From an uncultured delta proteobacterium (lineage in GTDB: Bacteria; Desulfobacterota; Desulfobacteria; Desulfobacterales; JAHEIW01): a DNA stretch of 64,000 nt. The stretch covers positions 384,001 to 448,000 of the forward strand of contig CAVPNL010000015.1 in NCBI GenBank assembly GCA_963706575.1. Reading direction: 5' to 3'. The translations under genes and the position numbers were made by a program. Shown here in pieces: positions 1-64,000 of this stretch. The notes beneath the pieces are model-generated. The model saw only the letters and a program-made list of their open reading frames with translations, was not told the DNA's origin and ran no database searches. Numbering within the stretch: the stretch's first letter is position 1; every line of letters begins with the position of its first letter.

Positions 1-1221
1 TTGAAAATTTTTTCAGATGTGATTGAGCTGATTGAAAAAGAATATGTCGATGAAGTGGAGTCAAAAGAGCTTATCCAAAAAGCCATTCAGGGCATGGTTC
101 AAAGCTTGGATCCGCATTCATCGCTGTTGCCGCCGGAAGCGTTTGAAGATTTGCAAATCGACACCAAAGGTAAGTTTACCGGAATCGGGATCCACATCAC
201 GATGAAAGACGGATTTGTTACCGTCATATCTCCCATCGAAGACACACCGGCATACAACGCCGGCATCATTGCCCAGGACCGCATCATAAAAGTCGACGGC
301 AACCCGGTTAAAGATCTGCGTGAAGCCGTGAATATGATGCGGGGACCGAAGGGCACCCGGGTTTCAGTCACCATCGCGCGCCAGGGCGAAAAAGAACCGA
401 TTGAGTTTGAACTGGTTCGTGATGTCATTCCGATTGTCAGTGTTAAAGAGGTTGATCTTAAACCCGGCTACGGCTACATCCGCCTGTCGCAATTTTCAGG
501 CAGCACGACCACAGAGCTTGAAGCGGCCTTGCAGAAAATGGAATCCGCCAAAGTGCCGATGAAAGGGCTTATTTTAGATTTGAGAAATAACGGCGGTGGT
601 TTGTTGAATCAGGCCATTAAGGTGTCTGATCTGTTTTTGGAAGAAGGCAAAATTTTATCCATTGAGGGGCGCAACAAGAAAAATACAAAAGTGTATATGG
701 CCACACCGGATACGGTCAGCCGTAAATATCCAATCGTGGTGCTGATCAACAGCGGCAGCGCCAGTGCTTCTGAGATCGTTGCCGGCGCACTTCAAGACCA
801 AAAACGGGCCCTGATTCTGGGGACCACTTCTTTTGGTAAGGGCTCCGTGCAAACCGTGGAGACTCTGCGTGACGGTTCCGGTCTCAAGTTGACCATCGCC
901 AGGTATTACACCCCCAGCGGCCGATCGATTCAGGCTAAGGGAATCGAGCCGGACATTGTTTTAAAGCACAAACGCATCGATCCCAAGGAGTCGCAGGAAG
1001 AGGGCCTGCTAAAAGAAAAAGACCTGTTAAATCATCTTGAAGCTGAACCGGATAAAAATAAAAACCAAAAGTCCGAACCCCAAAAATCAAAGCCTAAAAA
1101 TCAAGAAATGGAGTTTAGAGTCGGCCCGCTGACCGTCGATCTGCTTCGAACAGATAATCAGGTGATGCGGGCGCTTGAAATCCTTAACAGTTACGACATT
1201 TTTAAAAGTTTAAACAGTTGA
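1..1221 (+). CDS. ctpA: Carboxyl-terminal processing protease, S41A family (5' end probably outside the window)
   Basis: PDZ-like GIGI segment, DLRNNGGG, catalytic SASASEI and FGKGSVQ motifs, TIARYYTPSG. Confidence 0.95.
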   Translation: MKIFSDVIELIEKEYVDEVESKELIQKAIQGMVQSLDPHSSLLPPEAFEDLQIDTKGKFTGIGIHITMKDGFVTVISPIEDTPAYNAGIIAQDRIIKVDGNPVKDLREAVNMMRGPKGTRVSVTIARQGEKEPIEFELVRDVIPIVSVKEVDLKPGYGYIRLSQFSGSTTTELEAALQKMESAKVPMKGLILDLRNNGGGLLNQAIKVSDLFLEEGKILSIEGRNKKNTKVYMATPDTVSRKYPIVVLINSGSASASEIVAGALQDQKRALILGTTSFGKGSVQTVETLRDGSGLKLTIARYYTPSGRSIQAKGIEPDIVLKHKRIDPKESQEEGLLKEKDLLNHLEAEPDKNKNQKSEPQKSKPKNQEMEFRVGPLTVDLLRTDNQVMRALEILNSYDIFKSLNS

Positions 1222-1340
1222 GCTAGATTACCGAAGCTGATTGTTCGTTTTTCATAGCAGCCGGCCTGGAATCCTGGTCATTGAATTCGCTGAGCTAAAA
1301 TGGCTTGAAGGAAGACAGCTCCACCCATAATAACAGCTAA

Positions 1341-2336
1341 ATGGCTAAACGAAAACCAACCCGAAAAAAGAGACGCCCAAAAAAATCTCGTAAAAAATCC
1401 CCCGTTAAAAGCTCCTTTTTTAAAGCGCTGGCCGGCATGGCGATTCTGGGTGCGTTGGTCGTCGCCGTCGGTCTTCTGGTTTATCATCTGTCCCCGCCCC
1501 AACCGCCCTCACCGCCGCCGGCAGCTAAATCAACAGGGAACGAGACCCCGGCGCTGAAGAAAAAGCCGACTTTTGAAATCTACCCGAAGGAAAAGCCTGC
1601 TCCTCGACAGTCCTTGGCCAGGAAAGATATTCCAGCATCAATCCCGAAACCGGCGCCCCGAAAGGCATTGCCTTCTGTGGCACTCATTATCGATGATCTG
1701 GGATATGATAAAAAAATCGCCCAAAAATTTGCGCAGCTGGATGTAACCTTGACTTTTTCGATCCTGCCCCACAGCCCTTTTCAAAAAAAGATAGCCCGGC
1801 TCGCACAATCAAAGGGTTTGGAAATCATGATTCATATGCCCATGGAGCCGGTTGAATACCCGCAGGTGAATCCGGGCCCCGGAACCCTGCTGACCTCAAT
1901 GTCGCCGGATGAGTTGATCAACCAGCTCGACCAAAATCTTAATACCCTGCCCGGCGTTAAAGGGATCAACAACCATATGGGTTCCAGGCTGACCTCGGAA
2001 TCAACTCAGATGTATCAAATTTTTTCGATTTTAAAGAAACGAGGACTTTTTTTTATTGACAGCCGGACAACGGCTGAATCGTTGTGCGAACCATCAGCGC
2101 GTCTGCTCCAGGTCCCTTTTGCCCAGCGTGACGTTTTTATTGACCACTACATCAAACCGGATTTTATCCGCAACCAGATTAAGGAACTCATCCGGATAGC
2201 CAAAAAAAACGGTGAAGCGATAGGCATTATGCATCCGCATTCGACGACACTCAAGGTGCTGCAGGAAATGATGCCTGACCTCAAAGGCCAGGTTCGCTTG
2301 GTCCCGGCTTCAAAAGTCGTGCACCCGATCGGATAG
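1341..2336 (+). CDS. Divergent polysaccharide deacetylase (YibQ-like), membrane-anchored
   Basis: Basic N-terminus, TM helix, Pro-rich linker; IIDDLG, HMPMEP, NNHMGS, FIDSRT, RDVFID motifs; usual position after ctpA. Confidence 0.9.
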   Translation: MAKRKPTRKKRRPKKSRKKSPVKSSFFKALAGMAILGALVVAVGLLVYHLSPPQPPSPPPAAKSTGNETPALKKKPTFEIYPKEKPAPRQSLARKDIPASIPKPAPRKALPSVALIIDDLGYDKKIAQKFAQLDVTLTFSILPHSPFQKKIARLAQSKGLEIMIHMPMEPVEYPQVNPGPGTLLTSMSPDELINQLDQNLNTLPGVKGINNHMGSRLTSESTQMYQIFSILKKRGLFFIDSRTTAESLCEPSARLLQVPFAQRDVFIDHYIKPDFIRNQIKELIRIAKKNGEAIGIMHPHSTTLKVLQEMMPDLKGQVRLVPASKVVHPIG

Positions 2337-2425
2337 GGCCCCAAGCATGAACCCTGTGCCCGGCAAATCAATATCGAAAATACTTGGGCTTGAAAAGCAG
2401 TTTAAATATCGGATAAAATAACAGC

Positions 2426-5308
2426 ATGAGCGACAATTCAAAACTGTATAACAGCCGCATGTCGAAAAATTATTTGGATTATCTCGGCATGTATCATCCT
2501 GATGTGAGCATCGATGCGGTTCTGGATTATGCCGGGATGAACCGCTACGAAGTGGAAGATCCGGCCCACTGGTTTAACCAGAAGCAGATGGATGACTTTC
2601 ACGAAATCCTTGTTCAAAAGACGGGTGATCTAAATATCTCCAGGGCTGCTGGACGGTATACGGCCTCCGGCGGCGGGTTTGGTGCCGGCAAGCAGTATGT
2701 GTTAGGGTTAATGAGTCCGGTCGCAGGTTATCTATTAACAGAAAAATATTATCCTTTCTTTAGCCGCGGGGCCGTTGTCAAAGCAAGGAAAGTCGGACCC
2801 GTCACGGTTGAAATTGTTTCCAAACCCAATCCGGGGGTCAATGAAAAGCCCTATCAATGCGAAAATAGGACCGGCACTTTTGAAGCGCTCGCAAGATTGT
2901 TCACGGATAAATTCGCCAATGTGGAACACCCTGAATGCCTTCACAAAGGGGATAGCCACTGCCGATATGTGATCACCTGGGAAAAGACCGCCGCACTGGT
3001 CTGGAAACGCATCCGCAATTATGTCCTATTACTGGCCGGCCTGTGCTCTCTGGTCCTTTTTGGGTTCACGACACTCCCGACCTGGGGGGTTGTGGTTCTG
3101 GCGCTTGCCCTGCTTTCGGCAGGCGTTTCATATTATGCGGAGTATCTTGAAAAAAAAGAACTGACCCAAACCGTTGAAGCCCAGAAATCAACCTCTGAAA
3201 ACCAAATTCTTGAAAGCAATATCCGCTATAATAATGCTTCACTGATCCAGGAGATCGGCCAAGTTACTTCGAAGCTACTCACCATTGACGATTTGCTTAA
3301 AAGCGTTGTCAGCGTTATGGAAAGGCGTCTTGATTTTGACCGTGGGATGATCATGCTGGCAAACAAGGAAAAAACCCAATTGTATTATACGGCCGGATAT
3401 GGCCATACAGAAGAGCAGGAAAAATTTTTAAACCAGCTCAAATTTAACCTGAACAATCCCGAATCCAAAGGATTGTTCATCCGGGCGATGAAAGAAACCA
3501 AACCGCTTTTGGTTAATAATATCGATGAAATCAAGGACAGCCTCTCTCCGAGAAGTCTGGAATTTGCAAACCGCATGGGTGGTAAATCTTTGATATGTGT
3601 GCCGATTATCTATGAACGTGACTCGCTGGGTATTTTAGCGGTTGATAATATTAAGTCCAAAACGCCGCTGAAAAAAAGCGACATGAATCTCTTAATGGGC
3701 ATCGCGTCCCAGCTGGCGACCAGCATCATGAACGCCATGTCCTTCAAAAAGACCCAAGAGAGCGAAAATAAATATCGCGAGCTAGTTGAAACTGCAAACA
3801 GCATCATCTTGCGGGTGGACACGCTGGGTCGGATAACTTTTTCCAATAAGTTCGCCCAACGGTTTTTCGGTTATGCTGAAAATGAGATGCTCGGCATCAA
3901 TGCCGCCCAGATTATTTTGCCGGCCGGGCGGGCGAATCAGCAGGGGCTCGAACACCTGACCACATCTTTGCGCAAAGACCCCGACCGGCTGGTTGTCAGT
4001 GAAAATGAAACCGAACTTAGAAATAAAGAAAAGGTTTGGATCGCTTGGACGTATAAACCGATTTATAACAGTGAGGGAAATTTTAAAGAAATTTTGTGTA
4101 TCGGCAACGATATCACCGAACTCAAGTTGGCCGACATAGAAAAAAAGGATTTGCAGGCCCAACTGCAGCGCGCCCAGAAAATGGAAGCCATCGGTACGCT
4201 GGCCGGGGGGGTGGCGCATGATCTGAATAATATTTTATCCGGAATTGTCAGCTACCCGGAACTTTTGCTGATGGATCTGGATGCGAAAAGCCCACTGATC
4301 AAACCGATATTAACCATTCAAAAATCCGGAGAAAAAGCGGCGGCAATTGTTCAGGATTTATTAACATTGGCCCGCAGAGGCGTGGCTGCGACAGAAGTTG
4401 TCCATTTAAACAGCATCGTTTCGGAGTACCTGCTCAGCCCTGAACATGAAAAACTGAAGATGGATCATCCCGATGTAAAAGTGAAGCACCAGCTGGATTC
4501 CAATTTGCTCAACATCATGGGTTCACCGGTTCATCTGTCAAAAAGCATAATGAATCTGGTATCCAATGCCGCAGAGGCGATGCCTAATGGTGGAACGATA
4601 ACGATTCACAGCGAAAACCGGCACGCAGACACACCGATAAATACCTTTGATGATATCGGAAAAGGAGATTATGTAACCCTGACCGTCGCCGATACCGGAA
4701 TTGGTATACCCCCCGAAGATATGGAGCGAATATTTGAACCCTTTTATACGAAGAAAAGCATGGGCCGCAGTGGCACCGGTCTGGGAATGGCAGTGGTTTG
4801 GGGCACGGTAAAAGATCACAGGGGCTATATCGATATCAAAAGCCGAGAGGGTATAGGCACGACCATCACCCTATATTTTCCGGTCACTCGTAAAGAGTTA
4901 GCCGCGGACTTAGAACTGGTAAGTCTTGAAGAAATTAAAGGTAACGGCGAATCCATCCTGATAATCGATGATGTCCTGGAACAGCGGCAGATTGCCTCTG
5001 AAATGCTGGAAAAACTGGGATATGCGGTAACAACGGTGGCCAGCGGCGAGGCGGCGGTAAATTACCTGGTCAATCATTCAGTGGATTTAATCGTGCTGGA
5101 TATGATCATGGACCCGGGCATTGACGGTCTTGAAACCTATAAGAGGATATTGAAACTTCATCCCGGCCAAAGAAGCATTATCGCCAGCGGATTTTCGGAA
5201 TCCGACCGCGTGAAAGAAGCTCAGAAAATCGGTGCGGGAATATATATTAAAAAACCGTATTTAATCGAAAAGTTTGGACGGGCCGTGAAAAAGGGGTTGG
5301 AAGCTTGA
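2426..5308 (+). CDS. Hybrid sensor histidine kinase (V4R/H-NOX-like N-domain, 2 TM, GAF, PAS, HisKA, HATPase, REC)
   Basis: H-box AGGVAHDLNN, N-box NLVSNA, DTGIGI, FEPFYTKK, GTGLG, C-terminal receiver (IIDD, LDMIM, KP). Confidence 0.92.
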   Translation: MSDNSKLYNSRMSKNYLDYLGMYHPDVSIDAVLDYAGMNRYEVEDPAHWFNQKQMDDFHEILVQKTGDLNISRAAGRYTASGGGFGAGKQYVLGLMSPVAGYLLTEKYYPFFSRGAVVKARKVGPVTVEIVSKPNPGVNEKPYQCENRTGTFEALARLFTDKFANVEHPECLHKGDSHCRYVITWEKTAALVWKRIRNYVLLLAGLCSLVLFGFTTLPTWGVVVLALALLSAGVSYYAEYLEKKELTQTVEAQKSTSENQILESNIRYNNASLIQEIGQVTSKLLTIDDLLKSVVSVMERRLDFDRGMIMLANKEKTQLYYTAGYGHTEEQEKFLNQLKFNLNNPESKGLFIRAMKETKPLLVNNIDEIKDSLSPRSLEFANRMGGKSLICVPIIYERDSLGILAVDNIKSKTPLKKSDMNLLMGIASQLATSIMNAMSFKKTQESENKYRELVETANSIILRVDTLGRITFSNKFAQRFFGYAENEMLGINAAQIILPAGRANQQGLEHLTTSLRKDPDRLVVSENETELRNKEKVWIAWTYKPIYNSEGNFKEILCIGNDITELKLADIEKKDLQAQLQRAQKMEAIGTLAGGVAHDLNNILSGIVSYPELLLMDLDAKSPLIKPILTIQKSGEKAAAIVQDLLTLARRGVAATEVVHLNSIVSEYLLSPEHEKLKMDHPDVKVKHQLDSNLLNIMGSPVHLSKSIMNLVSNAAEAMPNGGTITIHSENRHADTPINTFDDIGKGDYVTLTVADTGIGIPPEDMERIFEPFYTKKSMGRSGTGLGMAVVWGTVKDHRGYIDIKSREGIGTTITLYFPVTRKELAADLELVSLEEIKGNGESILIIDDVLEQRQIASEMLEKLGYAVTTVASGEAAVNYLVNHSVDLIVLDMIMDPGIDGLETYKRILKLHPGQRSIIASGFSESDRVKEAQKIGAGIYIKKPYLIEKFGRAVKKGLEA

Positions 5309-5351
5309 GTACCACCGTAAAACCGGTCCATTTCCTGTAATGGACACAATA

Positions 5352-6014
5352 CTATGATTTAACTTCGCGCAGCATTTTGTAAAGTGATTTTGGATAAAGA
5401 AAGGTAAACTCGTAACGGGCAAAGCCAACGACATCTTTATCTTTGAGCAACACACGCTTTTTAGCCAGCCGTGAGCCGTTTATCTTGGTGCCATTGGTAG
5501 AACCGGCATCCCGTATGCAATACCTGCCGTCTTCGATATCAATAATCGCATGGCGCTTGGATATCGCATAATCCGGCATAATCATGTCGTTGCCGTTAAT
5601 ACGCCCGATATAAAAGCTGCCGCGCGGCGTCGCCGGATACTCACCTTTAACCAACGGGTATACGGCATGTTTTAAGCTTTCGGAAGCCGACAGGGAAGCA
5701 CCCATACTTTTGGTAGGTTCAAAAATTTGGGTGCTGTTGAGTTCATCGCTGGCCATTCCCGATTGAGTCGATATGATTCCCGTCTTGATCGCAGAACCCA
5801 CCAACACCGGACGCTGTATTAATTTAACGAAGACCTCTACTTCATAATCCTGGGCCATTTTGCGCAAGGAGGCCAGGCTCACCCTTCCGGAGGCGCTCAG
5901 CATTTTTGCAAGCCGCCCGGCGGGCTCGGCCGAGCCTTTTTGCTCTGGCGGTGTCGCCAGGACCGTCTCGTCTGTTTTTTTCTTTTTGAAACGGGCGAAT
6001 GCTCTACCCAGCAT
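5352..6014 (-). CDS. FHA domain protein
   Basis: IGR...ISKRHA...DAGSTNGTKING FHA signature in the C-terminal half. Confidence 0.88.
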   Translation of the reverse strand: MLGRAFARFKKKKTDETVLATPPEQKGSAEPAGRLAKMLSASGRVSLASLRKMAQDYEVEVFVKLIQRPVLVGSAIKTGIISTQSGMASDELNSTQIFEPTKSMGASLSASESLKHAVYPLVKGEYPATPRGSFYIGRINGNDMIMPDYAISKRHAIIDIEDGRYCIRDAGSTNGTKINGSRLAKKRVLLKDKDVVGFARYEFTFLYPKSLYKMLREVKS

Positions 6015-6435
6015 ATTTGCCTCCTCTATATCAACTCAAATCGTTTCATATTTTCAGAACCTTGACGAAAAACGTCCTACAAAATCGCAGCCAAGGTTTT
6101 AAATTTGAATATGAAACTTAAACGTATCTTCAATCAGGGGATTTATTCTCACCCCAGATGATAAAATCATTAAGTTATTACAATAAATTATCGCAGAAAG
6201 ACCGCCAAAAGTCAAGATTTGACCAAAGTGTCAAGCATTACAGTGTCTTATAACTGATAATATCTATATCGGCTGTTTTATGGAAAAATTAAGATATTAA
6301 GACAGATTTGATTGACTCGGAGCGTATGGATTTATAAGATAGCACCTGAATTTTGCATGTAACTGTTTTGTAAATGCCACACGAAGTTAATATATCTGAA
6401 CCATACCTGTTGCAGCTCTGGCCGGGCCGGGCAAA

Positions 6436-8688
6436 TTGAAAATGAAATTATTTCTGAACATCACCTTAATCCTGTTAACGATTTTCGCGTGCTTCGTCGA
6501 AAACATCTATCTATCCTTTCACCCCCCCCAACCGCAGCGCATCACATCACTGACAATCAGAGCCCGCCAGCCTTTCAGCTATGATCAGAAAATAGCCCTG
6601 AGTTCAAAACGGGTCCAGGCCCTCTCGCAGTATGTTCCCGTATTTAATTATGTTCCTGAAAGGGTCAAAGCGTCCAGAAAGAAGATGCTGGCGCTGACCA
6701 GGGAATTATTATCCTACCAGAACCGCAACAAAAACAGCAGCGATGAACTGATCGCATATATCAACTCAGAACTCGGTGTGGCCGTTTCCCCGGATACCAT
6801 GTCCAGGGTACTTCGGTACCGCAATCTTAAAAAACTGCTGAAAAGCATTTTAACAGTTGAAGAATCCATTCTTCAAAACAAAATTTTAGGTGACACACAA
6901 AAATTAAAAGGCAAAAAAACCATCGAGATCCATGACCCTGCCCTCACAGCGCCGGCATTAACAATTGTAGATCAACTCACATCCCTCGAAGCGGCGCGAC
7001 TTTCCTTACAGGAAAAAGTCAAACAGCTCTTCTGGCAGGTAAACGAATCCATTCGGGATCCTGTTTTAAAAATCGCCCAGGCGACCCTGCTACCCAACCT
7101 GGTGTACGACCAAAAGGAAAATGCCCTGCGACTCGATAAAATTCACCGTCAATACCCGGTTGAAACCCTTCATTTTCAGGCTGCCGAAATCCTCATCCCT
7201 TTCCGCAAGGTATTAAGTGAGCAGGATGTGCTTTTATTAAACGCCTATCAAAAGCAGCAAATTAAAAAGATATACCGCAACATTCCCTGGATCCTGTTTA
7301 CCGTTCTGTTTATGGTCATATTTTATAATTTATTCCTTTCAAAGGTGCTGACAACCGGATCGCGCAAAGCACCGCCGCAGCGCCCACTGCTTTCGCTTTT
7401 GATCCTGTGTATATTTATTCTAAAAGGCTGCCTTCTGTTTACCCCGTTGCCGATCTATGCCATTCCCTTTGCATTTTTGCCGTTGATGGTGATTTCATTA
7501 AATCATGGAAAGCTGACGGCCACCGGTACCGCCATGGTGGGCGCTATTCTGGTCAGCCTGTTTGCCGGACCCCAATATGCCGTTGTGCTCTATCTTATAT
7601 TCGGCGGACTGGCTGCCACACTGGTATCGGCCAATATACAGAAGCGCTGGCAAATTATCCTGCCTTCCCTGATTGTGGGACTGGTTAACAGTGTCAGTGT
7701 GCTGGCCTTCAGCCTGGATTGGCAGGCAGTTTTCCCGGTGGCATCCACACTGCCGGGTATTAGCGCATTGCTTCCCGGAAAGGGTTTCGAACCGGCTTTG
7801 GTGCAGCACCTGGGATGGGCCTTTGCCGGCGGCCTGGTGGCCGGTCCCCTGGCGCTTTTATGTTTACCACTGCTGGAAATCAGCTGGGATACGGCTTCTG
7901 CCTTTAAACTCAATCGGTACATGGATCTGCAGCGTCCCCTGATAAAAAAATTGGAGAAGCAGGCTCCCGGCACCTATCAGCACTCTATGACCGTGGCCTA
8001 TCTATCGCAGGTGGTGGGTGAAGCTACAGGAGCCAATTCATTGCTTTTACGAATCGGCGCTTATTACCACGATATCGGCAAAATGGAGACACCCAGGAAC
8101 TTTATCGAAAATCAATTCAACAGTGAAAACCCGCATGACCTTTTAGATCCCTGGGAAAGCACAGAGTTGATTATCAACCATGTTAAAACCGGCATGAAGA
8201 TGGCAATGAATTCGGGTTTGCCAAGAGCGGTAGTGGATCTGATTATGCAGCATCATGGGACGCATCGCCTGGAATATTTTTTCAGTCTGGCTGCCAAAGA
8301 CCAGCCACGGGAAATCATTGATGAAACCGATTTTCGATACCCGGGCCCTAAACCCCAGAGTACGGAAGCAGCCATTCTGATGATCGTCGATGCGGTGGAG
8401 GCCGCATCGCGCACGATGCAGAATCCTACCCGCCTTAAGTTTGAAAAAATGGTCCGGTTAATTGTCGGCAAGCGAATTGAGGACGGACAGTTCAGCGAAT
8501 GTGATCTGACGACCCGTGATATCTCCAAAATCGTGCGCGCTCTGGTCGATGCATTGGAGGTCTCGTTTCATTCCCGCATCCGCTATCCGTGGCAAGAAAA
8601 ATCAGCGGCCAAAAATGACTCCCACTGGACGTTTGGAAGCAGTGATAGGGATAAGCAGCCGCAATCCCGCGAATCCTTTAAGATGTGA
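6436..8688 (+). CDS. 7TM-HDIG phosphohydrolase, PgpH-like (putative c-di-AMP phosphodiesterase)
   Basis: N-terminal TM, large extracytoplasmic domain, multiple TMs, APGTYQHS, YYHDIGK, QHHGT, YPGPKPQS, DAVEAASR. Confidence 0.88.
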   Translation: MKMKLFLNITLILLTIFACFVENIYLSFHPPQPQRITSLTIRARQPFSYDQKIALSSKRVQALSQYVPVFNYVPERVKASRKKMLALTRELLSYQNRNKNSSDELIAYINSELGVAVSPDTMSRVLRYRNLKKLLKSILTVEESILQNKILGDTQKLKGKKTIEIHDPALTAPALTIVDQLTSLEAARLSLQEKVKQLFWQVNESIRDPVLKIAQATLLPNLVYDQKENALRLDKIHRQYPVETLHFQAAEILIPFRKVLSEQDVLLLNAYQKQQIKKIYRNIPWILFTVLFMVIFYNLFLSKVLTTGSRKAPPQRPLLSLLILCIFILKGCLLFTPLPIYAIPFAFLPLMVISLNHGKLTATGTAMVGAILVSLFAGPQYAVVLYLIFGGLAATLVSANIQKRWQIILPSLIVGLVNSVSVLAFSLDWQAVFPVASTLPGISALLPGKGFEPALVQHLGWAFAGGLVAGPLALLCLPLLEISWDTASAFKLNRYMDLQRPLIKKLEKQAPGTYQHSMTVAYLSQVVGEATGANSLLLRIGAYYHDIGKMETPRNFIENQFNSENPHDLLDPWESTELIINHVKTGMKMAMNSGLPRAVVDLIMQHHGTHRLEYFFSLAAKDQPREIIDETDFRYPGPKPQSTEAAILMIVDAVEAASRTMQNPTRLKFEKMVRLIVGKRIEDGQFSECDLTTRDISKIVRALVDALEVSFHSRIRYPWQEKSAAKNDSHWTFGSSDRDKQPQSRESFKM

Positions 8689-8716
8689 TCGGCAGCGCCG
8701 GCGCTGCCGATTTTTC
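8688..8716 (+). terminator. Probable intrinsic terminator
   Basis: Perfect 24-nt palindrome ATCGGCAGCGCCGGCGCTGCCGAT (8688-8711) followed by a T-run, directly after the stop codon. Confidence 0.65.
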
Positions 8717-8855
8717 GGTTTTATTTTAAAAATTTAGTTTCCTCGAATCCGCCTCTGATCGAAAACCCACCTGATTGCTTTAATTTTCAAAATAATCCCT
8801 TGCCCCTGAATTTCACCGATGCTAAATTCACATTAACTTGAAGCCGCAAATAATT

Positions 8856-8948
8856 CGTGGCTGGAAGCCACGCCCACGCCTTCAATAATCAGCGCATTTA
8901 TCATACGCTTTTGAGAAACAACTTGTGGGAGCGGCATCTTGCCGCGAT
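8856..8948. repeat. Inverted pair of GTGG-type REP-like palindromes
   Basis: TCGTGGCTGGAAGCCACGCCCAC (8856-8878) is an imperfect reverse complement of GTGGGAGCGGCATCTTGCCGCGA (8925-8947). Confidence 0.55.
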
Positions 8949-8984
8949 ATCGGCGGATTGAAGCGACTTATCAAAGGAGAGTGT

Positions 8985-10106
8985 ATGGCTTACAGCCTAA
9001 TGGAAGGCAACGAAGCAATCGCCCGGGGGGCGATTGCAGCAGGGTGCCGTTTTTTTGCCGGTTATCCCATTACGCCGGCAACCACGATTTACCAGAGCAT
9101 GCTCAACCTGCTGCCGCCCCTTGGCGGTATTTGCCTTCAGGGCGAGGATGAGATTGCCTCCATTGGATTTTGCCTGGGCGCATCCATGGCCGGCTTGAAA
9201 GTGATGACCGCTACCTCAGGGCCGGGGATCAGCCTGTACAGTGAAAACATTTCCTTTGCGATCGGCAGCGAAATTCCGATCGTGATCATTGACGTGCAAC
9301 GACTGGGACCTTCTACGGGTTCGGCCACCCGGGGAGCCGATGGGGATATCAACTTTTTGCGCTGGGGCAGCAGCGGGGGCCTTCCGGTTATTGTTCTGGC
9401 TCCGGTAGATGTAGAAGACTGCTTTGTGTTGACCATGCATGCCTTTAATCTGGCCGAGGAATTTCGCTGTCCGGTATTTGTGGCTTCCAACAAAGAAATC
9501 GGTATGACCCGGGAAAGCATTGATCTTCAAGGGTTGGACACCCCCGGCATCGTCGAGCGCAGCACCGCGCCGCCGAATCAACCGCTGTTGCCTTTTCATG
9601 TGGACAAAGGGCAACAGGTCCCGGACTTTCTTCCCATCGGCGACAAGGTTCTGGTTCGCCAGACTTCCTCGACGCACGGCGCCGACGGATATATAACCAC
9701 CGACACCGCTGCCATCGCCCGCAACCAGAAGCGCTTAAAGAAAAAACTGCTGTCGGCTATCGACCGGTTTTCTTTTCATGAAGCCTACCAAATCAAAAAT
9801 GCCGATACCCTCCTGATTGCCTATGGGGTTTCCGCTCGGGCCGCTAAAGCGGTATTCCAGGAGCAAAAGCGCCGGGGCAAACCCATATCTCTGCTGGTCT
9901 TAAAAACGTTGTGGCCGGTGCCGGAAAATGTGATCCGGCAGGCTGCCCGTAACGCCAGGCGCATTGTGGTCGTGGAGATGAACCTGGGGCAATACGTCGG
10001 GGAAATAAAACGTATTCTACCGCGGAATCCGATCGTCTTTTGCGGACAAATGGACGGCCGGCTGATCACGCCCGCCCGGATCAAGGAGGCCATCAACAAT
10101 GAATAG
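8985..10106 (+). CDS. 2-oxoacid:ferredoxin oxidoreductase alpha subunit
   Basis: GNEAIARGA, FFAGYPITP, EDEIAS, TATSGPG, QRLGPSTG, VEMNLGQ; AAAGGAG RBS before ATG 8985. Confidence 0.93.
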   Translation: MAYSLMEGNEAIARGAIAAGCRFFAGYPITPATTIYQSMLNLLPPLGGICLQGEDEIASIGFCLGASMAGLKVMTATSGPGISLYSENISFAIGSEIPIVIIDVQRLGPSTGSATRGADGDINFLRWGSSGGLPVIVLAPVDVEDCFVLTMHAFNLAEEFRCPVFVASNKEIGMTRESIDLQGLDTPGIVERSTAPPNQPLLPFHVDKGQQVPDFLPIGDKVLVRQTSSTHGADGYITTDTAAIARNQKRLKKKLLSAIDRFSFHEAYQIKNADTLLIAYGVSARAAKAVFQEQKRRGKPISLLVLKTLWPVPENVIRQAARNARRIVVVEMNLGQYVGEIKRILPRNPIVFCGQMDGRLITPARIKEAINNE

Positions 10107-11403
10107 CCTTTTAAATGCCGATAGGCCGCCGCTTCTCTGTCCGGGCTGCGCCCATGAACGTATCACCCATACCCTGGATCAAGCGTTTCAGAAAATGGGC
10201 CTGGCCCGCCATCAGATCGTGATCGTCAGCGATATTGGCTGCTCCGGCTTATTTGATACCTTCTTTCACACCCACGCCATGCACGGCTTGCATGGCCGCG
10301 CCCTGACTTATGCGGCCGGGCTGAAAATGGCACGACCGGAGCTCAACGTGGTCGTCAGCATGGGCGATGGCGGGCAAGGCATCGGCGGGGCTCACCTGCT
10401 GGCCGCCTGTCGCCGCAATCTAAACCTGACGTTGCTGATCTTAAACAATTTTAATTTTGGTATGACCGGCGGCCAGTTTTCAGCCACCACGCCGCCGGAA
10501 GCCCGGCTGGGTTCGGGATTCTTAACGGCGTTGGAGCGCCCCCTGGATATCTGTGAAGTCGCCCGTTCCGCCGGTGCACCCTACGTCCACCGATGCTCCG
10601 GCTACGACAAGAATCTATCCCAAAAAATTCAGGGTGCCATCGAATATGAGGGGTTTGCGGTGATGGACATCTGGGGAATCTGTCCGGGTCGTTACACCAA
10701 AAAAAATCGTCTCACCCCTAAAATGATCGCTGAAGCCCTGGCCAAGCAGCCGCCGCTGGAAGGTATTATTTCTGAAAATGTTCGTCCCGAATACGGGCAA
10801 CATTATCGCCGCCTGGCAGCCGATCAGAAAGAGGTCCCCGCGCCCGCCGTTATCCAGAAACAATACAAAGCACCTCAGACCGGTCATCAAGAGGTCGTTT
10901 TGCTCGGCAGCGCCGGCCAGCGGATTATCACCGCCGGCGAGCTCCTGTGTATTGCCGGACTGACGGCCGGATTGAAGACCACACAGAAAAATGAATACAA
11001 CATCACCGTACTCAGAGGCCCTTCGATTAGCGAGCTGATTTTATCACCCGAGGAAATTGACTTTACTGGAATTGAAAACCCGACGGTGATGGTGGCTCTG
11101 GATCAGGAAGGGGTGGATCGGCGCCGGGACCTGTTTGAGCGTCTGGCAGAAGATGCGCTCATCATCCAGATCAGGGGCGTAAGCCTGCCGGCCAGCAAGG
11201 CTTGCATCCATCAGATTGATTTCAAAAGCCAGGGAATCAAACGCATGGACTGGGCTCTGGCCTCGCTGGTGGTGCTGGCCAAACTAAAAAATGTCATCCA
11301 TCTGAAAATGTTGGAAGCCGCTTTAAAGGCCAAATTTAAGGGCAAAACGCTGGACACCGCCCTGCAGCTCGTCAAACAGGTTAAAATTGGAGAAGCGGCA
11401 TAA
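10099..11403 (+). CDS. 2-oxoacid:ferredoxin oxidoreductase beta subunit fused to a gamma-like domain
   Basis: CPGC, DIGCS, HGRA, ThDP motif GDGG...NN, GMTGGQ; C-terminal GSAGQ gamma-type domain; overlaps the alpha gene by 8 nt. Confidence 0.88.
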   Translation: MNSLLNADRPPLLCPGCAHERITHTLDQAFQKMGLARHQIVIVSDIGCSGLFDTFFHTHAMHGLHGRALTYAAGLKMARPELNVVVSMGDGGQGIGGAHLLAACRRNLNLTLLILNNFNFGMTGGQFSATTPPEARLGSGFLTALERPLDICEVARSAGAPYVHRCSGYDKNLSQKIQGAIEYEGFAVMDIWGICPGRYTKKNRLTPKMIAEALAKQPPLEGIISENVRPEYGQHYRRLAADQKEVPAPAVIQKQYKAPQTGHQEVVLLGSAGQRIITAGELLCIAGLTAGLKTTQKNEYNITVLRGPSISELILSPEEIDFTGIENPTVMVALDQEGVDRRRDLFERLAEDALIIQIRGVSLPASKACIHQIDFKSQGIKRMDWALASLVVLAKLKNVIHLKMLEAALKAKFKGKTLDTALQLVKQVKIGEAA

Positions 11404-11526
11404 GGTTCGACGGTTGGGGCCGTTTTCCCGTTAAACGCCTTGTCTCGTTAAGATAGGAAAAATGTCTGATTTTATTTTTAACAAGACACCGCGCAAACGG
11501 GCCAACAGAACAAGGCGCTCAACCGG

Positions 11527-12663
11527 TCAACCGTCCTTTAAGACCTTTACCACATCAAAATCCCCATCCTCCCAAATAAACCGCTTGGATGCCTCGGGTT
11601 GACAGCGATCAAAAGCAAGCAAAACTGTCTTTTCAAGCCATTTTAAAAAGCGTGAGGCCGCCCGGGATGATAAGATACACTTTAACCAGATTAACGCGCC
11701 GCCAAAACGCGTAATTCGCTGTCGGTCATCAAAGGCCGGCAGCCCGGCTTTTTTGGCCGCACGCCAGTAATAGGCATAGGTGGTAATAATGAGAAGGATC
11801 GCAGCCCCCCGGGCTCTTGAAATTAGAGGCGCCGGAATGGCATCAAAAAATCGGGGGAATTCACGGAACCGACGAATGGCTCGCAGGATCAGCTGGGAGC
11901 GGACTTCCCGGATACACTGCTCACGCCGGGCGCCTTCCAGACCAGGTAGCTGAGGATGGTAAAAAATTCCGCGCTCATAATCTTTCTCCAGATCCCGCGT
12001 AATGTTGGCCAGCTGAATCACCTCGCCCACTGTGGCGCATAAGCGCAGCCGGGCATCATCAATTTCCGGTGAAAGCTTCTGATCCAGCCGTTGCATTTCT
12101 TCTGCAAACAAAATCGGCGTGCCGAGCACATGCCAGCAGTAGCGCGAAAGCTGCCCCGGAGTCTCTAAGACGCCTTCCTGTTGGGCAAAAATCCGGCTGG
12201 ACCAGATCATGCCTGTGCCCATGCGCTGGACAAGCCGTCGAATGGCATCCTGCTGGGGGCGGTCTAAGCGTTTGAAGTTACGATCAATATCCGGCGCCCG
12301 GTTCACCAACAGCAGATGCGTGCTTTCCCTTGGATCGGCGTTCAGGGCAGGGTCAAGCGCAGGCGCCGGTTTCAAACTGTCCGGGTTGTCAAACCGATCG
12401 ATAAAGCGCTGCAGGGCCCGTTCTTTTTCATGAACCGTGGGCAAAAGATCTTCATAGGTGTCCAGCATCCGGCAGTAAAGATAGGCCAGCGCCAGCGCGC
12501 GCCGCATGCGTGGCGGAAGAAATACAATGACAAGGGAAAAGGTGCGCGCCGCATGGGGCAAAATCTGCCAGAAAAAATGTTCGGGATCTTTGATCTGCCT
12601 CAGCCTTGACAGCGGGGGCTTTCTGCGGTTTGCCAACAAGTTAACAAAAATGGGACCCAGCAC
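11527..12663 (-). CDS. Squalene/phytoene synthase family protein (squalene synthase-like)
   Basis: ARTFSL flap, YLYCRMLDTYED first Asp-rich motif, YC, QLANITRDLEKD second motif. Confidence 0.85.
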   Translation of the reverse strand: MLGPIFVNLLANRRKPPLSRLRQIKDPEHFFWQILPHAARTFSLVIVFLPPRMRRALALAYLYCRMLDTYEDLLPTVHEKERALQRFIDRFDNPDSLKPAPALDPALNADPRESTHLLLVNRAPDIDRNFKRLDRPQQDAIRRLVQRMGTGMIWSSRIFAQQEGVLETPGQLSRYCWHVLGTPILFAEEMQRLDQKLSPEIDDARLRLCATVGEVIQLANITRDLEKDYERGIFYHPQLPGLEGARREQCIREVRSQLILRAIRRFREFPRFFDAIPAPLISRARGAAILLIITTYAYYWRAAKKAGLPAFDDRQRITRFGGALIWLKCILSSRAASRFLKWLEKTVLLAFDRCQPEASKRFIWEDGDFDVVKVLKDG

Positions 12664-12889
12664 TGCGACCTCTCCGGTTGGTTAAATTGATCAGAGGATA
12701 ATTTTCATCACAAAAGTGCGGAAAATAAAGCTGAAAAATATTTCGTGTTTTTTAATTTTCGTGATCTCGCGGTTTTATCAAAGCCGTGCAAAAATAAAAG
12801 ACCCAACCATCACAGTCAGTCGGGCCTTTGATCGGGTCTCGCTTGTGCGCTTATACGCTTGTACGCTTTTACTGTGGCTGAAAGGTGTC

Positions 12890-13105
12890 TTATTCGAGGA
12901 CCATCAGCACTTGATCGGTGGATACCTTATCGTCAACTTTAACCTTGATTTCTTTTACTATACCGGCTTCAGGAGTCGGGATGGCATTTTCCATTTTCAT
13001 GGCTTCAAGAATGACCACCTCTTGATACTCTAATACTTCATCACCCTCCTTCACAAGTATATTAATAATCGTACCCGGCATCGGCGCAATAATTTCAGTT
13101 GCCAT
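12890..13105 (-). CDS. Stand-alone biotin carboxyl carrier protein
   Basis: APMPG...EAMKMEN biotinylation motif; GGAGG RBS. Confidence 0.92.
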   Translation of the reverse strand: MATEIIAPMPGTIINILVKEGDEVLEYQEVVILEAMKMENAIPTPEAGIVKEIKVKVDDKVSTDQVLMVLE

Positions 13106-13478
13106 TCCTTCCTCCCTTCAAAAATTTTAGCTTTATTCAATTAAACTTTCAATTAAGGTGTTCCAAATTAACAAAAAAATAGTCTCACGCAAAGCCGCTA
13201 AAGCCGAAAAGAAATGTCGTAATAATTGCTGTTTTATTTTTTCTTGGTATCTTGGCGTCTTTGCGTCTTTGCGAGAGGTTATAATTCGATGTCTATTTCA
13301 GTTGTTTGTTAACCTCCCCAAAGAGCTGGGGATGTATTTCAGCCAACCCCGTTTGATACTCAAAGGCGCAAGGAATGTCAAGTTCAAATAGTGTGCTTCT
13401 ATCCTTGACGTGCATGCATCGTTCGTATATGGAACAGATGACAAAAATTTGGAACTACTACAGCGTTGGAGGAGGAAT

Positions 13479-15212
13479 ATGAAACCTTATTTTGAAAAAA
13501 TGAAAGAATTTGGACAAGAACTTAAACCCGGACAGATTAAAAGCACCGAGGCCAGTGTGAAGCAGATTCAGGAAGTCGAAGCTCAGGTGGCCGAAGCCAT
13601 AGAAAAGGTCAAGAACGCCGGAATGCCGGCCGAAAAGATCAACGCCCGGGGACAATTGACCGTGTGGCAGCGTCTGGAGTACCTGGTGGACCCCGGTACC
13701 TGGAATCCGCTGCATACCCTGTACAACCCCGAAGACAATAGCGAAGGCACCACAAATGTGATTGACGGTCTGGCCAAAATCTCGGGCAAATGGGCTGTTG
13801 TCATCGGCTTTGACAACAAGGTTTATGCCGGGGCCTGGATACCCGGACAATCTGAAAACGTATTGCGTTGCACCGACCTGGCCAAACGCTTGAATATCCC
13901 GCTGGTCTGGCTGGTTAACTGCAGTGGCGTCAAATTAACCGAACAGGAAAAATTTTACGCTGATCGCCGTGGCTCCGGCACCACATTTTTCCGGCATGCC
14001 GAGCTCAATCAGGCCGGTGTACCCATTCTGGCGGGCATTTACGGCACCAACCCGGCCGGCGGCGGATACCAGGGTATCAGCCCCACCATCCTGTTTGCCC
14101 ACAAAGACTGTAACATCGCCGTGGGCGGCGGCGGCATTTTAAGCGGCATGTCACCCAAAGGATACTTTGATCTGGAAGGTGCCGAACAGCTGATTTCGGC
14201 CGCCAAGCAATTCAAGGTTGAGCCGCCCGGATCCACCAAAATCCATTACGATGAGACCGGATTTTTCCGGTATGTGTTTGAAAAAGAGGAAGAGGTTTTA
14301 GACGGCATCAAAGATTATATGAAAGACATGCCGGCCTATAATCCGAAATTTTTCCGTGTAGCGGAACCGAAAGAACCGCGGTTTTCCCAGGAAGATCTCT
14401 ATCATCTGGTACCCTTCAACCAGAAGGCCATGTATAATTTTGACGAGATTCTGGCCCGTCTGGTCGACGGCAGCGAACATATGGAATACCGGCCGGATTA
14501 CGGCCCCGAGGTTTACACCGGGCTGGTTAAAGTTGACGGGTACCTCATGGGCGTAATCGGCAACCGCCAGGGATTTTTTGGAGAGGATTATCCCGAATAT
14601 GCCGACTATGCCGGAATCGGCGGCAAGCTCTACCGTCAGGGCTTAATCAAAATGAACGAGTTTGTCACCCAATGCGGTCGGGACCGGGTGCCCATCATCT
14701 GGTTTCAGGATACCAGCGGCATCGATGTCGGCGACATCGCCGAAAAAGCCGAACTGCTGGGACTTGGGCAGGCGCTGATTTATTCCATCCAGCAAACCGA
14801 TGTCCCCATGATGCTGGTCCTGCTAAGAAAGGGAACCGCAGCCGCCCATTATATCATGGGGGGGCCCACGGCCAACCGCCATAATGCATTTACCCTGGGT
14901 ACACCCACCACCGAAATATACGTGATGCACGGTGAAACCGCGGCGGCAGCCAGTTTTTCCCGCCGCCTGGTCAAAGAAAAAGAGGCCGGCAGACCGCTGG
15001 AGCCGATCATCGAAGAAATGAACAAATTGGTCAAGGAGTATTACGACTACTCCAGGCCGACCTATTGCGCCCAGCATGGTCTGGTGGACGAAGTCGCCAA
15101 AATGACCGGCATTCGGCAATACCTGGAAGCCTTTGCCGGGGCGGCGTATCAAAACCCCAAATCCATCTGCCCGCAGCACCAGATGATGCTACCCAGGATC
15201 ATCAAGGGGTAA
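13479..15212 (+). CDS. gcdA: Glutaconyl-CoA decarboxylase alpha subunit (carboxyltransferase)
   Basis: AGAWIPGQ, NCSGVKL, GTNPAGGGY, GGKLYRQGL, QDTSGIDVG, VMHGETAA, SICPQHQMMLPR resemble GcdA; GGAGGAGG RBS before ATG 13479. Confidence 0.85.
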   Translation: MKPYFEKMKEFGQELKPGQIKSTEASVKQIQEVEAQVAEAIEKVKNAGMPAEKINARGQLTVWQRLEYLVDPGTWNPLHTLYNPEDNSEGTTNVIDGLAKISGKWAVVIGFDNKVYAGAWIPGQSENVLRCTDLAKRLNIPLVWLVNCSGVKLTEQEKFYADRRGSGTTFFRHAELNQAGVPILAGIYGTNPAGGGYQGISPTILFAHKDCNIAVGGGGILSGMSPKGYFDLEGAEQLISAAKQFKVEPPGSTKIHYDETGFFRYVFEKEEEVLDGIKDYMKDMPAYNPKFFRVAEPKEPRFSQEDLYHLVPFNQKAMYNFDEILARLVDGSEHMEYRPDYGPEVYTGLVKVDGYLMGVIGNRQGFFGEDYPEYADYAGIGGKLYRQGLIKMNEFVTQCGRDRVPIIWFQDTSGIDVGDIAEKAELLGLGQALIYSIQQTDVPMMLVLLRKGTAAAHYIMGGPTANRHNAFTLGTPTTEIYVMHGETAAAASFSRRLVKEKEAGRPLEPIIEEMNKLVKEYYDYSRPTYCAQHGLVDEVAKMTGIRQYLEAFAGAAYQNPKSICPQHQMMLPRIIKG

Positions 15213-15227
15213 GAAGCTGTATTAAAT

Positions 15228-15308
15228 CGGTTGTGCCCGTTGAGCCCGTTTAAAGCCATCAGATAGATTCCCTTTTTTAACCGGCAAACGGGCTAACGGG
15301 CACAACCG
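15228..15308. repeat. Intergenic inverted repeat of the AAACGGGC/GCCCGTTT family
   Basis: CGGTTGTGCCCGTT (15228-15241) pairs perfectly with AACGGGCACAACCG (15295-15308); relatives near 11410-11526 and 19835-19950. Confidence 0.7.
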
Positions 15309-15434
15309 GTTGAAACAGCTTCCACATGATCTCAGACTTACAGATAGCTGAATTTTTCCACCCCCGTAGGGCCTTCAAATATCCCCATTTAATTTTGTAT
15401 ATTCTTAATTCAACTTTCTTGATATGATTTTTAT

Positions 15435-16343
15435 ATGAAATCGATCTTACGGCGAGCATTCAATACCATTTCAATCCTGCTGATGGCGTGCACCATCGTT
15501 ATGGCATCATCCGGGTCGGCTGCGGCCGTCAGCCTATCATCAGCGAATGTCGCCAATGGGCAGGTGACTGTTCTCGAAATTAATTTGCACGATCTGGATC
15601 CGGCCGCAACCGATCTGAAAGCCATTTTCGGGCAAAACACGATTGCCCTTTTCCAGCACCCGGTTAAGCCCACCGGGATCTATTGCGGGCTGGTCGGAAT
15701 TCCGATAAGCACCACACCACAAAAAGCGGTCATCGAACTGCAATGGACGGATTCCCGCGGTCGTCATAAAGCAAGGGTTGCTGTTCGCATCGTTGCAGGA
15801 AACTACAAAAAAGAAGCCTTGCGTGTGGCACCGCGGCATGTAAAGCCGAGCCCGAAAAATCTGCGGCGTATCAAAAATGAAAAAAAAGAGATCCGCCGCA
15901 TCTATGCCAGCAGCAGCAACACCCGCCTATGGTATGGCAGTTTTAACAAGCCACTTGCCAGCGATATCACCAGCGCTTTTGGAACTCAGCGGTTGTTTAA
16001 CGGCCAGCTTCAAAGCTACCACCGGGGCACTGATTTGCGTGCCAAGACGGGCACACCGGTCTACGCATCCAATTTCGGGATCGTCAGACTGGCTAAAAAC
16101 CTATTTTATTCAGGCAATATTGTCATTGTGGATCATGGCAAGGGCATCTTCACCAATTATGCCCATTTAAGTAAAATTCAGGTGGTTGCCGGCCAGCATG
16201 TTACCCGAGGCGATCAAATCGGGTTGAGTGGTGCCACCGGGCGGGTCAGTGGTCCACATCTGCACTGGGGAGTGAAAATTAATGGGACTTATGTAGATCC
16301 GCTGCAGTTTCTCGCTGTTATTTCCGACCTGTTGGAACCGTAA
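15435..16343 (+). CDS. M23 family metallopeptidase, exported
   Basis: Signal peptide; HRGTD, YAHL, TGRVSGPHLHW motifs. Confidence 0.92.
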   Translation: MKSILRRAFNTISILLMACTIVMASSGSAAAVSLSSANVANGQVTVLEINLHDLDPAATDLKAIFGQNTIALFQHPVKPTGIYCGLVGIPISTTPQKAVIELQWTDSRGRHKARVAVRIVAGNYKKEALRVAPRHVKPSPKNLRRIKNEKKEIRRIYASSSNTRLWYGSFNKPLASDITSAFGTQRLFNGQLQSYHRGTDLRAKTGTPVYASNFGIVRLAKNLFYSGNIVIVDHGKGIFTNYAHLSKIQVVAGQHVTRGDQIGLSGATGRVSGPHLHWGVKINGTYVDPLQFLAVISDLLEP

Positions 16344-16478
16344 TCAAAATACATCCAACGATTAGAAAATTTCTTCGCTTCTTCATCCAGCAACGATTGC
16401 CTATTTTTCCAGGATGCACCGGCAAAAAGAGCAATTTTTTCTTTGTGCCAACATCCATTACCCGGTCATTTTCATCGT

Positions 16479-16536
16479 TAACTATTTGATTTTATATCAA
16501 TATACTGCTGAAACTAATTTTGGAACAGATATTGCT
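16479..16536 (+). promoter_or_regulatory. sigma54 promoter with an adjacent IHF site
   Basis: TGGAAC-N5-TTGCT at 16521-16536 (GG-N10-GC); reverse-strand AATCAAATAGTTA at 16479-16491 matches WATCAANNNNTTR. Confidence 0.65.
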
Positions 16537-16596
16537 AATTATTTTAGGATTCAAAGACCCCCTGACGGCTGATAAGCCCTAATACGGTATTTAAAA

Positions 16597-17367
16597 ATGG
16601 TTTCCATAACGAATTACCCCAACAGCAAAACCCTGGTGAGCCTTAGCGGCATCCCCAAAAATTTACCGAATCGGGTCCTGGAGGCCAGAAACAGCCGGTT
16701 TCAAAAAATTCTTTCCGCATTTGAAGCCCGCAATTCTAAAAATTCTTATAAAACCAGCGGGTTAACGATTGCCGACTACCGCGCCCGAGCGATCATTCCA
16801 AAATCACGTTACCGGCGGCAGCCTCAACCGGCCGATACACAATTGAAAAATACCATTTCGAATCGATTTCCGGCTCAAGCTGCGTTAGGGACCCCGTCGC
16901 GTCCTGACCATAAGATTAAAGATAAGGGTCCCTTTGAACCACTGCTGAAAAAAACCGGACCGCAACCCGTCGCCTTAACCGACCAGCAAATTATCGAACA
17001 AACGGTTCAAAAAGCAGCCGCAAAATACAATTTGCCGCCGGAGCTGATCACGGCTGTTATCCGGGCTGAATCAAACTTTACGGTTAGCGCCGTTTCTTCG
17101 GCCGGCGCCCAGGGTTTGATGCAGCTCATGCCGGCAACCGCTAAAGAGCTGGGAGTCAAAAATCCCTTTGATATCGAGCAAAATATCGACGGCGGCACGA
17201 AATATTTACGGAAGATGCTGGATCGTTTCGGGGGCAGTGTCCGCAAAGCCCTGGCAGCCTATAATGCCGGCCCGGGAACCGTAATGAAATATAACGGCCG
17301 GGTCCCCTATCCGGAAACCCGGCAGTATGTCAAGCGCGTGTTGCGATTTTCCAGGCAGATGACCTGA
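16597..17367 (+). CDS. Lytic transglycosylase (SLT domain) with a low-complexity N-terminal extension
   Basis: AVIRAESNF, SSAGAQGLMQLMP, AAYNAGPG, ETRQYV; no Sec signal peptide. Confidence 0.9.
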   Translation: MVSITNYPNSKTLVSLSGIPKNLPNRVLEARNSRFQKILSAFEARNSKNSYKTSGLTIADYRARAIIPKSRYRRQPQPADTQLKNTISNRFPAQAALGTPSRPDHKIKDKGPFEPLLKKTGPQPVALTDQQIIEQTVQKAAAKYNLPPELITAVIRAESNFTVSAVSSAGAQGLMQLMPATAKELGVKNPFDIEQNIDGGTKYLRKMLDRFGGSVRKALAAYNAGPGTVMKYNGRVPYPETRQYVKRVLRFSRQMT

Positions 17368-17595
17368 TTAAAGCCAGCCTTCAAAGATTTTACCCTGCCG
17401 ATTTTCTTCCGAATCTTCATCCCAACAATGATATGAATTTTATCCGCTTTCGAATATAATCAGCTACAAGCACCATATTAATTCAAAATAAAATAATACC
17501 CCAAGTTTTTTTGTTGACAGGCGTCCGCCATTCGATTATACCCCACGCTTTAATTTCCAGCAGCCCTGATCGCTGGGATCAATGAGGAAAGGACA

Positions 17596-18264
17596 TTGAA
17601 CACAATTACCAGATATAATAAGCAGCCGCTTTACGATACCGCAGGACAGGTCCCCAAACTAAGTACCATCGCCGCTGCGCTGGGCATTAAAGATCCCTAT
17701 ACCCGGGAACACAACCGGCGGGTTGCGATTTATGCTCGCCGGCTGGCCGAGCGCATCGGTCTGAGTGCCGGAACCGTTGAAAATATCCAACTGGGCGGTC
17801 TGCTGCATGATATAGGAAAAATCGGTCTGAGCGCAAAGGTTCTCAACAATACGCACGAGCAGCTGTCCGGCGACATGATGGCTGAAGTGCATTTGCACCC
17901 GCTAATGGGTGCAGCTATCTTAAAGAATCTTGATGTTCCCGCGCCGGTTATTGATTATGTCCGATACCATCATGAAAAAATGGACGGCAGCGGTTACCCC
18001 TTTGGACTCCGCAACGACCAGATCCCGCTGGGCGCCAAAATTATCCGGGTGGCCGATTGTTTTGATGCCATTACAACGGACCGGCCGTATCAGCAACGCA
18101 AAAGCTGGATCGAGGCTCTGGCTGTTTTACGTCAAATCAGCGGCACTGACCTAAATCCCGCGCTGGTTGCGGCATTCATTGCCGACATAAAAGAAAACGG
18201 GCTGGCGCTAGACCCGACCCGTTCCATCTCGCTATACAGCCCGATTTCTCAATATCTTTTTTAA
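17596..18264 (+). CDS. Stand-alone HD-GYP phosphodiesterase
   Basis: DPYTREH, LHDIGK, HHEKMDGSGYP, DCFDAITTDRPY; TTG start after AAGGA; TTGACA-17-TATACC at 17514-17542. Confidence 0.88.
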   Translation: MNTITRYNKQPLYDTAGQVPKLSTIAAALGIKDPYTREHNRRVAIYARRLAERIGLSAGTVENIQLGGLLHDIGKIGLSAKVLNNTHEQLSGDMMAEVHLHPLMGAAILKNLDVPAPVIDYVRYHHEKMDGSGYPFGLRNDQIPLGAKIIRVADCFDAITTDRPYQQRKSWIEALAVLRQISGTDLNPALVAAFIADIKENGLALDPTRSISLYSPISQYLF

Positions 18265-18378
18265 AATTTAAAAGACCGCATCCGGCCTTTGTGGCTGGAT
18301 CATCATTTCTTTCGCTGCTCGGCTGGGCAGGCGGCAACCGGTATGTTTTAATCGGCCTGGCAGAATGAGACCATCAAA

Positions 18379-19557
18379 TTGACTCCTCAAACAAAAGGCG
18401 CCAACACAAGGGTTATTCTAGCCTTAACTCTGATCCACTTCATTGGCGACTTCTATAACGCCTTTATCATTCCCCTGCTGCCGCTTTTTATCGACAAATT
18501 CTCATTAACCCTGGCCCAGGCCGGCCTGGTTACCGGTCTGAGCCGTTTTCTGGCCTTTGTGGTCCAGCCCCCGGTCGGGTATCTTGCCGACAGGCACCCT
18601 TCGCGCTTCTTTGCCCTGGGCGGGCCTCTGATGGTGATGGTGTTTATTCCGCTAACCGGAATTACGCCTCATTTCTGGATGCTGGTCCTTTGTGTCTGTC
18701 TGGGTTCGATCGGATCTTCCATGTTTCATCCCACCGCCGCCGGGATGGTCCAACCCTACGCAGGCCGCCATTTCGGAATGGCCATGTCCATCTTTGGCAC
18801 TGGCGGTACGTTGGCATTTGCCGTCGGGCCGCTGTTTATCAGCTGGCTGGTCGCCAGATATGGCCTGGGTGCGACGCCGTTTTCAATGATACTGGGTATC
18901 GGGGTCATCATTTTTATTTTCAGGACCGTTCCGACGCCCCAAGCCAGTATACTGAAAAGTCATGGTTTCATTAATTCCATTAAAGAAGTTTTTGGAGCCG
19001 TATGGCTTCCGATCGTCTTGATCCTGATGGTCATGATTATGCGCGCTTTTGTCAGTCAGTCGTTTATGACCTATCTGCCCGTAAAGGTTGCACGCCTGGG
19101 CTATTCGCTGGTTTCTATCGGCACCCTGGTTTCACTGTTTACTATCGCCGGTGCGCTGAGCGGTCTTTTGGCCGGCCACCTTTCCGATCGGATTGGATTT
19201 AAACCCGTGTTTATTTGCGCTCATCTTCTGGCAACACCCTGTATCGTCGCCGCGCTTTATCTGCCCGGCAATTGGATTTTCATATTTTGTTTTTTGTCCG
19301 GTTTTTTTATTCTGGCCACTATCCCGCTGGGGGTTGCCCTGGCACAAAAGCTGGCCCCCAAAGGAAAAGCCATGGCCTCCAGCCTGATGATGGGGCTCGC
19401 CTACGGCACGGGCGGGTTGCTGACCCCGTTGACAGGAAAGCTGGCGGATATATTTACGATCCAGCCGGTATTGACCGTAATCGCCATTGTCCCCGTATTG
19501 ACCCTCGTGCCCATTATTTATCTATTTAGTAAGGATCCTTCAACGGTCACGGCCTGA
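18379..19557 (+). CDS. MFS transporter (Fsr-like)
   Basis: About 12 hydrophobic helices, GYLADR, MFHP, GHLSDRIG. Confidence 0.88.
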   Translation: MTPQTKGANTRVILALTLIHFIGDFYNAFIIPLLPLFIDKFSLTLAQAGLVTGLSRFLAFVVQPPVGYLADRHPSRFFALGGPLMVMVFIPLTGITPHFWMLVLCVCLGSIGSSMFHPTAAGMVQPYAGRHFGMAMSIFGTGGTLAFAVGPLFISWLVARYGLGATPFSMILGIGVIIFIFRTVPTPQASILKSHGFINSIKEVFGAVWLPIVLILMVMIMRAFVSQSFMTYLPVKVARLGYSLVSIGTLVSLFTIAGALSGLLAGHLSDRIGFKPVFICAHLLATPCIVAALYLPGNWIFIFCFLSGFFILATIPLGVALAQKLAPKGKAMASSLMMGLAYGTGGLLTPLTGKLADIFTIQPVLTVIAIVPVLTLVPIIYLFSKDPSTVTA

Positions 19558-19595
19558 GATCCGCAAAAAGAGCGCAGGAATTCTCCGATCTTCGA

Positions 19596-19623
19596 TTTAC
19601 AAAAAGAAGATCATACCTATAAT
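19596..19623 (+). promoter_or_regulatory. sigma70-type promoter
   Basis: TTTACA (19596-19601), 16 bp, TATAAT (19618-19623). Confidence 0.55.
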
Positions 19624-19672
19624 AGATTTTAGGTTTTCGCCTGGAATCGTTTGAATACAAGGACAGTAAAAG

Positions 19673-19810
19673 ATGGACGAAGATATATTTGAATATATGG
19701 ATGAATTGGATTGTGAAGTAACCGTTTTCGACGGCGCCTACAAAACCTGCGAGATGGCTGAAGAAGAGACCTATGAGGAAATCGAAATTTATAAAGATTT
19801 TGATATTTAA
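19673..19810 (+). CDS. Small highly acidic protein, 45 aa (below the ORF-track cutoff)
   Basis: MDEDIFEYMDELDCEVTVFDGAYKTCEMAEEETYEEIEIYKDFDI; AAGGA RBS 9 nt upstream and a promoter upstream. Confidence 0.6.
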   Translation: MDEDIFEYMDELDCEVTVFDGAYKTCEMAEEETYEEIEIYKDFDI

Positions 19811-20040
19811 GCGTTTTATGGTAGATAAGGTTTTGGGTTAGCCGGTTTAACCAGTTGAGTCGGCTGAGCCCGTTTAAATTGGAAAAATATCTGAACTTAA
19901 TTTTTGCGGGCAAACAGGCTAACGGGCAACTGGACAAGGCGCACAACCTGTGGAATTCGGACATCTTGAGCCGAACTATAACACTAACCTGGACACGTAG
20001 ACACCTTTTTAAGAATTATTCCATAAGGAGGAAGATGGAA

Positions 20041-20268
20041 ATGACCGAAACAACTCCCCAAAAAACATTCAAGCAAGTCTGCACCTGCCAAAATTGTGGC
20101 AATGAGGCTGAAATGATTATCACCTGTTCCTTTGAACCCGATGAGAGTAACGCCACCGTACGTGCCGCGCACACCGTTGTGGAAAAACCCGCCCACAAAC
20201 AGCGGCCGGGGCAAGCCACCTGCACGCATTGCGGGAATGAGGCCGAAATAATAGTCGATATCGGATAG
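20041..20268 (+). CDS. Small putative zinc-ribbon protein with a duplicated CxxCGNEAE motif
   Basis: CQNCGNEAEMII and CTHCGNEAEII; AGGAGG RBS at 20026-20031. Confidence 0.7.
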   Translation: MTETTPQKTFKQVCTCQNCGNEAEMIITCSFEPDESNATVRAAHTVVEKPAHKQRPGQATCTHCGNEAEIIVDIG

Positions 20269-20303
20269 CGCGATGCCATCAAATGTAAACTAGAGGAGAT
20301 GGT

Positions 20304-20780
20304 ATGAAATCCATCGCCATGATTATGGTCTTCTTTTTTGTCGGCCTAACCGCGTCAGGGGTGCAGGCCGAAATTTACTCCTGGACCGATGAAAACGGTG
20401 TCAAACATTACAGCCACACCCCACCACCCGATCGATCGGTTCCCGTAAAAGCTGCTCCTGAAATCCAGACCGATCCGACAGCCGATCAGAAGATAGAAAA
20501 AATAAACGAAGAAAACATCGACGCCATTCTCGAGGAGCTTGAAAAAGAAGAACAGGCGTCCGCCCCAAAGCCGGCCAAAACCCATAAACAGCCTTCCCGC
20601 CAGGAGCGCATCGCAGCCGAAAAGGAAAAACTGGCAGAAAAGATCGCGTGGTTGGAACAACTCCCGCCGGAGGCCTATACGAACACGCGCAGCAAGCAGG
20701 CCATCATCGGGCGCTATCGGTATCGGAAGCAGCAGTTGGAGTCGAACCCCGATGAATACTTCAAGAATTATGGGTACTAG
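20304..20780 (+). CDS. DUF4124-like exported protein
   Basis: Signal peptide then AEIYSWTDENGVKHYSHTPP; coiled-coil-like C-terminus; GAGGAG RBS. Confidence 0.8.
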   Translation: MKSIAMIMVFFFVGLTASGVQAEIYSWTDENGVKHYSHTPPPDRSVPVKAAPEIQTDPTADQKIEKINEENIDAILEELEKEEQASAPKPAKTHKQPSRQERIAAEKEKLAEKIAWLEQLPPEAYTNTRSKQAIIGRYRYRKQQLESNPDEYFKNYGY

Positions 20781-20844
20781 GTTCTGGAAGTAGATTTCAT
20801 GTGTCCGTCCTCGCGTATCAGTCAATTTTCAGGTGTTACAACTG

Positions 20845-20932
20845 TTTCATTCGTTTGATTGGTTTAATTCGTTCAATTGGTTCGCTTTAAACCAACCAAT
20901 TCAACCAATGAAACAAATAAAACAAATCGAAC
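20845..20932. repeat. Degenerate inverted repeat built from TTGGTT/AACCAA units between convergent genes
   Basis: TTCGTTTGATTGGTTTAATTCGTTCAATTGGTT followed by AACCAACCAATTCAACCAATGAAACAAATAAAACAAATCGAAC. Confidence 0.55.
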
Positions 20933-20952
20933 AATCATTTGAAACCCTGAAC

Positions 20953-22248
20953 CTATGAACCTGACGACTGACAGACCAGCTGATAATCCTGCCGTAGCAC
21001 AAGAATAAATCCTATCCAAATGGCGCAGATGGAGACGGTGAGCCAGCTGAGCTGGGGCACACTGACCTGAAAAGGCAACCATTGCGTAAACAGCAGGATG
21101 ACAACAGAGCCGGTAACCTTAAACAGTCGGTAGCCAAACATGTCGATCCAGGCTTTGGCCTGATAGAGCAGGACTGAATCGAGCGGAACATACAATAGCT
21201 CCTTGGAAGCCCGGTTGATTGAATACGAAAGGGCTCTGTCGCTGATTTTGGTGGCACTGCTGAAAAAAAGCGTTGACTGCAGAAAAAAACACCAGGAAAA
21301 AATAAACATCATCAGCGGCTGAACCAGCAACCCGGCAATCGCACCTAAATAGCGGTGCACCAGCGGGGTGATCCCGAGATTGACGGCAATCGACATCATC
21401 CCCAATACGCTAAAAAACAGCGATAGAAAGGCGGTGCGGGCTTCCCGCTCCGGGTAAGCGCCTTCAACCGTGTTCAAAAACTGATACTCAACCAGCGGCG
21501 ATGCCAGCTGCGCAAAAAGCAAAATGGCCGCAATCAACAGTAAATACCGACTGTGCGTTAGAATTCGCCAACCCCCGCTGGCCTTCTGATGCGGGCGAAC
21601 CACGTGCTCGACCTCACAGTAAATACCCACGCGTCCCATCAACCAGGTCAATGCAAAAATGGTCCCGATGATGACGGCGGCGGTCAGCAGCAGATCCGGT
21701 GTCTGCAAGGGCGTGTGCCGGATAAGCATGGCCGAGACCCAGCCCCCGGCCACTCCGCCAACCAGACCACCGGTACCCACCAGCCCGTACCAGGATTTAC
21801 CTTCATGGGTGGTGTAAATCGAGTTGGTCAGACTCCAGAATTGTTCCACCAGAACCACGCCCAGGATATCGACAAAAACAAAAAAACAAGCGGCAACCCA
21901 TACGGTGGAATGGCTCATCAACACACGAAAAACGACCAGCAGGATGCTAATGGTCAGGCAGGTGCCGAGCACCACGTTGATCCGGCTGTGGCGCTCGACC
22001 AGACGGTGATAATAGCTGATAAAAACGCCCATGGTTACGGCGGTGGCGATCCAGATGTAGGGCAGACGCTCGGCGCCCAGGGATTCGATAAAAAGAGACC
22101 GACTGGCCGGCTTGAGCTGATAAAGGGCCATGATAATTAGAAAAAAGTTCATAAATAAAAATGTCGCCCGGAATCCCAAAGTGCGCAGAGCGATATATTT
22201 GGCATCGCATTCCGCGGTAATATCATGATTTGAATTTTTTGCTTGCAT
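20953..22248 (-). CDS. Npt1/Npt2 (TLC) family nucleotide translocase, MFS fold
   Basis: About 12 TM helices; LKPASRSLF, QFWS, YSINRASKELLYVPL...AKAWID...R match NTT-family signature positions. Confidence 0.78.
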   Translation of the reverse strand: MQAKNSNHDITAECDAKYIALRTLGFRATFLFMNFFLIIMALYQLKPASRSLFIESLGAERLPYIWIATAVTMGVFISYYHRLVERHSRINVVLGTCLTISILLVVFRVLMSHSTVWVAACFFVFVDILGVVLVEQFWSLTNSIYTTHEGKSWYGLVGTGGLVGGVAGGWVSAMLIRHTPLQTPDLLLTAAVIIGTIFALTWLMGRVGIYCEVEHVVRPHQKASGGWRILTHSRYLLLIAAILLFAQLASPLVEYQFLNTVEGAYPEREARTAFLSLFFSVLGMMSIAVNLGITPLVHRYLGAIAGLLVQPLMMFIFSWCFFLQSTLFFSSATKISDRALSYSINRASKELLYVPLDSVLLYQAKAWIDMFGYRLFKVTGSVVILLFTQWLPFQVSVPQLSWLTVSICAIWIGFILVLRQDYQLVCQSSGS

Positions 22249-22277
22249 TTTTCGCCTGTTGCGTAATAATAATGATT

Positions 22278-23165
22278 ATGAATAAGCTGCTCACAATGTC
22301 CACCCTGCTCTGCAGTTTACTGCTTTTCACCTTCACGGCCGGCGCCCAGCCTCAGGATCCGTCCTGGGCTGAAAGCTGTGACCCCCGCCTGCAAAAAGCG
22401 CTGGAGACGCGTTTGAATACCCTGCACCTGGACCGCGCCACCCAGCGTAAGCTTCTGAGCATTGTCGTCGTCGATATTACCGATGTTTCCGATCCCCGCA
22501 TGGCTTACATTAACCCCAACGAAATGATGTATGCCGCCAGTTTACCCAAGATTGCCATTCTTTTAGGTGCTTTTGAAAAAATTGCAGCTGGGCAAATGAC
22601 CTTGGATGACGAAACCCTCGAAAAGCTAAAGCTCATGATCCAGCGTTCCTCCAATACAGCGGCCTCCGAGATGCTGAACCGTGTGGGTATCGATTATTTG
22701 GCCGAACTGCTGCAGTCCCCCCGCTACCGGCTGTATGATTTTGAAAAAAACGGCGGTATCTGGGTCGGTAAAGAATACGGCAAGGCACCGGCACAAAGAC
22801 GGGATCCGCTCCACAATCTATCGCACGGCGCCACCGCTCTGCAGGTGGCCCGCTTTTATTACCTGCTGGAAACCGGACAGCTGGTTTCGCCGGAACTGAG
22901 TAAATTAATGAAATCGATCCTAGCGGAAACCGAAATCGAGCACAAGTTTGTCAAAGGGCTAAGAGCGGTTCAGCCGGACTCGGAGATTTACCGCAAATCC
23001 GGTACCTGGGGACCTTATCATTCCGACAGTGCCATCATCGAGCACCATGGCCGGCGTTACATTGCCGTGGCTCTTGCCAAAAGTCGCCAGGGTGAACAGT
23101 GGCTCCAAAAGCTAATTGTGGCGCTGGACGGCATCATTTGTCCGGTTGAGACCCATTCGAACTAA
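22278..23165 (+). CDS. Exported serine beta-lactamase/PBP-fold protein (class A-like)
   Basis: Signal peptide MNKLL...AGA; SxxK (ASLPK), SxN (RSSN), KSGT. Confidence 0.85.
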   Translation: MNKLLTMSTLLCSLLLFTFTAGAQPQDPSWAESCDPRLQKALETRLNTLHLDRATQRKLLSIVVVDITDVSDPRMAYINPNEMMYAASLPKIAILLGAFEKIAAGQMTLDDETLEKLKLMIQRSSNTAASEMLNRVGIDYLAELLQSPRYRLYDFEKNGGIWVGKEYGKAPAQRRDPLHNLSHGATALQVARFYYLLETGQLVSPELSKLMKSILAETEIEHKFVKGLRAVQPDSEIYRKSGTWGPYHSDSAIIEHHGRRYIAVALAKSRQGEQWLQKLIVALDGIICPVETHSN

Positions 23166-24432
23166 ATTTTCCCACCTTGTAATATTTCTCCAGCATGCGA
23201 TGAATGCGTGTGGCCAGCGTTTGATGTACAACGGCTGAATTTTTGCGCAACACATTCGACATGACCACCACCATGTAATACAGCTGTCGCTCGGCGGCCG
23301 GCGCCTCGATAATCGCCACCGAGTTGAGCATATTGGTGACATTGCCGTGATATTTTTTACACTCAAAACCGGGTTCGGCTTTGCATTTATACAGCGAGCC
23401 GGATTTAAAATAGACCGCCGCGGCGGCCAGCGCCGGTGATGAGGCATAGCGGATACGCCGCTGCGTCATATACAACAGCCGTTTGATTTCGCGGCTCGAG
23501 AAGGCATCCACCAGTTTTCCCTGCTCCAGTTTTAGCAACCAGCGCAGCAGTTCCCGTGGTGTGGCGTAACTGGTCGTTCCCGGCACCAGCCGCTTGCCCT
23601 GCCGCGTAAAAAAAGACCCCTGGCGCAGCTGCTCCAAATCCAGCCCGTTACGCACCACCGGATACTGCAAAGCCCGTGACAGCAAGGCGGCAAGCTCCTT
23701 TTTCGAAGTGGCCTTAAAAAACTGTTGGGCCTCAGTCTCGCTGACCGGATAGGCCGACCCGTAATGCACCAGCAGCATCAGGTGTTTCAATACCATACTG
23801 GCGGCCGCGTTGGAGCTGGCCGAAAGCATCCAGTCCAGATAGGTCCATAAGCTGGCCTGGTCACCCATCTGAATTTTAGGATAGCGCACCCGGGAATCTC
23901 CCGGCTGCCAGAGCGGAACCACATGGTGATCCCATTGAATGAATTCATCGGCGGTGACCAGAGTGTTGCGTAATATGCTCAGGCGCGAATCGATATCGTC
24001 CGGATAAACGTCGGCCAGCGCCTGAAAAATACCCAGGGCAATCAAAATTTTACCCACGCTGCCCGGGTTGGCCCGCTCTGTGCTGCGGTGTTCAGCATAT
24101 CGCGGCTGTTCGATGTTGGTTAGATCCAGCACCGAGACAGAATAGTGATCCGCTTCAGGGCCCAGCAAGTCTTGCAAGCGGGCAACAAATTCCGCGTCGG
24201 GCGGCGGGATCTCAAAATCGGTTCTGGCTCCCAGGCGTATATCCACCTGATCGATTGGCAGCAGGGCACCCGGAGGCTGCTTGGGCGCCCGCACCTTGCC
24301 TTCCATGGCCAGGCGATAGCCTTCCAGCCTGGCGATGCCCGTATAGTCATAACCATCCAGTGGATAGGCTCCACAGGGTGCGGCAAAAATCAAACCGATA
24401 ATACAAACAACAGCACTGAAGCGCAGTTTCAT
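23134..24432 (-). CDS. Exported serine beta-lactamase/PBP-fold protein with insertions
   Basis: Signal peptide MKLRF...CGA; SxxK (GSVGK), SxN (ASSN), KSGS, ATPRE motif; ATGA overlap with the upstream gene. Confidence 0.78.
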   Translation of the reverse strand: MKLRFSAVVCIIGLIFAAPCGAYPLDGYDYTGIARLEGYRLAMEGKVRAPKQPPGALLPIDQVDIRLGARTDFEIPPPDAEFVARLQDLLGPEADHYSVSVLDLTNIEQPRYAEHRSTERANPGSVGKILIALGIFQALADVYPDDIDSRLSILRNTLVTADEFIQWDHHVVPLWQPGDSRVRYPKIQMGDQASLWTYLDWMLSASSNAAASMVLKHLMLLVHYGSAYPVSETEAQQFFKATSKKELAALLSRALQYPVVRNGLDLEQLRQGSFFTRQGKRLVPGTTSYATPRELLRWLLKLEQGKLVDAFSSREIKRLLYMTQRRIRYASSPALAAAAVYFKSGSLYKCKAEPGFECKKYHGNVTNMLNSVAIIEAPAAERQLYYMVVVMSNVLRKNSAVVHQTLATRIHRMLEKYYKVGKFSSNGSQPDK

Positions 24433-27362
24433 CTTTGCACCTCTGGCGGGATTTCATCTAGGTTGACCGTTTCAGCATGATGTTGTTGCAAGCGGCTGTC
24501 AAGATTGTTCAAAAAAAGATTTTGCTGGGCCCTGACGCTTTCCAGAAATGGCCGAATTTGAAATAGCATCAGTCGATTCTGGTAAAAACCAAACTCGATA
24601 TCCGCCGGCACCGGCTGGCCCTGAGCGTCCTGTAACTTGGGAAACCGCTCGGGTACCGTGCGGGCAAAATCCATCAAATGCCGGACCTCGGCCTCACTTA
24701 ACAGCGCCAGCGTTCCGCTGGCCGAAATTTTCGATACGCCGCCCCCGCTTAACAGCACCCGTTTATAAGGATCGGTCGCATGGGCCAGAAAACGGATGCC
24801 GCCGTTTTGCGTGTTGATCTTGAGTTCCTCTGCAGTTTGGCCCGAGACCGCTCCGCCAACGCCCTCATTTATTGCCACCGTCAGCCAGCCCGGCTTTCCG
24901 CTTTCAATATCTGCCGTAACTAAAACGCCGGACTTTTCCACCGGAACGCTTTTCATCAGCAGCACCGATGCGTAAACATGTTCCGGGGTTTCCATATAGG
25001 CCTGGCGCCATCGAAACGCGCGCTCGGAAAACGGCGAGGCCCATACCCGCTGAATGGCTGCCATGACGTTTTCAAAACCGACGACATGGGGCACGGTCAA
25101 ATTGAGACCGGCACCGGTAAATCCCGGCAAATCTTCCACGTTGGTGTCGCTGCGCACAAAGACGCCATACGTTCCATCCGGGCCGAAGGTATCCTGCATG
25201 GCTGCCCGCAGCTTGTTGCGAAATGCTTCACCTGGATCCGCCTGCACAATCCATTTGCGAATTTTCTCTAAAAAATTTTGAGTGATTTGATCCTGTCGTT
25301 GGGGATCGCCCTTAAGGAGCCGGATGATTTTGTATTGATCCTGCATCCAGCGAAAAGCCGTAATTCCGCCAGGTTCGATGGGCTGCTCGAGTAATTGCCG
25401 AAATAGTCCAAAGGGAATCACCAGGCCGTCGGCCACAGGTTCCGGAAAATAGTGTTTGAGTTCGCCCAAATTGGCGGCTTTGGGGCCGCAGATCCTTCCC
25501 GAATCCGCGCTACGCAGCATATCGAGGGAAAACAGGCGGCGGGTATCCAGATCCAGCTTTTTAAGGTCCGGCCGAATCAAAAGTGGTTTCGGGCCCTTAG
25601 CCGTATCAAAGATGGGATCCCACTGCGGGCCATCAGCTGCCAGCTGAACAATTCCGCGCGGACTGACGGCCATCACCACCTGCTGGTCTGCCATGGATTG
25701 AATCAAAGGCAACCATTTCTGATCGATGGCCACATTCGGAATACCCAGATTGCGGGCCAGCAGCTGAACATGGGATAAAATATTGCCTTCGCCGGTCGTC
25801 AGTATCCCGGCAACCGGCGGCAGATCTTCGGTGGTCGAGGGTAACACGTAAATGCCTTTTGAATCAAATTTAACCGGGGATTTACCGGATGACGATATTT
25901 TTAGCCTGCCGCGCGCCAGACCGGCATTTAAGCCTCTTAATCCCGAATCGGCCGGCTGCCCGAAAAGAAAGTTGCGGATTCCAAGCTGCCGATTGGCGTC
26001 GGCAATCAGGCTCTCGAGTACCGCCGCATAAGACAGCAGGAGGCTGCCGCGCAGGCGATCATGAATGTAACGGCGACTGAGCGGTTCAATGGTTTCAAAA
26101 TGCCTGACGGTTTCACCCAGGTAATATCGCAGTGTTCGGTCGGCCCATTCGGGCATGCGCGCGGTATACTCTAGTTCAGCCTTGTAATCCATGAGCAGCG
26201 GCTGATTCTGCATGAGCTGGCTTAGGTTTTGCTGCAGCGCCTGTTGCTGGCGTACGGAAATAAGCCCGATGCCGTAAAGACCATCGGCATATTTCATCAG
26301 CCACGAGAGCCTTTCACGGCGGGAGGCTTCCGCCAGTTGCCCGACCATGATATCGCCCATGCGAAACAACTCGCCTTCCAACAAAATACTGGCATCCAGC
26401 ACGGCCAGTTTCTGGGAAGCGTCGCCGGCATTGGCCAGACCATCGCGCAATATTGCCAGCAAGTGGCTGGCAGTTAAAAAGCGCGTTTTAGAATCGGTCT
26501 CGCTGGAAAGCTTGTCCGTATAGGGCTCAAGGTTTCCGGTCAGGGGGGTATTTTTGACCCTTTGGGTCAGCGCTGCAATCTCCTTTTGGATATCCTGGAC
26601 TTTGAACACCTGTTCGATGGTCTCGATGAGATGGGCATAGTCTTTGGCCAGTTCCGGCTTTCCCTGTCGGGCGGCATAATCTTGCACCTGTCGGGCATCA
26701 GCGAGCTCCGGATGGACGTGCAGCTTTATGCGAATCGTTTCAAAATCAGGATCGCTTTCCGCAATCGCGCGTGAAAGCTGCCGCATCTCGGTAATCGGTG
26801 CGCCCGGGCGGCCATGGGGAATAAACCGCACGGCTTCTCGCAGCACCATGAACTGATTTTCGGGCCAGTCCGGATCGGAAACCAGGGCCAGCAAAAGCTC
26901 GCGCCCTGCCCGGGTTTCGTCTTCAGTCTGCAGCGCGCCTCGATAATAGCGAGCACGACGGAAAATCCAACCATCATCAGCTTCAATCAGAAATTGCTCC
27001 AGAATCATTTGCTTGACGATATCCAGATACCGGGCGTCCTGCAGAAATTCCTGGGCGCGCACATCGGCAAAAACATTGGCGATAAAGTGTCCATTGTTCC
27101 GCAGGGTCCGAACCCGGTCCGTCCATTCACCATGCTGCACCCCGCCATCGTGATCGCGGCAGGCATATTCCTGCGGTAGCTGAATGGTGCCGTCATTGCA
27201 AAACCAGCGGATATGTTTGAATGGTCCCCGGGGGGACGTTTTCATGACCTGTACCCAGCTGCGCAGGGTTGCGGCATCGGGCGGGTCCGCCTGTGCAAGG
27301 ACAAGGCTGGGAACCAGTAAAAGGAAAGACAATATAAGTGCTAAGGGCTGCATAAATCTCAA
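24429..27362 (-). CDS. Exported dikinase-like protein: N-terminal domain, phospho-His domain, C-terminal PPDK-type ATP-grasp
   Basis: Signal peptide (MRF)MQPLALILSFLLLVPSLVLAQA; TGEGNILSHVQLLARNLGIP His motif; GPKAANLGEL, VRSDTNVEDLPGFTGAG, VWASPFSERA, DIEFG...FQIRP; start TTG 27362 or ATG 27353. Confidence 0.85.
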   Translation of the reverse strand: MRFMQPLALILSFLLLVPSLVLAQADPPDAATLRSWVQVMKTSPRGPFKHIRWFCNDGTIQLPQEYACRDHDGGVQHGEWTDRVRTLRNNGHFIANVFADVRAQEFLQDARYLDIVKQMILEQFLIEADDGWIFRRARYYRGALQTEDETRAGRELLLALVSDPDWPENQFMVLREAVRFIPHGRPGAPITEMRQLSRAIAESDPDFETIRIKLHVHPELADARQVQDYAARQGKPELAKDYAHLIETIEQVFKVQDIQKEIAALTQRVKNTPLTGNLEPYTDKLSSETDSKTRFLTASHLLAILRDGLANAGDASQKLAVLDASILLEGELFRMGDIMVGQLAEASRRERLSWLMKYADGLYGIGLISVRQQQALQQNLSQLMQNQPLLMDYKAELEYTARMPEWADRTLRYYLGETVRHFETIEPLSRRYIHDRLRGSLLLSYAAVLESLIADANRQLGIRNFLFGQPADSGLRGLNAGLARGRLKISSSGKSPVKFDSKGIYVLPSTTEDLPPVAGILTTGEGNILSHVQLLARNLGIPNVAIDQKWLPLIQSMADQQVVMAVSPRGIVQLAADGPQWDPIFDTAKGPKPLLIRPDLKKLDLDTRRLFSLDMLRSADSGRICGPKAANLGELKHYFPEPVADGLVIPFGLFRQLLEQPIEPGGITAFRWMQDQYKIIRLLKGDPQRQDQITQNFLEKIRKWIVQADPGEAFRNKLRAAMQDTFGPDGTYGVFVRSDTNVEDLPGFTGAGLNLTVPHVVGFENVMAAIQRVWASPFSERAFRWRQAYMETPEHVYASVLLMKSVPVEKSGVLVTADIESGKPGWLTVAINEGVGGAVSGQTAEELKINTQNGGIRFLAHATDPYKRVLLSGGGVSKISASGTLALLSEAEVRHLMDFARTVPERFPKLQDAQGQPVPADIEFGFYQNRLMLFQIRPFLESVRAQQNLFLNNLDSRLQQHHAETVNLDEIPPEVQR

Positions 27363-27534
27363 CGTTACCTTTGTCGAATCAAACAGAATCGGAAACAGAT
27401 TGTAGCTGTGCTTTCGGATGAAATTCTTCTCGCTAACCGACAGATATTCATATATAATAGTCATGATTTGCGATTTGGCTATATTCAGGACATGCTTTTA
27501 GGCTGTTGTCAACCCTCTAAAAAGGAGACCGCCG

Positions 27535-28380
27535 ATGGCAAAGAAAAAAATGATTCATGATTTTTTGCAAATGAAAAAGGAGGGCGACAAGATCACGTTT
27601 CTGACCGCCTATGACTACCCCACCGCCCAATTTGCCGAAGCGGCCGGATTGGATATGCTGCTGGTGGGTGACTCTTTGGGAATGTGTGTCTACGGATATT
27701 CCGGAACGGTACCGGTTGTGATGGACCAGTGTATTTATCATTGCGATGCGGTTCGCCGCGGCGCTCCCAACACCTTTATCGTCGGTGACATGCCCTTTAT
27801 GTCCTATCAAAGCGCTCTGGAAAAAGCGGTTGAAAATGCCGGTCGCTTCCTTAAAGAAGCCGGCTGTGACGCCGTTAAGCTCGAGGGCGGGGTCCGGGTG
27901 GTGCCCCAGATCAAGGCCATCGTGGAAGCCGGCATTCTGGTAATGGGCCATATCGGTTTAACGCCCCAGAGCTCGGGCCAGCTGGGCGGCCACAAGGCCC
28001 AGGGCCGCACCCTGGAAACCGCGCGCATCGTGATTGAAGATGCCCTGGCGGTTCAGGATGCCGGCGCCCAGATGATTTTGCTGGAGGCCATCCCGCCGGA
28101 GGTGGCGACCTATATCACCAAGGAATTAAGCATCCCGGTACTTTCCATCGGCGCGGGTCCGGATTGCGACGGCCAGCTGCTGATCGTTTCGGATATGATC
28201 GGCCAGTTTCAGGCCTTTACCCCGAAATTTGTCAAAAAATACTGTAACGTCGCAGAAGTGGTGACCAAGGCGATGAAAGAATATGTGGCTGAAGTCAGGG
28301 CCGGACAGTTCCCTGAAGATGATCATTGCTATCATATGATTACCGGCGAGAAAGAAAAGTTCGATGAGGAGTTTAAGTAG
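27535..28380 (+). CDS. panB: 3-methyl-2-oxobutanoate hydroxymethyltransferase
   Basis: TAYDY, LLVGDSLGM, DMPFMSY, AVKLEGG, GHIGLTPQ, IGAGPDCDGQ, PKFVKKY. Confidence 0.96.
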   Translation: MAKKKMIHDFLQMKKEGDKITFLTAYDYPTAQFAEAAGLDMLLVGDSLGMCVYGYSGTVPVVMDQCIYHCDAVRRGAPNTFIVGDMPFMSYQSALEKAVENAGRFLKEAGCDAVKLEGGVRVVPQIKAIVEAGILVMGHIGLTPQSSGQLGGHKAQGRTLETARIVIEDALAVQDAGAQMILLEAIPPEVATYITKELSIPVLSIGAGPDCDGQLLIVSDMIGQFQAFTPKFVKKYCNVAEVVTKAMKEYVAEVRAGQFPEDDHCYHMITGEKEKFDEEFK

Positions 28381-28448
28381 TATTTCTTGCAAGGATTAGA
28401 GTGAAAACCGGTTTTTTCTTAAATTATTGCGGAGAACAAGTTTCAAAG

Positions 28449-28579
28449 AAGTGACTAAAGTGATCTAAAGTGGGAAGTGACTAAAGTTAAGGTATCGCTG
28501 CGCTCCCTCTTTTTTATAAAAATGATAGAATTCCTCAACTTTAGGCATTTTAGCTCACTTTAGTCACTTTAGCTCACTT
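28449..28579. repeat. Inverted repeat with arms made of tandem CTAAAGTG-like units
   Basis: AAGTGACTAAAGTGATCTAAAGTG...GACTAAAGTTAAGG versus CCTCAACTTTAGGCATTTTAGCTCACTTTAGTCACTTTAGCTCACTT. Confidence 0.75.
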
Positions 28580-28647
28580 GTTATTGAAACAGTAATAGCT
28601 TAGTAACCTGCAATAAAAATGAATTGAACAATGACGAGGAGTCAAGA

Positions 28648-29919
28648 ATGTCCGACCTAAGAAATCTGTTAAAAATATCGGATGATCGCCTGGCGGAAAT
28701 CAATGCATTGATGACGGATCCGGGCAACGAACTCATCAATGAATTGCTGGAAGTCATCGAATCATTCGGCGGGCCCCAGGAAATCAACCGCAAAGCGCAA
28801 GAAGCCGCTAGGCTTGAAAATTTGACGGCCCAGCTAAAAGCTGCCAAATCGTCCTATATAGACGATTTGAACTGGCTCATTGAACAAAGGGACAACGGGG
28901 CTTTCATTTCCATGCAAGACTATTACGAGCGTGTGCTGGGCGACAAAGGCAACACTGCTGAAATCGACCACAAGAATGAGGTGACGCTAGAAATCAGCGC
29001 CTTGCAGTATTTTCCCTGGCTCATCGCTGAAGCCCGGCGCAGCATTGATCAGCAAGAATTGATGCCCGGCCGTTATATCCGGGTGCGAAATATGGCGGAG
29101 CAGGAAACCGACAACGGCGATATCATGGCCACAGCAGCGGCAATGCAGATCATTGGCGCCAGTTGTGTCGAAACACTGGACACCAAGGGAACAGACGGTT
29201 CCAACATCCACCTGGGCGGCCCGGAAACCATCACGGGATATTTCGGCGGGGTGGGGCAGCCCAACGAATATCCCGTCAAATGGGTCAAAGAATATCTGAA
29301 ATTTTATACAACCTTTGGCATCCGACAGGTGCTCAACATCAACCCGGGAACGGTCCTGGTGGGATATTTGCTCCACAAACTGGGTGTGAACAACGAGTTT
29401 AAAATTTCTGTGTTCATGGGCAATGACAATCCGTTTTCGATCCTGTGGACTCTGACCACCGCCCGGCTTTTTTCGCGCGATGACGGCACCACCTCTTTAA
29501 TCGGATTTAACTTGTCCAATTCGGCCAACAATGAAACCATCCGCAAAGCCGCCGTCATCCGCAGGGCCCTGGGCCTGGAAAATGTCGTCCGGTTTGAACA
29601 TCACATTACCGAAACCTGGAAATCCATCGTTCGCCAGCCTTACAACCGCAGAGATGAGCTGGTCGAAATCGCCCGAGAAGTGTCCAACATTTCGGCCAAA
29701 CATGAGGGCGGTGAAGTGGACATCGAAAGTGAACTGGAACACCCGTCCGACATACTGGATTACTTTATGGCCAAAAGTGATGTGGAAAAACAGGGATTGA
29801 TGCCGGCCCTTGAGAAAAATTATATCGAAAAACACCGATCGACAAACCTGACAGCCGATGCTTTAACCAGAGCTGGCATCGGTGTGGTGTGCGCCGCCGA
29901 ACTTCATAAAGCATCTTGA
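28648..29919 (+). CDS. Hypothetical soluble protein, 423 aa, enzyme-like
   Basis: Long ORF with GAGGAG RBS; Gly/Asp/His-rich motifs ETLDTKGTDGSNIHLGG, FEHH, KHEGG; family not recognised. Confidence 0.8.
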   Translation: MSDLRNLLKISDDRLAEINALMTDPGNELINELLEVIESFGGPQEINRKAQEAARLENLTAQLKAAKSSYIDDLNWLIEQRDNGAFISMQDYYERVLGDKGNTAEIDHKNEVTLEISALQYFPWLIAEARRSIDQQELMPGRYIRVRNMAEQETDNGDIMATAAAMQIIGASCVETLDTKGTDGSNIHLGGPETITGYFGGVGQPNEYPVKWVKEYLKFYTTFGIRQVLNINPGTVLVGYLLHKLGVNNEFKISVFMGNDNPFSILWTLTTARLFSRDDGTTSLIGFNLSNSANNETIRKAAVIRRALGLENVVRFEHHITETWKSIVRQPYNRRDELVEIAREVSNISAKHEGGEVDIESELEHPSDILDYFMAKSDVEKQGLMPALEKNYIEKHRSTNLTADALTRAGIGVVCAAELHKAS

Positions 29920-29943
29920 AAATATTAAACCGAATGGTTTGCA

Positions 29944-29978
29944 GGGTGGCAAGGATTAACCCTTGCCGCCCATTTTTT
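29944..29978 (+). terminator. Intrinsic terminator
   Basis: GGGTGGCAAGG-ATTAAC-CCTTGCCGCCC stem followed by ATTTTTT. Confidence 0.8.
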
Positions 29979-30229
29979 ATTAAAAATTTTAGTTGCTCTT
30001 TTACGTATTTTCTAAAACGAATGAGAAATTATAAAGAACGACCTAAACTATTGCTCAAGATCAGATTCTACCACGAAGTTCACGAAGGACACGAAGCGTT
30101 GATTTATTAATTTATTTTGATTACCTTCGTGCATCTTGGTGTGCTTCGTGGTGAATAACCTACTTTGACAACAGGCAACCATGTCGAACTCGCTGGAATC
30201 CGGCATATAATCACTAAAGGACACCATTT

Positions 30230-30973
30230 ATGTCCACAACCGAAATTCTGTCCCTGCCCATCGTCGGGTTTCTGGCCTTCTTTTTAAAAGGCATTGCCGG
30301 CATCGGCGTCAGCACGGTGGCCGTGCCGATCTTATCATTGGTCATCGGGGCCAAACAGATCGTTGTTTTATCATCCATCGTCAATGTCATCGGCGGACTG
30401 GTGATGTACCGCATTGACCCCCAGCCGGCTCCCCGCCGCTACTGGTATCCCATTGCCGCTTTGATGATCGCCGGCGCAGTGATCGGCGGCGTCGCCCTTA
30501 AACTGACGCCGCTTAAAAGCTTTGAAAAAATGCTGGGATTCGCCATTCTGGCTGCTGGAATTTGGTTTATTATCTGGCGCGGCAAACGGAGTTCGCGTTC
30601 ATTTTTAGAAAAGATGCCGCCAAAAAGTGGTGTCAAAGACTGTCTGATCGGTTTTCTGGGTGGTTTATCAGGCGCATTTGTGGGAATCAATTCGCCGATT
30701 TTAATCCTTTACTTTGGAGGCTATCTGGCCAAAGGGCCCATGCGTCGACTGCTGGTTTTGATCCTGTTGCCGTCTGCGGTTATTCAGGTCGCAACATACA
30801 CCGCCCTGGATTTAATGAACCGGCAGATTATGCTTTATGCGTTGTTTGCCTTGCCCGGCCTGTTGTTGGGAATCTATTTGGGAAATCGTACCTTTTTTAG
30901 AATCTCGGAGAAAATTTTCGGCACCATTCTGGGCGGTGTTCTCATCGCGCTATCATGGGGTCTGATTCTTTAA
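30230..30973 (+). CDS. Sulfite exporter TauE/SafE family membrane protein
   Basis: About 8 TM helices with two internal repeats (KGIAGIG, GFLGGLSG...GINSP). Confidence 0.8.
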   Translation: MSTTEILSLPIVGFLAFFLKGIAGIGVSTVAVPILSLVIGAKQIVVLSSIVNVIGGLVMYRIDPQPAPRRYWYPIAALMIAGAVIGGVALKLTPLKSFEKMLGFAILAAGIWFIIWRGKRSSRSFLEKMPPKSGVKDCLIGFLGGLSGAFVGINSPILILYFGGYLAKGPMRRLLVLILLPSAVIQVATYTALDLMNRQIMLYALFALPGLLLGIYLGNRTFFRISEKIFGTILGGVLIALSWGLIL

Positions 30974-31890
30974 AATTTTACCTGACCAAGGCCTTTCAGG
31001 TTCAATATTTCTCTGGCTTGATCCGGTGTTGCCGGTTCCAGACCGTGTTCCCTGCCGATTCGGATGATCTTTTCAACCTGCTCGGCGCTGCTTTTAGCCA
31101 TGATCCCTTTTTCAAGATAGAGATTATCCTCAAGGCCTACACGGGTATTGCCGCCCATCAGTAGTGCCAGATTGCACATTCGAAACTGCTCTTTACCCGC
31201 GGCGCAAACAGACCATTTGAAATCCCCGATGATTTCCCTGGCAGAATTATATAAAAAGACCAGATTGTTGACCGTGGCCTGCATCCCGCCTAAGATTCCC
31301 AGTACAAATTGAAGGTAAACCGGCTTTTTAACCAATCCGCGGCTGATCAGAAATTCCAGATTGGTCAACATGCCGCTGTCATAAATTTCGAATTCCGGTT
31401 TCGTGTTTTCTTTCGCAAAATATTGGCTGAACTCTTTCAGGGTCTTAAACGTATTGGGAAATATGTAATCTTCACTCATGGCCAGAAAGTGAGGCTCCCA
31501 CTCGTACTTGAAGTCCTTGATTTTTTCCAGAACGGGAAAGAGAGCAAAATTCAGCGATCCGGCATTCAGTGAAGCCAGCTCGGGACCATACGTTTTAACC
31601 ACCCTGACCCGCTCTTCGGCGCTCTGCCCCCTCCCGCCACCGGTGGTGGTACACACAACCACATTGCAGGCGCGTTTGATTTGCGAAAGAATTTCGCCAA
31701 ATAGATCAGAATCTGCAGAGGGCTGGCCGGTCTCGGGATCACGTACATGTATATGTACGATGGCCGCACCGGCGGCATGCGCCCCTATAGCATCTTTCAC
31801 AATTTCATCCGGAGTAATTGGCAGATGGGAGGACATGGTGGGTGTGTGAATCGACCCGGTAACGGCTGCTGTTATGATAAATTTACTCAT
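30970..31890 (-). CDS. Beta-keto acid cleavage enzyme (Kce/DUF849 family)
   Basis: IITAAVTG, PITPDEI, HIHVRD, TTGG, PELASLNAGS, KPEFEIYD, RVGLEDN. Confidence 0.92.
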   Translation of the reverse strand: MSKFIITAAVTGSIHTPTMSSHLPITPDEIVKDAIGAHAAGAAIVHIHVRDPETGQPSADSDLFGEILSQIKRACNVVVCTTTGGGRGQSAEERVRVVKTYGPELASLNAGSLNFALFPVLEKIKDFKYEWEPHFLAMSEDYIFPNTFKTLKEFSQYFAKENTKPEFEIYDSGMLTNLEFLISRGLVKKPVYLQFVLGILGGMQATVNNLVFLYNSAREIIGDFKWSVCAAGKEQFRMCNLALLMGGNTRVGLEDNLYLEKGIMAKSSAEQVEKIIRIGREHGLEPATPDQAREILNLKGLGQVKF

Positions 31891-31954
31891 GTTCGGCTCC
31901 TAGATTTGAATTCGTTATGCAAAGGCTCGTGCCCATGCGAATGGAGATTGGACA

Positions 31955-32737
31955 CTATTCGTCAATGATCGCTACCGGCCGCGCCCAACCCGCACTGGCT
32001 CCCTTGATCTTGACCGGAAAACAACACACCGTAAATCCATATGATCTGCCAATTGCCGATAAATTTGCCAGTTTTTCCATATGACAGTAACCGATCTCAA
32101 TGCCGGCAAAATGCGCTTCCCAGATCACTTTCGGATCACCGGTCTTCTTGAATTCTTTAGCCTGAAAAGGCAGCGGTCGATCCCAGCTCCAGGCATCGAT
32201 TCCGACCACTTTGACACCTTTTTCGGTCAGAAACAGCGTGCTATCACGGTCCATGCCGGCCCCTTTGACAAGATATTCCTCGGTGCCCCAAACCGCATCG
32301 GCCCCGGTTTGGACCAGTACAATGTCGAGAGGTTTTATTTGGTATTGTATACGGTCCAGTTCATTTTTAACGTCTTTCACTGTGATCCGCTCTCCATCTG
32401 CTTTGTAACGGAAATCTAAAAGCACACCGTCATTGAAACACCATTCAAGCGGAATCTCATCAATGGTCAAAGCGCGCTGTCCTTTGTCCATCGTAGGGTG
32501 ATAATGGTATGGGGCGTCCAAATGGGTGCCAGAATGAGTGGTAAGGGTGATAAACTCCACGGCCCACCCCAGACTGCCAGGCAGTTGTTCCTTTTTTAGT
32601 CCCGGGTAAAATTCTTTCATTTGTTCACCGCCCATAATGTGATCAATATAATCAATTTTGGGGATCATCATGGGAGGGTCACTGGGAAGATCAGGTTCAA
32701 TGCTGATGCTCAGATCAACAAAACGTTTGGTGGCCAT
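31955..32737 (-). CDS. Cyclase family metal-dependent hydrolase (kynurenine formamidase-like)
   Basis: THSGTHLDAPYH, VGID, HMEKL; AAAGGAGG RBS before ATG 32737. Confidence 0.9.
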   Translation of the reverse strand: MATKRFVDLSISIEPDLPSDPPMMIPKIDYIDHIMGGEQMKEFYPGLKKEQLPGSLGWAVEFITLTTHSGTHLDAPYHYHPTMDKGQRALTIDEIPLEWCFNDGVLLDFRYKADGERITVKDVKNELDRIQYQIKPLDIVLVQTGADAVWGTEEYLVKGAGMDRDSTLFLTEKGVKVVGIDAWSWDRPLPFQAKEFKKTGDPKVIWEAHFAGIEIGYCHMEKLANLSAIGRSYGFTVCCFPVKIKGASAGWARPVAIIDE

Positions 32738-32841
32738 AACACCTCCTTTATCAAAACCGGAAACTGAATTGCGGAAATGGAGGGCCTCCGTCAATTGCCC
32801 GATAGAATCTTGCATCCGGCTTGCAAATAATTAGTTTAATT

Positions 32842-32855
32842 TTGATTTAAATCAA
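32842..32855. promoter_or_regulatory. FNR/Crp-family binding site
   Basis: Perfect TTGAT-TTAA-ATCAA in the divergent intergenic region. Confidence 0.6.
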
Positions 32856-32917
32856 ATCATATCGATTGCCCCTTTTGTATAGATTATATAAATGCAGAAT
32901 AAAAGGTTTTGCTACAG

Positions 32918-34051
32918 ATGAATGAATTTAACCAGACGTCCAAAAACCGGGTCGATCACAATATTCAAATTTATCGCAAAATAGTCCAGTATCTTTTTCT
33001 GGCCGTCATCGTCTTGATTGGCATACAGTTTACCCTTTTCGTCAACCAGCTGGAAAAAGGGTTGCTGCCGACGATCGCCCGGCCGCCGGGGATCGAAGGT
33101 TTTTTGCCGATCAGCTCCCTGATCAGCTTTAAATACTGGCTGGTCACCGGTATTTTTAACCCCATCCATCCGTCCGGTCTGATCATTTTTTTGGTGATCT
33201 TATCCACCGCAATTTTGCTGAAGCGCGGTTTCTGCAGCTGGGTATGCCCGTTCGGTCTGCTGACCGAGTATTTAAATCGGCTTCATCGCCTTATCTTCAG
33301 GAAAGACATCAGGGTCCCCCGCTGGTTGGATTATCCGCTGCGCAGTTTAAAGTATCTGCTGCTTTTCTTTTTTATCTGGGCCATTATCATCAAAATGAAT
33401 GTCCGCGACCTGGACTATTTTATCTACAGCCCCTACAACATGGTAGCGGATATTAAAATGCTGCACTTTTTTACAGATATATCCGCTTTTGCGTTCTGGG
33501 TGCTGGTGGCATTATTGGTTTTATCCATTTTAATCCGCAACTTCTGGTGCCGCTACCTCTGCCCCTACGGTGCCCTTTTAGGCGGACTCAGTTTTATCAG
33601 TATCTTTAAAATTCACCGCAATGAAGCCACCTGTACCCGGTGCCGACAGTGCACCGGCACCTGCCCGGTGGACATAAAGGTCCATAAAACCACCGGTGTG
33701 ATCTCTGATGAGTGCCATGGGTGCCTGAAATGCGTGGCCGTCTGTCCCGAAAAAGATACCCTCTATATTTCAGCAGCGAAAAGATCCGGCATTTTAAATC
33801 CCCTGCTTTATGCGGCCGTCATCTGCCTGCTTTTTATCGGCGGATCGGTTATCGGCAGATGGGCCGGCCTCTGGCAGACCAGCATCTCAAATTACGAATA
33901 TTCCTTCCATGTCGCCCATCTGGATACGCCGTTTTATCAGCATAACCGCGGTCAGGTGCCGGCATACAATAAACAGGCCTGGATGTTGATGATGGAAAGA
34001 ATCAAGAAATCCAGACGCGCCTGGCGTAAGGGGCAGCGGCTAAAAGATTAG
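32918..34051 (+). CDS. Membrane-bound 4Fe-4S protein (NapH/MauN/YccM family)
   Basis: TM helices, FCSWVCP, WCRYLCP, two CxxCxxCxxxCP clusters. Confidence 0.88.
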   Translation: MNEFNQTSKNRVDHNIQIYRKIVQYLFLAVIVLIGIQFTLFVNQLEKGLLPTIARPPGIEGFLPISSLISFKYWLVTGIFNPIHPSGLIIFLVILSTAILLKRGFCSWVCPFGLLTEYLNRLHRLIFRKDIRVPRWLDYPLRSLKYLLLFFFIWAIIIKMNVRDLDYFIYSPYNMVADIKMLHFFTDISAFAFWVLVALLVLSILIRNFWCRYLCPYGALLGGLSFISIFKIHRNEATCTRCRQCTGTCPVDIKVHKTTGVISDECHGCLKCVAVCPEKDTLYISAAKRSGILNPLLYAAVICLLFIGGSVIGRWAGLWQTSISNYEYSFHVAHLDTPFYQHNRGQVPAYNKQAWMLMMERIKKSRRAWRKGQRLKD

Positions 34052-34091
34052 CGCTGCCGAGCGGCTTATAAAGGGCAACATTCAAATATGA

Positions 34092-34287
34092 TAGAACCCA
34101 TCTCAAAAATAGGATTTTGGTTCAAGATCGCGGCGGAGCCTGGTTTTCCCCGCTGAGCGGGGCTTCCCTTCTGATCAAATCCTCTTTGTGGGTCGTAACC
34201 GCAGGTCCGCCTGAGGCGGATCGAAGGATTAAAAACCAGGCTCCAACAAAGCTATTGGGCCAAAAGACATTTTTGAGATGGGTTCTA
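34092..34287. mobile_element. MITE-like element, 196 bp, perfect 19-bp terminal inverted repeats
   Basis: TAGAACCCATCTCAAAAAT (34092-34110) and ATTTTTGAGATGGGTTCTA (34269-34287); inner IR GGAGCCTGGTTTT/AAAACCAGGCTCC. Confidence 0.75.
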
Positions 34288-35415
34288 CCGAATGACTCGC
34301 GACAGGCGTTCGACACCTTCCAACAAGTCTGCCTCCCCGTAAAAGGCAAAGCAGAACCGCAGGTAATTACACAAGCCCTTGGCGCTTGAAAACTTGATGC
34401 CGGGTTGAAAACCCACTTGATGTTTGTTTGCCTCGGCAAGTAAGGTTTCGCTATCTGTTCCCTCAGGCAAAAAAGACCAGATAAAGTACCCCCCCTGCGG
34501 GTCGGTAAAACTGAGCGCGGGTATTTGTTGGCGCAGTGCCTCACTCAAGGTGACCATGCGCTTGTGGTAGGTTTTCTTCAGGAAATTCAGGTAATCTTTT
34601 TGCAATCCCAGTTCGATCATACTGTTCACAATACCGGAGACAAATGGATTTAATCCGCCGCCACTCTCAAGATAACCGGATGCGATAAATGGTTCCAGCA
34701 GGGAAGGTTTTGCGTGCATCCACCCTAACCGCAGACCCGGCGCAAGAATTTTGGAAAAAGAGCCCAGTGAAAGAACCCGCGCCGAAGTATCGAAATAAGT
34801 CATTGGCGGTGGTGGCGTAGACGTATAAGCCAGCATTTGATAGACTTCATCGGCAACGATAAGAACACCATATTTCTCGGCTAAACGGACGAGTTTCTCG
34901 CGTCGATTTGCAGATAACGTCACACCTGCCGGATTATGAAAAGCCGGTATGGTATAAATAAAAACCGGCTTGTGTTTTGCCAATTTTTCCTCTAGAACCT
35001 CAATAATTAGTCCATCTTCATCAATGGGCGTGCTGATGACGTTTAATTTATAGTCGGCAAAGATACGCAAAGCCAGAAAGTAGGAGGGCTCTTCAACAAT
35101 CACCGTGTCACCCGATCGGGCATGAAGCGCACAGATTTGATCAAGCGCCTGGGAAATTCCGGCCGTGATAAAAAGATGGTCCGGATCGACTGCATTCTCA
35201 TATTGCGCGCCCAGAAATCGGGCCAGAGCATTCCTGAAGTTGCCGTTGCCCTGTTGCATGCCATACTGTAATATGTTGCGTTCTCCCTGTTCAAACCGAT
35301 GAGTGGCTGCTTCTGCCAGCTGCTCTAACGGAAGAGCGTCCTCATGGGGTTGGCCGACTCCCAGGTCAATCCAGCCTTCCGGAACATTGCTTTGAGCGAC
35401 TTGAATCTTGTCCAT
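34285..35415 (-). CDS. PLP-dependent aminotransferase class I/II (LysN/MocR-like)
   Basis: FHNPAG, DEVY, SFSKILAPGLRLGW, PQGGYF. Confidence 0.92.
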   Translation of the reverse strand: MDKIQVAQSNVPEGWIDLGVGQPHEDALPLEQLAEAATHRFEQGERNILQYGMQQGNGNFRNALARFLGAQYENAVDPDHLFITAGISQALDQICALHARSGDTVIVEEPSYFLALRIFADYKLNVISTPIDEDGLIIEVLEEKLAKHKPVFIYTIPAFHNPAGVTLSANRREKLVRLAEKYGVLIVADEVYQMLAYTSTPPPPMTYFDTSARVLSLGSFSKILAPGLRLGWMHAKPSLLEPFIASGYLESGGGLNPFVSGIVNSMIELGLQKDYLNFLKKTYHKRMVTLSEALRQQIPALSFTDPQGGYFIWSFLPEGTDSETLLAEANKHQVGFQPGIKFSSAKGLCNYLRFCFAFYGEADLLEGVERLSRVIR

Positions 35416-35475
35416 TCCTGCACCTGTTAGGACACCGTTCTTTGAATAATTGAAGAATAAGAGAATCTCGACAAG

Positions 35476-37293
35476 GTGTCAAATAATCAAAAATATCTTT
35501 ACGGTTTTTCCACAACCATGGCATCATTAATTCTTGGGTCGGCTTGCTCATCTGTTGTATGCTTCATGGCGCTTTTCTTGTTTTCAACCTCAAAGTGGTT
35601 ACTCTTTAATATCATAAATTTAAGAATACAAATCCAATCCGCTAAAGGCGAATCAATAATCTGCAAAAAAATACCCGGCCTGGCAACTGGAACCGTCCGG
35701 CGGCTTCTGTATGTCGCATGGATACTTGTCTTGTTGCTGGTTACCAGTGATGATGCCGATGCGCAAACTGCAACAAAGGTCACGCCCAACCGTCTGATAC
35801 AAGAATCCAGCCCTTATCTGCTGCAGCATGCCACCAATCCGGTAGACTGGTATCCCTGGGGTGAGGACGCCTTTGAAAAGGCCAGAAAAGAAGACAAGCC
35901 GATCTTTCTGTCCATCGGATACTCTACCTGCCACTGGTGCCATGTGATGGAGCATGAGTCCTTTGCCGATGAGGAAGTGGCGGCCCTACTAAATCAATAT
36001 TTTGTATCGGTTAAAGTTGACCGTGAAGAGCGCCCTGACATCGATCAGGTTTACATGGCTGTCACCCAGACCATGACCGGCCGGGAAATCCTGGCGTACA
36101 TTTTACGGGATATGACGTCAAAAGAGGGCGGATTCTACAGCGCTGAAGATGCTGATAGCGAAGGCGTTGAAGGTAAATTCTATCTGTGGACCCTTCCCCA
36201 GATTCAACAGGTCATCGGTAAAAATGAAACCGAAATATTGAAAAAAATATATAATCTTGAAGATGCCGGTAATTTCAAATCACAGGAGGCGGAGCAGCCA
36301 GCCGGCAGCAATATTCTGCACCTCAAAAAGACACTGCCGGATTTAGCCGGAGAATTGGGCCTGCCCGAAAAACACTTACTTCAGCGCCTGGAAAAAAACC
36401 GTGAGCAACTTTTTATGATACGCAAGCAACGCGTACATCCCTTTAAAGATGACAAAATCCTCACGGACTGGAACGGATTAATGATTGCCGCTCTGGCCAG
36501 AGCCGGTCTGGCCCTCGACGAGCCCCGCTATACTTCTGCTGCTGTCAGGGCCGCTGATTTTATCATGCACACGCTGCGCGCTAAAAACGGTCGCCTTCTG
36601 AAACGCTACCGGAAAGGAGACGCCGGCTTGCCGGCCCATCTGAACGATTATGCCTTTGTCGTCTGGGGGTTTTTAGAACTCTATGAAGCCAGCTTTAAGA
36701 CAATCTATCTGCAGGAAGCCATTCGTTTAAACAACCAGATGATCAAACGTTTTTGGGATCATCAAAGCGGCGGTCTGTTTATGACAGCCGACGACGGTGA
36801 AAAACTTTTAATCCGCAATAAGGCAATCTACGACGGTGCCATCCCATCCGGCAACTCGGTGGCGGTTTTAAATTTGCTGCGCCTGGGCCACATTACCGGC
36901 AACCAGGACTATCTGCAAAAAGCCGGAAGCATTGGCAAGGCTTTTTCCGGTTCGGTCAATCGATACCCGCAGGGCCATGCACATCTGATGGTCGCTCTGG
37001 AATATGCCCTGCACCCAAATTACGAGGTGGTGATTGCCGGCAAGCCTGGGGCGAAGGATACCCGGGCCATGCTGGCGGCATTGCGTCAGCGGTTTTTACC
37101 CGGAAAAGTTGTTGTACTGCGCCCGGCCGACACAAGGGCGGCGGCTGAAATCATTCGCATGGCGCCCTATACCCAATTTATGGTTCCAAAAGACGGCAAG
37201 GCCACTGCTTATGTCTGCACTGACTTTGTCTGTAAACTACCCACCACGGATATTTCACAGATGCTGGCCAACCTGCAGGTGAAAGGAAAATAA
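35476..37293 (+). pseudogene. YyaL/DUF255 (SPATA20-like) thioredoxin-domain protein with an in-frame internal deletion; start codon unclear
   Basis: [53 protein letters not shown] present; TQTMTG joins directly to [11 protein letters not shown], and GGWPL and HFEKMLYD are absent. Confidence 0.6.
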
Positions 37294-37492
37294 TTCACCA
37301 CAGAGATCACGAAGATCACAGAGAATTAATTTTAATAAAGAAGCGCCGGCATCTCGACCTTTACATAAAACTGCATAATATTGATTGTTCCCGCAATTGA
37401 CACTGGATTCTATTTACGATATTTCTTCTTCACTGCTTAAGATTCCTCCATCATTATTCAAACTGCTAACCCGAAGAATGGAGGGCATAAAA

Positions 37493-40400
37493 ATGAAATG
37501 CCCAAAGTGTCAGTTTGAAAATCCTGAAGGGATGAAGTTTTGTGGCGGATGCGGGAAAAAATTGGAACAATTTTGCCCCAGCTGCAATTTTTCAAACCCC
37601 CCTCAATTTTCTTTTTGCGGTAACTGCGGCCAAGATATTAACAAGCCTTCTGTAAAGGCGGTTAAAGATCTCTCCGTGGATGAACAAATTCAAAAGATCC
37701 AACGTTATCTTCCCAAAGGAATTGCGGAAAAAATATTATCCCAAAAAGACCGAATTGAAGGTGAACGGAAACAGGTCACCGTAATGTTCTGTGACATGGA
37801 GGGCTTTACAACCTTATCCGAATCATTAGGCCCCGAAGAAGCTTACGCCATAATGGACCAGATTTACGAAATCCTTATCCAAAAGGTTCATGATTATGAA
37901 GGCACGGTCAATGAAATGACCGGTGATGGGATCATGGCGTTGTTTGGTGCTCCCATAACCTTGGAAGATGCCCCACAGCGCGCTATCCGCTCAGCCCATG
38001 CCATTCATCGCGAGGTGGCCAGGTTCAGTGAAAAGATTAAACGAGAAGGAAGTATTACCACGTCAATTCGGATGCGTGTCGGCATTCACACAGGTCCGGT
38101 GGTGGTCGGCACTTTAGGTAACAACCTGCGAGTTGAATTCAAAGCGGTTGGAGATACAGTCAACCTAGCTTCAAGAATGGAAGGCTTGGCAGCGCCCGGG
38201 ACAACTTATGTTACGGAACAGACATTTAAACAAACAGAAGGCCTTTTTCGATTTGAAGCGCTGGGAAAAAAGATAATTAAAGGCAAAGGAGATCCTGTCG
38301 CCGTCTATCGTGTAATCGCGCCCAGCACCCGGAAAACGCGTTTTGACGTGAGCGCTGAGAGAGGTCTTACGGATTTCGTCGGAAGAGAGCGTGAGCTTGA
38401 ACTTTTGATGGATGGATTTGAACGGGCCAGTTCAGGTAAAGGACAGGCATTCTCAATTATGGCCGAAGCTGGGGTTGGGAAATCCAGACTCTTATATGAG
38501 TTCCGAAAGGCCATCGCAAACGAAGATGTGACCTTTTTGGAAGGACGATGTCTTTCTTACAGCAGAGGTGAAGCTTATCATCCCGTGATCGATATTCTCA
38601 AGGCAAACTTTGATATTCAGGAAGGAGGTGGCGACTTAGACATCAGAAAGAAGATCGCAGCCGGCCTAAAAGCATTGGGGGTTGATGAGTCCTCTAACCT
38701 TCCTTATCTATTGGAGCTTCTATCAATAAAAGAAACGACTTTCCAAAAGACGGGTATGACGCCTGCGATACGGAAAGACAGGATTAATGAAGCATTAAAG
38801 CGAATCTGTCTCAGGGGTTCAGAGGTCAGACCGCTTATCATGGCGTTTGAAGATCTTCACTGGATTGACAAAAGCTCTGAAGATTCCTTGAAGAATTGGT
38901 TGGACAGCATTTTTGGAGCACGGGTTCTGCTGGTATTCACCTACCGCCCGGATTACGTGCTCACCTGGGGTGGAAGGTCCTACCACAACCAGATTAATTT
39001 AAACAGGCTTTCGAATCGCGAAAGCCTGAAAATGGCCTATCATCTTTTTGGAACACAGTCGCTTGATAAAAATCTTGAGGAGTTCCTTCTGGAAAAGACA
39101 GAAGGCGTCCCCTTTTTCATAGAGGAGACGATAAGGTCACTAAAAGATCTTAAAATTATTGAAAGAAAAAACGGCACATATGTTCTTGCAAAAGATATTC
39201 GTGACGTGACCGTTCCTTCCACAATCCATGATGTGATTATGGCAAGAGTCGACACGCTTCCCGAGGGTGCAAAAGAAATGCTTCGAACAGGATCTGCTAT
39301 CGAACGCGAGTTCAGCTACGAATTGATTAGTCGCTTAATGGACATCCCTGAACAAGAATTACTTTCTCATTTGTCCGTTTTAAAGAATTCAGAACTAATT
39401 TACGAGCGAGGAATATACCCTCAATCAATCTGTATTTTCAAACATGCACTGACCCGCGAGGTGGTCTATGACTCCATAATGACCAATAGAAAAAAAATGC
39501 TTCATGAAAAAATTGGCGATGTTATGGTGGAATTTTATAAAGACAACTTAGATGAATATTATGCGATTTTAGCCGAGCAGTATATGAGGAGTGAGAACTA
39601 TTCAAAGTGTGCTGATTACTCTATAAAAGCAGGAGACAAGGCCGTTGGTGTTTTCGCCTGGCATGAGGCCCAAAAACACTATGAGACAGCCTTAATAAAT
39701 TTAGATGAGGAAAATGCAAAGCAAAGGGCTGACATACTAAAAAAACTGGCTGTCGTCACACAATCCGAACTGGATGCCGATGCCAGTCTCAAATACGCTC
39801 AAGCGGCTCTGAATCTTTATGAAAAGCTCGACGACAAATCCAACAAATTAGACGTACTGATGCACATCCAAACTATATATTCAGGCGGATATTTGGATGG
39901 CTCCAAGGAGGACAAGGCCTTGGAATATTTGGAACAGGCTGCAGCCATAGTTGAGAATGAACCTGACACGCAAGAAAAGGGGCTTATTTACCAGCGTACA
40001 GCTCACCTTTACCTTCATCGGGGGCAGCCTGCCACCACCCTTGCCTGGTCCCGGAAGGCCGTTAACCTCTTCACAAAACTAGGGGTGCAGATGGGAACGT
40101 CTCTGGGGACTGCTTTGACATATACCGGATGTATAGAGGATGGATTTATTTACAATGAAAAAAACTGGGATCCTGTTCTCAAGGCCGGCAACCCACTGAT
40201 TATGGCGATACTGGGGCATGAGCTTATACTTACCATGGCTTTGCTGCGAGACGTTCCAGGGGGCCGCGAGTGGGGTGAGCGAGTTCTTCCCGAAGTCGCA
40301 AAGGCCGGTGATAGGTTCGAAGGTTTTATACAGCGTCCATTGGCCTTAATATATGCCCTATCTGGTGAGGCCCTAAAAGCCGATGCAGCTTGCCGGGCGG

Positions 40401-41083
40401 AAAAAAGAATAGAAAGCAAGACGCTTATGAGCTGTTTTTTCGAAGATGCTGCCTGTATCGGATTCCACTTTCTCCGACAAGGCAAATGGAATCAAGCAAG
40501 AAGGTATTTGGAGTGGGCGATTCCGATCCATAAAGAAAGAAACAATGTTGCCGCTATTAGTGCGTGCTATTTCATTTTAGGCAGTCTCGAATTAGCGCAA
40601 AAGAAATATTCTCAAGCCGAAACACATTTATTGTCGAGCCTCGATATCTGCCGCAAGGGGGGTAATATCATTTTCGAGCTTTGGGTGCTTCCGTTGTTGT
40701 GTGAGCTCTATGTAAATACAGTTCAATATGAAAAAGCTTCGGAATGTACGGAGAGGGGCTTTAAACTACTTCATCCTGACCAAAATTGGCATGGTCTTGC
40801 CGCCCCGATATATCTAGCCAAGGCAATGATAAAGACAAAACAACAGAATTGGGAGATGGCAACCAAATTTTTTGATAAAGCCATTCATATCAATAGGCAA
40901 TACGAGCTTTTGTGGGATGAGGCCAAGACGAATTACGAATGGGGACGTATGTATTTTGCAAGGAATCAAAAAGGGGATATGAAAACTGCTGGTGAAAAGT
41001 TTTCATTATCCGTCGATATATTCACAAAAATTGGGGCAAAAAAAGATGTTGATAAAGCCTTGGCGGAGAGAGATCTGCTGTGA
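37493..41083 (+). CDS. Class III adenylate/guanylate cyclase with double zinc ribbon, AAA/STAND ATPase and TPR-like C-terminus
   Basis: Four CxxC, ERKQVTVMFCD, GDGIMALFGAP, GDTVNLASRM, Walker A AEAGVGKS, Walker B AFEDLHW, FKHALTRE. Confidence 0.92.
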   Translation: MKCPKCQFENPEGMKFCGGCGKKLEQFCPSCNFSNPPQFSFCGNCGQDINKPSVKAVKDLSVDEQIQKIQRYLPKGIAEKILSQKDRIEGERKQVTVMFCDMEGFTTLSESLGPEEAYAIMDQIYEILIQKVHDYEGTVNEMTGDGIMALFGAPITLEDAPQRAIRSAHAIHREVARFSEKIKREGSITTSIRMRVGIHTGPVVVGTLGNNLRVEFKAVGDTVNLASRMEGLAAPGTTYVTEQTFKQTEGLFRFEALGKKIIKGKGDPVAVYRVIAPSTRKTRFDVSAERGLTDFVGRERELELLMDGFERASSGKGQAFSIMAEAGVGKSRLLYEFRKAIANEDVTFLEGRCLSYSRGEAYHPVIDILKANFDIQEGGGDLDIRKKIAAGLKALGVDESSNLPYLLELLSIKETTFQKTGMTPAIRKDRINEALKRICLRGSEVRPLIMAFEDLHWIDKSSEDSLKNWLDSIFGARVLLVFTYRPDYVLTWGGRSYHNQINLNRLSNRESLKMAYHLFGTQSLDKNLEEFLLEKTEGVPFFIEETIRSLKDLKIIERKNGTYVLAKDIRDVTVPSTIHDVIMARVDTLPEGAKEMLRTGSAIEREFSYELISRLMDIPEQELLSHLSVLKNSELIYERGIYPQSICIFKHALTREVVYDSIMTNRKKMLHEKIGDVMVEFYKDNLDEYYAILAEQYMRSENYSKCADYSIKAGDKAVGVFAWHEAQKHYETALINLDEENAKQRADILKKLAVVTQSELDADASLKYAQAALNLYEKLDDKSNKLDVLMHIQTIYSGGYLDGSKEDKALEYLEQAAAIVENEPDTQEKGLIYQRTAHLYLHRGQPATTLAWSRKAVNLFTKLGVQMGTSLGTALTYTGCIEDGFIYNEKNWDPVLKAGNPLIMAILGHELILTMALLRDVPGGREWGERVLPEVAKAGDRFEGFIQRPLALIYALSGEALKADAACRAEKRIESKTLMSCFFEDAACIGFHFLRQGKWNQARRYLEWAIPIHKERNNVAAISACYFILGSLELAQKKYSQAETHLLSSLDICRKGGNIIFELWVLPLLCELYVNTVQYEKASECTERGFKLLHPDQNWHGLAAPIYLAKAMIKTKQQNWEMATKFFDKAIHINRQYELLWDEAKTNYEWGRMYFARNQKGDMKTAGEKFSLSVDIFTKIGAKKDVDKALAERDLL

Positions 41084-41143
41084 CACGGCCCATTGCATGA
41101 ATCTGCAATTTCGATGATATTAATACTTTGTGATCTGATGCTT

Positions 41144-42148
41144 CTATAGGTTGTCCAGCAGGGCCCACTCAATAAACTGCCAATCCACCTCCCATGAGTG
41201 CTGCCCGTATCCGCCGGCGGTCACATATGCCCGCGGAATTCTTTTATCTTTTAAGTAATGGTAGACGAGAAGATCTCGTTCTTTTAGCTGCTTCAGCGAC
41301 AGTTTCAGCTCGCCGGTCGAAGGCAGTTCATCTTTCTCATAGGGATCCGATCCAGCCAGGACAATTGCCAGATCAGGTGGTCCGATACCGGCAAGCTTTT
41401 CAAGCCCATCTTGCAGTTTTGTGACATATAAATGCTCCTCGCCGGCGGCGACCGGGATATCAATGTCGCTGGGAACAAACGACGGATTCAATCTACCCTG
41501 GTGATCGTAAGCTTCACCATCCAGCGGCCAGCCCCGGGCCATATGAATACTGAGTGTCGTAATCGAGCTGTCATCCTGGGTTAACACCGCTGTTCCATCC
41601 CCTTTGTGAGCATCCAGATCGATTACCAGGGCGGTGCGAATCAAATTTTCCGCCTGCAACTTGCGCACAGCGACCACGATATCATTTACCATGCAAAAAC
41701 CGGCACCGTAATCTCTTTTGGCATGGTGCATACCACCGCCAAAGGCAAAACAAAATTCTTTTTCAAGGGCCAGCCGGCAGCATTGCACAGTCCCAGCCAC
41801 TTTAAAAAGTAAACGCTCAAAAAGTTCTGTCAGGGGGTGGGTGGCGATATCCGGATTGTAGCGATAGTACCGGCCCTTTTCATCGATCAGTTCAAAGGTT
41901 CTGATAATCTCATCTTCGAGCTTATTGGTGTATAATCGGGTAACATATTCATCGGAATGCACCCGCAGCAGATCCTTGCGGGTGATGGTTTCGGTGATGC
42001 TGCTGATAAGCCACCGGTCGATGTTGGGGCCCAAAATTTCATGTTCCTTCAACTTTTCGAATGTGCGGGCGGCCCGGCTGTGGTGGATCGGAATTTCAAT
42101 GCCGAATTCTGTCAGGCCTTCTTTTAGATTTTTATCATAAATAATCAT
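41144..42148 (-). CDS. Histone deacetylase family (Zn-dependent deacylase)
   Basis: GGGMHHA, GFCMVND, IDLDAHKGDGT, SIH, AGSDP, AGGY. Confidence 0.92.
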   Translation of the reverse strand: MIIYDKNLKEGLTEFGIEIPIHHSRAARTFEKLKEHEILGPNIDRWLISSITETITRKDLLRVHSDEYVTRLYTNKLEDEIIRTFELIDEKGRYYRYNPDIATHPLTELFERLLFKVAGTVQCCRLALEKEFCFAFGGGMHHAKRDYGAGFCMVNDIVVAVRKLQAENLIRTALVIDLDAHKGDGTAVLTQDDSSITTLSIHMARGWPLDGEAYDHQGRLNPSFVPSDIDIPVAAGEEHLYVTKLQDGLEKLAGIGPPDLAIVLAGSDPYEKDELPSTGELKLSLKQLKERDLLVYHYLKDKRIPRAYVTAGGYGQHSWEVDWQFIEWALLDNL

Positions 42149-42159
42149 ATCACTATAAG

Positions 42160-42416
42160 GTTTCAGGTTTCGGGCCTTCGCCGCGTCCCGCTTTGGAGCG
42201 GGACTGCGGCCGCGCAGGCGGATGTTAGGTCTGAAAACATAGGACTGAGTGCTGAGGTCTGAGGTATATCGAAATAAAAAGTGCGGAAATGGCGGTGCCA
42301 GCTCATGACGGAAACCGACACGTCATGTTGATATGGTCGGGGCGCCAAGCAGGCTTTTTTGCTCAGTCTTCAGTCCTCAGCACTCATTACTGATCTATTG
42401 ACCCTGAACACCTGAT
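42160..42416. repeat. Nested degenerate inverted repeats (TCAGG/CCTGA and CTGAG/CTCAG units)
   Basis: GGACTGAGTGCTGAGGTCTGAG (42242-42263) versus CTCAGTCTTCAGTCCTCAGCACTC (42362-42385), inside TCAGGTTTC...CCCTGAACACCTGA. Confidence 0.6.
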
Positions 42417-42488
42417 ACTTATCAATATTAGGATATCGCAACCAACAAAAAGAACTTAATACCGAAATAGGGAGCAAACAACCTTCTT

Positions 42489-42517
42489 TTGACAATCTTG
42501 TGAATATTCTTTATAGT
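42489..42517 (+). promoter_or_regulatory. sigma70-type promoter upstream of the TrfA-like gene
   Basis: TTGACA-17 bp-TATAGT. Confidence 0.6.
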
Positions 42518-42704
42518 TACAGCAACCAACCTGGCCGTCCCAAAAATAAACCTACACAGAATCGATGCTATAAGCGGGCTGCTTTTTTGAAGCCAATTCA
42601 ATTACATTCTTTTGCCTGAGGTATGTTTAATTGCTGATTTAGTGTTATGCCGCAAAAAATTGTCTAAAATAATATTAAGAAGTACCGAGGCATGTTATCC
42701 ATCT

Positions 42705-42769
42705 GACATTCCCGCGCAGGCGGGAATCCAGGCGTCTTTGAACTGGACTCCCGCCTGCGCGGGAGTGAC
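42705..42769. repeat. REP-like palindrome pair (ATTCCC-N8-GGGAAT type)
   Basis: GACATTCCCGCGCAGGCGGGAATCCAG paired with CTGGACTCCCGCCTGCGCGGGAGTGAC. Confidence 0.8.
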
Positions 42770-42847
42770 CCTCATTTTGTAGCTTATTTGTAGGACACAA
42801 CACTAGCCCCGCATTAAAAAGATCATTGTTGAAATAAGGAGATTTCC

Positions 42848-43813
42848 ATGCCGGACAGGGATAAACAGGATTCGATTCAGCCAGAACTTTCAAAACCAAC
42901 CGGAAATGTCATCGGCACCCTGGAACCGAAGCTTACCGGAAAACAAATTATTAAGGAAGCTGCCAGATATGTGAATGAACATATCAGCCGCCAGCCGCCG
43001 GTGCAGCGGTTTTTTAGCTTTATGCCCACCATGTTGACCCGGGTTTCACCCTTTCATTTTAAAGGCCGCCATAAATCAAACGAATGGCCGCTGGTGCGCC
43101 TGGACTCCGGCGAAAACAATTCCTGGGGAGGCATGCAGGTTGTCGGTGAGCTGCTGATTATTTTCGATGAAACCATCTTATTTTGTCTCCTGGCGCTCAT
43201 GACGAAATATGAAAGAGATGCTTTTGAGACCTCCCACACAGAACTGGCCCGAATGGCCGGCATCGAACCCACACCCAAAAACGCCGCTGAAATCTGGAAA
43301 AGTATTCAACGGCTGGCCGGAACCCGAATTGACCTGCGGCTCTCCAGAGGCAAAGGGAAAAAAAGAAAAACGTTAAAAGAATTGACCGGCTCGATCCTCA
43401 GCTTTGCGGATAAAGATCAGGGCAGCGGAAAAATCCGGATTGTCGTTAACCCTTATTTCCTGGAGATGTATACGGAAAGTTTTGTGACCAACATTGATAT
43501 GGTTTTCAGAAACCGCTTAAAATCGGATATCAGCAAAGCATTTTATCGTTTCTACCAAGGTCAGTACAAGACCGAATCGCAAACCGAAATCACCCGGTTG
43601 GCCCGGGCCGTAAATCTGAATATCGGACAGGAAATGAATCAGTTGAAATCAAAGGTGCGGACAGGGCTAAAAGAACTGAAGGAGAAGGGGTATCTGGAAG
43701 CCTATGAGGTCACCAGGGATGATCGGGTGATGGTTTCGAAAAGCAAGGATGCGGCCGTCAAATTAGAGAGTCAGATTCTGGGCAAAGCCAATATAGAATA
43801 TTTTATCGATTAA
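42848..43813 (+). CDS. TrfA/RepA-like winged-helix replication initiator homolog
   Basis: GELLxxFDETI, F.TS..ELAR.AG, SIQRL, GSIL, VNPYF..MY....T.ID...R..L....SKAFYRFY, KVR.GL.EL...GYL follow the pattern of TrfA-family initiators as I recall it; AGGAG RBS. Confidence 0.6.
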   Translation: MPDRDKQDSIQPELSKPTGNVIGTLEPKLTGKQIIKEAARYVNEHISRQPPVQRFFSFMPTMLTRVSPFHFKGRHKSNEWPLVRLDSGENNSWGGMQVVGELLIIFDETILFCLLALMTKYERDAFETSHTELARMAGIEPTPKNAAEIWKSIQRLAGTRIDLRLSRGKGKKRKTLKELTGSILSFADKDQGSGKIRIVVNPYFLEMYTESFVTNIDMVFRNRLKSDISKAFYRFYQGQYKTESQTEITRLARAVNLNIGQEMNQLKSKVRTGLKELKEKGYLEAYEVTRDDRVMVSKSKDAAVKLESQILGKANIEYFID

Positions 43814-43937
43814 CAGACTACGGTTATGCCGAACACCGCAAATATGGGCGATAATTTGGAGATGACCGCGAAGTTCACGAAGGATATGTGTTCAGCAGAT
43901 TAAAGGATTTAGCAATAATCTTTGTACATCTTTTAGC

Positions 43938-44492
43938 TTACGCTGCCTTGGTCTTGATGATCCGAAAGGTATTCAGAATGTTTCTAAAGTCACCAATATC
44001 CCTTTGAAAGTAAATCCGATCCGCTGCCGTAAACCGGAGGTTAAAAAAAGTATCCTCTTTTATAAAACCATAATAAAGCGTTTTATACACCTGGCCTTCG
44101 GAGTCCTTGTAAGTATATAAGATCTTAAAGCCTTCATGCCCCTTGATGGCGGCCGGCGTATTATTCAGAATCCTTAAACTCATCAGATTCTGATCGGATA
44201 TCAGCTCATCAATAATAATCTGGGCCGCCTCTTCCGGCAACATTTCCTTTTGGATTTTCTTTTTGGTATTCTGAAACGATCTGCTGATGGGGCGGTTTTG
44301 AACCATAATATATTGCAGAAAGGGGTTTTCTTTGGTGACAAACAGATATCGGTTGTTGTCTATTTTTCGCCAGCCTTCGGGGATGTCAATCGTAAAACTG
44401 TAAGAAGCCGGCTTCGATATTCCGCCGGTATGAGCACAGGCCATACAGCCTGCCACAAACAAAAACAGGATGATCCACACATATTTTTTCAT
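43938..44492 (-). CDS. Putative lipoprotein (PsbP/DcrB-like fold suspected)
   Basis: MKKYVWIILFLFVAGC lipobox; IDIPEGW motif; start overlaps the upstream stop (TAATG). Confidence 0.7.
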   Translation of the reverse strand: MKKYVWIILFLFVAGCMACAHTGGISKPASYSFTIDIPEGWRKIDNNRYLFVTKENPFLQYIMVQNRPISRSFQNTKKKIQKEMLPEEAAQIIIDELISDQNLMSLRILNNTPAAIKGHEGFKILYTYKDSEGQVYKTLYYGFIKEDTFFNLRFTAADRIYFQRDIGDFRNILNTFRIIKTKAA

Positions 44493-45730
44493 TATCCTTC
44501 CTCGCTGAGCGTGCATTGCCTTAAGTATCCCTGAATATAGGCTTTGTCCGGAGCGTTGGGCGAAAGCTGCAGACACGACTCAAAAAATTTTTTGGCCAGC
44601 GCGTGGTGACCTTTTTTATAATGGATTAACCCGATGGCTTTGTGGGGAGCTGCATAACCCGGATCCAGGGTGATGGCGCGGTTGTAGTTTCTGAGCGCCA
44701 TGTGGGTATCTGTAACCTGCCCCTGCTGTCTGTAGATTTCTCCGAGTAAAAAAAAGGCCCGGCTGTCATCCGGTTTAACCTGCAAAAATTTTTCAATACC
44801 CCGCTTGGCGGCCTGAAACCGTCCCAACCGGATATCCAATCTGGCATTATCTAAATACAACTGCCCCAGTTTTGCAAAATATATTTCGCGGTTTTTAATT
44901 GCAGACCTTTTATTTAAGTATACAGGATCGGGCAGATTTTGCAAATTATCAACTCGCTGCCGGACCGTGGGGTGGCTTCCGAAAAAGAAAGGTTCCTCGA
45001 GTTCCTCCCGTTCAATTTCGGTGATCATATGGTCAAAAAGAAAAAATGCCTCCTTCGGATTATAGCCTGCTGCGGTCATCAATTCAATTCCCAACCGATC
45101 CGCTTCAGACTCCAGTTCGCGGGCATATCCGCTGATGGCTGCCATCGCCCCGGTGACACCCAGATAACGGGCCATCTCCTGCAAACCCCTGGTTTTAAGC
45201 AGCGTGTGTTGAACGGCAGTTAAAAGGGCCGGTTGCTCTTTGTACTTTCGAAAGGCCCGCAGGGCGTGTCGTTGGGTGCAGTGGATCAACTCATGCGCCA
45301 GGACAGCTGCCAGCTGGTCTTCACTGTCCATTCGAGCCAACAACCCGGTATGAATATAAATCATTCCATTGGGGTAGGCGAAGGCATTCAGATAGGCATT
45401 CTTGATGACTTTCACTCGGATCACCAGATTTTCCGTTCCAGCTTGAGGCTTCAGCTTGGTCGCCACTGCATTTAAGTAGTCTTCAAGTTCCTGATCCGGG
45501 TAAATAAGGCCATTATCTTCAATGGCGAGTTGCTCTTGTTCAGATTTATGCCAGAGCATTTGCTCATCTTCATTCGTCAGCAGTGCATCAGGCATAAGAG
45601 AAACATTCGGTTTTGAATAGGTTGAGCAATTCGTTGCCAACGTGATGAAAAGCAGACAGGACAGGCAAAAGAAAAAATTGCTGCGTCCCGTGTCTATTTT
45701 TGCCTTTTTGATGAAGGTTGCGTTCCGCAT
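44492..45730 (-). CDS. M48 family metalloprotease with TPR repeats (BepA-like)
   Basis: NAFAYPNG, AVLAHELIH, ELESEAD, SHP, C-terminal TPRs; N-terminal hydrophobic segment. Confidence 0.9.
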   Translation of the reverse strand: MRNATFIKKAKIDTGRSNFFFCLSCLLFITLATNCSTYSKPNVSLMPDALLTNEDEQMLWHKSEQEQLAIEDNGLIYPDQELEDYLNAVATKLKPQAGTENLVIRVKVIKNAYLNAFAYPNGMIYIHTGLLARMDSEDQLAAVLAHELIHCTQRHALRAFRKYKEQPALLTAVQHTLLKTRGLQEMARYLGVTGAMAAISGYARELESEADRLGIELMTAAGYNPKEAFFLFDHMITEIEREELEEPFFFGSHPTVRQRVDNLQNLPDPVYLNKRSAIKNREIYFAKLGQLYLDNARLDIRLGRFQAAKRGIEKFLQVKPDDSRAFFLLGEIYRQQGQVTDTHMALRNYNRAITLDPGYAAPHKAIGLIHYKKGHHALAKKFFESCLQLSPNAPDKAYIQGYLRQCTLSEEG

Positions 45731-45828
45731 AGCCAAAGAAGTAAATCCTATTTATTATTAATATCAACTGGTTAAAATATTTTGTATTTGCTGCAGCAGT
45801 CGGAAAACAATTCTTGCGATATATTAAG

Positions 45829-45844
45829 AGCAAAAGTTGTGCCT
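45829..45844 (-). promoter_or_regulatory. sigma54 promoter for the M48-lipoprotein operon
   Basis: Reverse strand AGGCAC-AACTT-TTGCT (GG-N10-GC), about 100 bp upstream of the start. Confidence 0.6.
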
Positions 45845-46156
45845 GCCACGCAGAAATTAACGTCGGATGCCCAGTCCAGGTTTATAAGAACGCAGAGCGG
45901 GCATTAATTATTCATCGGTAATAACTGCACCAAACTTAAGGGTGTTATGCGGTCGGAAAAGGAAGGAAACGTCAGGAGGGTCTGTGGGGAATTTTGCTCA
46001 ACACTTCTACTCTTCTATACATATAGAAAAAAATCACTTTTTTTTTCTTCTAATCATTTTTTTTGTTGTCTTTTAGTAATTTATGTTTAATATATTCAGT
46101 ATCAATAATTTTTTTTCGAGCGTTGGGGGGCAGATTTTAAAAAAGGAGGAAAGAAA

Positions 46157-46363
46157 ATGAAAAAGCTAATTGTTTTACTCGCCATTGGGTTATTTCTCGC
46201 AGGATGCAGTTCCGAGTTTTACAAACACGATTCGCTGTTTAAAGACTGGGATCATGTTAAGTTTAGCTGGGGCGGATATAAAAATCCGACCGCCGAGCAT
46301 GCAAAAATGTCAGATGAACGCGGATGGTGGGGAGAAGAAATACCTTACATTCCTGCTGAATAA
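46157..46363 (+). CDS. Small lipoprotein, 68 aa
   Basis: MKKLIVLLAIGLFLAGC lipobox; AGGAGG RBS; aromatic-rich mature part. Confidence 0.82.
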   Translation: MKKLIVLLAIGLFLAGCSSEFYKHDSLFKDWDHVKFSWGGYKNPTAEHAKMSDERGWWGEEIPYIPAE

Positions 46364-46806
46364 CAGCAGCGTCTGGCTAAGAATGGTTAAACCGAATAAA
46401 AAACTTTTCTCTTTCTGCTAAAACCAGCCGCTCAATCTCAAAGATACTCTGGTATGCCGTGTTGGCGGTAAAGCGGTTTATGCAGATAAGATCCTGACGC
46501 CGACATCCGACAATAATCAAATTGTTTTAAAAAGGTGGTTCATGGGAAACGGCAGATGACCGATTTCTGGGGCCACCTTTTTAAGTCTTATCTTAATACC
46601 CATCTGAACCCATTAATATCCTGATTTTCACTTTTACGAATCCACCCAACTACTATATGTTGTGGTCCATCTTTCTTGACCCCCAACTTACATTACCATA
46701 TACTTTTTGACAATTGGTATCGTTTGGCCATATAAATACATTGGAAATGGTTTAAGGCACCAGCAGTGGTTTCAAAACCCCCTTTCAGCGTTTCGAGGCA
46801 TAAGAG

Positions 46807-47685
46807 ATGAGTTTTTCGCGGAATTGGATGGGAATTTTCTCGATCTTCTTTACCCTCGCTATTGCGGCAGCCTGCATCCCCAATAAGCAAATGACCGTGG
46901 GCTCCGCTGCAACGCTTCTGGAAGATGTCTCCAACTCTGCCAATAAGCAATCCGATCTAAGGGTTATCCGCGAAGGGATGCCCGCCTACCTCATGTTGAT
47001 TGACGGCATGGTCGAAGCTGTGCCGGACAATGCGCGCCTGCTGATAACCGCCGCTCAGGCCTACGCCTCATTCGCCTCCGCCTTTGTCGAAGATGCGGAC
47101 ACCGAATACGCGCGCACGCTCTATGAAAAGGCCAAAAAATATGCGCTGCGCGCGCTCGAACAGCGGGGTTTGAAACACCCGGTTTCAAAACCCTTTGACG
47201 GCTTCGAAGAAGCATTAAACCGGCTGGGCAAGGACGATGTCCCCTACATGTTCTGGGCGGCAATGTGCTGGGGAAGCTGGATCCGGTTAAGTTTAGGCTC
47301 GATGGCTGCCCTGGCCGAACTGCCCCGGGTAGAGACCTTAATGAAACGGGTGCTGGTGCTGGATGAACAATTCTACTTCGGCGGCCCCCATCTGTTTATG
47401 GGTATCTGGTTTGCCTCCAGGCCCAAAATGGCCGGGGGTGACTTAACCCGGGCGCAGCACCATTTCCAAAAAGCCCTGGAATTAAGCCAGGGCAAGTTTT
47501 TAATGACCCAGGTTTATTACGCCGACCAGTATGCCCGAAAAACCTTTGACAGGAATCTATTCGTGACCACCCTTCAGAATGTATTGGAGACTCCGGCCGA
47601 CAAAATACCGCAGTTAACATTGCTCAACACCGTGGCCCATAAAAGAGCAAAAGAACTGCTTGAACAGGTAGACGAATATTTTTAG
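46807..47685 (+). CDS. TRAP-associated TatT (TPAT T-component) lipoprotein
   Basis: Lipobox AAC; P.YL.LIDG...PDN, YASFASAF, FYFGGPH...RP.MAGGD; first gene of the TRAP operon. Confidence 0.82.
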   Translation: MSFSRNWMGIFSIFFTLAIAAACIPNKQMTVGSAATLLEDVSNSANKQSDLRVIREGMPAYLMLIDGMVEAVPDNARLLITAAQAYASFASAFVEDADTEYARTLYEKAKKYALRALEQRGLKHPVSKPFDGFEEALNRLGKDDVPYMFWAAMCWGSWIRLSLGSMAALAELPRVETLMKRVLVLDEQFYFGGPHLFMGIWFASRPKMAGGDLTRAQHHFQKALELSQGKFLMTQVYYADQYARKTFDRNLFVTTLQNVLETPADKIPQLTLLNTVAHKRAKELLEQVDEYF

Positions 47686-47696
47686 GAGACCTTCGT

Positions 47697-48722
47697 ATGA
47701 TCCGATCCGCAGTGATAAAAATAATCTGGCTCGGTTTTATCGCTTTGAGTCTGACGATGCCGCCTGCCGTGAGTGTGGCGAAGACGCTCCAGATCAAAAT
47801 TGCCACCTTGGCCCCGGAGGGAAGTTCGTGGATTAATACCTTTCATGCCATCGATGCAGAGGTGCGCACGAAAACTGATAAGCAGATCGGCTTTAAATTT
47901 TATCCCGGCGGGGTATTAGGGGATGAAAAAGATATGCTTAGAAAGATGCATATCGGACAGATTCACGCTGCCGCACTGACCTCTGCGGGCTTATCCGCTA
48001 TCTTCAGTGAAATGGATGTATTCCAGATCCCTTTTCTTTTTAAGTCGCATCATGAGGTCGATTATGTGATCGAAGAAATGGATGCATTTTTTCGAAAAGG
48101 ATTCGATGAAAACGGCTATGTCCTCTTGGGCTGGTCTGAGGGTGGATTTGTGCGCCTGATGTCAACCACGCCGGTGGCCACCCTGGATGATCTCAGAAAG
48201 GTCAAAGTCTGGACCTGGGAAGATTCACCCATGACCAAAGTGATATTTGACCAGGCCAATGTATCGGCCATTCCGCTTTCGGTGCCGGACGTTTTGGTCG
48301 GACTGCAAACCGGTCTGGTGGATGTGGTTTACGCCCCGCCGAGCGGCGCCATTGTCCTGCAATGGTTTACCAAAACCAAATACATGACCGACGTCAATCT
48401 GATCTACCTGATCGGGGGCCTGGTCATGCAGAAGAACGTATTTAATAAAATTTCGCCCGACCACCAGAAGATTCTTCTGGAAACCTGCCGGCGCCGGATG
48501 ATTGAGCTGAAAGCAACCGTCCGTAAAGAAAACCGGGAAGCGATTCAGGTGATGGTCAAACACGGTGTAAAAATCATTACCCCTACGCCGGCACAGGTCG
48601 CCGATTTTAAAAAAGTATCCGATCAAGCCATGCAGCGTCTGGAGGGCAAAAGCTTTTCTAAAAAGATACGGGATGAAGTCATCAGCAAAATAGAAACTTA
48701 CAGAAAGAATAACCCACAATGA
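47697..48722 (+). CDS. dctP: TRAP substrate-binding protein (TatP-type)
   Basis: Signal peptide; KIATLAPEGS, YPGGVLGDE, LQTGLVD. Confidence 0.9.
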   Translation: MIRSAVIKIIWLGFIALSLTMPPAVSVAKTLQIKIATLAPEGSSWINTFHAIDAEVRTKTDKQIGFKFYPGGVLGDEKDMLRKMHIGQIHAAALTSAGLSAIFSEMDVFQIPFLFKSHHEVDYVIEEMDAFFRKGFDENGYVLLGWSEGGFVRLMSTTPVATLDDLRKVKVWTWEDSPMTKVIFDQANVSAIPLSVPDVLVGLQTGLVDVVYAPPSGAIVLQWFTKTKYMTDVNLIYLIGGLVMQKNVFNKISPDHQKILLETCRRRMIELKATVRKENREAIQVMVKHGVKIITPTPAQVADFKKVSDQAMQRLEGKSFSKKIRDEVISKIETYRKNNPQ

Positions 48723-49234
48723 ACAGATGGCAAAGATGGGATGAAATCCTTGGCCGGGTAGAAAAATTCCTGGTGACTGCCATGCTGAGCACTATGATCC
48801 TGCTGGCATTTTTACAGATTATACTGCGAAATGTTTTTAGTAGCGGGATTTCCTGGGGGGATCCGCTGGTTCGCTATCTGGTTCTGTGGGTGGGGTTTAT
48901 CGGGGCCAGTCTGGCGACCAAGGAAGGAAAACATATCACCATCGAGGTGTTTTCAAGATGGTTTTCAGGGTCCGGCAACCGGTATCTCAAAGTGATTCCC
49001 CATCTGGTATCGGCCTTTATCTGCGGCCTGCTGACCTTTGCCGGTTGGACGTTTGTTCAAAATGAGGCCCAGATGGGCGGCACCACTTTTCTGGAAATTC
49101 CGGCCTGGATTCCCCAGGTCATTATTCCCACCACCTTTGCCCTGATGACCCTGCGTTTTGGATTCCGCGCTTTCACAAAGTTTGCGATGATTTTTAACCC
49201 CGACAATTTTAGCGAACACGGAAAGCCTTCATGA
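48719..49234 (+). CDS. dctQ: TRAP small permease
   Basis: 4 TM helices, LWVGFIGASLA...HI; ATGA overlap. Confidence 0.9.
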   Translation: MNRWQRWDEILGRVEKFLVTAMLSTMILLAFLQIILRNVFSSGISWGDPLVRYLVLWVGFIGASLATKEGKHITIEVFSRWFSGSGNRYLKVIPHLVSAFICGLLTFAGWTFVQNEAQMGGTTFLEIPAWIPQVIIPTTFALMTLRFGFRAFTKFAMIFNPDNFSEHGKPS

Positions 49235-50490
49235 TTCTTCTGGCCGTCCTTGCAGCCGTTCTTTTAATGCTGATCGGTGTGCCCGTTTTTATCGTCATCT
49301 GCGGGCTGGCCGTATATCTGTTTTTTATCAGCGGGATCGACCTGTCGGCCATCATCATCGAAATGCATCGTATGGCCACCACCCCGGTGCTGGTGGCCAT
49401 TCCGCTGTTTACCTTTGCGGGCTATCTTCTTTCAGAAAGCGGCGCCCCCAAACGGCTGATCCGGCTTTCAAACGCCGTCCTTGGCTGGCTGCCGGGAGGA
49501 CTTGCGGTCATCGCCCTGATTTGCTGCGCGATTTTTACAGCCCTGACCGGGGCCACCGGCCTGACCATCATTGCTCTGGGTGGAATCCTGCTGCCGGCAA
49601 TGACCCGGGGGAAATATCCGGAAGTCTTCTCACTGGGCCTATTGACCACCTCGGGAACGCTGGGACTGCTGTTTCCTCCCAGCCTGCCCCTGATCATCTA
49701 TGCCATCGTCGCCAAAGTCAGAATCGATCAGCTTTTCATTGCCGGCATTATACCCGGAATTTTGCTGGTGGTGCTGCTGTCGGTTTTCAGCATCAACCGG
49801 GCCGTTCAAAACAATATACCCAAAACGCGTTTACAGATATCTGAGATTTTGAGCGCCATAAAAGCAGCAGTGTGGGAACTGCCCCTGCCGCTGGTGGTTC
49901 TGGGCGGGATTTACAGCGGAAAGTTTGCCGTCAGCGAGGCTGCGGCAATTACGGCCGTGTATGTGCTGATTGTAGAAATTTTTATTTATCGGGATATTCG
50001 CTGGAAAGACCTGCCGGAAATTATGAAAAAAAGCATGGTCCTGGTCGGCGCGGTCTTGATTATTCTGGGTGCCGCCATGGGTCTGACCAACTATCTGATC
50101 GATGCCGAAATTCCAATGCAGATGCTGGAATTTTTCAAGCTCCACATCGAAAGCAAGATACTGTTTTTGATCGTATTAAATATTTTTCTGCTGGCGGTCG
50201 GCTGTACCATGGGAATTTTTTCAGCCCTGGTTGTGGTCGTCCCGCTGCTCTCGCCGATTGCTCAGGCCTACGGAATCGACCCCATTCACCTGGGAATCAT
50301 CTTTTTAGCCAATCTGGAAATCGGCGCTTCCATCCCTCCGCTGGGTATCAACCTGTTTATTGCCAGCATCCGCTTTGAAAGACCGGTTTTAAGGCTCTAT
50401 GTGGCCTCATTGCCCTTTATCGCCATCCTGCTGCTGGCCTTAGCCCTGATTACTTACATCCCCTGGATGAGTCTTGTATTGCTCAAATAG
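49231..50490 (+). CDS. dctM: TRAP large permease
   Basis: AIPLF, GTLGLLFPPS, LFIAGIIPG, GIDPIHLG, PPLG; ATGA overlap. Confidence 0.92.
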   Translation: MILLAVLAAVLLMLIGVPVFIVICGLAVYLFFISGIDLSAIIIEMHRMATTPVLVAIPLFTFAGYLLSESGAPKRLIRLSNAVLGWLPGGLAVIALICCAIFTALTGATGLTIIALGGILLPAMTRGKYPEVFSLGLLTTSGTLGLLFPPSLPLIIYAIVAKVRIDQLFIAGIIPGILLVVLLSVFSINRAVQNNIPKTRLQISEILSAIKAAVWELPLPLVVLGGIYSGKFAVSEAAAITAVYVLIVEIFIYRDIRWKDLPEIMKKSMVLVGAVLIILGAAMGLTNYLIDAEIPMQMLEFFKLHIESKILFLIVLNIFLLAVGCTMGIFSALVVVVPLLSPIAQAYGIDPIHLGIIFLANLEIGASIPPLGINLFIASIRFERPVLRLYVASLPFIAILLLALALITYIPWMSLVLLK

Positions 50491-50671
50491 CTTACCGAAA
50501 AATTGATAAGCTTTCCCGGCATACTTTGCCAAAATAACGACCAAAATGATTCCGATCACGGGAACCAGAATTGTTGTGGCCGGTCATAAAGGACCGCTTT
50601 CAAGCGGTAAAAACGAATTTAGATCGGCAAAATTGCTTTGAATCATCACAACTCCTATTCAGACGAATAAT

Positions 50672-50779
50672 TTAGCGATTAAACAAAACCATGCCGCTAA
50701 AAATAAGTATCATTCCGATCAGATGAAAGACCTTGAGATATTCGTCGAGCCAGATAATGGCCATTACCGACGCAAATAT
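50672..50779 (-). pseudogene. C-terminal remnant of a DMT/EamA-type transporter
   Basis: IFASVMAIIWLDEYLKVFHLIGMILIFSGMVLFNR* resembles EamA C-termini; an in-frame stop lies six codons upstream. Confidence 0.55.
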
Positions 50780-50861
50780 CGAATAATTCCAGCATTAAGT
50801 CAAGCACACCCAGACACATTGATGTTGACAGCAATTAGATTATAGTTAATATCAAATTGTT

Positions 50862-51143
50862 ATGGAAGAATCGCCCCATGAGGAATATGAGGAGCAAGAA
50901 AAGTATCCCCGGGTTAACACTTACTGGTGGATCCGGCAGATCATCTTAGTCGCAATCGCCGGGTTTTATCTGGTCTTCGGTATTCAACTGCTGGTTTCCG
51001 CCTACCAGCTCAATGATCCGACGTCTTTCATCTTTACCTTTTACGCATCCAATTTTATGATCCTGTTCAGCGGCGCCCTGCTGGTGGGCTTTATTTATCG
51101 TTTGGTGGTGACCTATCGCCGAACGCGAAGCAATCTCACCTGA
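50862..51143 (+). CDS. Small membrane protein (2 TM)
   Basis: Acidic N-terminus and two hydrophobic helices. Confidence 0.65.
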   Translation: MEESPHEEYEEQEKYPRVNTYWWIRQIILVAIAGFYLVFGIQLLVSAYQLNDPTSFIFTFYASNFMILFSGALLVGFIYRLVVTYRRTRSNLT

Positions 51144-51148
51144 GCCGA

Positions 51149-51496
51149 TCACTCCGCTTCCGTCAAACCTTCAACGATTTCAAGCGGAAAAGCAAATAAA
51201 ATGCCCTTGCCGGGCTCACAAAGATCTCCGCAGAAAGATTTGACAATTTCGATGGCTTTATTAAGGGTATCTTTATCCTTTACGACGGTCAGGATGATAC
51301 GGTTGGATGATTCAAGGTCGGTAATGACTTTGTTGATATGGTCCGAAAACTGTAACGACGCTTTTGTTTGCATAAGAATTCTTCCCATACCGGTGGCATT
51401 TATGACCGTTGAGCCTTTAATGCCTGCGTCGGCAAAACCGGCCATAATATCTGACAGCAGCTGAGTTTGTTCTAAAATACTAACCAGCAAATACAT
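51149..51496 (-). CDS. P-II-like signalling protein
   Basis: GIKGSTVINATGMGR and GDLCEPGKGILF follow the PII T-loop/B-loop pattern; GGAGG RBS. Confidence 0.75.
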   Translation of the reverse strand: MYLLVSILEQTQLLSDIMAGFADAGIKGSTVINATGMGRILMQTKASLQFSDHINKVITDLESSNRIILTVVKDKDTLNKAIEIVKSFCGDLCEPGKGILFAFPLEIVEGLTEAE

Positions 51497-51932
51497 TGAA
51501 CACCTCCATTTTCGATTTAAAAATTTTGGCAGCTAATTTTTTGGAAAAGATTACCGGCACATCCGGCTGTTTGGTGAATTTAAATTTAACAAAATCACCG
51601 AATAAGCGTCTGCTTCCCGCTTCAGTTGATATATCCGTCCACGGGAAAAACAACGGCGGGTGGCCAACCCGAAAAATCGGAAATACCGACAGATAAAGCC
51701 CATATTTGTTGGCGCCAACAGTTACGCAATTGTTGTAATTCGTCCATCGGCGCATGCCAACACTTTTTAACCACATTTTCTGACCGTCAAATGCTGAATT
51801 CGCCCGATAGTCCTGGGACAATATTTTCCAACCACCGACAGCAGATATTACCTTACAAACACCAACCCAAATAATGATGAAAAATAATAAATAGGCCGGT
51901 ACGGAAAACAGCTCAAATTGATTTAGATACAT
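51480..51932 (-). CDS. Hypothetical membrane-anchored protein
   Basis: N-terminal TM, GGW..L...Y, GL.LS...FR.GHPPL..PW. Confidence 0.7.
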   Translation of the reverse strand: MYLNQFELFSVPAYLLFFIIIWVGVCKVISAVGGWKILSQDYRANSAFDGQKMWLKSVGMRRWTNYNNCVTVGANKYGLYLSVFPIFRVGHPPLFFPWTDISTEAGSRRLFGDFVKFKFTKQPDVPVIFSKKLAAKIFKSKMEVFNVFAG

Positions 51933-51942
51933 GATTAAGCTT

Positions 51943-53091
51943 TCAGCATTGACGGATCGAATGTTTAATTTTTAGGATCCACCTGTTTTGTTCCGCCTGT
52001 TTGACAGCCAGTCTAGAAGTGTCCGCCTTACCGTAATAGCTTTGTAGCCCGGAGTTCATTATCAATTTTCTCAGCACGGGATTGAATATGAAAATAGATT
52101 TTAAATTTTTTAGAAATATATTTTTCCTGAGTTGGCGAGTCTTCTCTTGATACCGTTTTTCAAACCCATCGAGTGTGCTTCGCAAGGCGTCTGCCAGCAT
52201 CAGAGCAGTTTTAAAAGCATAGCTGATTCCTTCTGCTGAACTGGGGCTGATCCAGCCCGCCGCTTCACCCAGCAAGGCAATTCCCTGTCCGCCGGTAAAC
52301 AATTGACTTTGCTTAACCGGCCTAAAAATCAGGGTGCCTTCTCTAAATACGGTTTTGCCAAACTTCATACCGTATCTGGAAAGTGTTGCTTTCAGCAGTG
52401 CAAATTTTTCAGCGGCCCTTTCTTTATAAGGCAGAGCCGCGCCGATCAGCAGATAGTTTCCCTTCGGAATGGTCCAGCAATAATAATCGGTGATGTTGCG
52501 ATCAAAAATTGAAGTGAAGTAAGGAAAATCGTTTTTGCGCTCAACCCATTCCTGAATGGCGACATATTTTTTAGGAAAAAGCTGCCGGGGGGCGGATTGG
52601 GTGCGAATTTTTGATTTGGCCCCGTCTGCGCCGACTAAAATTCTGGCTTTCTCCGCAAAGGTTCTTTTTTGGTGCACAAGTGAGAGCTTGAAACCGTTGT
52701 CTTGCGAAGAATACGATTGCAGCCGGCAATGGGTTCGAATGTCGACAGTGGCGGGTACCAGCGAAAGTAGCCAGGAATCAAACTTTTTCCGGTTCATATT
52801 GATATAGTGGCGCTGATAATATTTTTCCAACCCCTGGCACAAATCTATGGATTTAACAACAAAAAGCTGAGGGTCCTCTAAAACGCTTTTAGGCAGGCCC
52901 AAACCCAGTTTTGACAGCATCATCTGTGCATCCGGGGCCAGAAGCCCGCCGCAGCATTTTATCGAAGAAAAATTTTCAGACCAATCGGGCAGCTGCCGCT
53001 TTTCGATTAATAAAACTTTATAACGGTCCCCGATGAGCCTGGCGAGTGTGGTTCCGGCGGGACCGGCACCTATGATGGCCACATCATACAT
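51943..53091 (-). CDS. cbrA: FAD-dependent oxidoreductase, CbrA-like
   Basis: GAGPAG, KCCGGLLAPDAQ, PQLF.VK, YQRHYIN, GADGA, KYVAIQEW, GEAAGWISPSSAEGISYA align with E. coli CbrA as I recall it. Confidence 0.8.
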   Translation of the reverse strand: MYDVAIIGAGPAGTTLARLIGDRYKVLLIEKRQLPDWSENFSSIKCCGGLLAPDAQMMLSKLGLGLPKSVLEDPQLFVVKSIDLCQGLEKYYQRHYINMNRKKFDSWLLSLVPATVDIRTHCRLQSYSSQDNGFKLSLVHQKRTFAEKARILVGADGAKSKIRTQSAPRQLFPKKYVAIQEWVERKNDFPYFTSIFDRNITDYYCWTIPKGNYLLIGAALPYKERAAEKFALLKATLSRYGMKFGKTVFREGTLIFRPVKQSQLFTGGQGIALLGEAAGWISPSSAEGISYAFKTALMLADALRSTLDGFEKRYQEKTRQLRKNIFLKNLKSIFIFNPVLRKLIMNSGLQSYYGKADTSRLAVKQAEQNRWILKIKHSIRQC

Positions 53092-53125
53092 AAAATCTAT
53101 TTCGCCCACTGATTTTTATACGGCT

Positions 53126-53818
53126 TCACTTCAAACTCGCTGACCGGTGCGACTTGACGTGCAACCAGATGTCCATACCGATTTTGAAAAAAATAAGGAC
53201 GCAAAGCAGCCCGACCGGTGACCCCAGCATCATAACGAACACGCCGCCGGCAATGATGGCCACGTGCATCAAAACAATTCGTTTGTACGGTCGCATCATG
53301 ATTTGATTGATTTTTAGCGACAGGTATTCCTGTCCCAATAAAAAGTTCTTCACAAAAGATATCCCGTGGCTGACGGCCAGCCCCAGAACCGGCCACTCCA
53401 GTCCCGGCGGCCGGCTTTGCCACAGTTGCATGACAACCGAATAGAGCAGTTGCAAAAATATCAAAGGACCCATCCATGGGTCTCCGGGGGTAAGGGCGTT
53501 CCAATCGACCCCGATTTTAAAAAAGGTCAATAGAAAAAAGCCATGAACGGCACAAAAGCCGCCAAAGTGTACACAGAAAAAGGGGATCATAAACAACTTC
53601 TGAAATTGCCCGGCGGCAGATTCAGCTTTTACCAGAATCATCCTGAGGACGTTGAACAATCCGATAATTAAATTCTCGATCCAGTAAAGAAGGACGATAG
53701 CGGCCGCATCCCAGCCCAGAAAAACAACGCCGAACAGGGGCGCCAGATTGGCGACCGTAAGGGCCTGTATGGAAAGTGAGGGCTTTTGCAGATTTTTATG
53801 GGAGATAATTTGCTTCAT
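53126..53818 (-). CDS. DUF6498-like membrane protein
   Basis: ANLAPLFGV...W, YWIEN, FFCVHFGGF..VHG, PYKRIVLMH. Confidence 0.7.
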   Translation of the reverse strand: MKQIISHKNLQKPSLSIQALTVANLAPLFGVVFLGWDAAAIVLLYWIENLIIGLFNVLRMILVKAESAAGQFQKLFMIPFFCVHFGGFCAVHGFFLLTFFKIGVDWNALTPGDPWMGPLIFLQLLYSVVMQLWQSRPPGLEWPVLGLAVSHGISFVKNFLLGQEYLSLKINQIMMRPYKRIVLMHVAIIAGGVFVMMLGSPVGLLCVLIFFKIGMDIWLHVKSHRSASLK

Positions 53819-54004
53819 GGGTTATGAATATTTTCGCATATCGTGCTCAAAAAAGCAAAAAAAGGAACCTATATCCCTAAATTTACTGACAAATGCTTTT
53901 TAGACACCGGCAGGATCGATTCACCATCACTATTCATGTTTTTTGGAAATTGGTACCCGAATTAAGCCATGGAGGAAAACAACTTCGTGTCATACGAAAC
54001 TGTC

Positions 54005-54700
54005 TCAGCTAACTGTAGGCGGGTCGCTCTCAGGTTTAACCTTCTCTTGATACAGGCAATAGAACCGGAACACTAAAATCAGGCTCAGCCATCCAAATAT
54101 TGAAAAAAGTGAATCGACCAATGTTCCGAAATATAGATTATAAAGCCCGATCTGATTCAGAAACAGTTGAATTAATAATAAGGAGGCGACAAGTAAAAAG
54201 CCGATAATAATGAGAGAATTGGCGATCTGCCAGGTATATCCTTTGGTGACCTGAGCACTTTTCTTTAAGGCATCAACGGGTTTTAGATCATCCAGAACAA
54301 TAAAAAAGCAGTAAAACGACAACCGCACGGCAATGATGATACCGGGGACAATAAATACCAGCAAACCCAGAAAGGTAAAGGAAATGTAAATTAAAGAACC
54401 GACAACCAGGTTAAAGAGACATCTGCGGCTGTCTGTGAAGCATTTTTTAAGATCTATTTTGCTTCCCCGGATAATCATCGCATATAAGGAAATTTGGGCG
54501 CCGGTTGAAAGCGGATAAATAATTAAGGTGGCCATAAGAAGGAGAAGACCGACATTGTTGGAAAATTCAGATGAGGTATTACTGAAATAGTGGATATTTT
54601 GAATCAAAATATAAGGGAACTCAATGGTCAGTGTCAGAATTGAAATCGGCCATATATTTTTTTTAAAAAACTGAAAAATATCTTTAAGCAATTCCAGCAA
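54005..54700 (-). CDS. YciC-like integral membrane protein
   Basis: About 6 TM helices, GLLVFIVPGI...RLSF, ALKKS...TKG; TTG start after AAAGGTGG. Confidence 0.7.
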   Translation of the reverse strand: MLELLKDIFQFFKKNIWPISILTLTIEFPYILIQNIHYFSNTSSEFSNNVGLLLLMATLIIYPLSTGAQISLYAMIIRGSKIDLKKCFTDSRRCLFNLVVGSLIYISFTFLGLLVFIVPGIIIAVRLSFYCFFIVLDDLKPVDALKKSAQVTKGYTWQIANSLIIIGFLLVASLLLIQLFLNQIGLYNLYFGTLVDSLFSIFGWLSLILVFRFYCLYQEKVKPESDPPTVS

Positions 54701-54812
54701 AATAGATCCACCTTTGGTTTGAAGTGATTTTCGATCCCGCAATTTAAAGACGCTGCCAGCAACAAAACAAATGGGCTGCAGCTTCTCATATCATTAATCA
54801 CCCGACTGTCGG

Positions 54813-55766
54813 TTAATCAAGGCTTCGGAAGAACTGCCAGATCTCATCACAGCCATTAATGTCGCGGCTCGTGCGACCGACCCACTTCACCGGCAGGTAC
54901 TGCCGCCCATCGGGCCACGTGTGCCCACCGCCCTCGATACGATAAAGTACCACTTTCGATTCATTTTTGCACTGGGAATATTCAATTTTGGTCACGCGGG
55001 TCCCATCGGCCGCAACGTCCGGAAGCTCGGCTATCACGGCTTCCGGGCTGCAGCGGTTCTTCCGCCGCCAGATGTGGATGGTCTCATCGGTAGAGAGCAC
55101 CACGCCTCTTTGCCGGCGAAAAACCGCGATTTGCCCACCGTTATAAGGCACTAGCGGATCTGCGGTGCCGTTGAAAACCACAAGACTGACCGCGGACTCG
55201 GAATAGCAAAGCGGCGCAATGGCGGCCGGGATCTGGGCGGTAACCGCTGCAATGGCGCGAATGGTATCGGGCAGGCCGCAACCCAGCTGAAATGACATCA
55301 GCCCGCCGTTTGAGATGCCGGTTACAAAAATTCGCTTCGTATCAATCGGGTACCGGGTGATCAGATCCTCGATCAAGGCCCGCAAAAAGCCGACATCATC
55401 GATGCCTTTGCGGTGGGCGCCTGAAATTTTGTCCTGCCGGCCATCATTCCAGGAATTGTCGATGCCCTGCGGGTAAACCACAAAAAAGCCATCGCGGTCG
55501 GCCAGCTCGTTGAACCTTCTGTTTGTCAGCCGGAGCATCCCGCGATTTGTGCCGCCACCACCGTGCAGCACCAGCAACAGCGGCCGCGCGCTGGAATGCT
55601 CAGTCTTAAAGGACGGTTGATACAAAATATATCGGCGCTCCAGCCCACTGTGGCTAAAGGTGCTTTCAGTCTGCTGCGGGGCGTGCGCACACGAAAACAA
55701 AACGAAAAGCAATACGCCCGCTAGGACGATTTCTGCAACAAAATATATGTCTTTAGAACGAATCAA
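54813..55766 (-). CDS. PHB-depolymerase/LpqC family esterase, probable lipoprotein
   Basis: LHGGGG, VVYPQG..WN, DDVGF, GISNGG, GTADPLVP, GGGHTWP. Confidence 0.88.
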   Translation of the reverse strand: MIRSKDIYFVAEIVLAGVLLFVLFSCAHAPQQTESTFSHSGLERRYILYQPSFKTEHSSARPLLLVLHGGGGTNRGMLRLTNRRFNELADRDGFFVVYPQGIDNSWNDGRQDKISGAHRKGIDDVGFLRALIEDLITRYPIDTKRIFVTGISNGGLMSFQLGCGLPDTIRAIAAVTAQIPAAIAPLCYSESAVSLVVFNGTADPLVPYNGGQIAVFRRQRGVVLSTDETIHIWRRKNRCSPEAVIAELPDVAADGTRVTKIEYSQCKNESKVVLYRIEGGGHTWPDGRQYLPVKWVGRTSRDINGCDEIWQFFRSLD

Positions 55767-55900
55767 GGCGGTGCACCGAGCTCAGGAAGATTTAGCCATA
55801 CCAACTGATTGAGTATCTCTCATATAGTGCAATGGGCAATCTCGAGTCTAATCAGAGCCCTTGTCGAAACAGGTCAAGAGTGCTGCCTTCCGGCACTGCC

Positions 55901-56335
55901 TTATTTCACTACCAGCCAGACACCCAGCAGCATCATGCAAAGGCCCAGCGAGCGCGATATGTCCATCGGGCGAATAACAGCGCCGAAAAATCCGAAATGA
56001 TCTATCAGGGAAGCAATCAGAAACTGCGAAGTAACGGTCAGTGTAAATCCTTTTGCAACGCCCAAGCGGGGCACGACATAACCGATTGAACCGACAATGA
56101 CCAGGCCCAATATCCCGGTGAAGAGAGCATACCACGGGACGCTCTGCCAGTTTTTTAGATTGCCGCCGCGAAAAGCGATCAAGATCAGCGCAATAATTAA
56201 CCCGCCGCCGACATAGGTCACAAATACGCTGGCTATGGTTCCCAGGGCACGATCCAGCAAACCCATGAACTGGCCCTGCAGGGCGATGGCGATCCCACCC
56301 ATAATTGCAATACAGATCAGAAAAACAGTGCTCAT
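55901..56335 (-). CDS. DMT family YdcZ (DUF606) transporter
   Basis: GGIAIALQ, PWY..F.G.LG, PRLG, Q.....IDHFG; GGAGG RBS. Confidence 0.85.
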   Translation of the reverse strand: MSTVFLICIAIMGGIAIALQGQFMGLLDRALGTIASVFVTYVGGGLIIALILIAFRGGNLKNWQSVPWYALFTGILGLVIVGSIGYVVPRLGVAKGFTLTVTSQFLIASLIDHFGFFGAVIRPMDISRSLGLCMMLLGVWLVVK

Positions 56336-56460
56336 TTGCCAATCCCTCCATTACGGTTCATAAATTAATTGATGTCTTGATCTGATGCGCGCTCTCTGTT
56401 ATTTGACGGGTCTGGTTTAATTTTGCAACAGCAAATACCGCCTTTGGCAAATTAGCGAAC

Positions 56461-57756
56461 ATGACCCTGTTGGAACACATACCGGCCATCGTTAAAATGA
56501 TATTGATCTTTTTTCTGGTGCTGATATGCATCCGAAAAAAGCTTTCTCTGGGCAATGCCTTTTTGCTGGGAAGCCTGTTTTTAAGCTTTTTATTCGGGCT
56601 GAAACCCCAGGCAACATTAACGTCCATTTTCGCATCCATTACCGATCCCAAAACCCTGTCCATTGCCGTGGTCGTTTCCCTTATTCTGGTCCTTAGCAGC
56701 AGTATGGAGCTGGCCGGCCAGATGCAGCGTATGCTGAAAAACTTTCAAGGCCTGGTTGCGAGTCCGCGGCTGAATCTGATCGTTTTCCCGGCTCTGATCG
56801 GATTGTTACCCATGCCGGGAGGCGCCATCTTTTCGGCGCCCATGGTCAAAGAACTGGGAATGCGATCAAAACTTACCGAAGCCCAGTTGAGTTTTGTCAA
56901 TTACTGGTTTCGCCATATCTGGGAACACTGGTGGCCCCTTTATCCAGGAATTCTTTTGACCACCGTTATCACTGAAATCAGCCTTCTTGCCATCATTGCA
57001 ATCATGTGCCCGTTTACGGCCGTTGCCGTATGGCTGGGTTACCGCGCCTTAAAAGGTCCCGGCAGCCTCCCAGCAAACGATAACAAAAATCTGCGCCTGC
57101 CGCTGTGGCCTTTTATCAAAGAGCTGCTGCCTATTCTTGTGGTGATATTTCCGGGCCTGGGGATGGGGGTCCTTTTGTCAAAATTATTTCCAGCGTTGCC
57201 GGTATCAAAGGAAATCGGTCTGATCCTGGCCCTCTGTATGGCGATTGCCTGGGTTTGGTATCAAAACGGAACATCTAAAAAACAGATTATATCGACGCTG
57301 ACCAATCCTCAGCTCCTAAAAATGATGTACATGATCGCCGGCATATTGATCTTTAAAGGCATCTTAACTGACAGCCGGGCTGCTGCTGCCGTCAGTCAGG
57401 AGCTCATCCAGATGCATATCCCCCTGGTGCTGATCGCCGTGATGCTGCCGCTTCTGGTTGGCATGTCGGGTGGCATTGTTATCGCCTTTGTGGGCAGTAC
57501 CCTTCCCATTTTAGTGCCCATGATCCAGTCTCTGGGTGAAGCGCAGTTCCTGCCGGCCTATGTCATGCTGATCCTTGTCAGCGGCTTTACGGGAGTCATG
57601 CTTTCGCCGATGCACCTGTGTTTCCTTTTATCCAATGAGTACTTCGGTGTCCCCCTGGGATCCGTCTATCGGCATCTGTGGAAACCCTGCGCTTCACTGG
57701 TCGCCGCCGCTATGGTCTATTTTTGGATTCTGCACGCGTTGTGGGGCTGGATCTAG
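56461..57756 (+). CDS. DUF401 family membrane transporter
   Basis: PALIGLLPMPGGA.FSAP, NYWFRHIWE..WPLYP, SPMHLC. Confidence 0.85.
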   Translation: MTLLEHIPAIVKMILIFFLVLICIRKKLSLGNAFLLGSLFLSFLFGLKPQATLTSIFASITDPKTLSIAVVVSLILVLSSSMELAGQMQRMLKNFQGLVASPRLNLIVFPALIGLLPMPGGAIFSAPMVKELGMRSKLTEAQLSFVNYWFRHIWEHWWPLYPGILLTTVITEISLLAIIAIMCPFTAVAVWLGYRALKGPGSLPANDNKNLRLPLWPFIKELLPILVVIFPGLGMGVLLSKLFPALPVSKEIGLILALCMAIAWVWYQNGTSKKQIISTLTNPQLLKMMYMIAGILIFKGILTDSRAAAAVSQELIQMHIPLVLIAVMLPLLVGMSGGIVIAFVGSTLPILVPMIQSLGEAQFLPAYVMLILVSGFTGVMLSPMHLCFLLSNEYFGVPLGSVYRHLWKPCASLVAAAMVYFWILHALWGWI

Positions 57757-57765
57757 CTTTGTGGT

Positions 57766-57969
57766 TAGAAGTGGTTTCAAAACCTCAGATCAGGTTCAAG
57801 GGCAAGGCGTCAGGCCGATCGGGAAAGTCGTTGTTCTCAGCATACATGGGTATGTGAGCATTTACCGGAGGCCTGTGCTGCACCCTAGTGCATAAAATTA
57901 GATGCGAATCCCGCGCTAGCGGGGCAACGCAGCCATTGGGCCTTAGATGGGGTTTTGAAACCACTTCTA
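57766..57969. mobile_element. MITE-like element, 204 bp, perfect 19-bp terminal inverted repeats
   Basis: TAGAAGTGGTTTCAAAACC (57766-57784) and GGTTTTGAAACCACTTCTA (57951-57969). Confidence 0.75.
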
Positions 57970-57972
57970 GCG

Positions 57973-59103
57973 TTATCGGGCCGGCAGATCAATCAAGACG
58001 ATAAGACCGCTGCCGCGCCTGCGGGTATCCGGCCGGTGGGTGATGACCAGGCCCATGATCTGGCTGCCGTCCGGACTCCAGTCGAAATCGGCCGCCACCG
58101 CAAAGGATCTGGCGAGATAGTGCGGGTGCCGGGGTGTATGAAATCGGGTCAGGCGCTCTTTCCGGCTGCCGTCTAAATTCATTACCCAGAAATCCGTTTG
58201 AAGATCAAACGGTTTGATCCTGAATCTCAGATCCTTGCTCGACATCCAGACAATTCTTTTGCCGTCCGGAGCATAGTGCGCATGTTCGTCCCAGGTCAAC
58301 GGCGCGTGGTGCGTCAAACGCCGGGTGCTTCCGTTTGCCACATTCATTTCGTAGATTTCCAGCGGCCCGTCCTGGTTGCCGGTAAATAAGACATGACGGT
58401 CGTCCGGGCTGAAATTGTGGCTCTCAAAAAAAGCGCTTTTGCCGCCGGGATTGTAATCCCTGATGGTGCCCAGCCGGGGCCCGCTGTTTTCATCGTAGTA
58501 AAAGTCGGCGATTCGCAGGATCCATTCGCCAAAAGGCCGTCGATTGTTGCGGATGCGCTCGGCCCAGAACAGCCGGGTGCCGTCGTTTGAAAAGTGCGGA
58601 TGAAGGACGCCGGCCGCATCCTTTGAGACCGCATCGCGCACCGCATAAATTCTCCAGGCCTGGCTTCCGTCCACCGTGATAACCCACAGATCGTTGAGCG
58701 CGCCGGCGCCCGGTGTGCATTTGGTATCGGCATAGCGGGGCACATGTGCCTTCTGGGCCTGGATGACGAGCAGTTTGCCGCCCGGGTGCCAGGCCGGCTG
58801 TCCGATATGTTTATTCGGCAGCAGGGGATGATTTGCGGTCAGGCATTTCTGCCCGCTTCCGTCGGGATTCATTACCCACAGATCAAAATAACCGTCTTCG
58901 CCGAGCCGGTCAAAAGCGATTTGATTTGTTTTTTTGCTCCAGGCCAGGTGGCCGCCGTCTTCGGTAATAATTTGAATCCCGGCCGTATTTATTCCCTGCG
59001 GAGCCAACACTTCGGGTAAAGGCGCTTCGACCGGCCCCACACAGGCAGTCGATAAAATCAAAAAACTAAAACAAAAATTCCTCACAAGCGGTGCATTTAT
59101 CAT
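57973..59103 (-). CDS. TolB/PD40-type beta-propeller, probable lipoprotein
   Basis: Lipobox-like TAC; repeated P.W/FS.DG units; ATGA overlap with the upstream small gene. Confidence 0.82.
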   Translation of the reverse strand: MINAPLVRNFCFSFLILSTACVGPVEAPLPEVLAPQGINTAGIQIITEDGGHLAWSKKTNQIAFDRLGEDGYFDLWVMNPDGSGQKCLTANHPLLPNKHIGQPAWHPGGKLLVIQAQKAHVPRYADTKCTPGAGALNDLWVITVDGSQAWRIYAVRDAVSKDAAGVLHPHFSNDGTRLFWAERIRNNRRPFGEWILRIADFYYDENSGPRLGTIRDYNPGGKSAFFESHNFSPDDRHVLFTGNQDGPLEIYEMNVANGSTRRLTHHAPLTWDEHAHYAPDGKRIVWMSSKDLRFRIKPFDLQTDFWVMNLDGSRKERLTRFHTPRHPHYLARSFAVAADFDWSPDGSQIMGLVITHRPDTRRRGSGLIVLIDLPAR

Positions 59104-59297
59104 TCAGAATTCGATTCCTTTTTTCCTGCCGGAATTAAATATTCGGTTTTTATTGATTTAAGATACTGCCAGTGGGTTTTACGAGCCCGAGGCGTACGGG
59201 TATCCATGCAGCAAGCCTCACACAAAATTTTTGAATGATGATGATGTTCTTCTCCCCTTTTCATTTCGGTATGGCATTTGCTGCATTTTATCTGCAT
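59100..59297 (-). CDS. Small Cys/His-rich putative zinc-binding protein
   Basis: CSKC...HHHH..LCEACC. Confidence 0.65.
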   Translation of the reverse strand: MQIKCSKCHTEMKRGEEHHHHSKILCEACCMDTRTPRARKTHWQYLKSIKTEYLIPAGKKESNSE

Positions 59298-59342
59298 TTT
59301 CTTGATGAATTCTTTATTTTGTCTAGAAGTGGTTTCAAAACC

Positions 59343-60302
59343 TCAATTAAGGGTGATTTTCGAACCCACGCTGTTGAGAACAAATGATGACGCAAACTCC
59401 CGGGAAAACATCTCCATGGCCTTTCGGCCGGTACAGTGCATCGGAACAACCACAGCCGGTGACAGTGCTTTTAATTCATCAATGGTTTTCTTCAATATCT
59501 TTTCAAAAAAGGCGCCCGAGAGATGAAAGCCGCCCAGTACCGCATATACCTTCTCAACACCCGTGAGTTTTTTCGCATACTTTACGGTATTAATGATCCC
59601 CGCATGGCTGCAGCCCGAGATGACCACCAGTCCCTTCCCGCGTAAATTGATTATCAGTGCCTGATCATCCTTAATGGGATCCGGCTCCAGATTGCCATCC
59701 CTTTCAATCAGGGCATTGGGCATTCCCTTTTCAAACGCCGTTGTCCGTTCTATTTCACCGGTCACCAGAATCGACGCATTCAAGATCGGGGTTGGGGTCC
59801 CGCTCTCAACGATTTTAACATTTCTTTGGTCTAGATCCTGCCTTACAAGGGTCCTCGGAAATCTCTTTTTCGACCCGTCTTTTTCTTCAAGAAATCGAGG
59901 ATGTAAAAAGGCATCCGGATGAACCACCAGCGGTATGGTATCGGATATCTTCCCCAGAATGGCATGTAAAGAGCCGGTATGGTCCATGTGGGCATGGCTC
60001 AAAACAATCGCCTCCATCTCATTCGGATCTACGGCGAGTTTATCCATATTGTGCAGAACGCCCATTTTGCTATACCCCGTATCAAGTAGGATCGTATGCT
60101 TCTCGGTGCCTCGCTGCACCCGGACCAGCAGGCAAAGACCGTGCTCGGCCAGCAGGGTATCCGTGGGGATTTCTTCGCCTACCGCCATGGGGGGTCTTGT
60201 AACCACCGCTGTATCCTCCAGAAGGACGTCCACAAAGTTATCCATCAGCGTCAAAACCTCTACGCGGTCTACTTCTTTCAATGGGACAGATAAAGGATCC
60301 AT
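59343..60302 (-). CDS. Metallo-beta-lactamase-fold hydrolase (MJ0301-like family)
   Basis: AEHG, LDTG, SHAHMDHTG, DDQAL, GCSHAG, GGFHL, PMHCTG; AAAGGAG RBS. Confidence 0.9.
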   Translation of the reverse strand: MDPLSVPLKEVDRVEVLTLMDNFVDVLLEDTAVVTRPPMAVGEEIPTDTLLAEHGLCLLVRVQRGTEKHTILLDTGYSKMGVLHNMDKLAVDPNEMEAIVLSHAHMDHTGSLHAILGKISDTIPLVVHPDAFLHPRFLEEKDGSKKRFPRTLVRQDLDQRNVKIVESGTPTPILNASILVTGEIERTTAFEKGMPNALIERDGNLEPDPIKDDQALIINLRGKGLVVISGCSHAGIINTVKYAKKLTGVEKVYAVLGGFHLSGAFFEKILKKTIDELKALSPAVVVPMHCTGRKAMEMFSREFASSFVLNSVGSKITLN

Positions 60303-60524
60303 ATCAACTCCTTTCTTTTAATGTAAAAAGGGCCAACCCTTGAAGTGTGAAGACAGTTGAAGTCTCAAAGATGGCAGATTACCTTCAGGAGCCCCGCTGC
60401 TCATCGGAAATTTACAGCTAAACGGAAATATGCTATTTTTTGCATACTATTACCGCAAACATCAGATCATTACAAAATAAAACCGCATTCATCATTTTTG
60501 ATCGAACAGGGTGATCCTCGACAA

Positions 60525-60614
60525 ATGAACTTCCAAACATTGCTGCTGATAGCCCCGCCGATTCTGCTGGCATTGACCTTTCACGAGTATGCCCATGCCT
60601 ATGCGGCCTACCGG
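60525..60614 (+). pseudogene. 5' fragment of a site-2 protease (M50 family)
   Basis: MNFQTLLLIAPPILLALTFHEYAHAYAAYR contains HExxH; similarity stops where GDxT is expected. Confidence 0.7.
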
Positions 60615-60912
60615 CGTATCTGTTCTGGGTGGACTCATCTGGCCCTTTGTAGATTTTTTCCGGGCGCTCTTCGCCGGGATATAAGCTCAATCTTCAAAAC
60701 GAAACGCTGTCGCGCAAGGCTGCCAAGCGAAGCGGATTTAACCGGGGATCTGGCCGGTACGGTGGCCTGCCCTATTCGAACATCATCCATTCCCATGAGT
60801 CGTCGTTTTCCGCCATGAACTGTCCTCCTGGGACCATGAGCTGTCCTTTTGCGTCATGACTCGCCTCGTTAAATCTTTCCAGAGGAAAACGGATTTAACC
60901 GGGGTGAAAAAA

Positions 60913-62463
60913 CTATTTGATGGGTGGAACCGGCTTGCCTTCTAAACGGTCGGAAACCAGGCGACCGAGAAACCTCGCAAACGGCGCGATATCCTGGTCC
61001 ACGCTCGCGCTTTCCAATGCCGCCATATAGTCGTTTCGCTTTTGCAGGGGAATAACAGTCCAGGGGTACCCGCCTGCGGCGAGCATCACGTTCATCAGAA
61101 ATCGTCCCATACGGCCATTGCCGTCCATGTACGGATGGATATATACGAACATAAAGTGCCCCAGAACAACACGCACCGCCGGTTCCGGCTCTTCTTTCAA
61201 CAAATCAATGAAGGCCGGCATGCAGTTCCGCACCGCTTCATGGCGCGGCGGCACGTGCATTGAGCGGCGGATATATACCTGACCAGCGCGATAGCCGGCG
61301 AGGTCCGCTGTCTGCAAAAGGCCGGCTGCTGCGCCCGGTCCAAACATCTCGCGGTACCAGTCACCGTGGTCATCATCGCTGACGGCCCCGGGATTATGAC
61401 CCTTAAGTACTTTGTGCACGCTTTTGCGAACCGCCTGATAGGCCTGCCAGTACCCGCGTGCGGCCAGGGCATTACGGTGTTCGCGATCATTTTCGTTTTC
61501 ATCCGGGTTCCACTTGCCACCACGGATCCGCTCGATCAGCCCTGAACTGACCCGGTAGCCTTCAATGGACAACGAGTGATAGGCGTCGGTAACATAAATG
61601 TCGTCGGCTGCCTTGAGATAGGAGGCGATAGCGGAAGGGCGGCCGGGGGCGGCCGGAAATTGTTTTAGGATGGTTGTTCGCATCTGCTGCCACATCAGAC
61701 GTATACGGTTCACATAGGGCGACTGTTCGCGTGCCGGCAGGATCAGATTTATGGTGTCTTCGAATGGATCTTCTTCACGAATGTCGTAGTCTGCGGTTTT
61801 CATCGTTTTTATAATATCGTCGGCCATACGGTTACGTCCGATATTTCGGAACGCACCTGCCAGACGGCCGGCGACCGTGGTGTGTCCGCCTTCCAGCAGC
61901 AATGCAAGCACATCAGATGCATCGCGCACCATGGCCAGAGCCGCCCTTGCGTCCATGGCGTGCTGTCGAAAGAATTCAGGTCGGCAGCTTACCAGCCCTG
62001 CCGGTACGGAGAAAAGACGCTGGCCGTCCTTCTCTGTTATTTGCTCGGCCCCGGGCAGGGTCGCACGCGTATCGAATAACGAGGTGCCGTACGGCAGTGT
62101 TGTAATATTGTTGCCGGCCTTTGGTGAACGCACAAGCAACTGGCGTGGAACCGTCAAGTTGTCGGCATGCAGTAACAGTGACTGCTCGGGGGAGAGGCTC
62201 CAATTTGTCCCGAAACGCTCCTGTAAATAGGCGGCGCAAAAACTCCAGAAAGATGCGTACCATGCCGTGCTCTCTCCTGTGGCATCTTCCGGGCGGACAG
62301 GGATGTACCAGCCCTTCATGACCTCCAGCAGGAAGCCGTTTTTGACCAGGCGTTCCTGATGCGTCCGGGTCAGATCGCCCGAACGCACGGCGACGATACC
62401 TCGATCCTGCAGTTCTCTCAGGATCTCAAGAGACTTTGCCAGTTTTTCATGCGGGCTTGCCAT
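60913..62463 (-). CDS. Fic family protein with a long N-terminal extension
   Basis: HPYMDGNGRMGR catalytic motif; SLSIEG inhibitory motif N-terminal to the core. Confidence 0.92.
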   Translation of the reverse strand: MASPHEKLAKSLEILRELQDRGIVAVRSGDLTRTHQERLVKNGFLLEVMKGWYIPVRPEDATGESTAWYASFWSFCAAYLQERFGTNWSLSPEQSLLLHADNLTVPRQLLVRSPKAGNNITTLPYGTSLFDTRATLPGAEQITEKDGQRLFSVPAGLVSCRPEFFRQHAMDARAALAMVRDASDVLALLLEGGHTTVAGRLAGAFRNIGRNRMADDIIKTMKTADYDIREEDPFEDTINLILPAREQSPYVNRIRLMWQQMRTTILKQFPAAPGRPSAIASYLKAADDIYVTDAYHSLSIEGYRVSSGLIERIRGGKWNPDENENDREHRNALAARGYWQAYQAVRKSVHKVLKGHNPGAVSDDDHGDWYREMFGPGAAAGLLQTADLAGYRAGQVYIRRSMHVPPRHEAVRNCMPAFIDLLKEEPEPAVRVVLGHFMFVYIHPYMDGNGRMGRFLMNVMLAAGGYPWTVIPLQKRNDYMAALESASVDQDIAPFARFLGRLVSDRLEGKPVPPIK

Positions 62464-62479
62464 GATAATTGTGTTTTTG

Positions 62480-62575
62480 TTAGTTTATTGTGTTGTGCAA
62501 TTTTTAGATTTTCTTGTAGTATGATATTTAGTTTATTTAGTTGTATCATTCTTAGTTTATTTTGTCGAGCACAAA
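62480..62575. repeat. Four direct repeats at an exact 24-bp period upstream of fic
   Basis: TTAGTTTATT at 62480, 62528 and 62552; TTAGATTTTC at 62504. Confidence 0.75.
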
Positions 62576-62894
62576 TTCGTTTTTTCTGCGGACGGTAAGT
62601 TTCAAATGCGGATTAATGAAATGGCCGGCGGATAAAATTCAGATCAATCAGAGTGCATAAAATCACACATACATGTCTACTATTTTAATTTTTCCAGCCC
62701 AACAGCCGTTTAAGGGCTTTACTAACTGTATGAAATTATGATTTATTTATAAAAATCGAAGCTCGCACAATACTTGCATCTGCAGATTTAGCAAAATAGA
62801 CACTGAAAATAAGGATTCAGCTATTTTTTTGCCATATTATCCGCGGAAGAGACAAGATAAGAATGGGCGGAATAAAAGGAGGTGGAAAGATACC

Positions 62895-63581
62895 ATGTTA
62901 AAACGTTTTCCCGAAAAACCCTTCACTTTATTAATGGTTGCAATCATGCTGCTTTTTGTTGCATGCGCAAACAACAATAAAAAATATGCGGATGAGTATT
63001 ATGAACAGGGTTTGGTTTTTTATAACAGCATGGAGTATGATCGATCAATCGATAATTTTTCAAAAGCGCTGGAAATAAACCCCAAAGATTGGGAAAACCA
63101 CAAAGTCTACTATATGAGGGGACGGTCATATCTAAAAAATCGACAATATGACCCGGCGATTAACGATTTTACCAAAGCCATTGAAATATGCCCTGATACG
63201 GATAAGAAAACCAAATTTTTAATTCTTGAATCAAGAGGCAATTCCTATCATGCCTTAAATAAAAATGATGCCGCAATAAAGGATTTTTCAGATGCGATCG
63301 CCCTAAATCCCCAGCACGAAAACATTAAATATGTTTATTACAATAGAGGGTGGGTCTGGCAAAATAAGGCCGAGTATCAAAAAGCATCTAAAGATTTTTA
63401 CGCGGCGCTGGCCATTGATTCGGCGTTCGCTCCGGCCTACTTCGCAAGGGCACATTCCTGGGAGAAATTGGGAAATCTTGCCAGAGCCCTGGAGGATGCC
63501 AAAGAAGCCCTGCGGCTGGCGCCTGCAACTAAAAAATATGAAGATTTAGTGTTTGAGCTTAGATCGAAGATAAAAAAATAA
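62895..63581 (+). CDS. TPR-repeat lipoprotein
   Basis: LLFVAC lipobox; about five TPRs (YY.RG, DF..AI...P); GGAGG RBS. Confidence 0.88.
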   Translation: MLKRFPEKPFTLLMVAIMLLFVACANNNKKYADEYYEQGLVFYNSMEYDRSIDNFSKALEINPKDWENHKVYYMRGRSYLKNRQYDPAINDFTKAIEICPDTDKKTKFLILESRGNSYHALNKNDAAIKDFSDAIALNPQHENIKYVYYNRGWVWQNKAEYQKASKDFYAALAIDSAFAPAYFARAHSWEKLGNLARALEDAKEALRLAPATKKYEDLVFELRSKIKK

Positions 63582-63609
63582 AAGAGCTGCAGGCAATTAA
63601 ATTAGAACC

Positions 63610-63996
63610 TTAATTCTGAATGCCGGGGGAAATGGCCAGGCGGGATTTTTCTTTTTGGTAGTAGTAGGATTTTACCAATGCTCTTACAAATCGAAGGTTT
63701 TCTGCTTCGTTTCCGATGAAATTGATACCAATATTAAACTGGCCGGATTCGTTTTTTCTGCAATAAACAACCTTGCCTTTAACCTCAATCTGGTTTTTAT
63801 GCATATCGAAAAACATTAAGGAGAGCTTTTTTGATTTGACCTCCACGAAGGCTTCCATCTGAATTCCGGTCTGGCTAATGTCGCGAACAACGGCTACATT
63901 TTGATGTATTGTTTTACCATCTGAATCTAGACTTAAATAGGAAATCGGATCGAATATTTGAACTCTCGGATATTTTCGTCTCTCTTCATTTTCCAT
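63610..63996 (-). CDS. PilZ domain protein
   Basis: ERRKYPR and DISQTG c-di-GMP-binding motifs. Confidence 0.88.
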   Translation of the reverse strand: MENEERRKYPRVQIFDPISYLSLDSDGKTIHQNVAVVRDISQTGIQMEAFVEVKSKKLSLMFFDMHKNQIEVKGKVVYCRKNESGQFNIGINFIGNEAENLRFVRALVKSYYYQKEKSRLAISPGIQN

Positions 63997-64000
63997 AATT

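Follow-up and report, generated by a model that had tools for sequence, protein, structure and literature searches.

A conserved four-gene locus encoding an exported dikinase-like protein, two exported SxxK proteins and a TLC/NTT-family transporter, a candidate periplasmic phosphotransfer module

Positions 20953-27362 of the window, by which we mean the whole 64,000-nucleotide stretch of DNA analysed here, hold four genes: a TLC/NTT-family transporter (minus strand), the beta-lactamase/PBP-fold proteins BlaA (plus) and BlaB (minus), and the dikinase-like protein DIK (minus). The corresponding open reading frames span 20953-22248 (minus, 431 aa), 22230-23165 (plus, 311 aa), 23134-24432 (minus, 432 aa) and 24429-27464 (minus, 1011 aa). 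The transporter and BlaB genes take up their whole frames. BlaA is read from an ATG at 22278 (alternative start at 22272) and occupies 22278-23165, with a product of 295 aa, and DIK (24429-27362) runs from a TTG at 27362, preceded five bases upstream by AAAGG, to a stop at 24429-24431. The resulting 977-aa product agrees with the length of most homologues (974-981 aa). The DIK stop overlaps the BlaB start by 4 nt (24429-24432), and BlaB is translationally coupled to DIK. Because BlaA lies on the plus strand, its 32-nt overlap with BlaB (23134-23165) is tail-to-tail, and the 29-bp spacer between its start codon and that of the transporter (22249-22277) is head-to-head. Genes are thus present on both strands and the locus is not a single co-directional operon. 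A sequence-only reading of this DNA had pointed out the tight packing, and all three distances are reproduced from the frame coordinates; the placement on two strands did not appear in it.

DIK, BlaA and BlaB all carry N-terminal signal peptides, a feature that is variable in sequence and kept throughout the three families. Assessed by eye and with a hydropathy script, they present n-, h- and c-regions and small residues at -3/-1, so that all three proteins are predicted Sec substrates, as had been proposed from the sequence alone. The DIK signal peptide (residues 1-26; 27285-27362, minus strand), MRFMQPLALILSFLLLVPSLVLAQA, consists of the n-region MRF, a hydrophobic core and AQA, followed by the predicted mature start DPPD. 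A strongly hydrophobic N-terminus is found in 81 of 93 diverse full-length representatives of the DIK family, in which the signal sequences diverge, the mature N-terminus is conserved and an AXA-type site directly precedes it. Such a site also stands before the conserved mature N-terminus in 24 of the 25 scored rows for BlaB and in all 11 for BlaA. BlaB has an invariant cysteine pair as well (Cys350/Cys358, 26 sequences); the pair in BlaA was observed in the sequence of this locus only. The hydrophobic segment of DIK could alternatively anchor the protein in the membrane and keep its catalytic domains cytoplasmic, and the single basic residue in the signal peptide of this locus would fit. However, most DIK homologues have a basic n-region (MKK, MKR), a hydrophobic core, small residues at -3/-1 and then acidic residues; given these basic n-regions, the positive-inside rule places the body of DIK outside the membrane. 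The cysteine pair of DIK, invariant in 46 sequences and lying within the first 45 mature residues, also speaks against an anchor. We consider this explanation, even when pooled with that of two unrelated gene units taken up below, to be very improbable.

After the signal peptide, DIK consists of a 460-aa all-helical domain, a phospho-histidine swivel domain and a C-terminal ATP-grasp domain, an architecture kept in 601 clusters (50% identity clustering). In an AF2 model (pLDDT 94.2), the N-terminal domain (residues 27-490; 25893-27284, minus strand) has a small beta element, which holds the invariant Cys55/Cys68, followed by about 20 helices. It has no Pfam match (residues 1-500 searched) or NCBIfam match, Foldseek against the PDB gave zero matches at E<=0.001, and the top VIA-wide Z was 7.1, over 72 residues. 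According to the model it would thus be a novel fold, one with no known counterpart, and it is presumed to bind the acceptor. The swivel domain (about residues 495-600; 25563-25880, minus strand) matches Pfam PEP-utilizers (PF00391) at 20 bits, under the cut-off of 23.1. It contains His531 (codon at 25770-25772, in GNILSHVQLLARNLGIPN) within the motif GNxLSHVQLLARNLGIPN, and this histidine is invariant in 46/46 homologues; the JGI name for DIK homologues is 'phosphohistidine swiveling domain-containing'. The ATP-grasp domain (about residues 610-977; 24432-25535, minus strand) scores 92.6 bits with Pfam PPDK_N (PF01326; cut-off 27). Its Foldseek matches include 5hv2 (6.4e-11) and 2ols (2.1e-9), which are rifampin phosphotransferase (RPH) and PEP synthase (PpsA), and phmmer likewise retrieves PEP synthase and RPH chains. 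Eight of its charged or polar residues, K628, R737, E743, D744, D921, E923, Q935 and R937, are invariant among the 46 diverse homologues (33-56% identity to the query), and these invariant positions presumably include the equivalents of PPDK K22, R92, D321, E323, Q335 and R337. One exported product with an intact ATP-grasp and phospho-His domain, as the earlier reading had it, is therefore borne out in its catalytic residues, and by its sequence features DIK is a predicted member of the PEP-utilising dikinase superfamily.

BlaA and BlaB match Pfam Beta-lactamase2 (76.9 and 40.7 bits; cut-off 22). Their motifs, S88xxK91, S124-x-N126 and K240-S-G242 in BlaA and S125xxK128, S206-S-N208 and K343-S-G345 in BlaB, correspond to SxxK, SxN and K(S/T)G elements that are invariant in 26-sequence alignments of each protein. 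Glu166 defines class A beta-lactamases, and the ExxLN omega-loop motif that would carry a residue of this type is absent after the SxxK serine in both. The model bla_class_A (NF033103) gives 16.7 bits for BlaA against a cut-off of 200 and no match for BlaB, so that class A identity was rejected in spite of the three motifs. The closest solved structure to BlaA is TLL2115 (E 0.0031), which we take to be PBP-A of Thermosynechococcus; among solved beta-lactamases, none matches BlaB better than E 0.3. At its N-terminus BlaB has about 100 additional conserved residues, starting YPLDG.

An RPH-like enzyme next to two beta-lactamases could be a cassette that inactivates antibiotics or other xenobiotics in the periplasm, an explanation drawn from the presence of RPH among the top ATP-grasp matches (5hv2; NF041857, 69 bits) and from the Beta-lactamase2 matches on both SxxK proteins. 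However, the RPH model NF041857 scores 69.1 against a cut-off of 999 and the domain order of DIK is unlike that of RPH, and rifampin phosphotransferase was rejected as an identity for DIK on both counts. The N-domain lacks detectable similarity to any solved chain, RPH included, an absence that is weak by itself. In addition, neither SxxK protein has the omega-loop motif, the class A score of BlaA and the structural matches of BlaB are as poor as given above, and the locus flanks showed no mobile-element genes. We consider a detoxification cassette improbable.

The four families stay linked, at identities as low as 25-45%, in Desulfobacterales, Gammaproteobacteria and metagenome contigs, also where gene order is altered. 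Of the 46 DIK loci that have 5 kb or more of downstream sequence, 37 contain BlaA, BlaB and the transporter, and clustering of the reading frames of 38 diverse loci yields just these four as widely common families (38, 36, 33 and 31 loci). The only other recurrent one, in 11 loci, is a mixture of unrelated ABC ATPases, and the clustering revealed no further conserved transporter or donor-generating gene. A TLC match occurs in 27/27 DIK-positive and 18/273 DIK-negative genomes of the 301 Gammaproteobacteria sampled, in 5/5 further DIK genomes and in 0/14 control genomes, counts that include related genomes and are not independent samples. Exceptions exist: no TLC gene was seen within 9 kb at two loci (L090 and L104), DIK and TLC lie about 1 Mb apart in one genome (G393), and BlaB is absent between DIK and BlaA at three loci (L004, L041 and L046). 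Among 301 Desulfobacterota genomes, TLC-like genes occur in 27 and DIK in 2, with TLC in 25 of the 299 DIK-negative genomes; the DIK-positive G206 was missed by the Pfam model used. As TLC-like genes are common without DIK, the link between the two is one-way. Contigs from RNA libraries of two studies, a weaker kind of support, span parts of all four genes.

Two adjacency rules can be recognised: BlaB follows DIK immediately, in the same orientation, at 81/85 loci, and BlaA and TLC are divergent neighbours at 40/51. These separate rules would also be expected if DIK with BlaB and BlaA with the transporter were two unrelated units travelling together, the second half of the very improbable explanation introduced above. 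Against this, co-occurrence persists through rearrangement and physical separation; in G206, for instance, all four genes are retained in a different order at 25-43% identity. The joint occurrence of transporter and dikinase across genomes, which the sequence-only reading had offered as a point on which it could fail, is hence upheld, rearranged loci included, as are the export signals, the other such point that lends itself to a check in silico.

The transporter (431 aa) is a short form without HEAT or cNMP-binding domains, both of which occur in long forms at related loci, and its gene is the sole TLC gene in the 5.7-Mb genome. It matches Pfam TLC (PF03219) at 77.2 bits (cut-off 21) in two stretches, and its only PDB matches are NTT ATP/ADP carriers (9j3n, 2.4e-10; 9j3j, 1.6e-7), in keeping with the Npt/TLC-like translocase first named. 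The script finds 11 hydropathy peaks, one 57-residue stretch of which could conceal another, 12 transmembrane helices being the NTT norm. Membership of the canonical ATP/ADP exchangers was rejected (TIGR00769, 67.3 bits; cut-off 387.2); since the protein is such a distant TLC member, its substrate is only putative. Dikinase reactions yield AMP, and we know of no NTT that carries it.

The module may be real without the TLC-like protein exporting ATP. It could instead import the product (AMP, another nucleotide, or a phosphorylated compound against Pi, the last being modelled on organophosphate:Pi MFS antiporters) or serve periplasmic nucleotide salvage, the dikinase donor arriving by another route. 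The distance of the TLC match fits, as do the TLC genes without DIK counted above and their frequent neighbours in DIK-negative genomes: exported nucleases and phosphoesterases (SNase, purple-acid-phosphatase-like, PAP2 and phytase-like proteins), an arrangement that would also fit nucleotide uptake. In two DIK-negative genomes a second, unrelated exported kinase-fold protein adjoins TLC genes, which we note as weaker support for the transporter-fed phosphotransfer module instead. Canonical NTTs import; PamNTT1 is kinetically biased to ATP import, with an orientation-dependent function that blocks the opposite mode (PMC1951785). On the other hand, an exported enzyme with an invariant ATP-grasp site still requires a nucleotide beyond the membrane, and the reading-frame clustering gave no further transporter or donor-generating gene that is conserved at these loci, the mixed ABC ATPases being the sole additional recurrent family. 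Import or salvage is unlikely, though the most serious of the alternatives.

To our knowledge there is no periplasmic ATP pool, and the co-inherited TLC/NTT transporter is for this reason proposed as the supplier of nucleotide. We give about an even chance to the four genes forming a self-contained and horizontally spread envelope module for periplasmic phosphotransfer, fed by this transporter. DIK would be exported by Sec and act as a dikinase in the periplasm: a nucleoside triphosphate would be bound by its ATP-grasp domain, the beta-phosphate would move to His531 of the swivel domain, and from there it would be passed to an acceptor held by the helical N-domain, with release of NMP and Pi. 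The inner-membrane transporter would export ATP and take AMP or ADP (plus Pi) up again, and in its relatives the cytoplasmic HEAT and cNMP-binding domains could gate this flow. Both SxxK/SxN/KSG serine enzymes may use this envelope substrate, or its phosphorylated product, as their own, BlaB going with the dikinase, as its translational coupling hints, and BlaA with the transporter. The gene content and its co-occurrence, the family assignments, the export signals and the conserved catalytic residues are observed; periplasmic activity, nucleotide export, the acceptor and the roles of the SxxK proteins are what we infer. The earlier proposal, of a translocase exporting ATP to power an extracytoplasmic dikinase, is supported in part: it gains from the export signals, the co-occurrence and the invariant ATP-grasp and phospho-His residues, and loses from the one-way TLC link and the frequency of TLC without DIK. 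We also count against periplasmic phosphotransfer fed by the transporter that ATP could leak through porins, that the TLC match is distant, that PamNTT1 prefers import and that the dikinase product is AMP, together with the greater abundance of TLC than DIK in Desulfobacterota, the frequent nuclease and phosphoesterase neighbours of TLC genes and the exceptional loci listed above.

The persistence of the four genes across many sediment bacteria suggests that these organisms feed ATP into the space outside their membrane, which would be without known precedent. In a more specific and improbable version, the transporter exports ATP, DIK activates envelope carboxylates as acyl-phosphates, and BlaA and BlaB use these as acyl donors; peptidoglycan stem peptides lacking D-Ala-D-Ala would be candidate carboxylates. 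If true, cross-linking or repair beyond the membrane would be driven by ATP, and the rule that reactions in the periplasm depend on pre-activated substrates would no longer hold. In the same improbable version, taken more broadly, the enigmatic NTT-like genes of free-living bacteria would serve to provide ATP in the periplasm to exported enzymes that depend on it. No description of the four-gene module was found in the literature searched, which agrees with the initial impression that no system of this composition has been characterised.

Several known processes use ATP outside the inner membrane, as proposed for DIK: the ATP-dependent periplasmic DNA ligase Lig E, and the phosphorylation of the LAO-binding protein and the adenylation of streptomycin (PMC4289276). 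Unlike the DIK module, none of these is known to come with a dedicated co-inherited nucleotide transporter. The transporter resembles the NTT/TLC family (TC 2.A.12) of Chlamydiae, Rickettsiales and plastids in its TLC domain and PDB relatives, and differs in its great distance from canonical members, its free-living host and the proposed direction of export. The long forms at related loci share their HEAT and cNMP-binding fusions with the uncharacterised NTT-HEAT(-cNBD) proteins of free-living bacteria, for which Major, Embley and Williams (2017) give neither function nor gene neighbours (PMC5381601). BlaA and BlaB resemble PBP-A-type DD-peptidases and class A beta-lactamases in their three invariant motifs and Pfam family, whereas the missing ExxLN, the marginal structural matches (E 0.003 and 0.3) and the extra N-terminal region of BlaB set them apart.

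DIK shares the ATP-grasp fold and motifs, and by expectation the phospho-His chemistry, with PpsA, PPDK and RPH, whose characterised members are, as far as we know, all cytoplasmic or plastidic. It differs in a permuted domain order and in NCBIfam scores at 5-15% of the cut-offs. The Pfam search found no PEP/pyruvate-binding TIM barrel (PF02896) in DIK, a domain that the genuine PpsA and PPDK genes adjoining two of the loci (L060 and L062) do carry, and PEP synthase or PPDK proper was rejected (NF005057, 90.6 against 598 bits; TIGR01418, 77 against 740). The plastid alpha-glucan, water dikinases GWD and PWD belong to the same superfamily and likewise combine a phospho-His swivel with a PPDK_N-type ATP-grasp domain. 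DIK itself was rejected as a glucan water dikinase: the starch-binding modules CBM45 and CBM20 were not found (no Pfam match in residues 1-500), and the model of this region is helical rather than a beta-sandwich. DIK further differs in its bacterial Sec signal, which would put the protein topologically beyond the cytoplasm instead of in a compartment like the stroma. GWD presumably shares with DIK the order of substrate-binding part, His domain and C-terminal nucleotide domain, as well as an LSHV-type His motif, and the compartment in which it acts receives its ATP through an NTT.

The module begins with the gene for the TLC/NTT-family transporter (TLC), at 20953-22248 on the minus strand, whose 431-aa product matches the Pfam TLC ATP/ADP transporter family with 77.2 bits (cut-off 21). 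It is followed by the gene for the first SxxK protein, BlaA, within an open reading frame at 22230-23165 on the plus strand (311 aa; Pfam Beta-lactamase2, 76.9 bits, cut-off 22), where the start is the ATG at 22278, giving 295 aa. The second SxxK protein, BlaB, is encoded at 23134-24432 on the minus strand (432 aa) and matches Beta-lactamase2 with 40.7 bits against the same cut-off of 22. The dikinase-like protein, DIK, lies in an open reading frame of 1011 aa at 24429-27464, also on the minus strand; its most likely start is the TTG at 27362, five bases past an AAAGG, which would give 977 aa, as in most homologues. DIK matches Pfam PPDK_N with 92.6 bits, and the PEP-utilizers mobile domain below threshold (20 bits versus 23.1). 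The sequence-only reading had described four tightly packed genes, and the listing of open reading frames and inspection of start codons bore out its coordinates and spacings. What it left unstated is that BlaA lies on the strand opposite to BlaB, TLC and DIK, tail-to-tail with BlaB and head-to-head with TLC, 29 bp separating the two start codons.

None of the four proteins is a member of a named NCBIfam equivalog, and the partial matches fall far under the cut-offs: DIK scores 90.6 against PEP synthase (cut-off 598) and 69 against rifampin phosphotransferase (cut-off 999), TLC 67 against the NTP/NDP exchanger (cut-off 387), and BlaA 16.7 against class A beta-lactamase (cut-off 200). PADLOC gave no match to any of the four, and the matches in the ESM Atlas belong to the same families only.

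RNA libraries of two sediment studies contain contigs that are 90-99% identical to stretches of each of the four genes, and one contig of 1041 bases spans the TLC 5' end through BlaA; such contigs may include DNA carry-over and give no strand, ends or expression level, and the bin at 24260-24543, which has no contig cover, carries no meaning. Outside the module, the spacer between TLC and a convergent DUF4124 gene contains a long AT-rich imperfect hairpin (20846-20929), where summed contig depth peaks in two oligo-dT RNA libraries. Because of this depth and of the many loose contig ends there, the hairpin may act as a terminator or belong to a repeated element; the sole Rfam match is a sub-threshold miRNA hairpin on it (30.7 bits versus 91), judged spurious. 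Two further genes nearby are kept in close relatives. One, at 28624-29919 on the plus strand and adjoining panB, encodes a 431-aa protein with 84-90% identity in close Desulfobacterales relatives and no match in Pfam or NCBIfam. The other is a 137-aa open reading frame at 19855-20268, also on the plus strand, with two CxxC...CxxC pairs and a weak treble-clef zinc-finger as its sole family match.

DIK is organized as a signal peptide (1-26), an N-terminal domain (27-490), a phospho-His swivel and a C-terminal ATP-grasp. In an alignment of 46 homologues, 33-56% identical to the DIK of the window, the invariant residues include H531, which lies within GNILSHVQLLARNLGIPN in the swivel domain, together with K628, R737, E743, D744, D921, E923, Q935 and R937; those of the ATP-grasp we take to be the counterparts of the residues that bind Mg-ATP in pyruvate phosphate dikinase. 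The motifs align with PEP synthase and rifampin phosphotransferase (RPH) chains in phmmer. As read from these alignments, DIK is evidently under selection to keep both the ATP-grasp site and the phospho-His. The model of the whole protein is of modest quality (pLDDT 68.1) and finds counterparts in the PDB for the ATP-grasp part only, namely RPH (5hv2, 6.4e-11) and PpsA (2ols, 2.1e-9).

The N-terminal domain, which has no Pfam match, gave a confident model when folded alone from 101 sequences (pLDDT 94.2, pTM 0.91), in which a small beta element with the invariant Cys55 and Cys68 is followed by about 20 helices. Foldseek against the PDB returned nothing at E<=0.001 (best E 0.22), and a wide structural search (VIA-wide) returned none at Z>=8 (best Z 7.1 over 72 residues), its matches being generic helical bundles only. 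This domain is presumed to be the acceptor-binding part, and the failed fold searches are no proof of a novel fold; if the lack of matches does mean novelty, DIK would bring a new substrate-binding fold to the dikinase superfamily. The predicted complex of the N-terminal domain with mature BlaB scored 0.00 in both runs, a value that counts neither for nor against contact between the two.

Export was judged by conservation across homologues together with a hydropathy script. In all DIK homologues with an intact 5' end, the conserved mature start PD..TLRSW..MK...RGPF comes after a hydrophobic segment whose residues at -3 and -1 are small; this segment varies in sequence and in most cases opens with a basic n-region (MKK or MKR, for example). 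From 150 distant DIK representatives, the 93 that are full-length (930-1070 aa) were scored and 57 shorter ones dropped. A hydrophobic N-terminus, defined as a 10-residue window of mean hydropathy >=2.0 before the conserved motif, is found in 81 of these 93, and several of the remaining 12 are gene calls beginning inside the mature protein. For BlaB, 24 of the 25 rows with the YP[LIVM]D anchor are positive, and the 26th row, where no anchor was found, has a visibly hydrophobic N-terminus. For BlaA, all 11 anchored rows are positive; the other 15, which lack the anchor pattern, were left unscored, and their N-termini look alike. Each mature protein also has a Cys pair, invariant in DIK and BlaB and seen in the window's sequence only for BlaA, a feature that fits an oxidising compartment. 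By their predicted signals, DIK, BlaA and BlaB are thus three exported proteins.

SxxK, SxN and KSG are invariant both in the BlaA family and in the BlaB family, and the ExxLN that would follow the active serine is absent from the BlaA and BlaB of the window. Searches of the PDB with phmmer gave nothing meaningful for either, and profile searches gave a single marginal match each: TLL2115 for BlaA (E 0.0031), presumably a PBP-A DD-peptidase, and OXY-1 for BlaB (E 0.3). Since they lack ExxLN and match the PDB only marginally, both proteins look, on their motifs, like PBP-type acyl-serine enzymes rather than efficient beta-lactamases.

Searched with its N-terminal domain, DIK returns 601 clusters at 50% identity with E<=0.001, 275 of them at E<=1e-30. 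Nearly all full-length members have 940-1050 aa with the domain at 30-490, so the family represents one architecture. We mapped 114 loci (33 from species genomes, one from the genome G206 and 80 from metagenomes), and among the 46 with at least 5 kb downstream of DIK, the other 68 having too little flank, tblastn found BlaA, BlaB and TLC all present in 37. The nine exceptions are L004, L027, L063, L070, L075, L084, L090, L091 and L104: L004 is without BlaB, L027 contains a masked stretch, L084 reaches a contig end, and L075 and L091 have long TLC forms that tblastn missed and clustering of open reading frames recovered. This clustering, made on 38 diverse hand-chosen loci (DIK at most about 65% identical to that of the window, plus the exceptions), yielded as widely shared families DIK (38), BlaB (36), BlaA (33) and TLC (31), and no others. 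An apparent ABC-ATPase family in 11 of the 38 was dropped as a mix of unrelated ABC proteins. Canonical cytoplasmic PEP synthase/PPDK genes with PF02896 lie within a few kb in two loci (L060:6392-8794 and L062:12853-15648); being found in these two only, they were rejected as module members and are probably a coincidence.

The gene order shows two sub-modules, DIK-BlaB and BlaA-TLC. In 81 of 85 loci BlaB comes directly after DIK, with both genes on one strand. Of 51 loci with BlaA and TLC, 40 have the two as divergent neighbours and 3 as neighbours read in one direction, and in 8 they lie further apart. All four genes are kept in G206, where DIK is 35% and the transporter 25% identical to those of the window and the order differs, BlaA and then TLC-HEAT facing BlaB and DIK. 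Three close relatives with DIK about 73-84% identical (L004, at 10832-11116, L041 and L046) have no BlaB between DIK and BlaA, which comes about 280 bases after DIK; one of the two SxxK genes has been lost naturally in them, and BlaB may therefore be dispensable.

A TLC-family transporter accompanies DIK in every DIK-positive genome examined. In the genome of the window (5.67 Mb, 25 contigs), the single TLC gene is that of the module, and five further DIK genomes all have one, including two with DIK at a contig end. In an even sample of 301 Gammaproteobacteria, the DIK N-terminal domain is found in 27, about 9% of the sampled species; TLC is matched in 27/27 of these and in 18 of the 273 scored DIK-negative genomes (G553 being unscored). 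In six of these 18 the match is a canonical NTT with a high score; their genomes measure 1.2-3.1 Mb, and five are smaller than 2 Mb. Two unpublished genomes, G344 (DIK and TLC) and G601 (TLC only), are part of the totals; leaving them out gives 26/26 and 17/272. In one genome (G393), DIK and TLC lie about 1 Mb apart. The link is one-way, TLC without DIK being common in Desulfobacterota: among 301 genomes, TLC is matched in 27 and DIK in only 2, and most of these TLC genes are NTT-HEAT(-cNMP) forms of 900-1100 aa. The Pfam model behind this TLC count also missed the divergent G206 transporter. All these figures are descriptive and carry no test, since related genomes are not independent.

The only solved-structure relatives of TLC are two NTT ATP/ADP carriers (9j3n, 2.4e-10; 9j3j, 1.6e-7). 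Its alignments keep the NTT signatures FW..N and KE..Y.PLD....K...D, and the script finds 11 hydropathy peaks. Related loci encode transporters 700-1080 aa in length, to which HEAT repeats and a cyclic-nucleotide-binding domain are fused. Both forms occur together in some loci (L080, L083, L091 and L094), where a TLC gene for about 430 aa is accompanied by one for 700-1080 aa whose product has HEAT and/or cNMP-binding domains. In DIK-negative genomes TLC genes often adjoin an exported nuclease and phosphoesterases, an arrangement that would suit nucleotide uptake equally well and is one of the main arguments against the mechanism proposed below. The NTT-HEAT genes of two DIK-free genomes (L122 in G033 and L119 in G045) are flanked by exported or envelope proteins, namely an exported staphylococcal-nuclease homologue, a purple-acid-phosphatase-like protein, a PAP2 phosphatase, a phytase-like esterase and Omp85. 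These neighbours hint that NTT-like transporters of free-living bacteria handle periplasmic nucleotides or phosphate esters generally.

Another example of an NTT-like gene teamed with an exported enzyme that uses ATP may be found in two DIK-negative, TLC-positive genomes of one family, the only 2 of 301 Desulfobacterota genomes to encode it. Each has one member of a homologous pair of exported proteins (L120:6111-8030, minus strand; L121:2351-4390, plus strand; 33% identity, 4e-94) next to a TLC gene. In both proteins a calcineurin-like phosphoesterase is fused to a C-terminal PI3/4-kinase/HipA-like domain, whose kinase-like Pfam matches are sub-threshold (1.7e-4 and 2.5e-4), and the two share the motif DRN..NIL...IDHTR.F. 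This lends small support to the general idea.

In the mechanism we propose, DIK would act in the periplasm, converting NTP, an acceptor and water into NMP, Pi and a phospho-acceptor. The transporter would bring the nucleotide out and take the products back, the cytoplasmic HEAT and cNMP domains of its long forms would act as a valve, and the acceptor would be an envelope component also handled by the SxxK enzymes. Taken together, periplasmic dikinase turnover, transporter-supplied nucleotide and an envelope acceptor common to the SxxK enzymes stand, in our estimation, about an even chance of being right. It counts against the proposed nucleotide exchange that dikinases release AMP. Export of ATP is also at odds with PamNTT1, an NTT studied in proteoliposomes, which is reported to prefer ATP import (PMC1951785).

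The periplasm is generally taken to have no ATP pool, and envelope chemistry to use pre-activated substrates or membrane coupling. Given exported, conserved ATP-grasp enzymes and an NTT-family partner, an ATP economy outside the inner membrane becomes testable with four genes. The components belong to known superfamilies; we could find no described counterpart for this combination, for its location or for the periplasmic supply of nucleotide that it implies, and full-text literature searches turned up neither an exported dikinase nor a gene set of this kind. If true, the proposal would provide a first function for the NTT-like transporters of free-living bacteria, unexplained in 2017, when Major, Embley and Williams catalogued their NTT-HEAT/cNMP fusions without function or neighbours (PMC5381601). 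A 2026 preprint still names the mitochondrial carrier as the sole ATP exporter known (10.64898/2026.03.31.715626). The closest precedents are the few ATP-dependent periplasmic processes reported, which are isolated activities (PMC4289276), and the further ATP-dependent periplasmic activity of the Lig E preprint.
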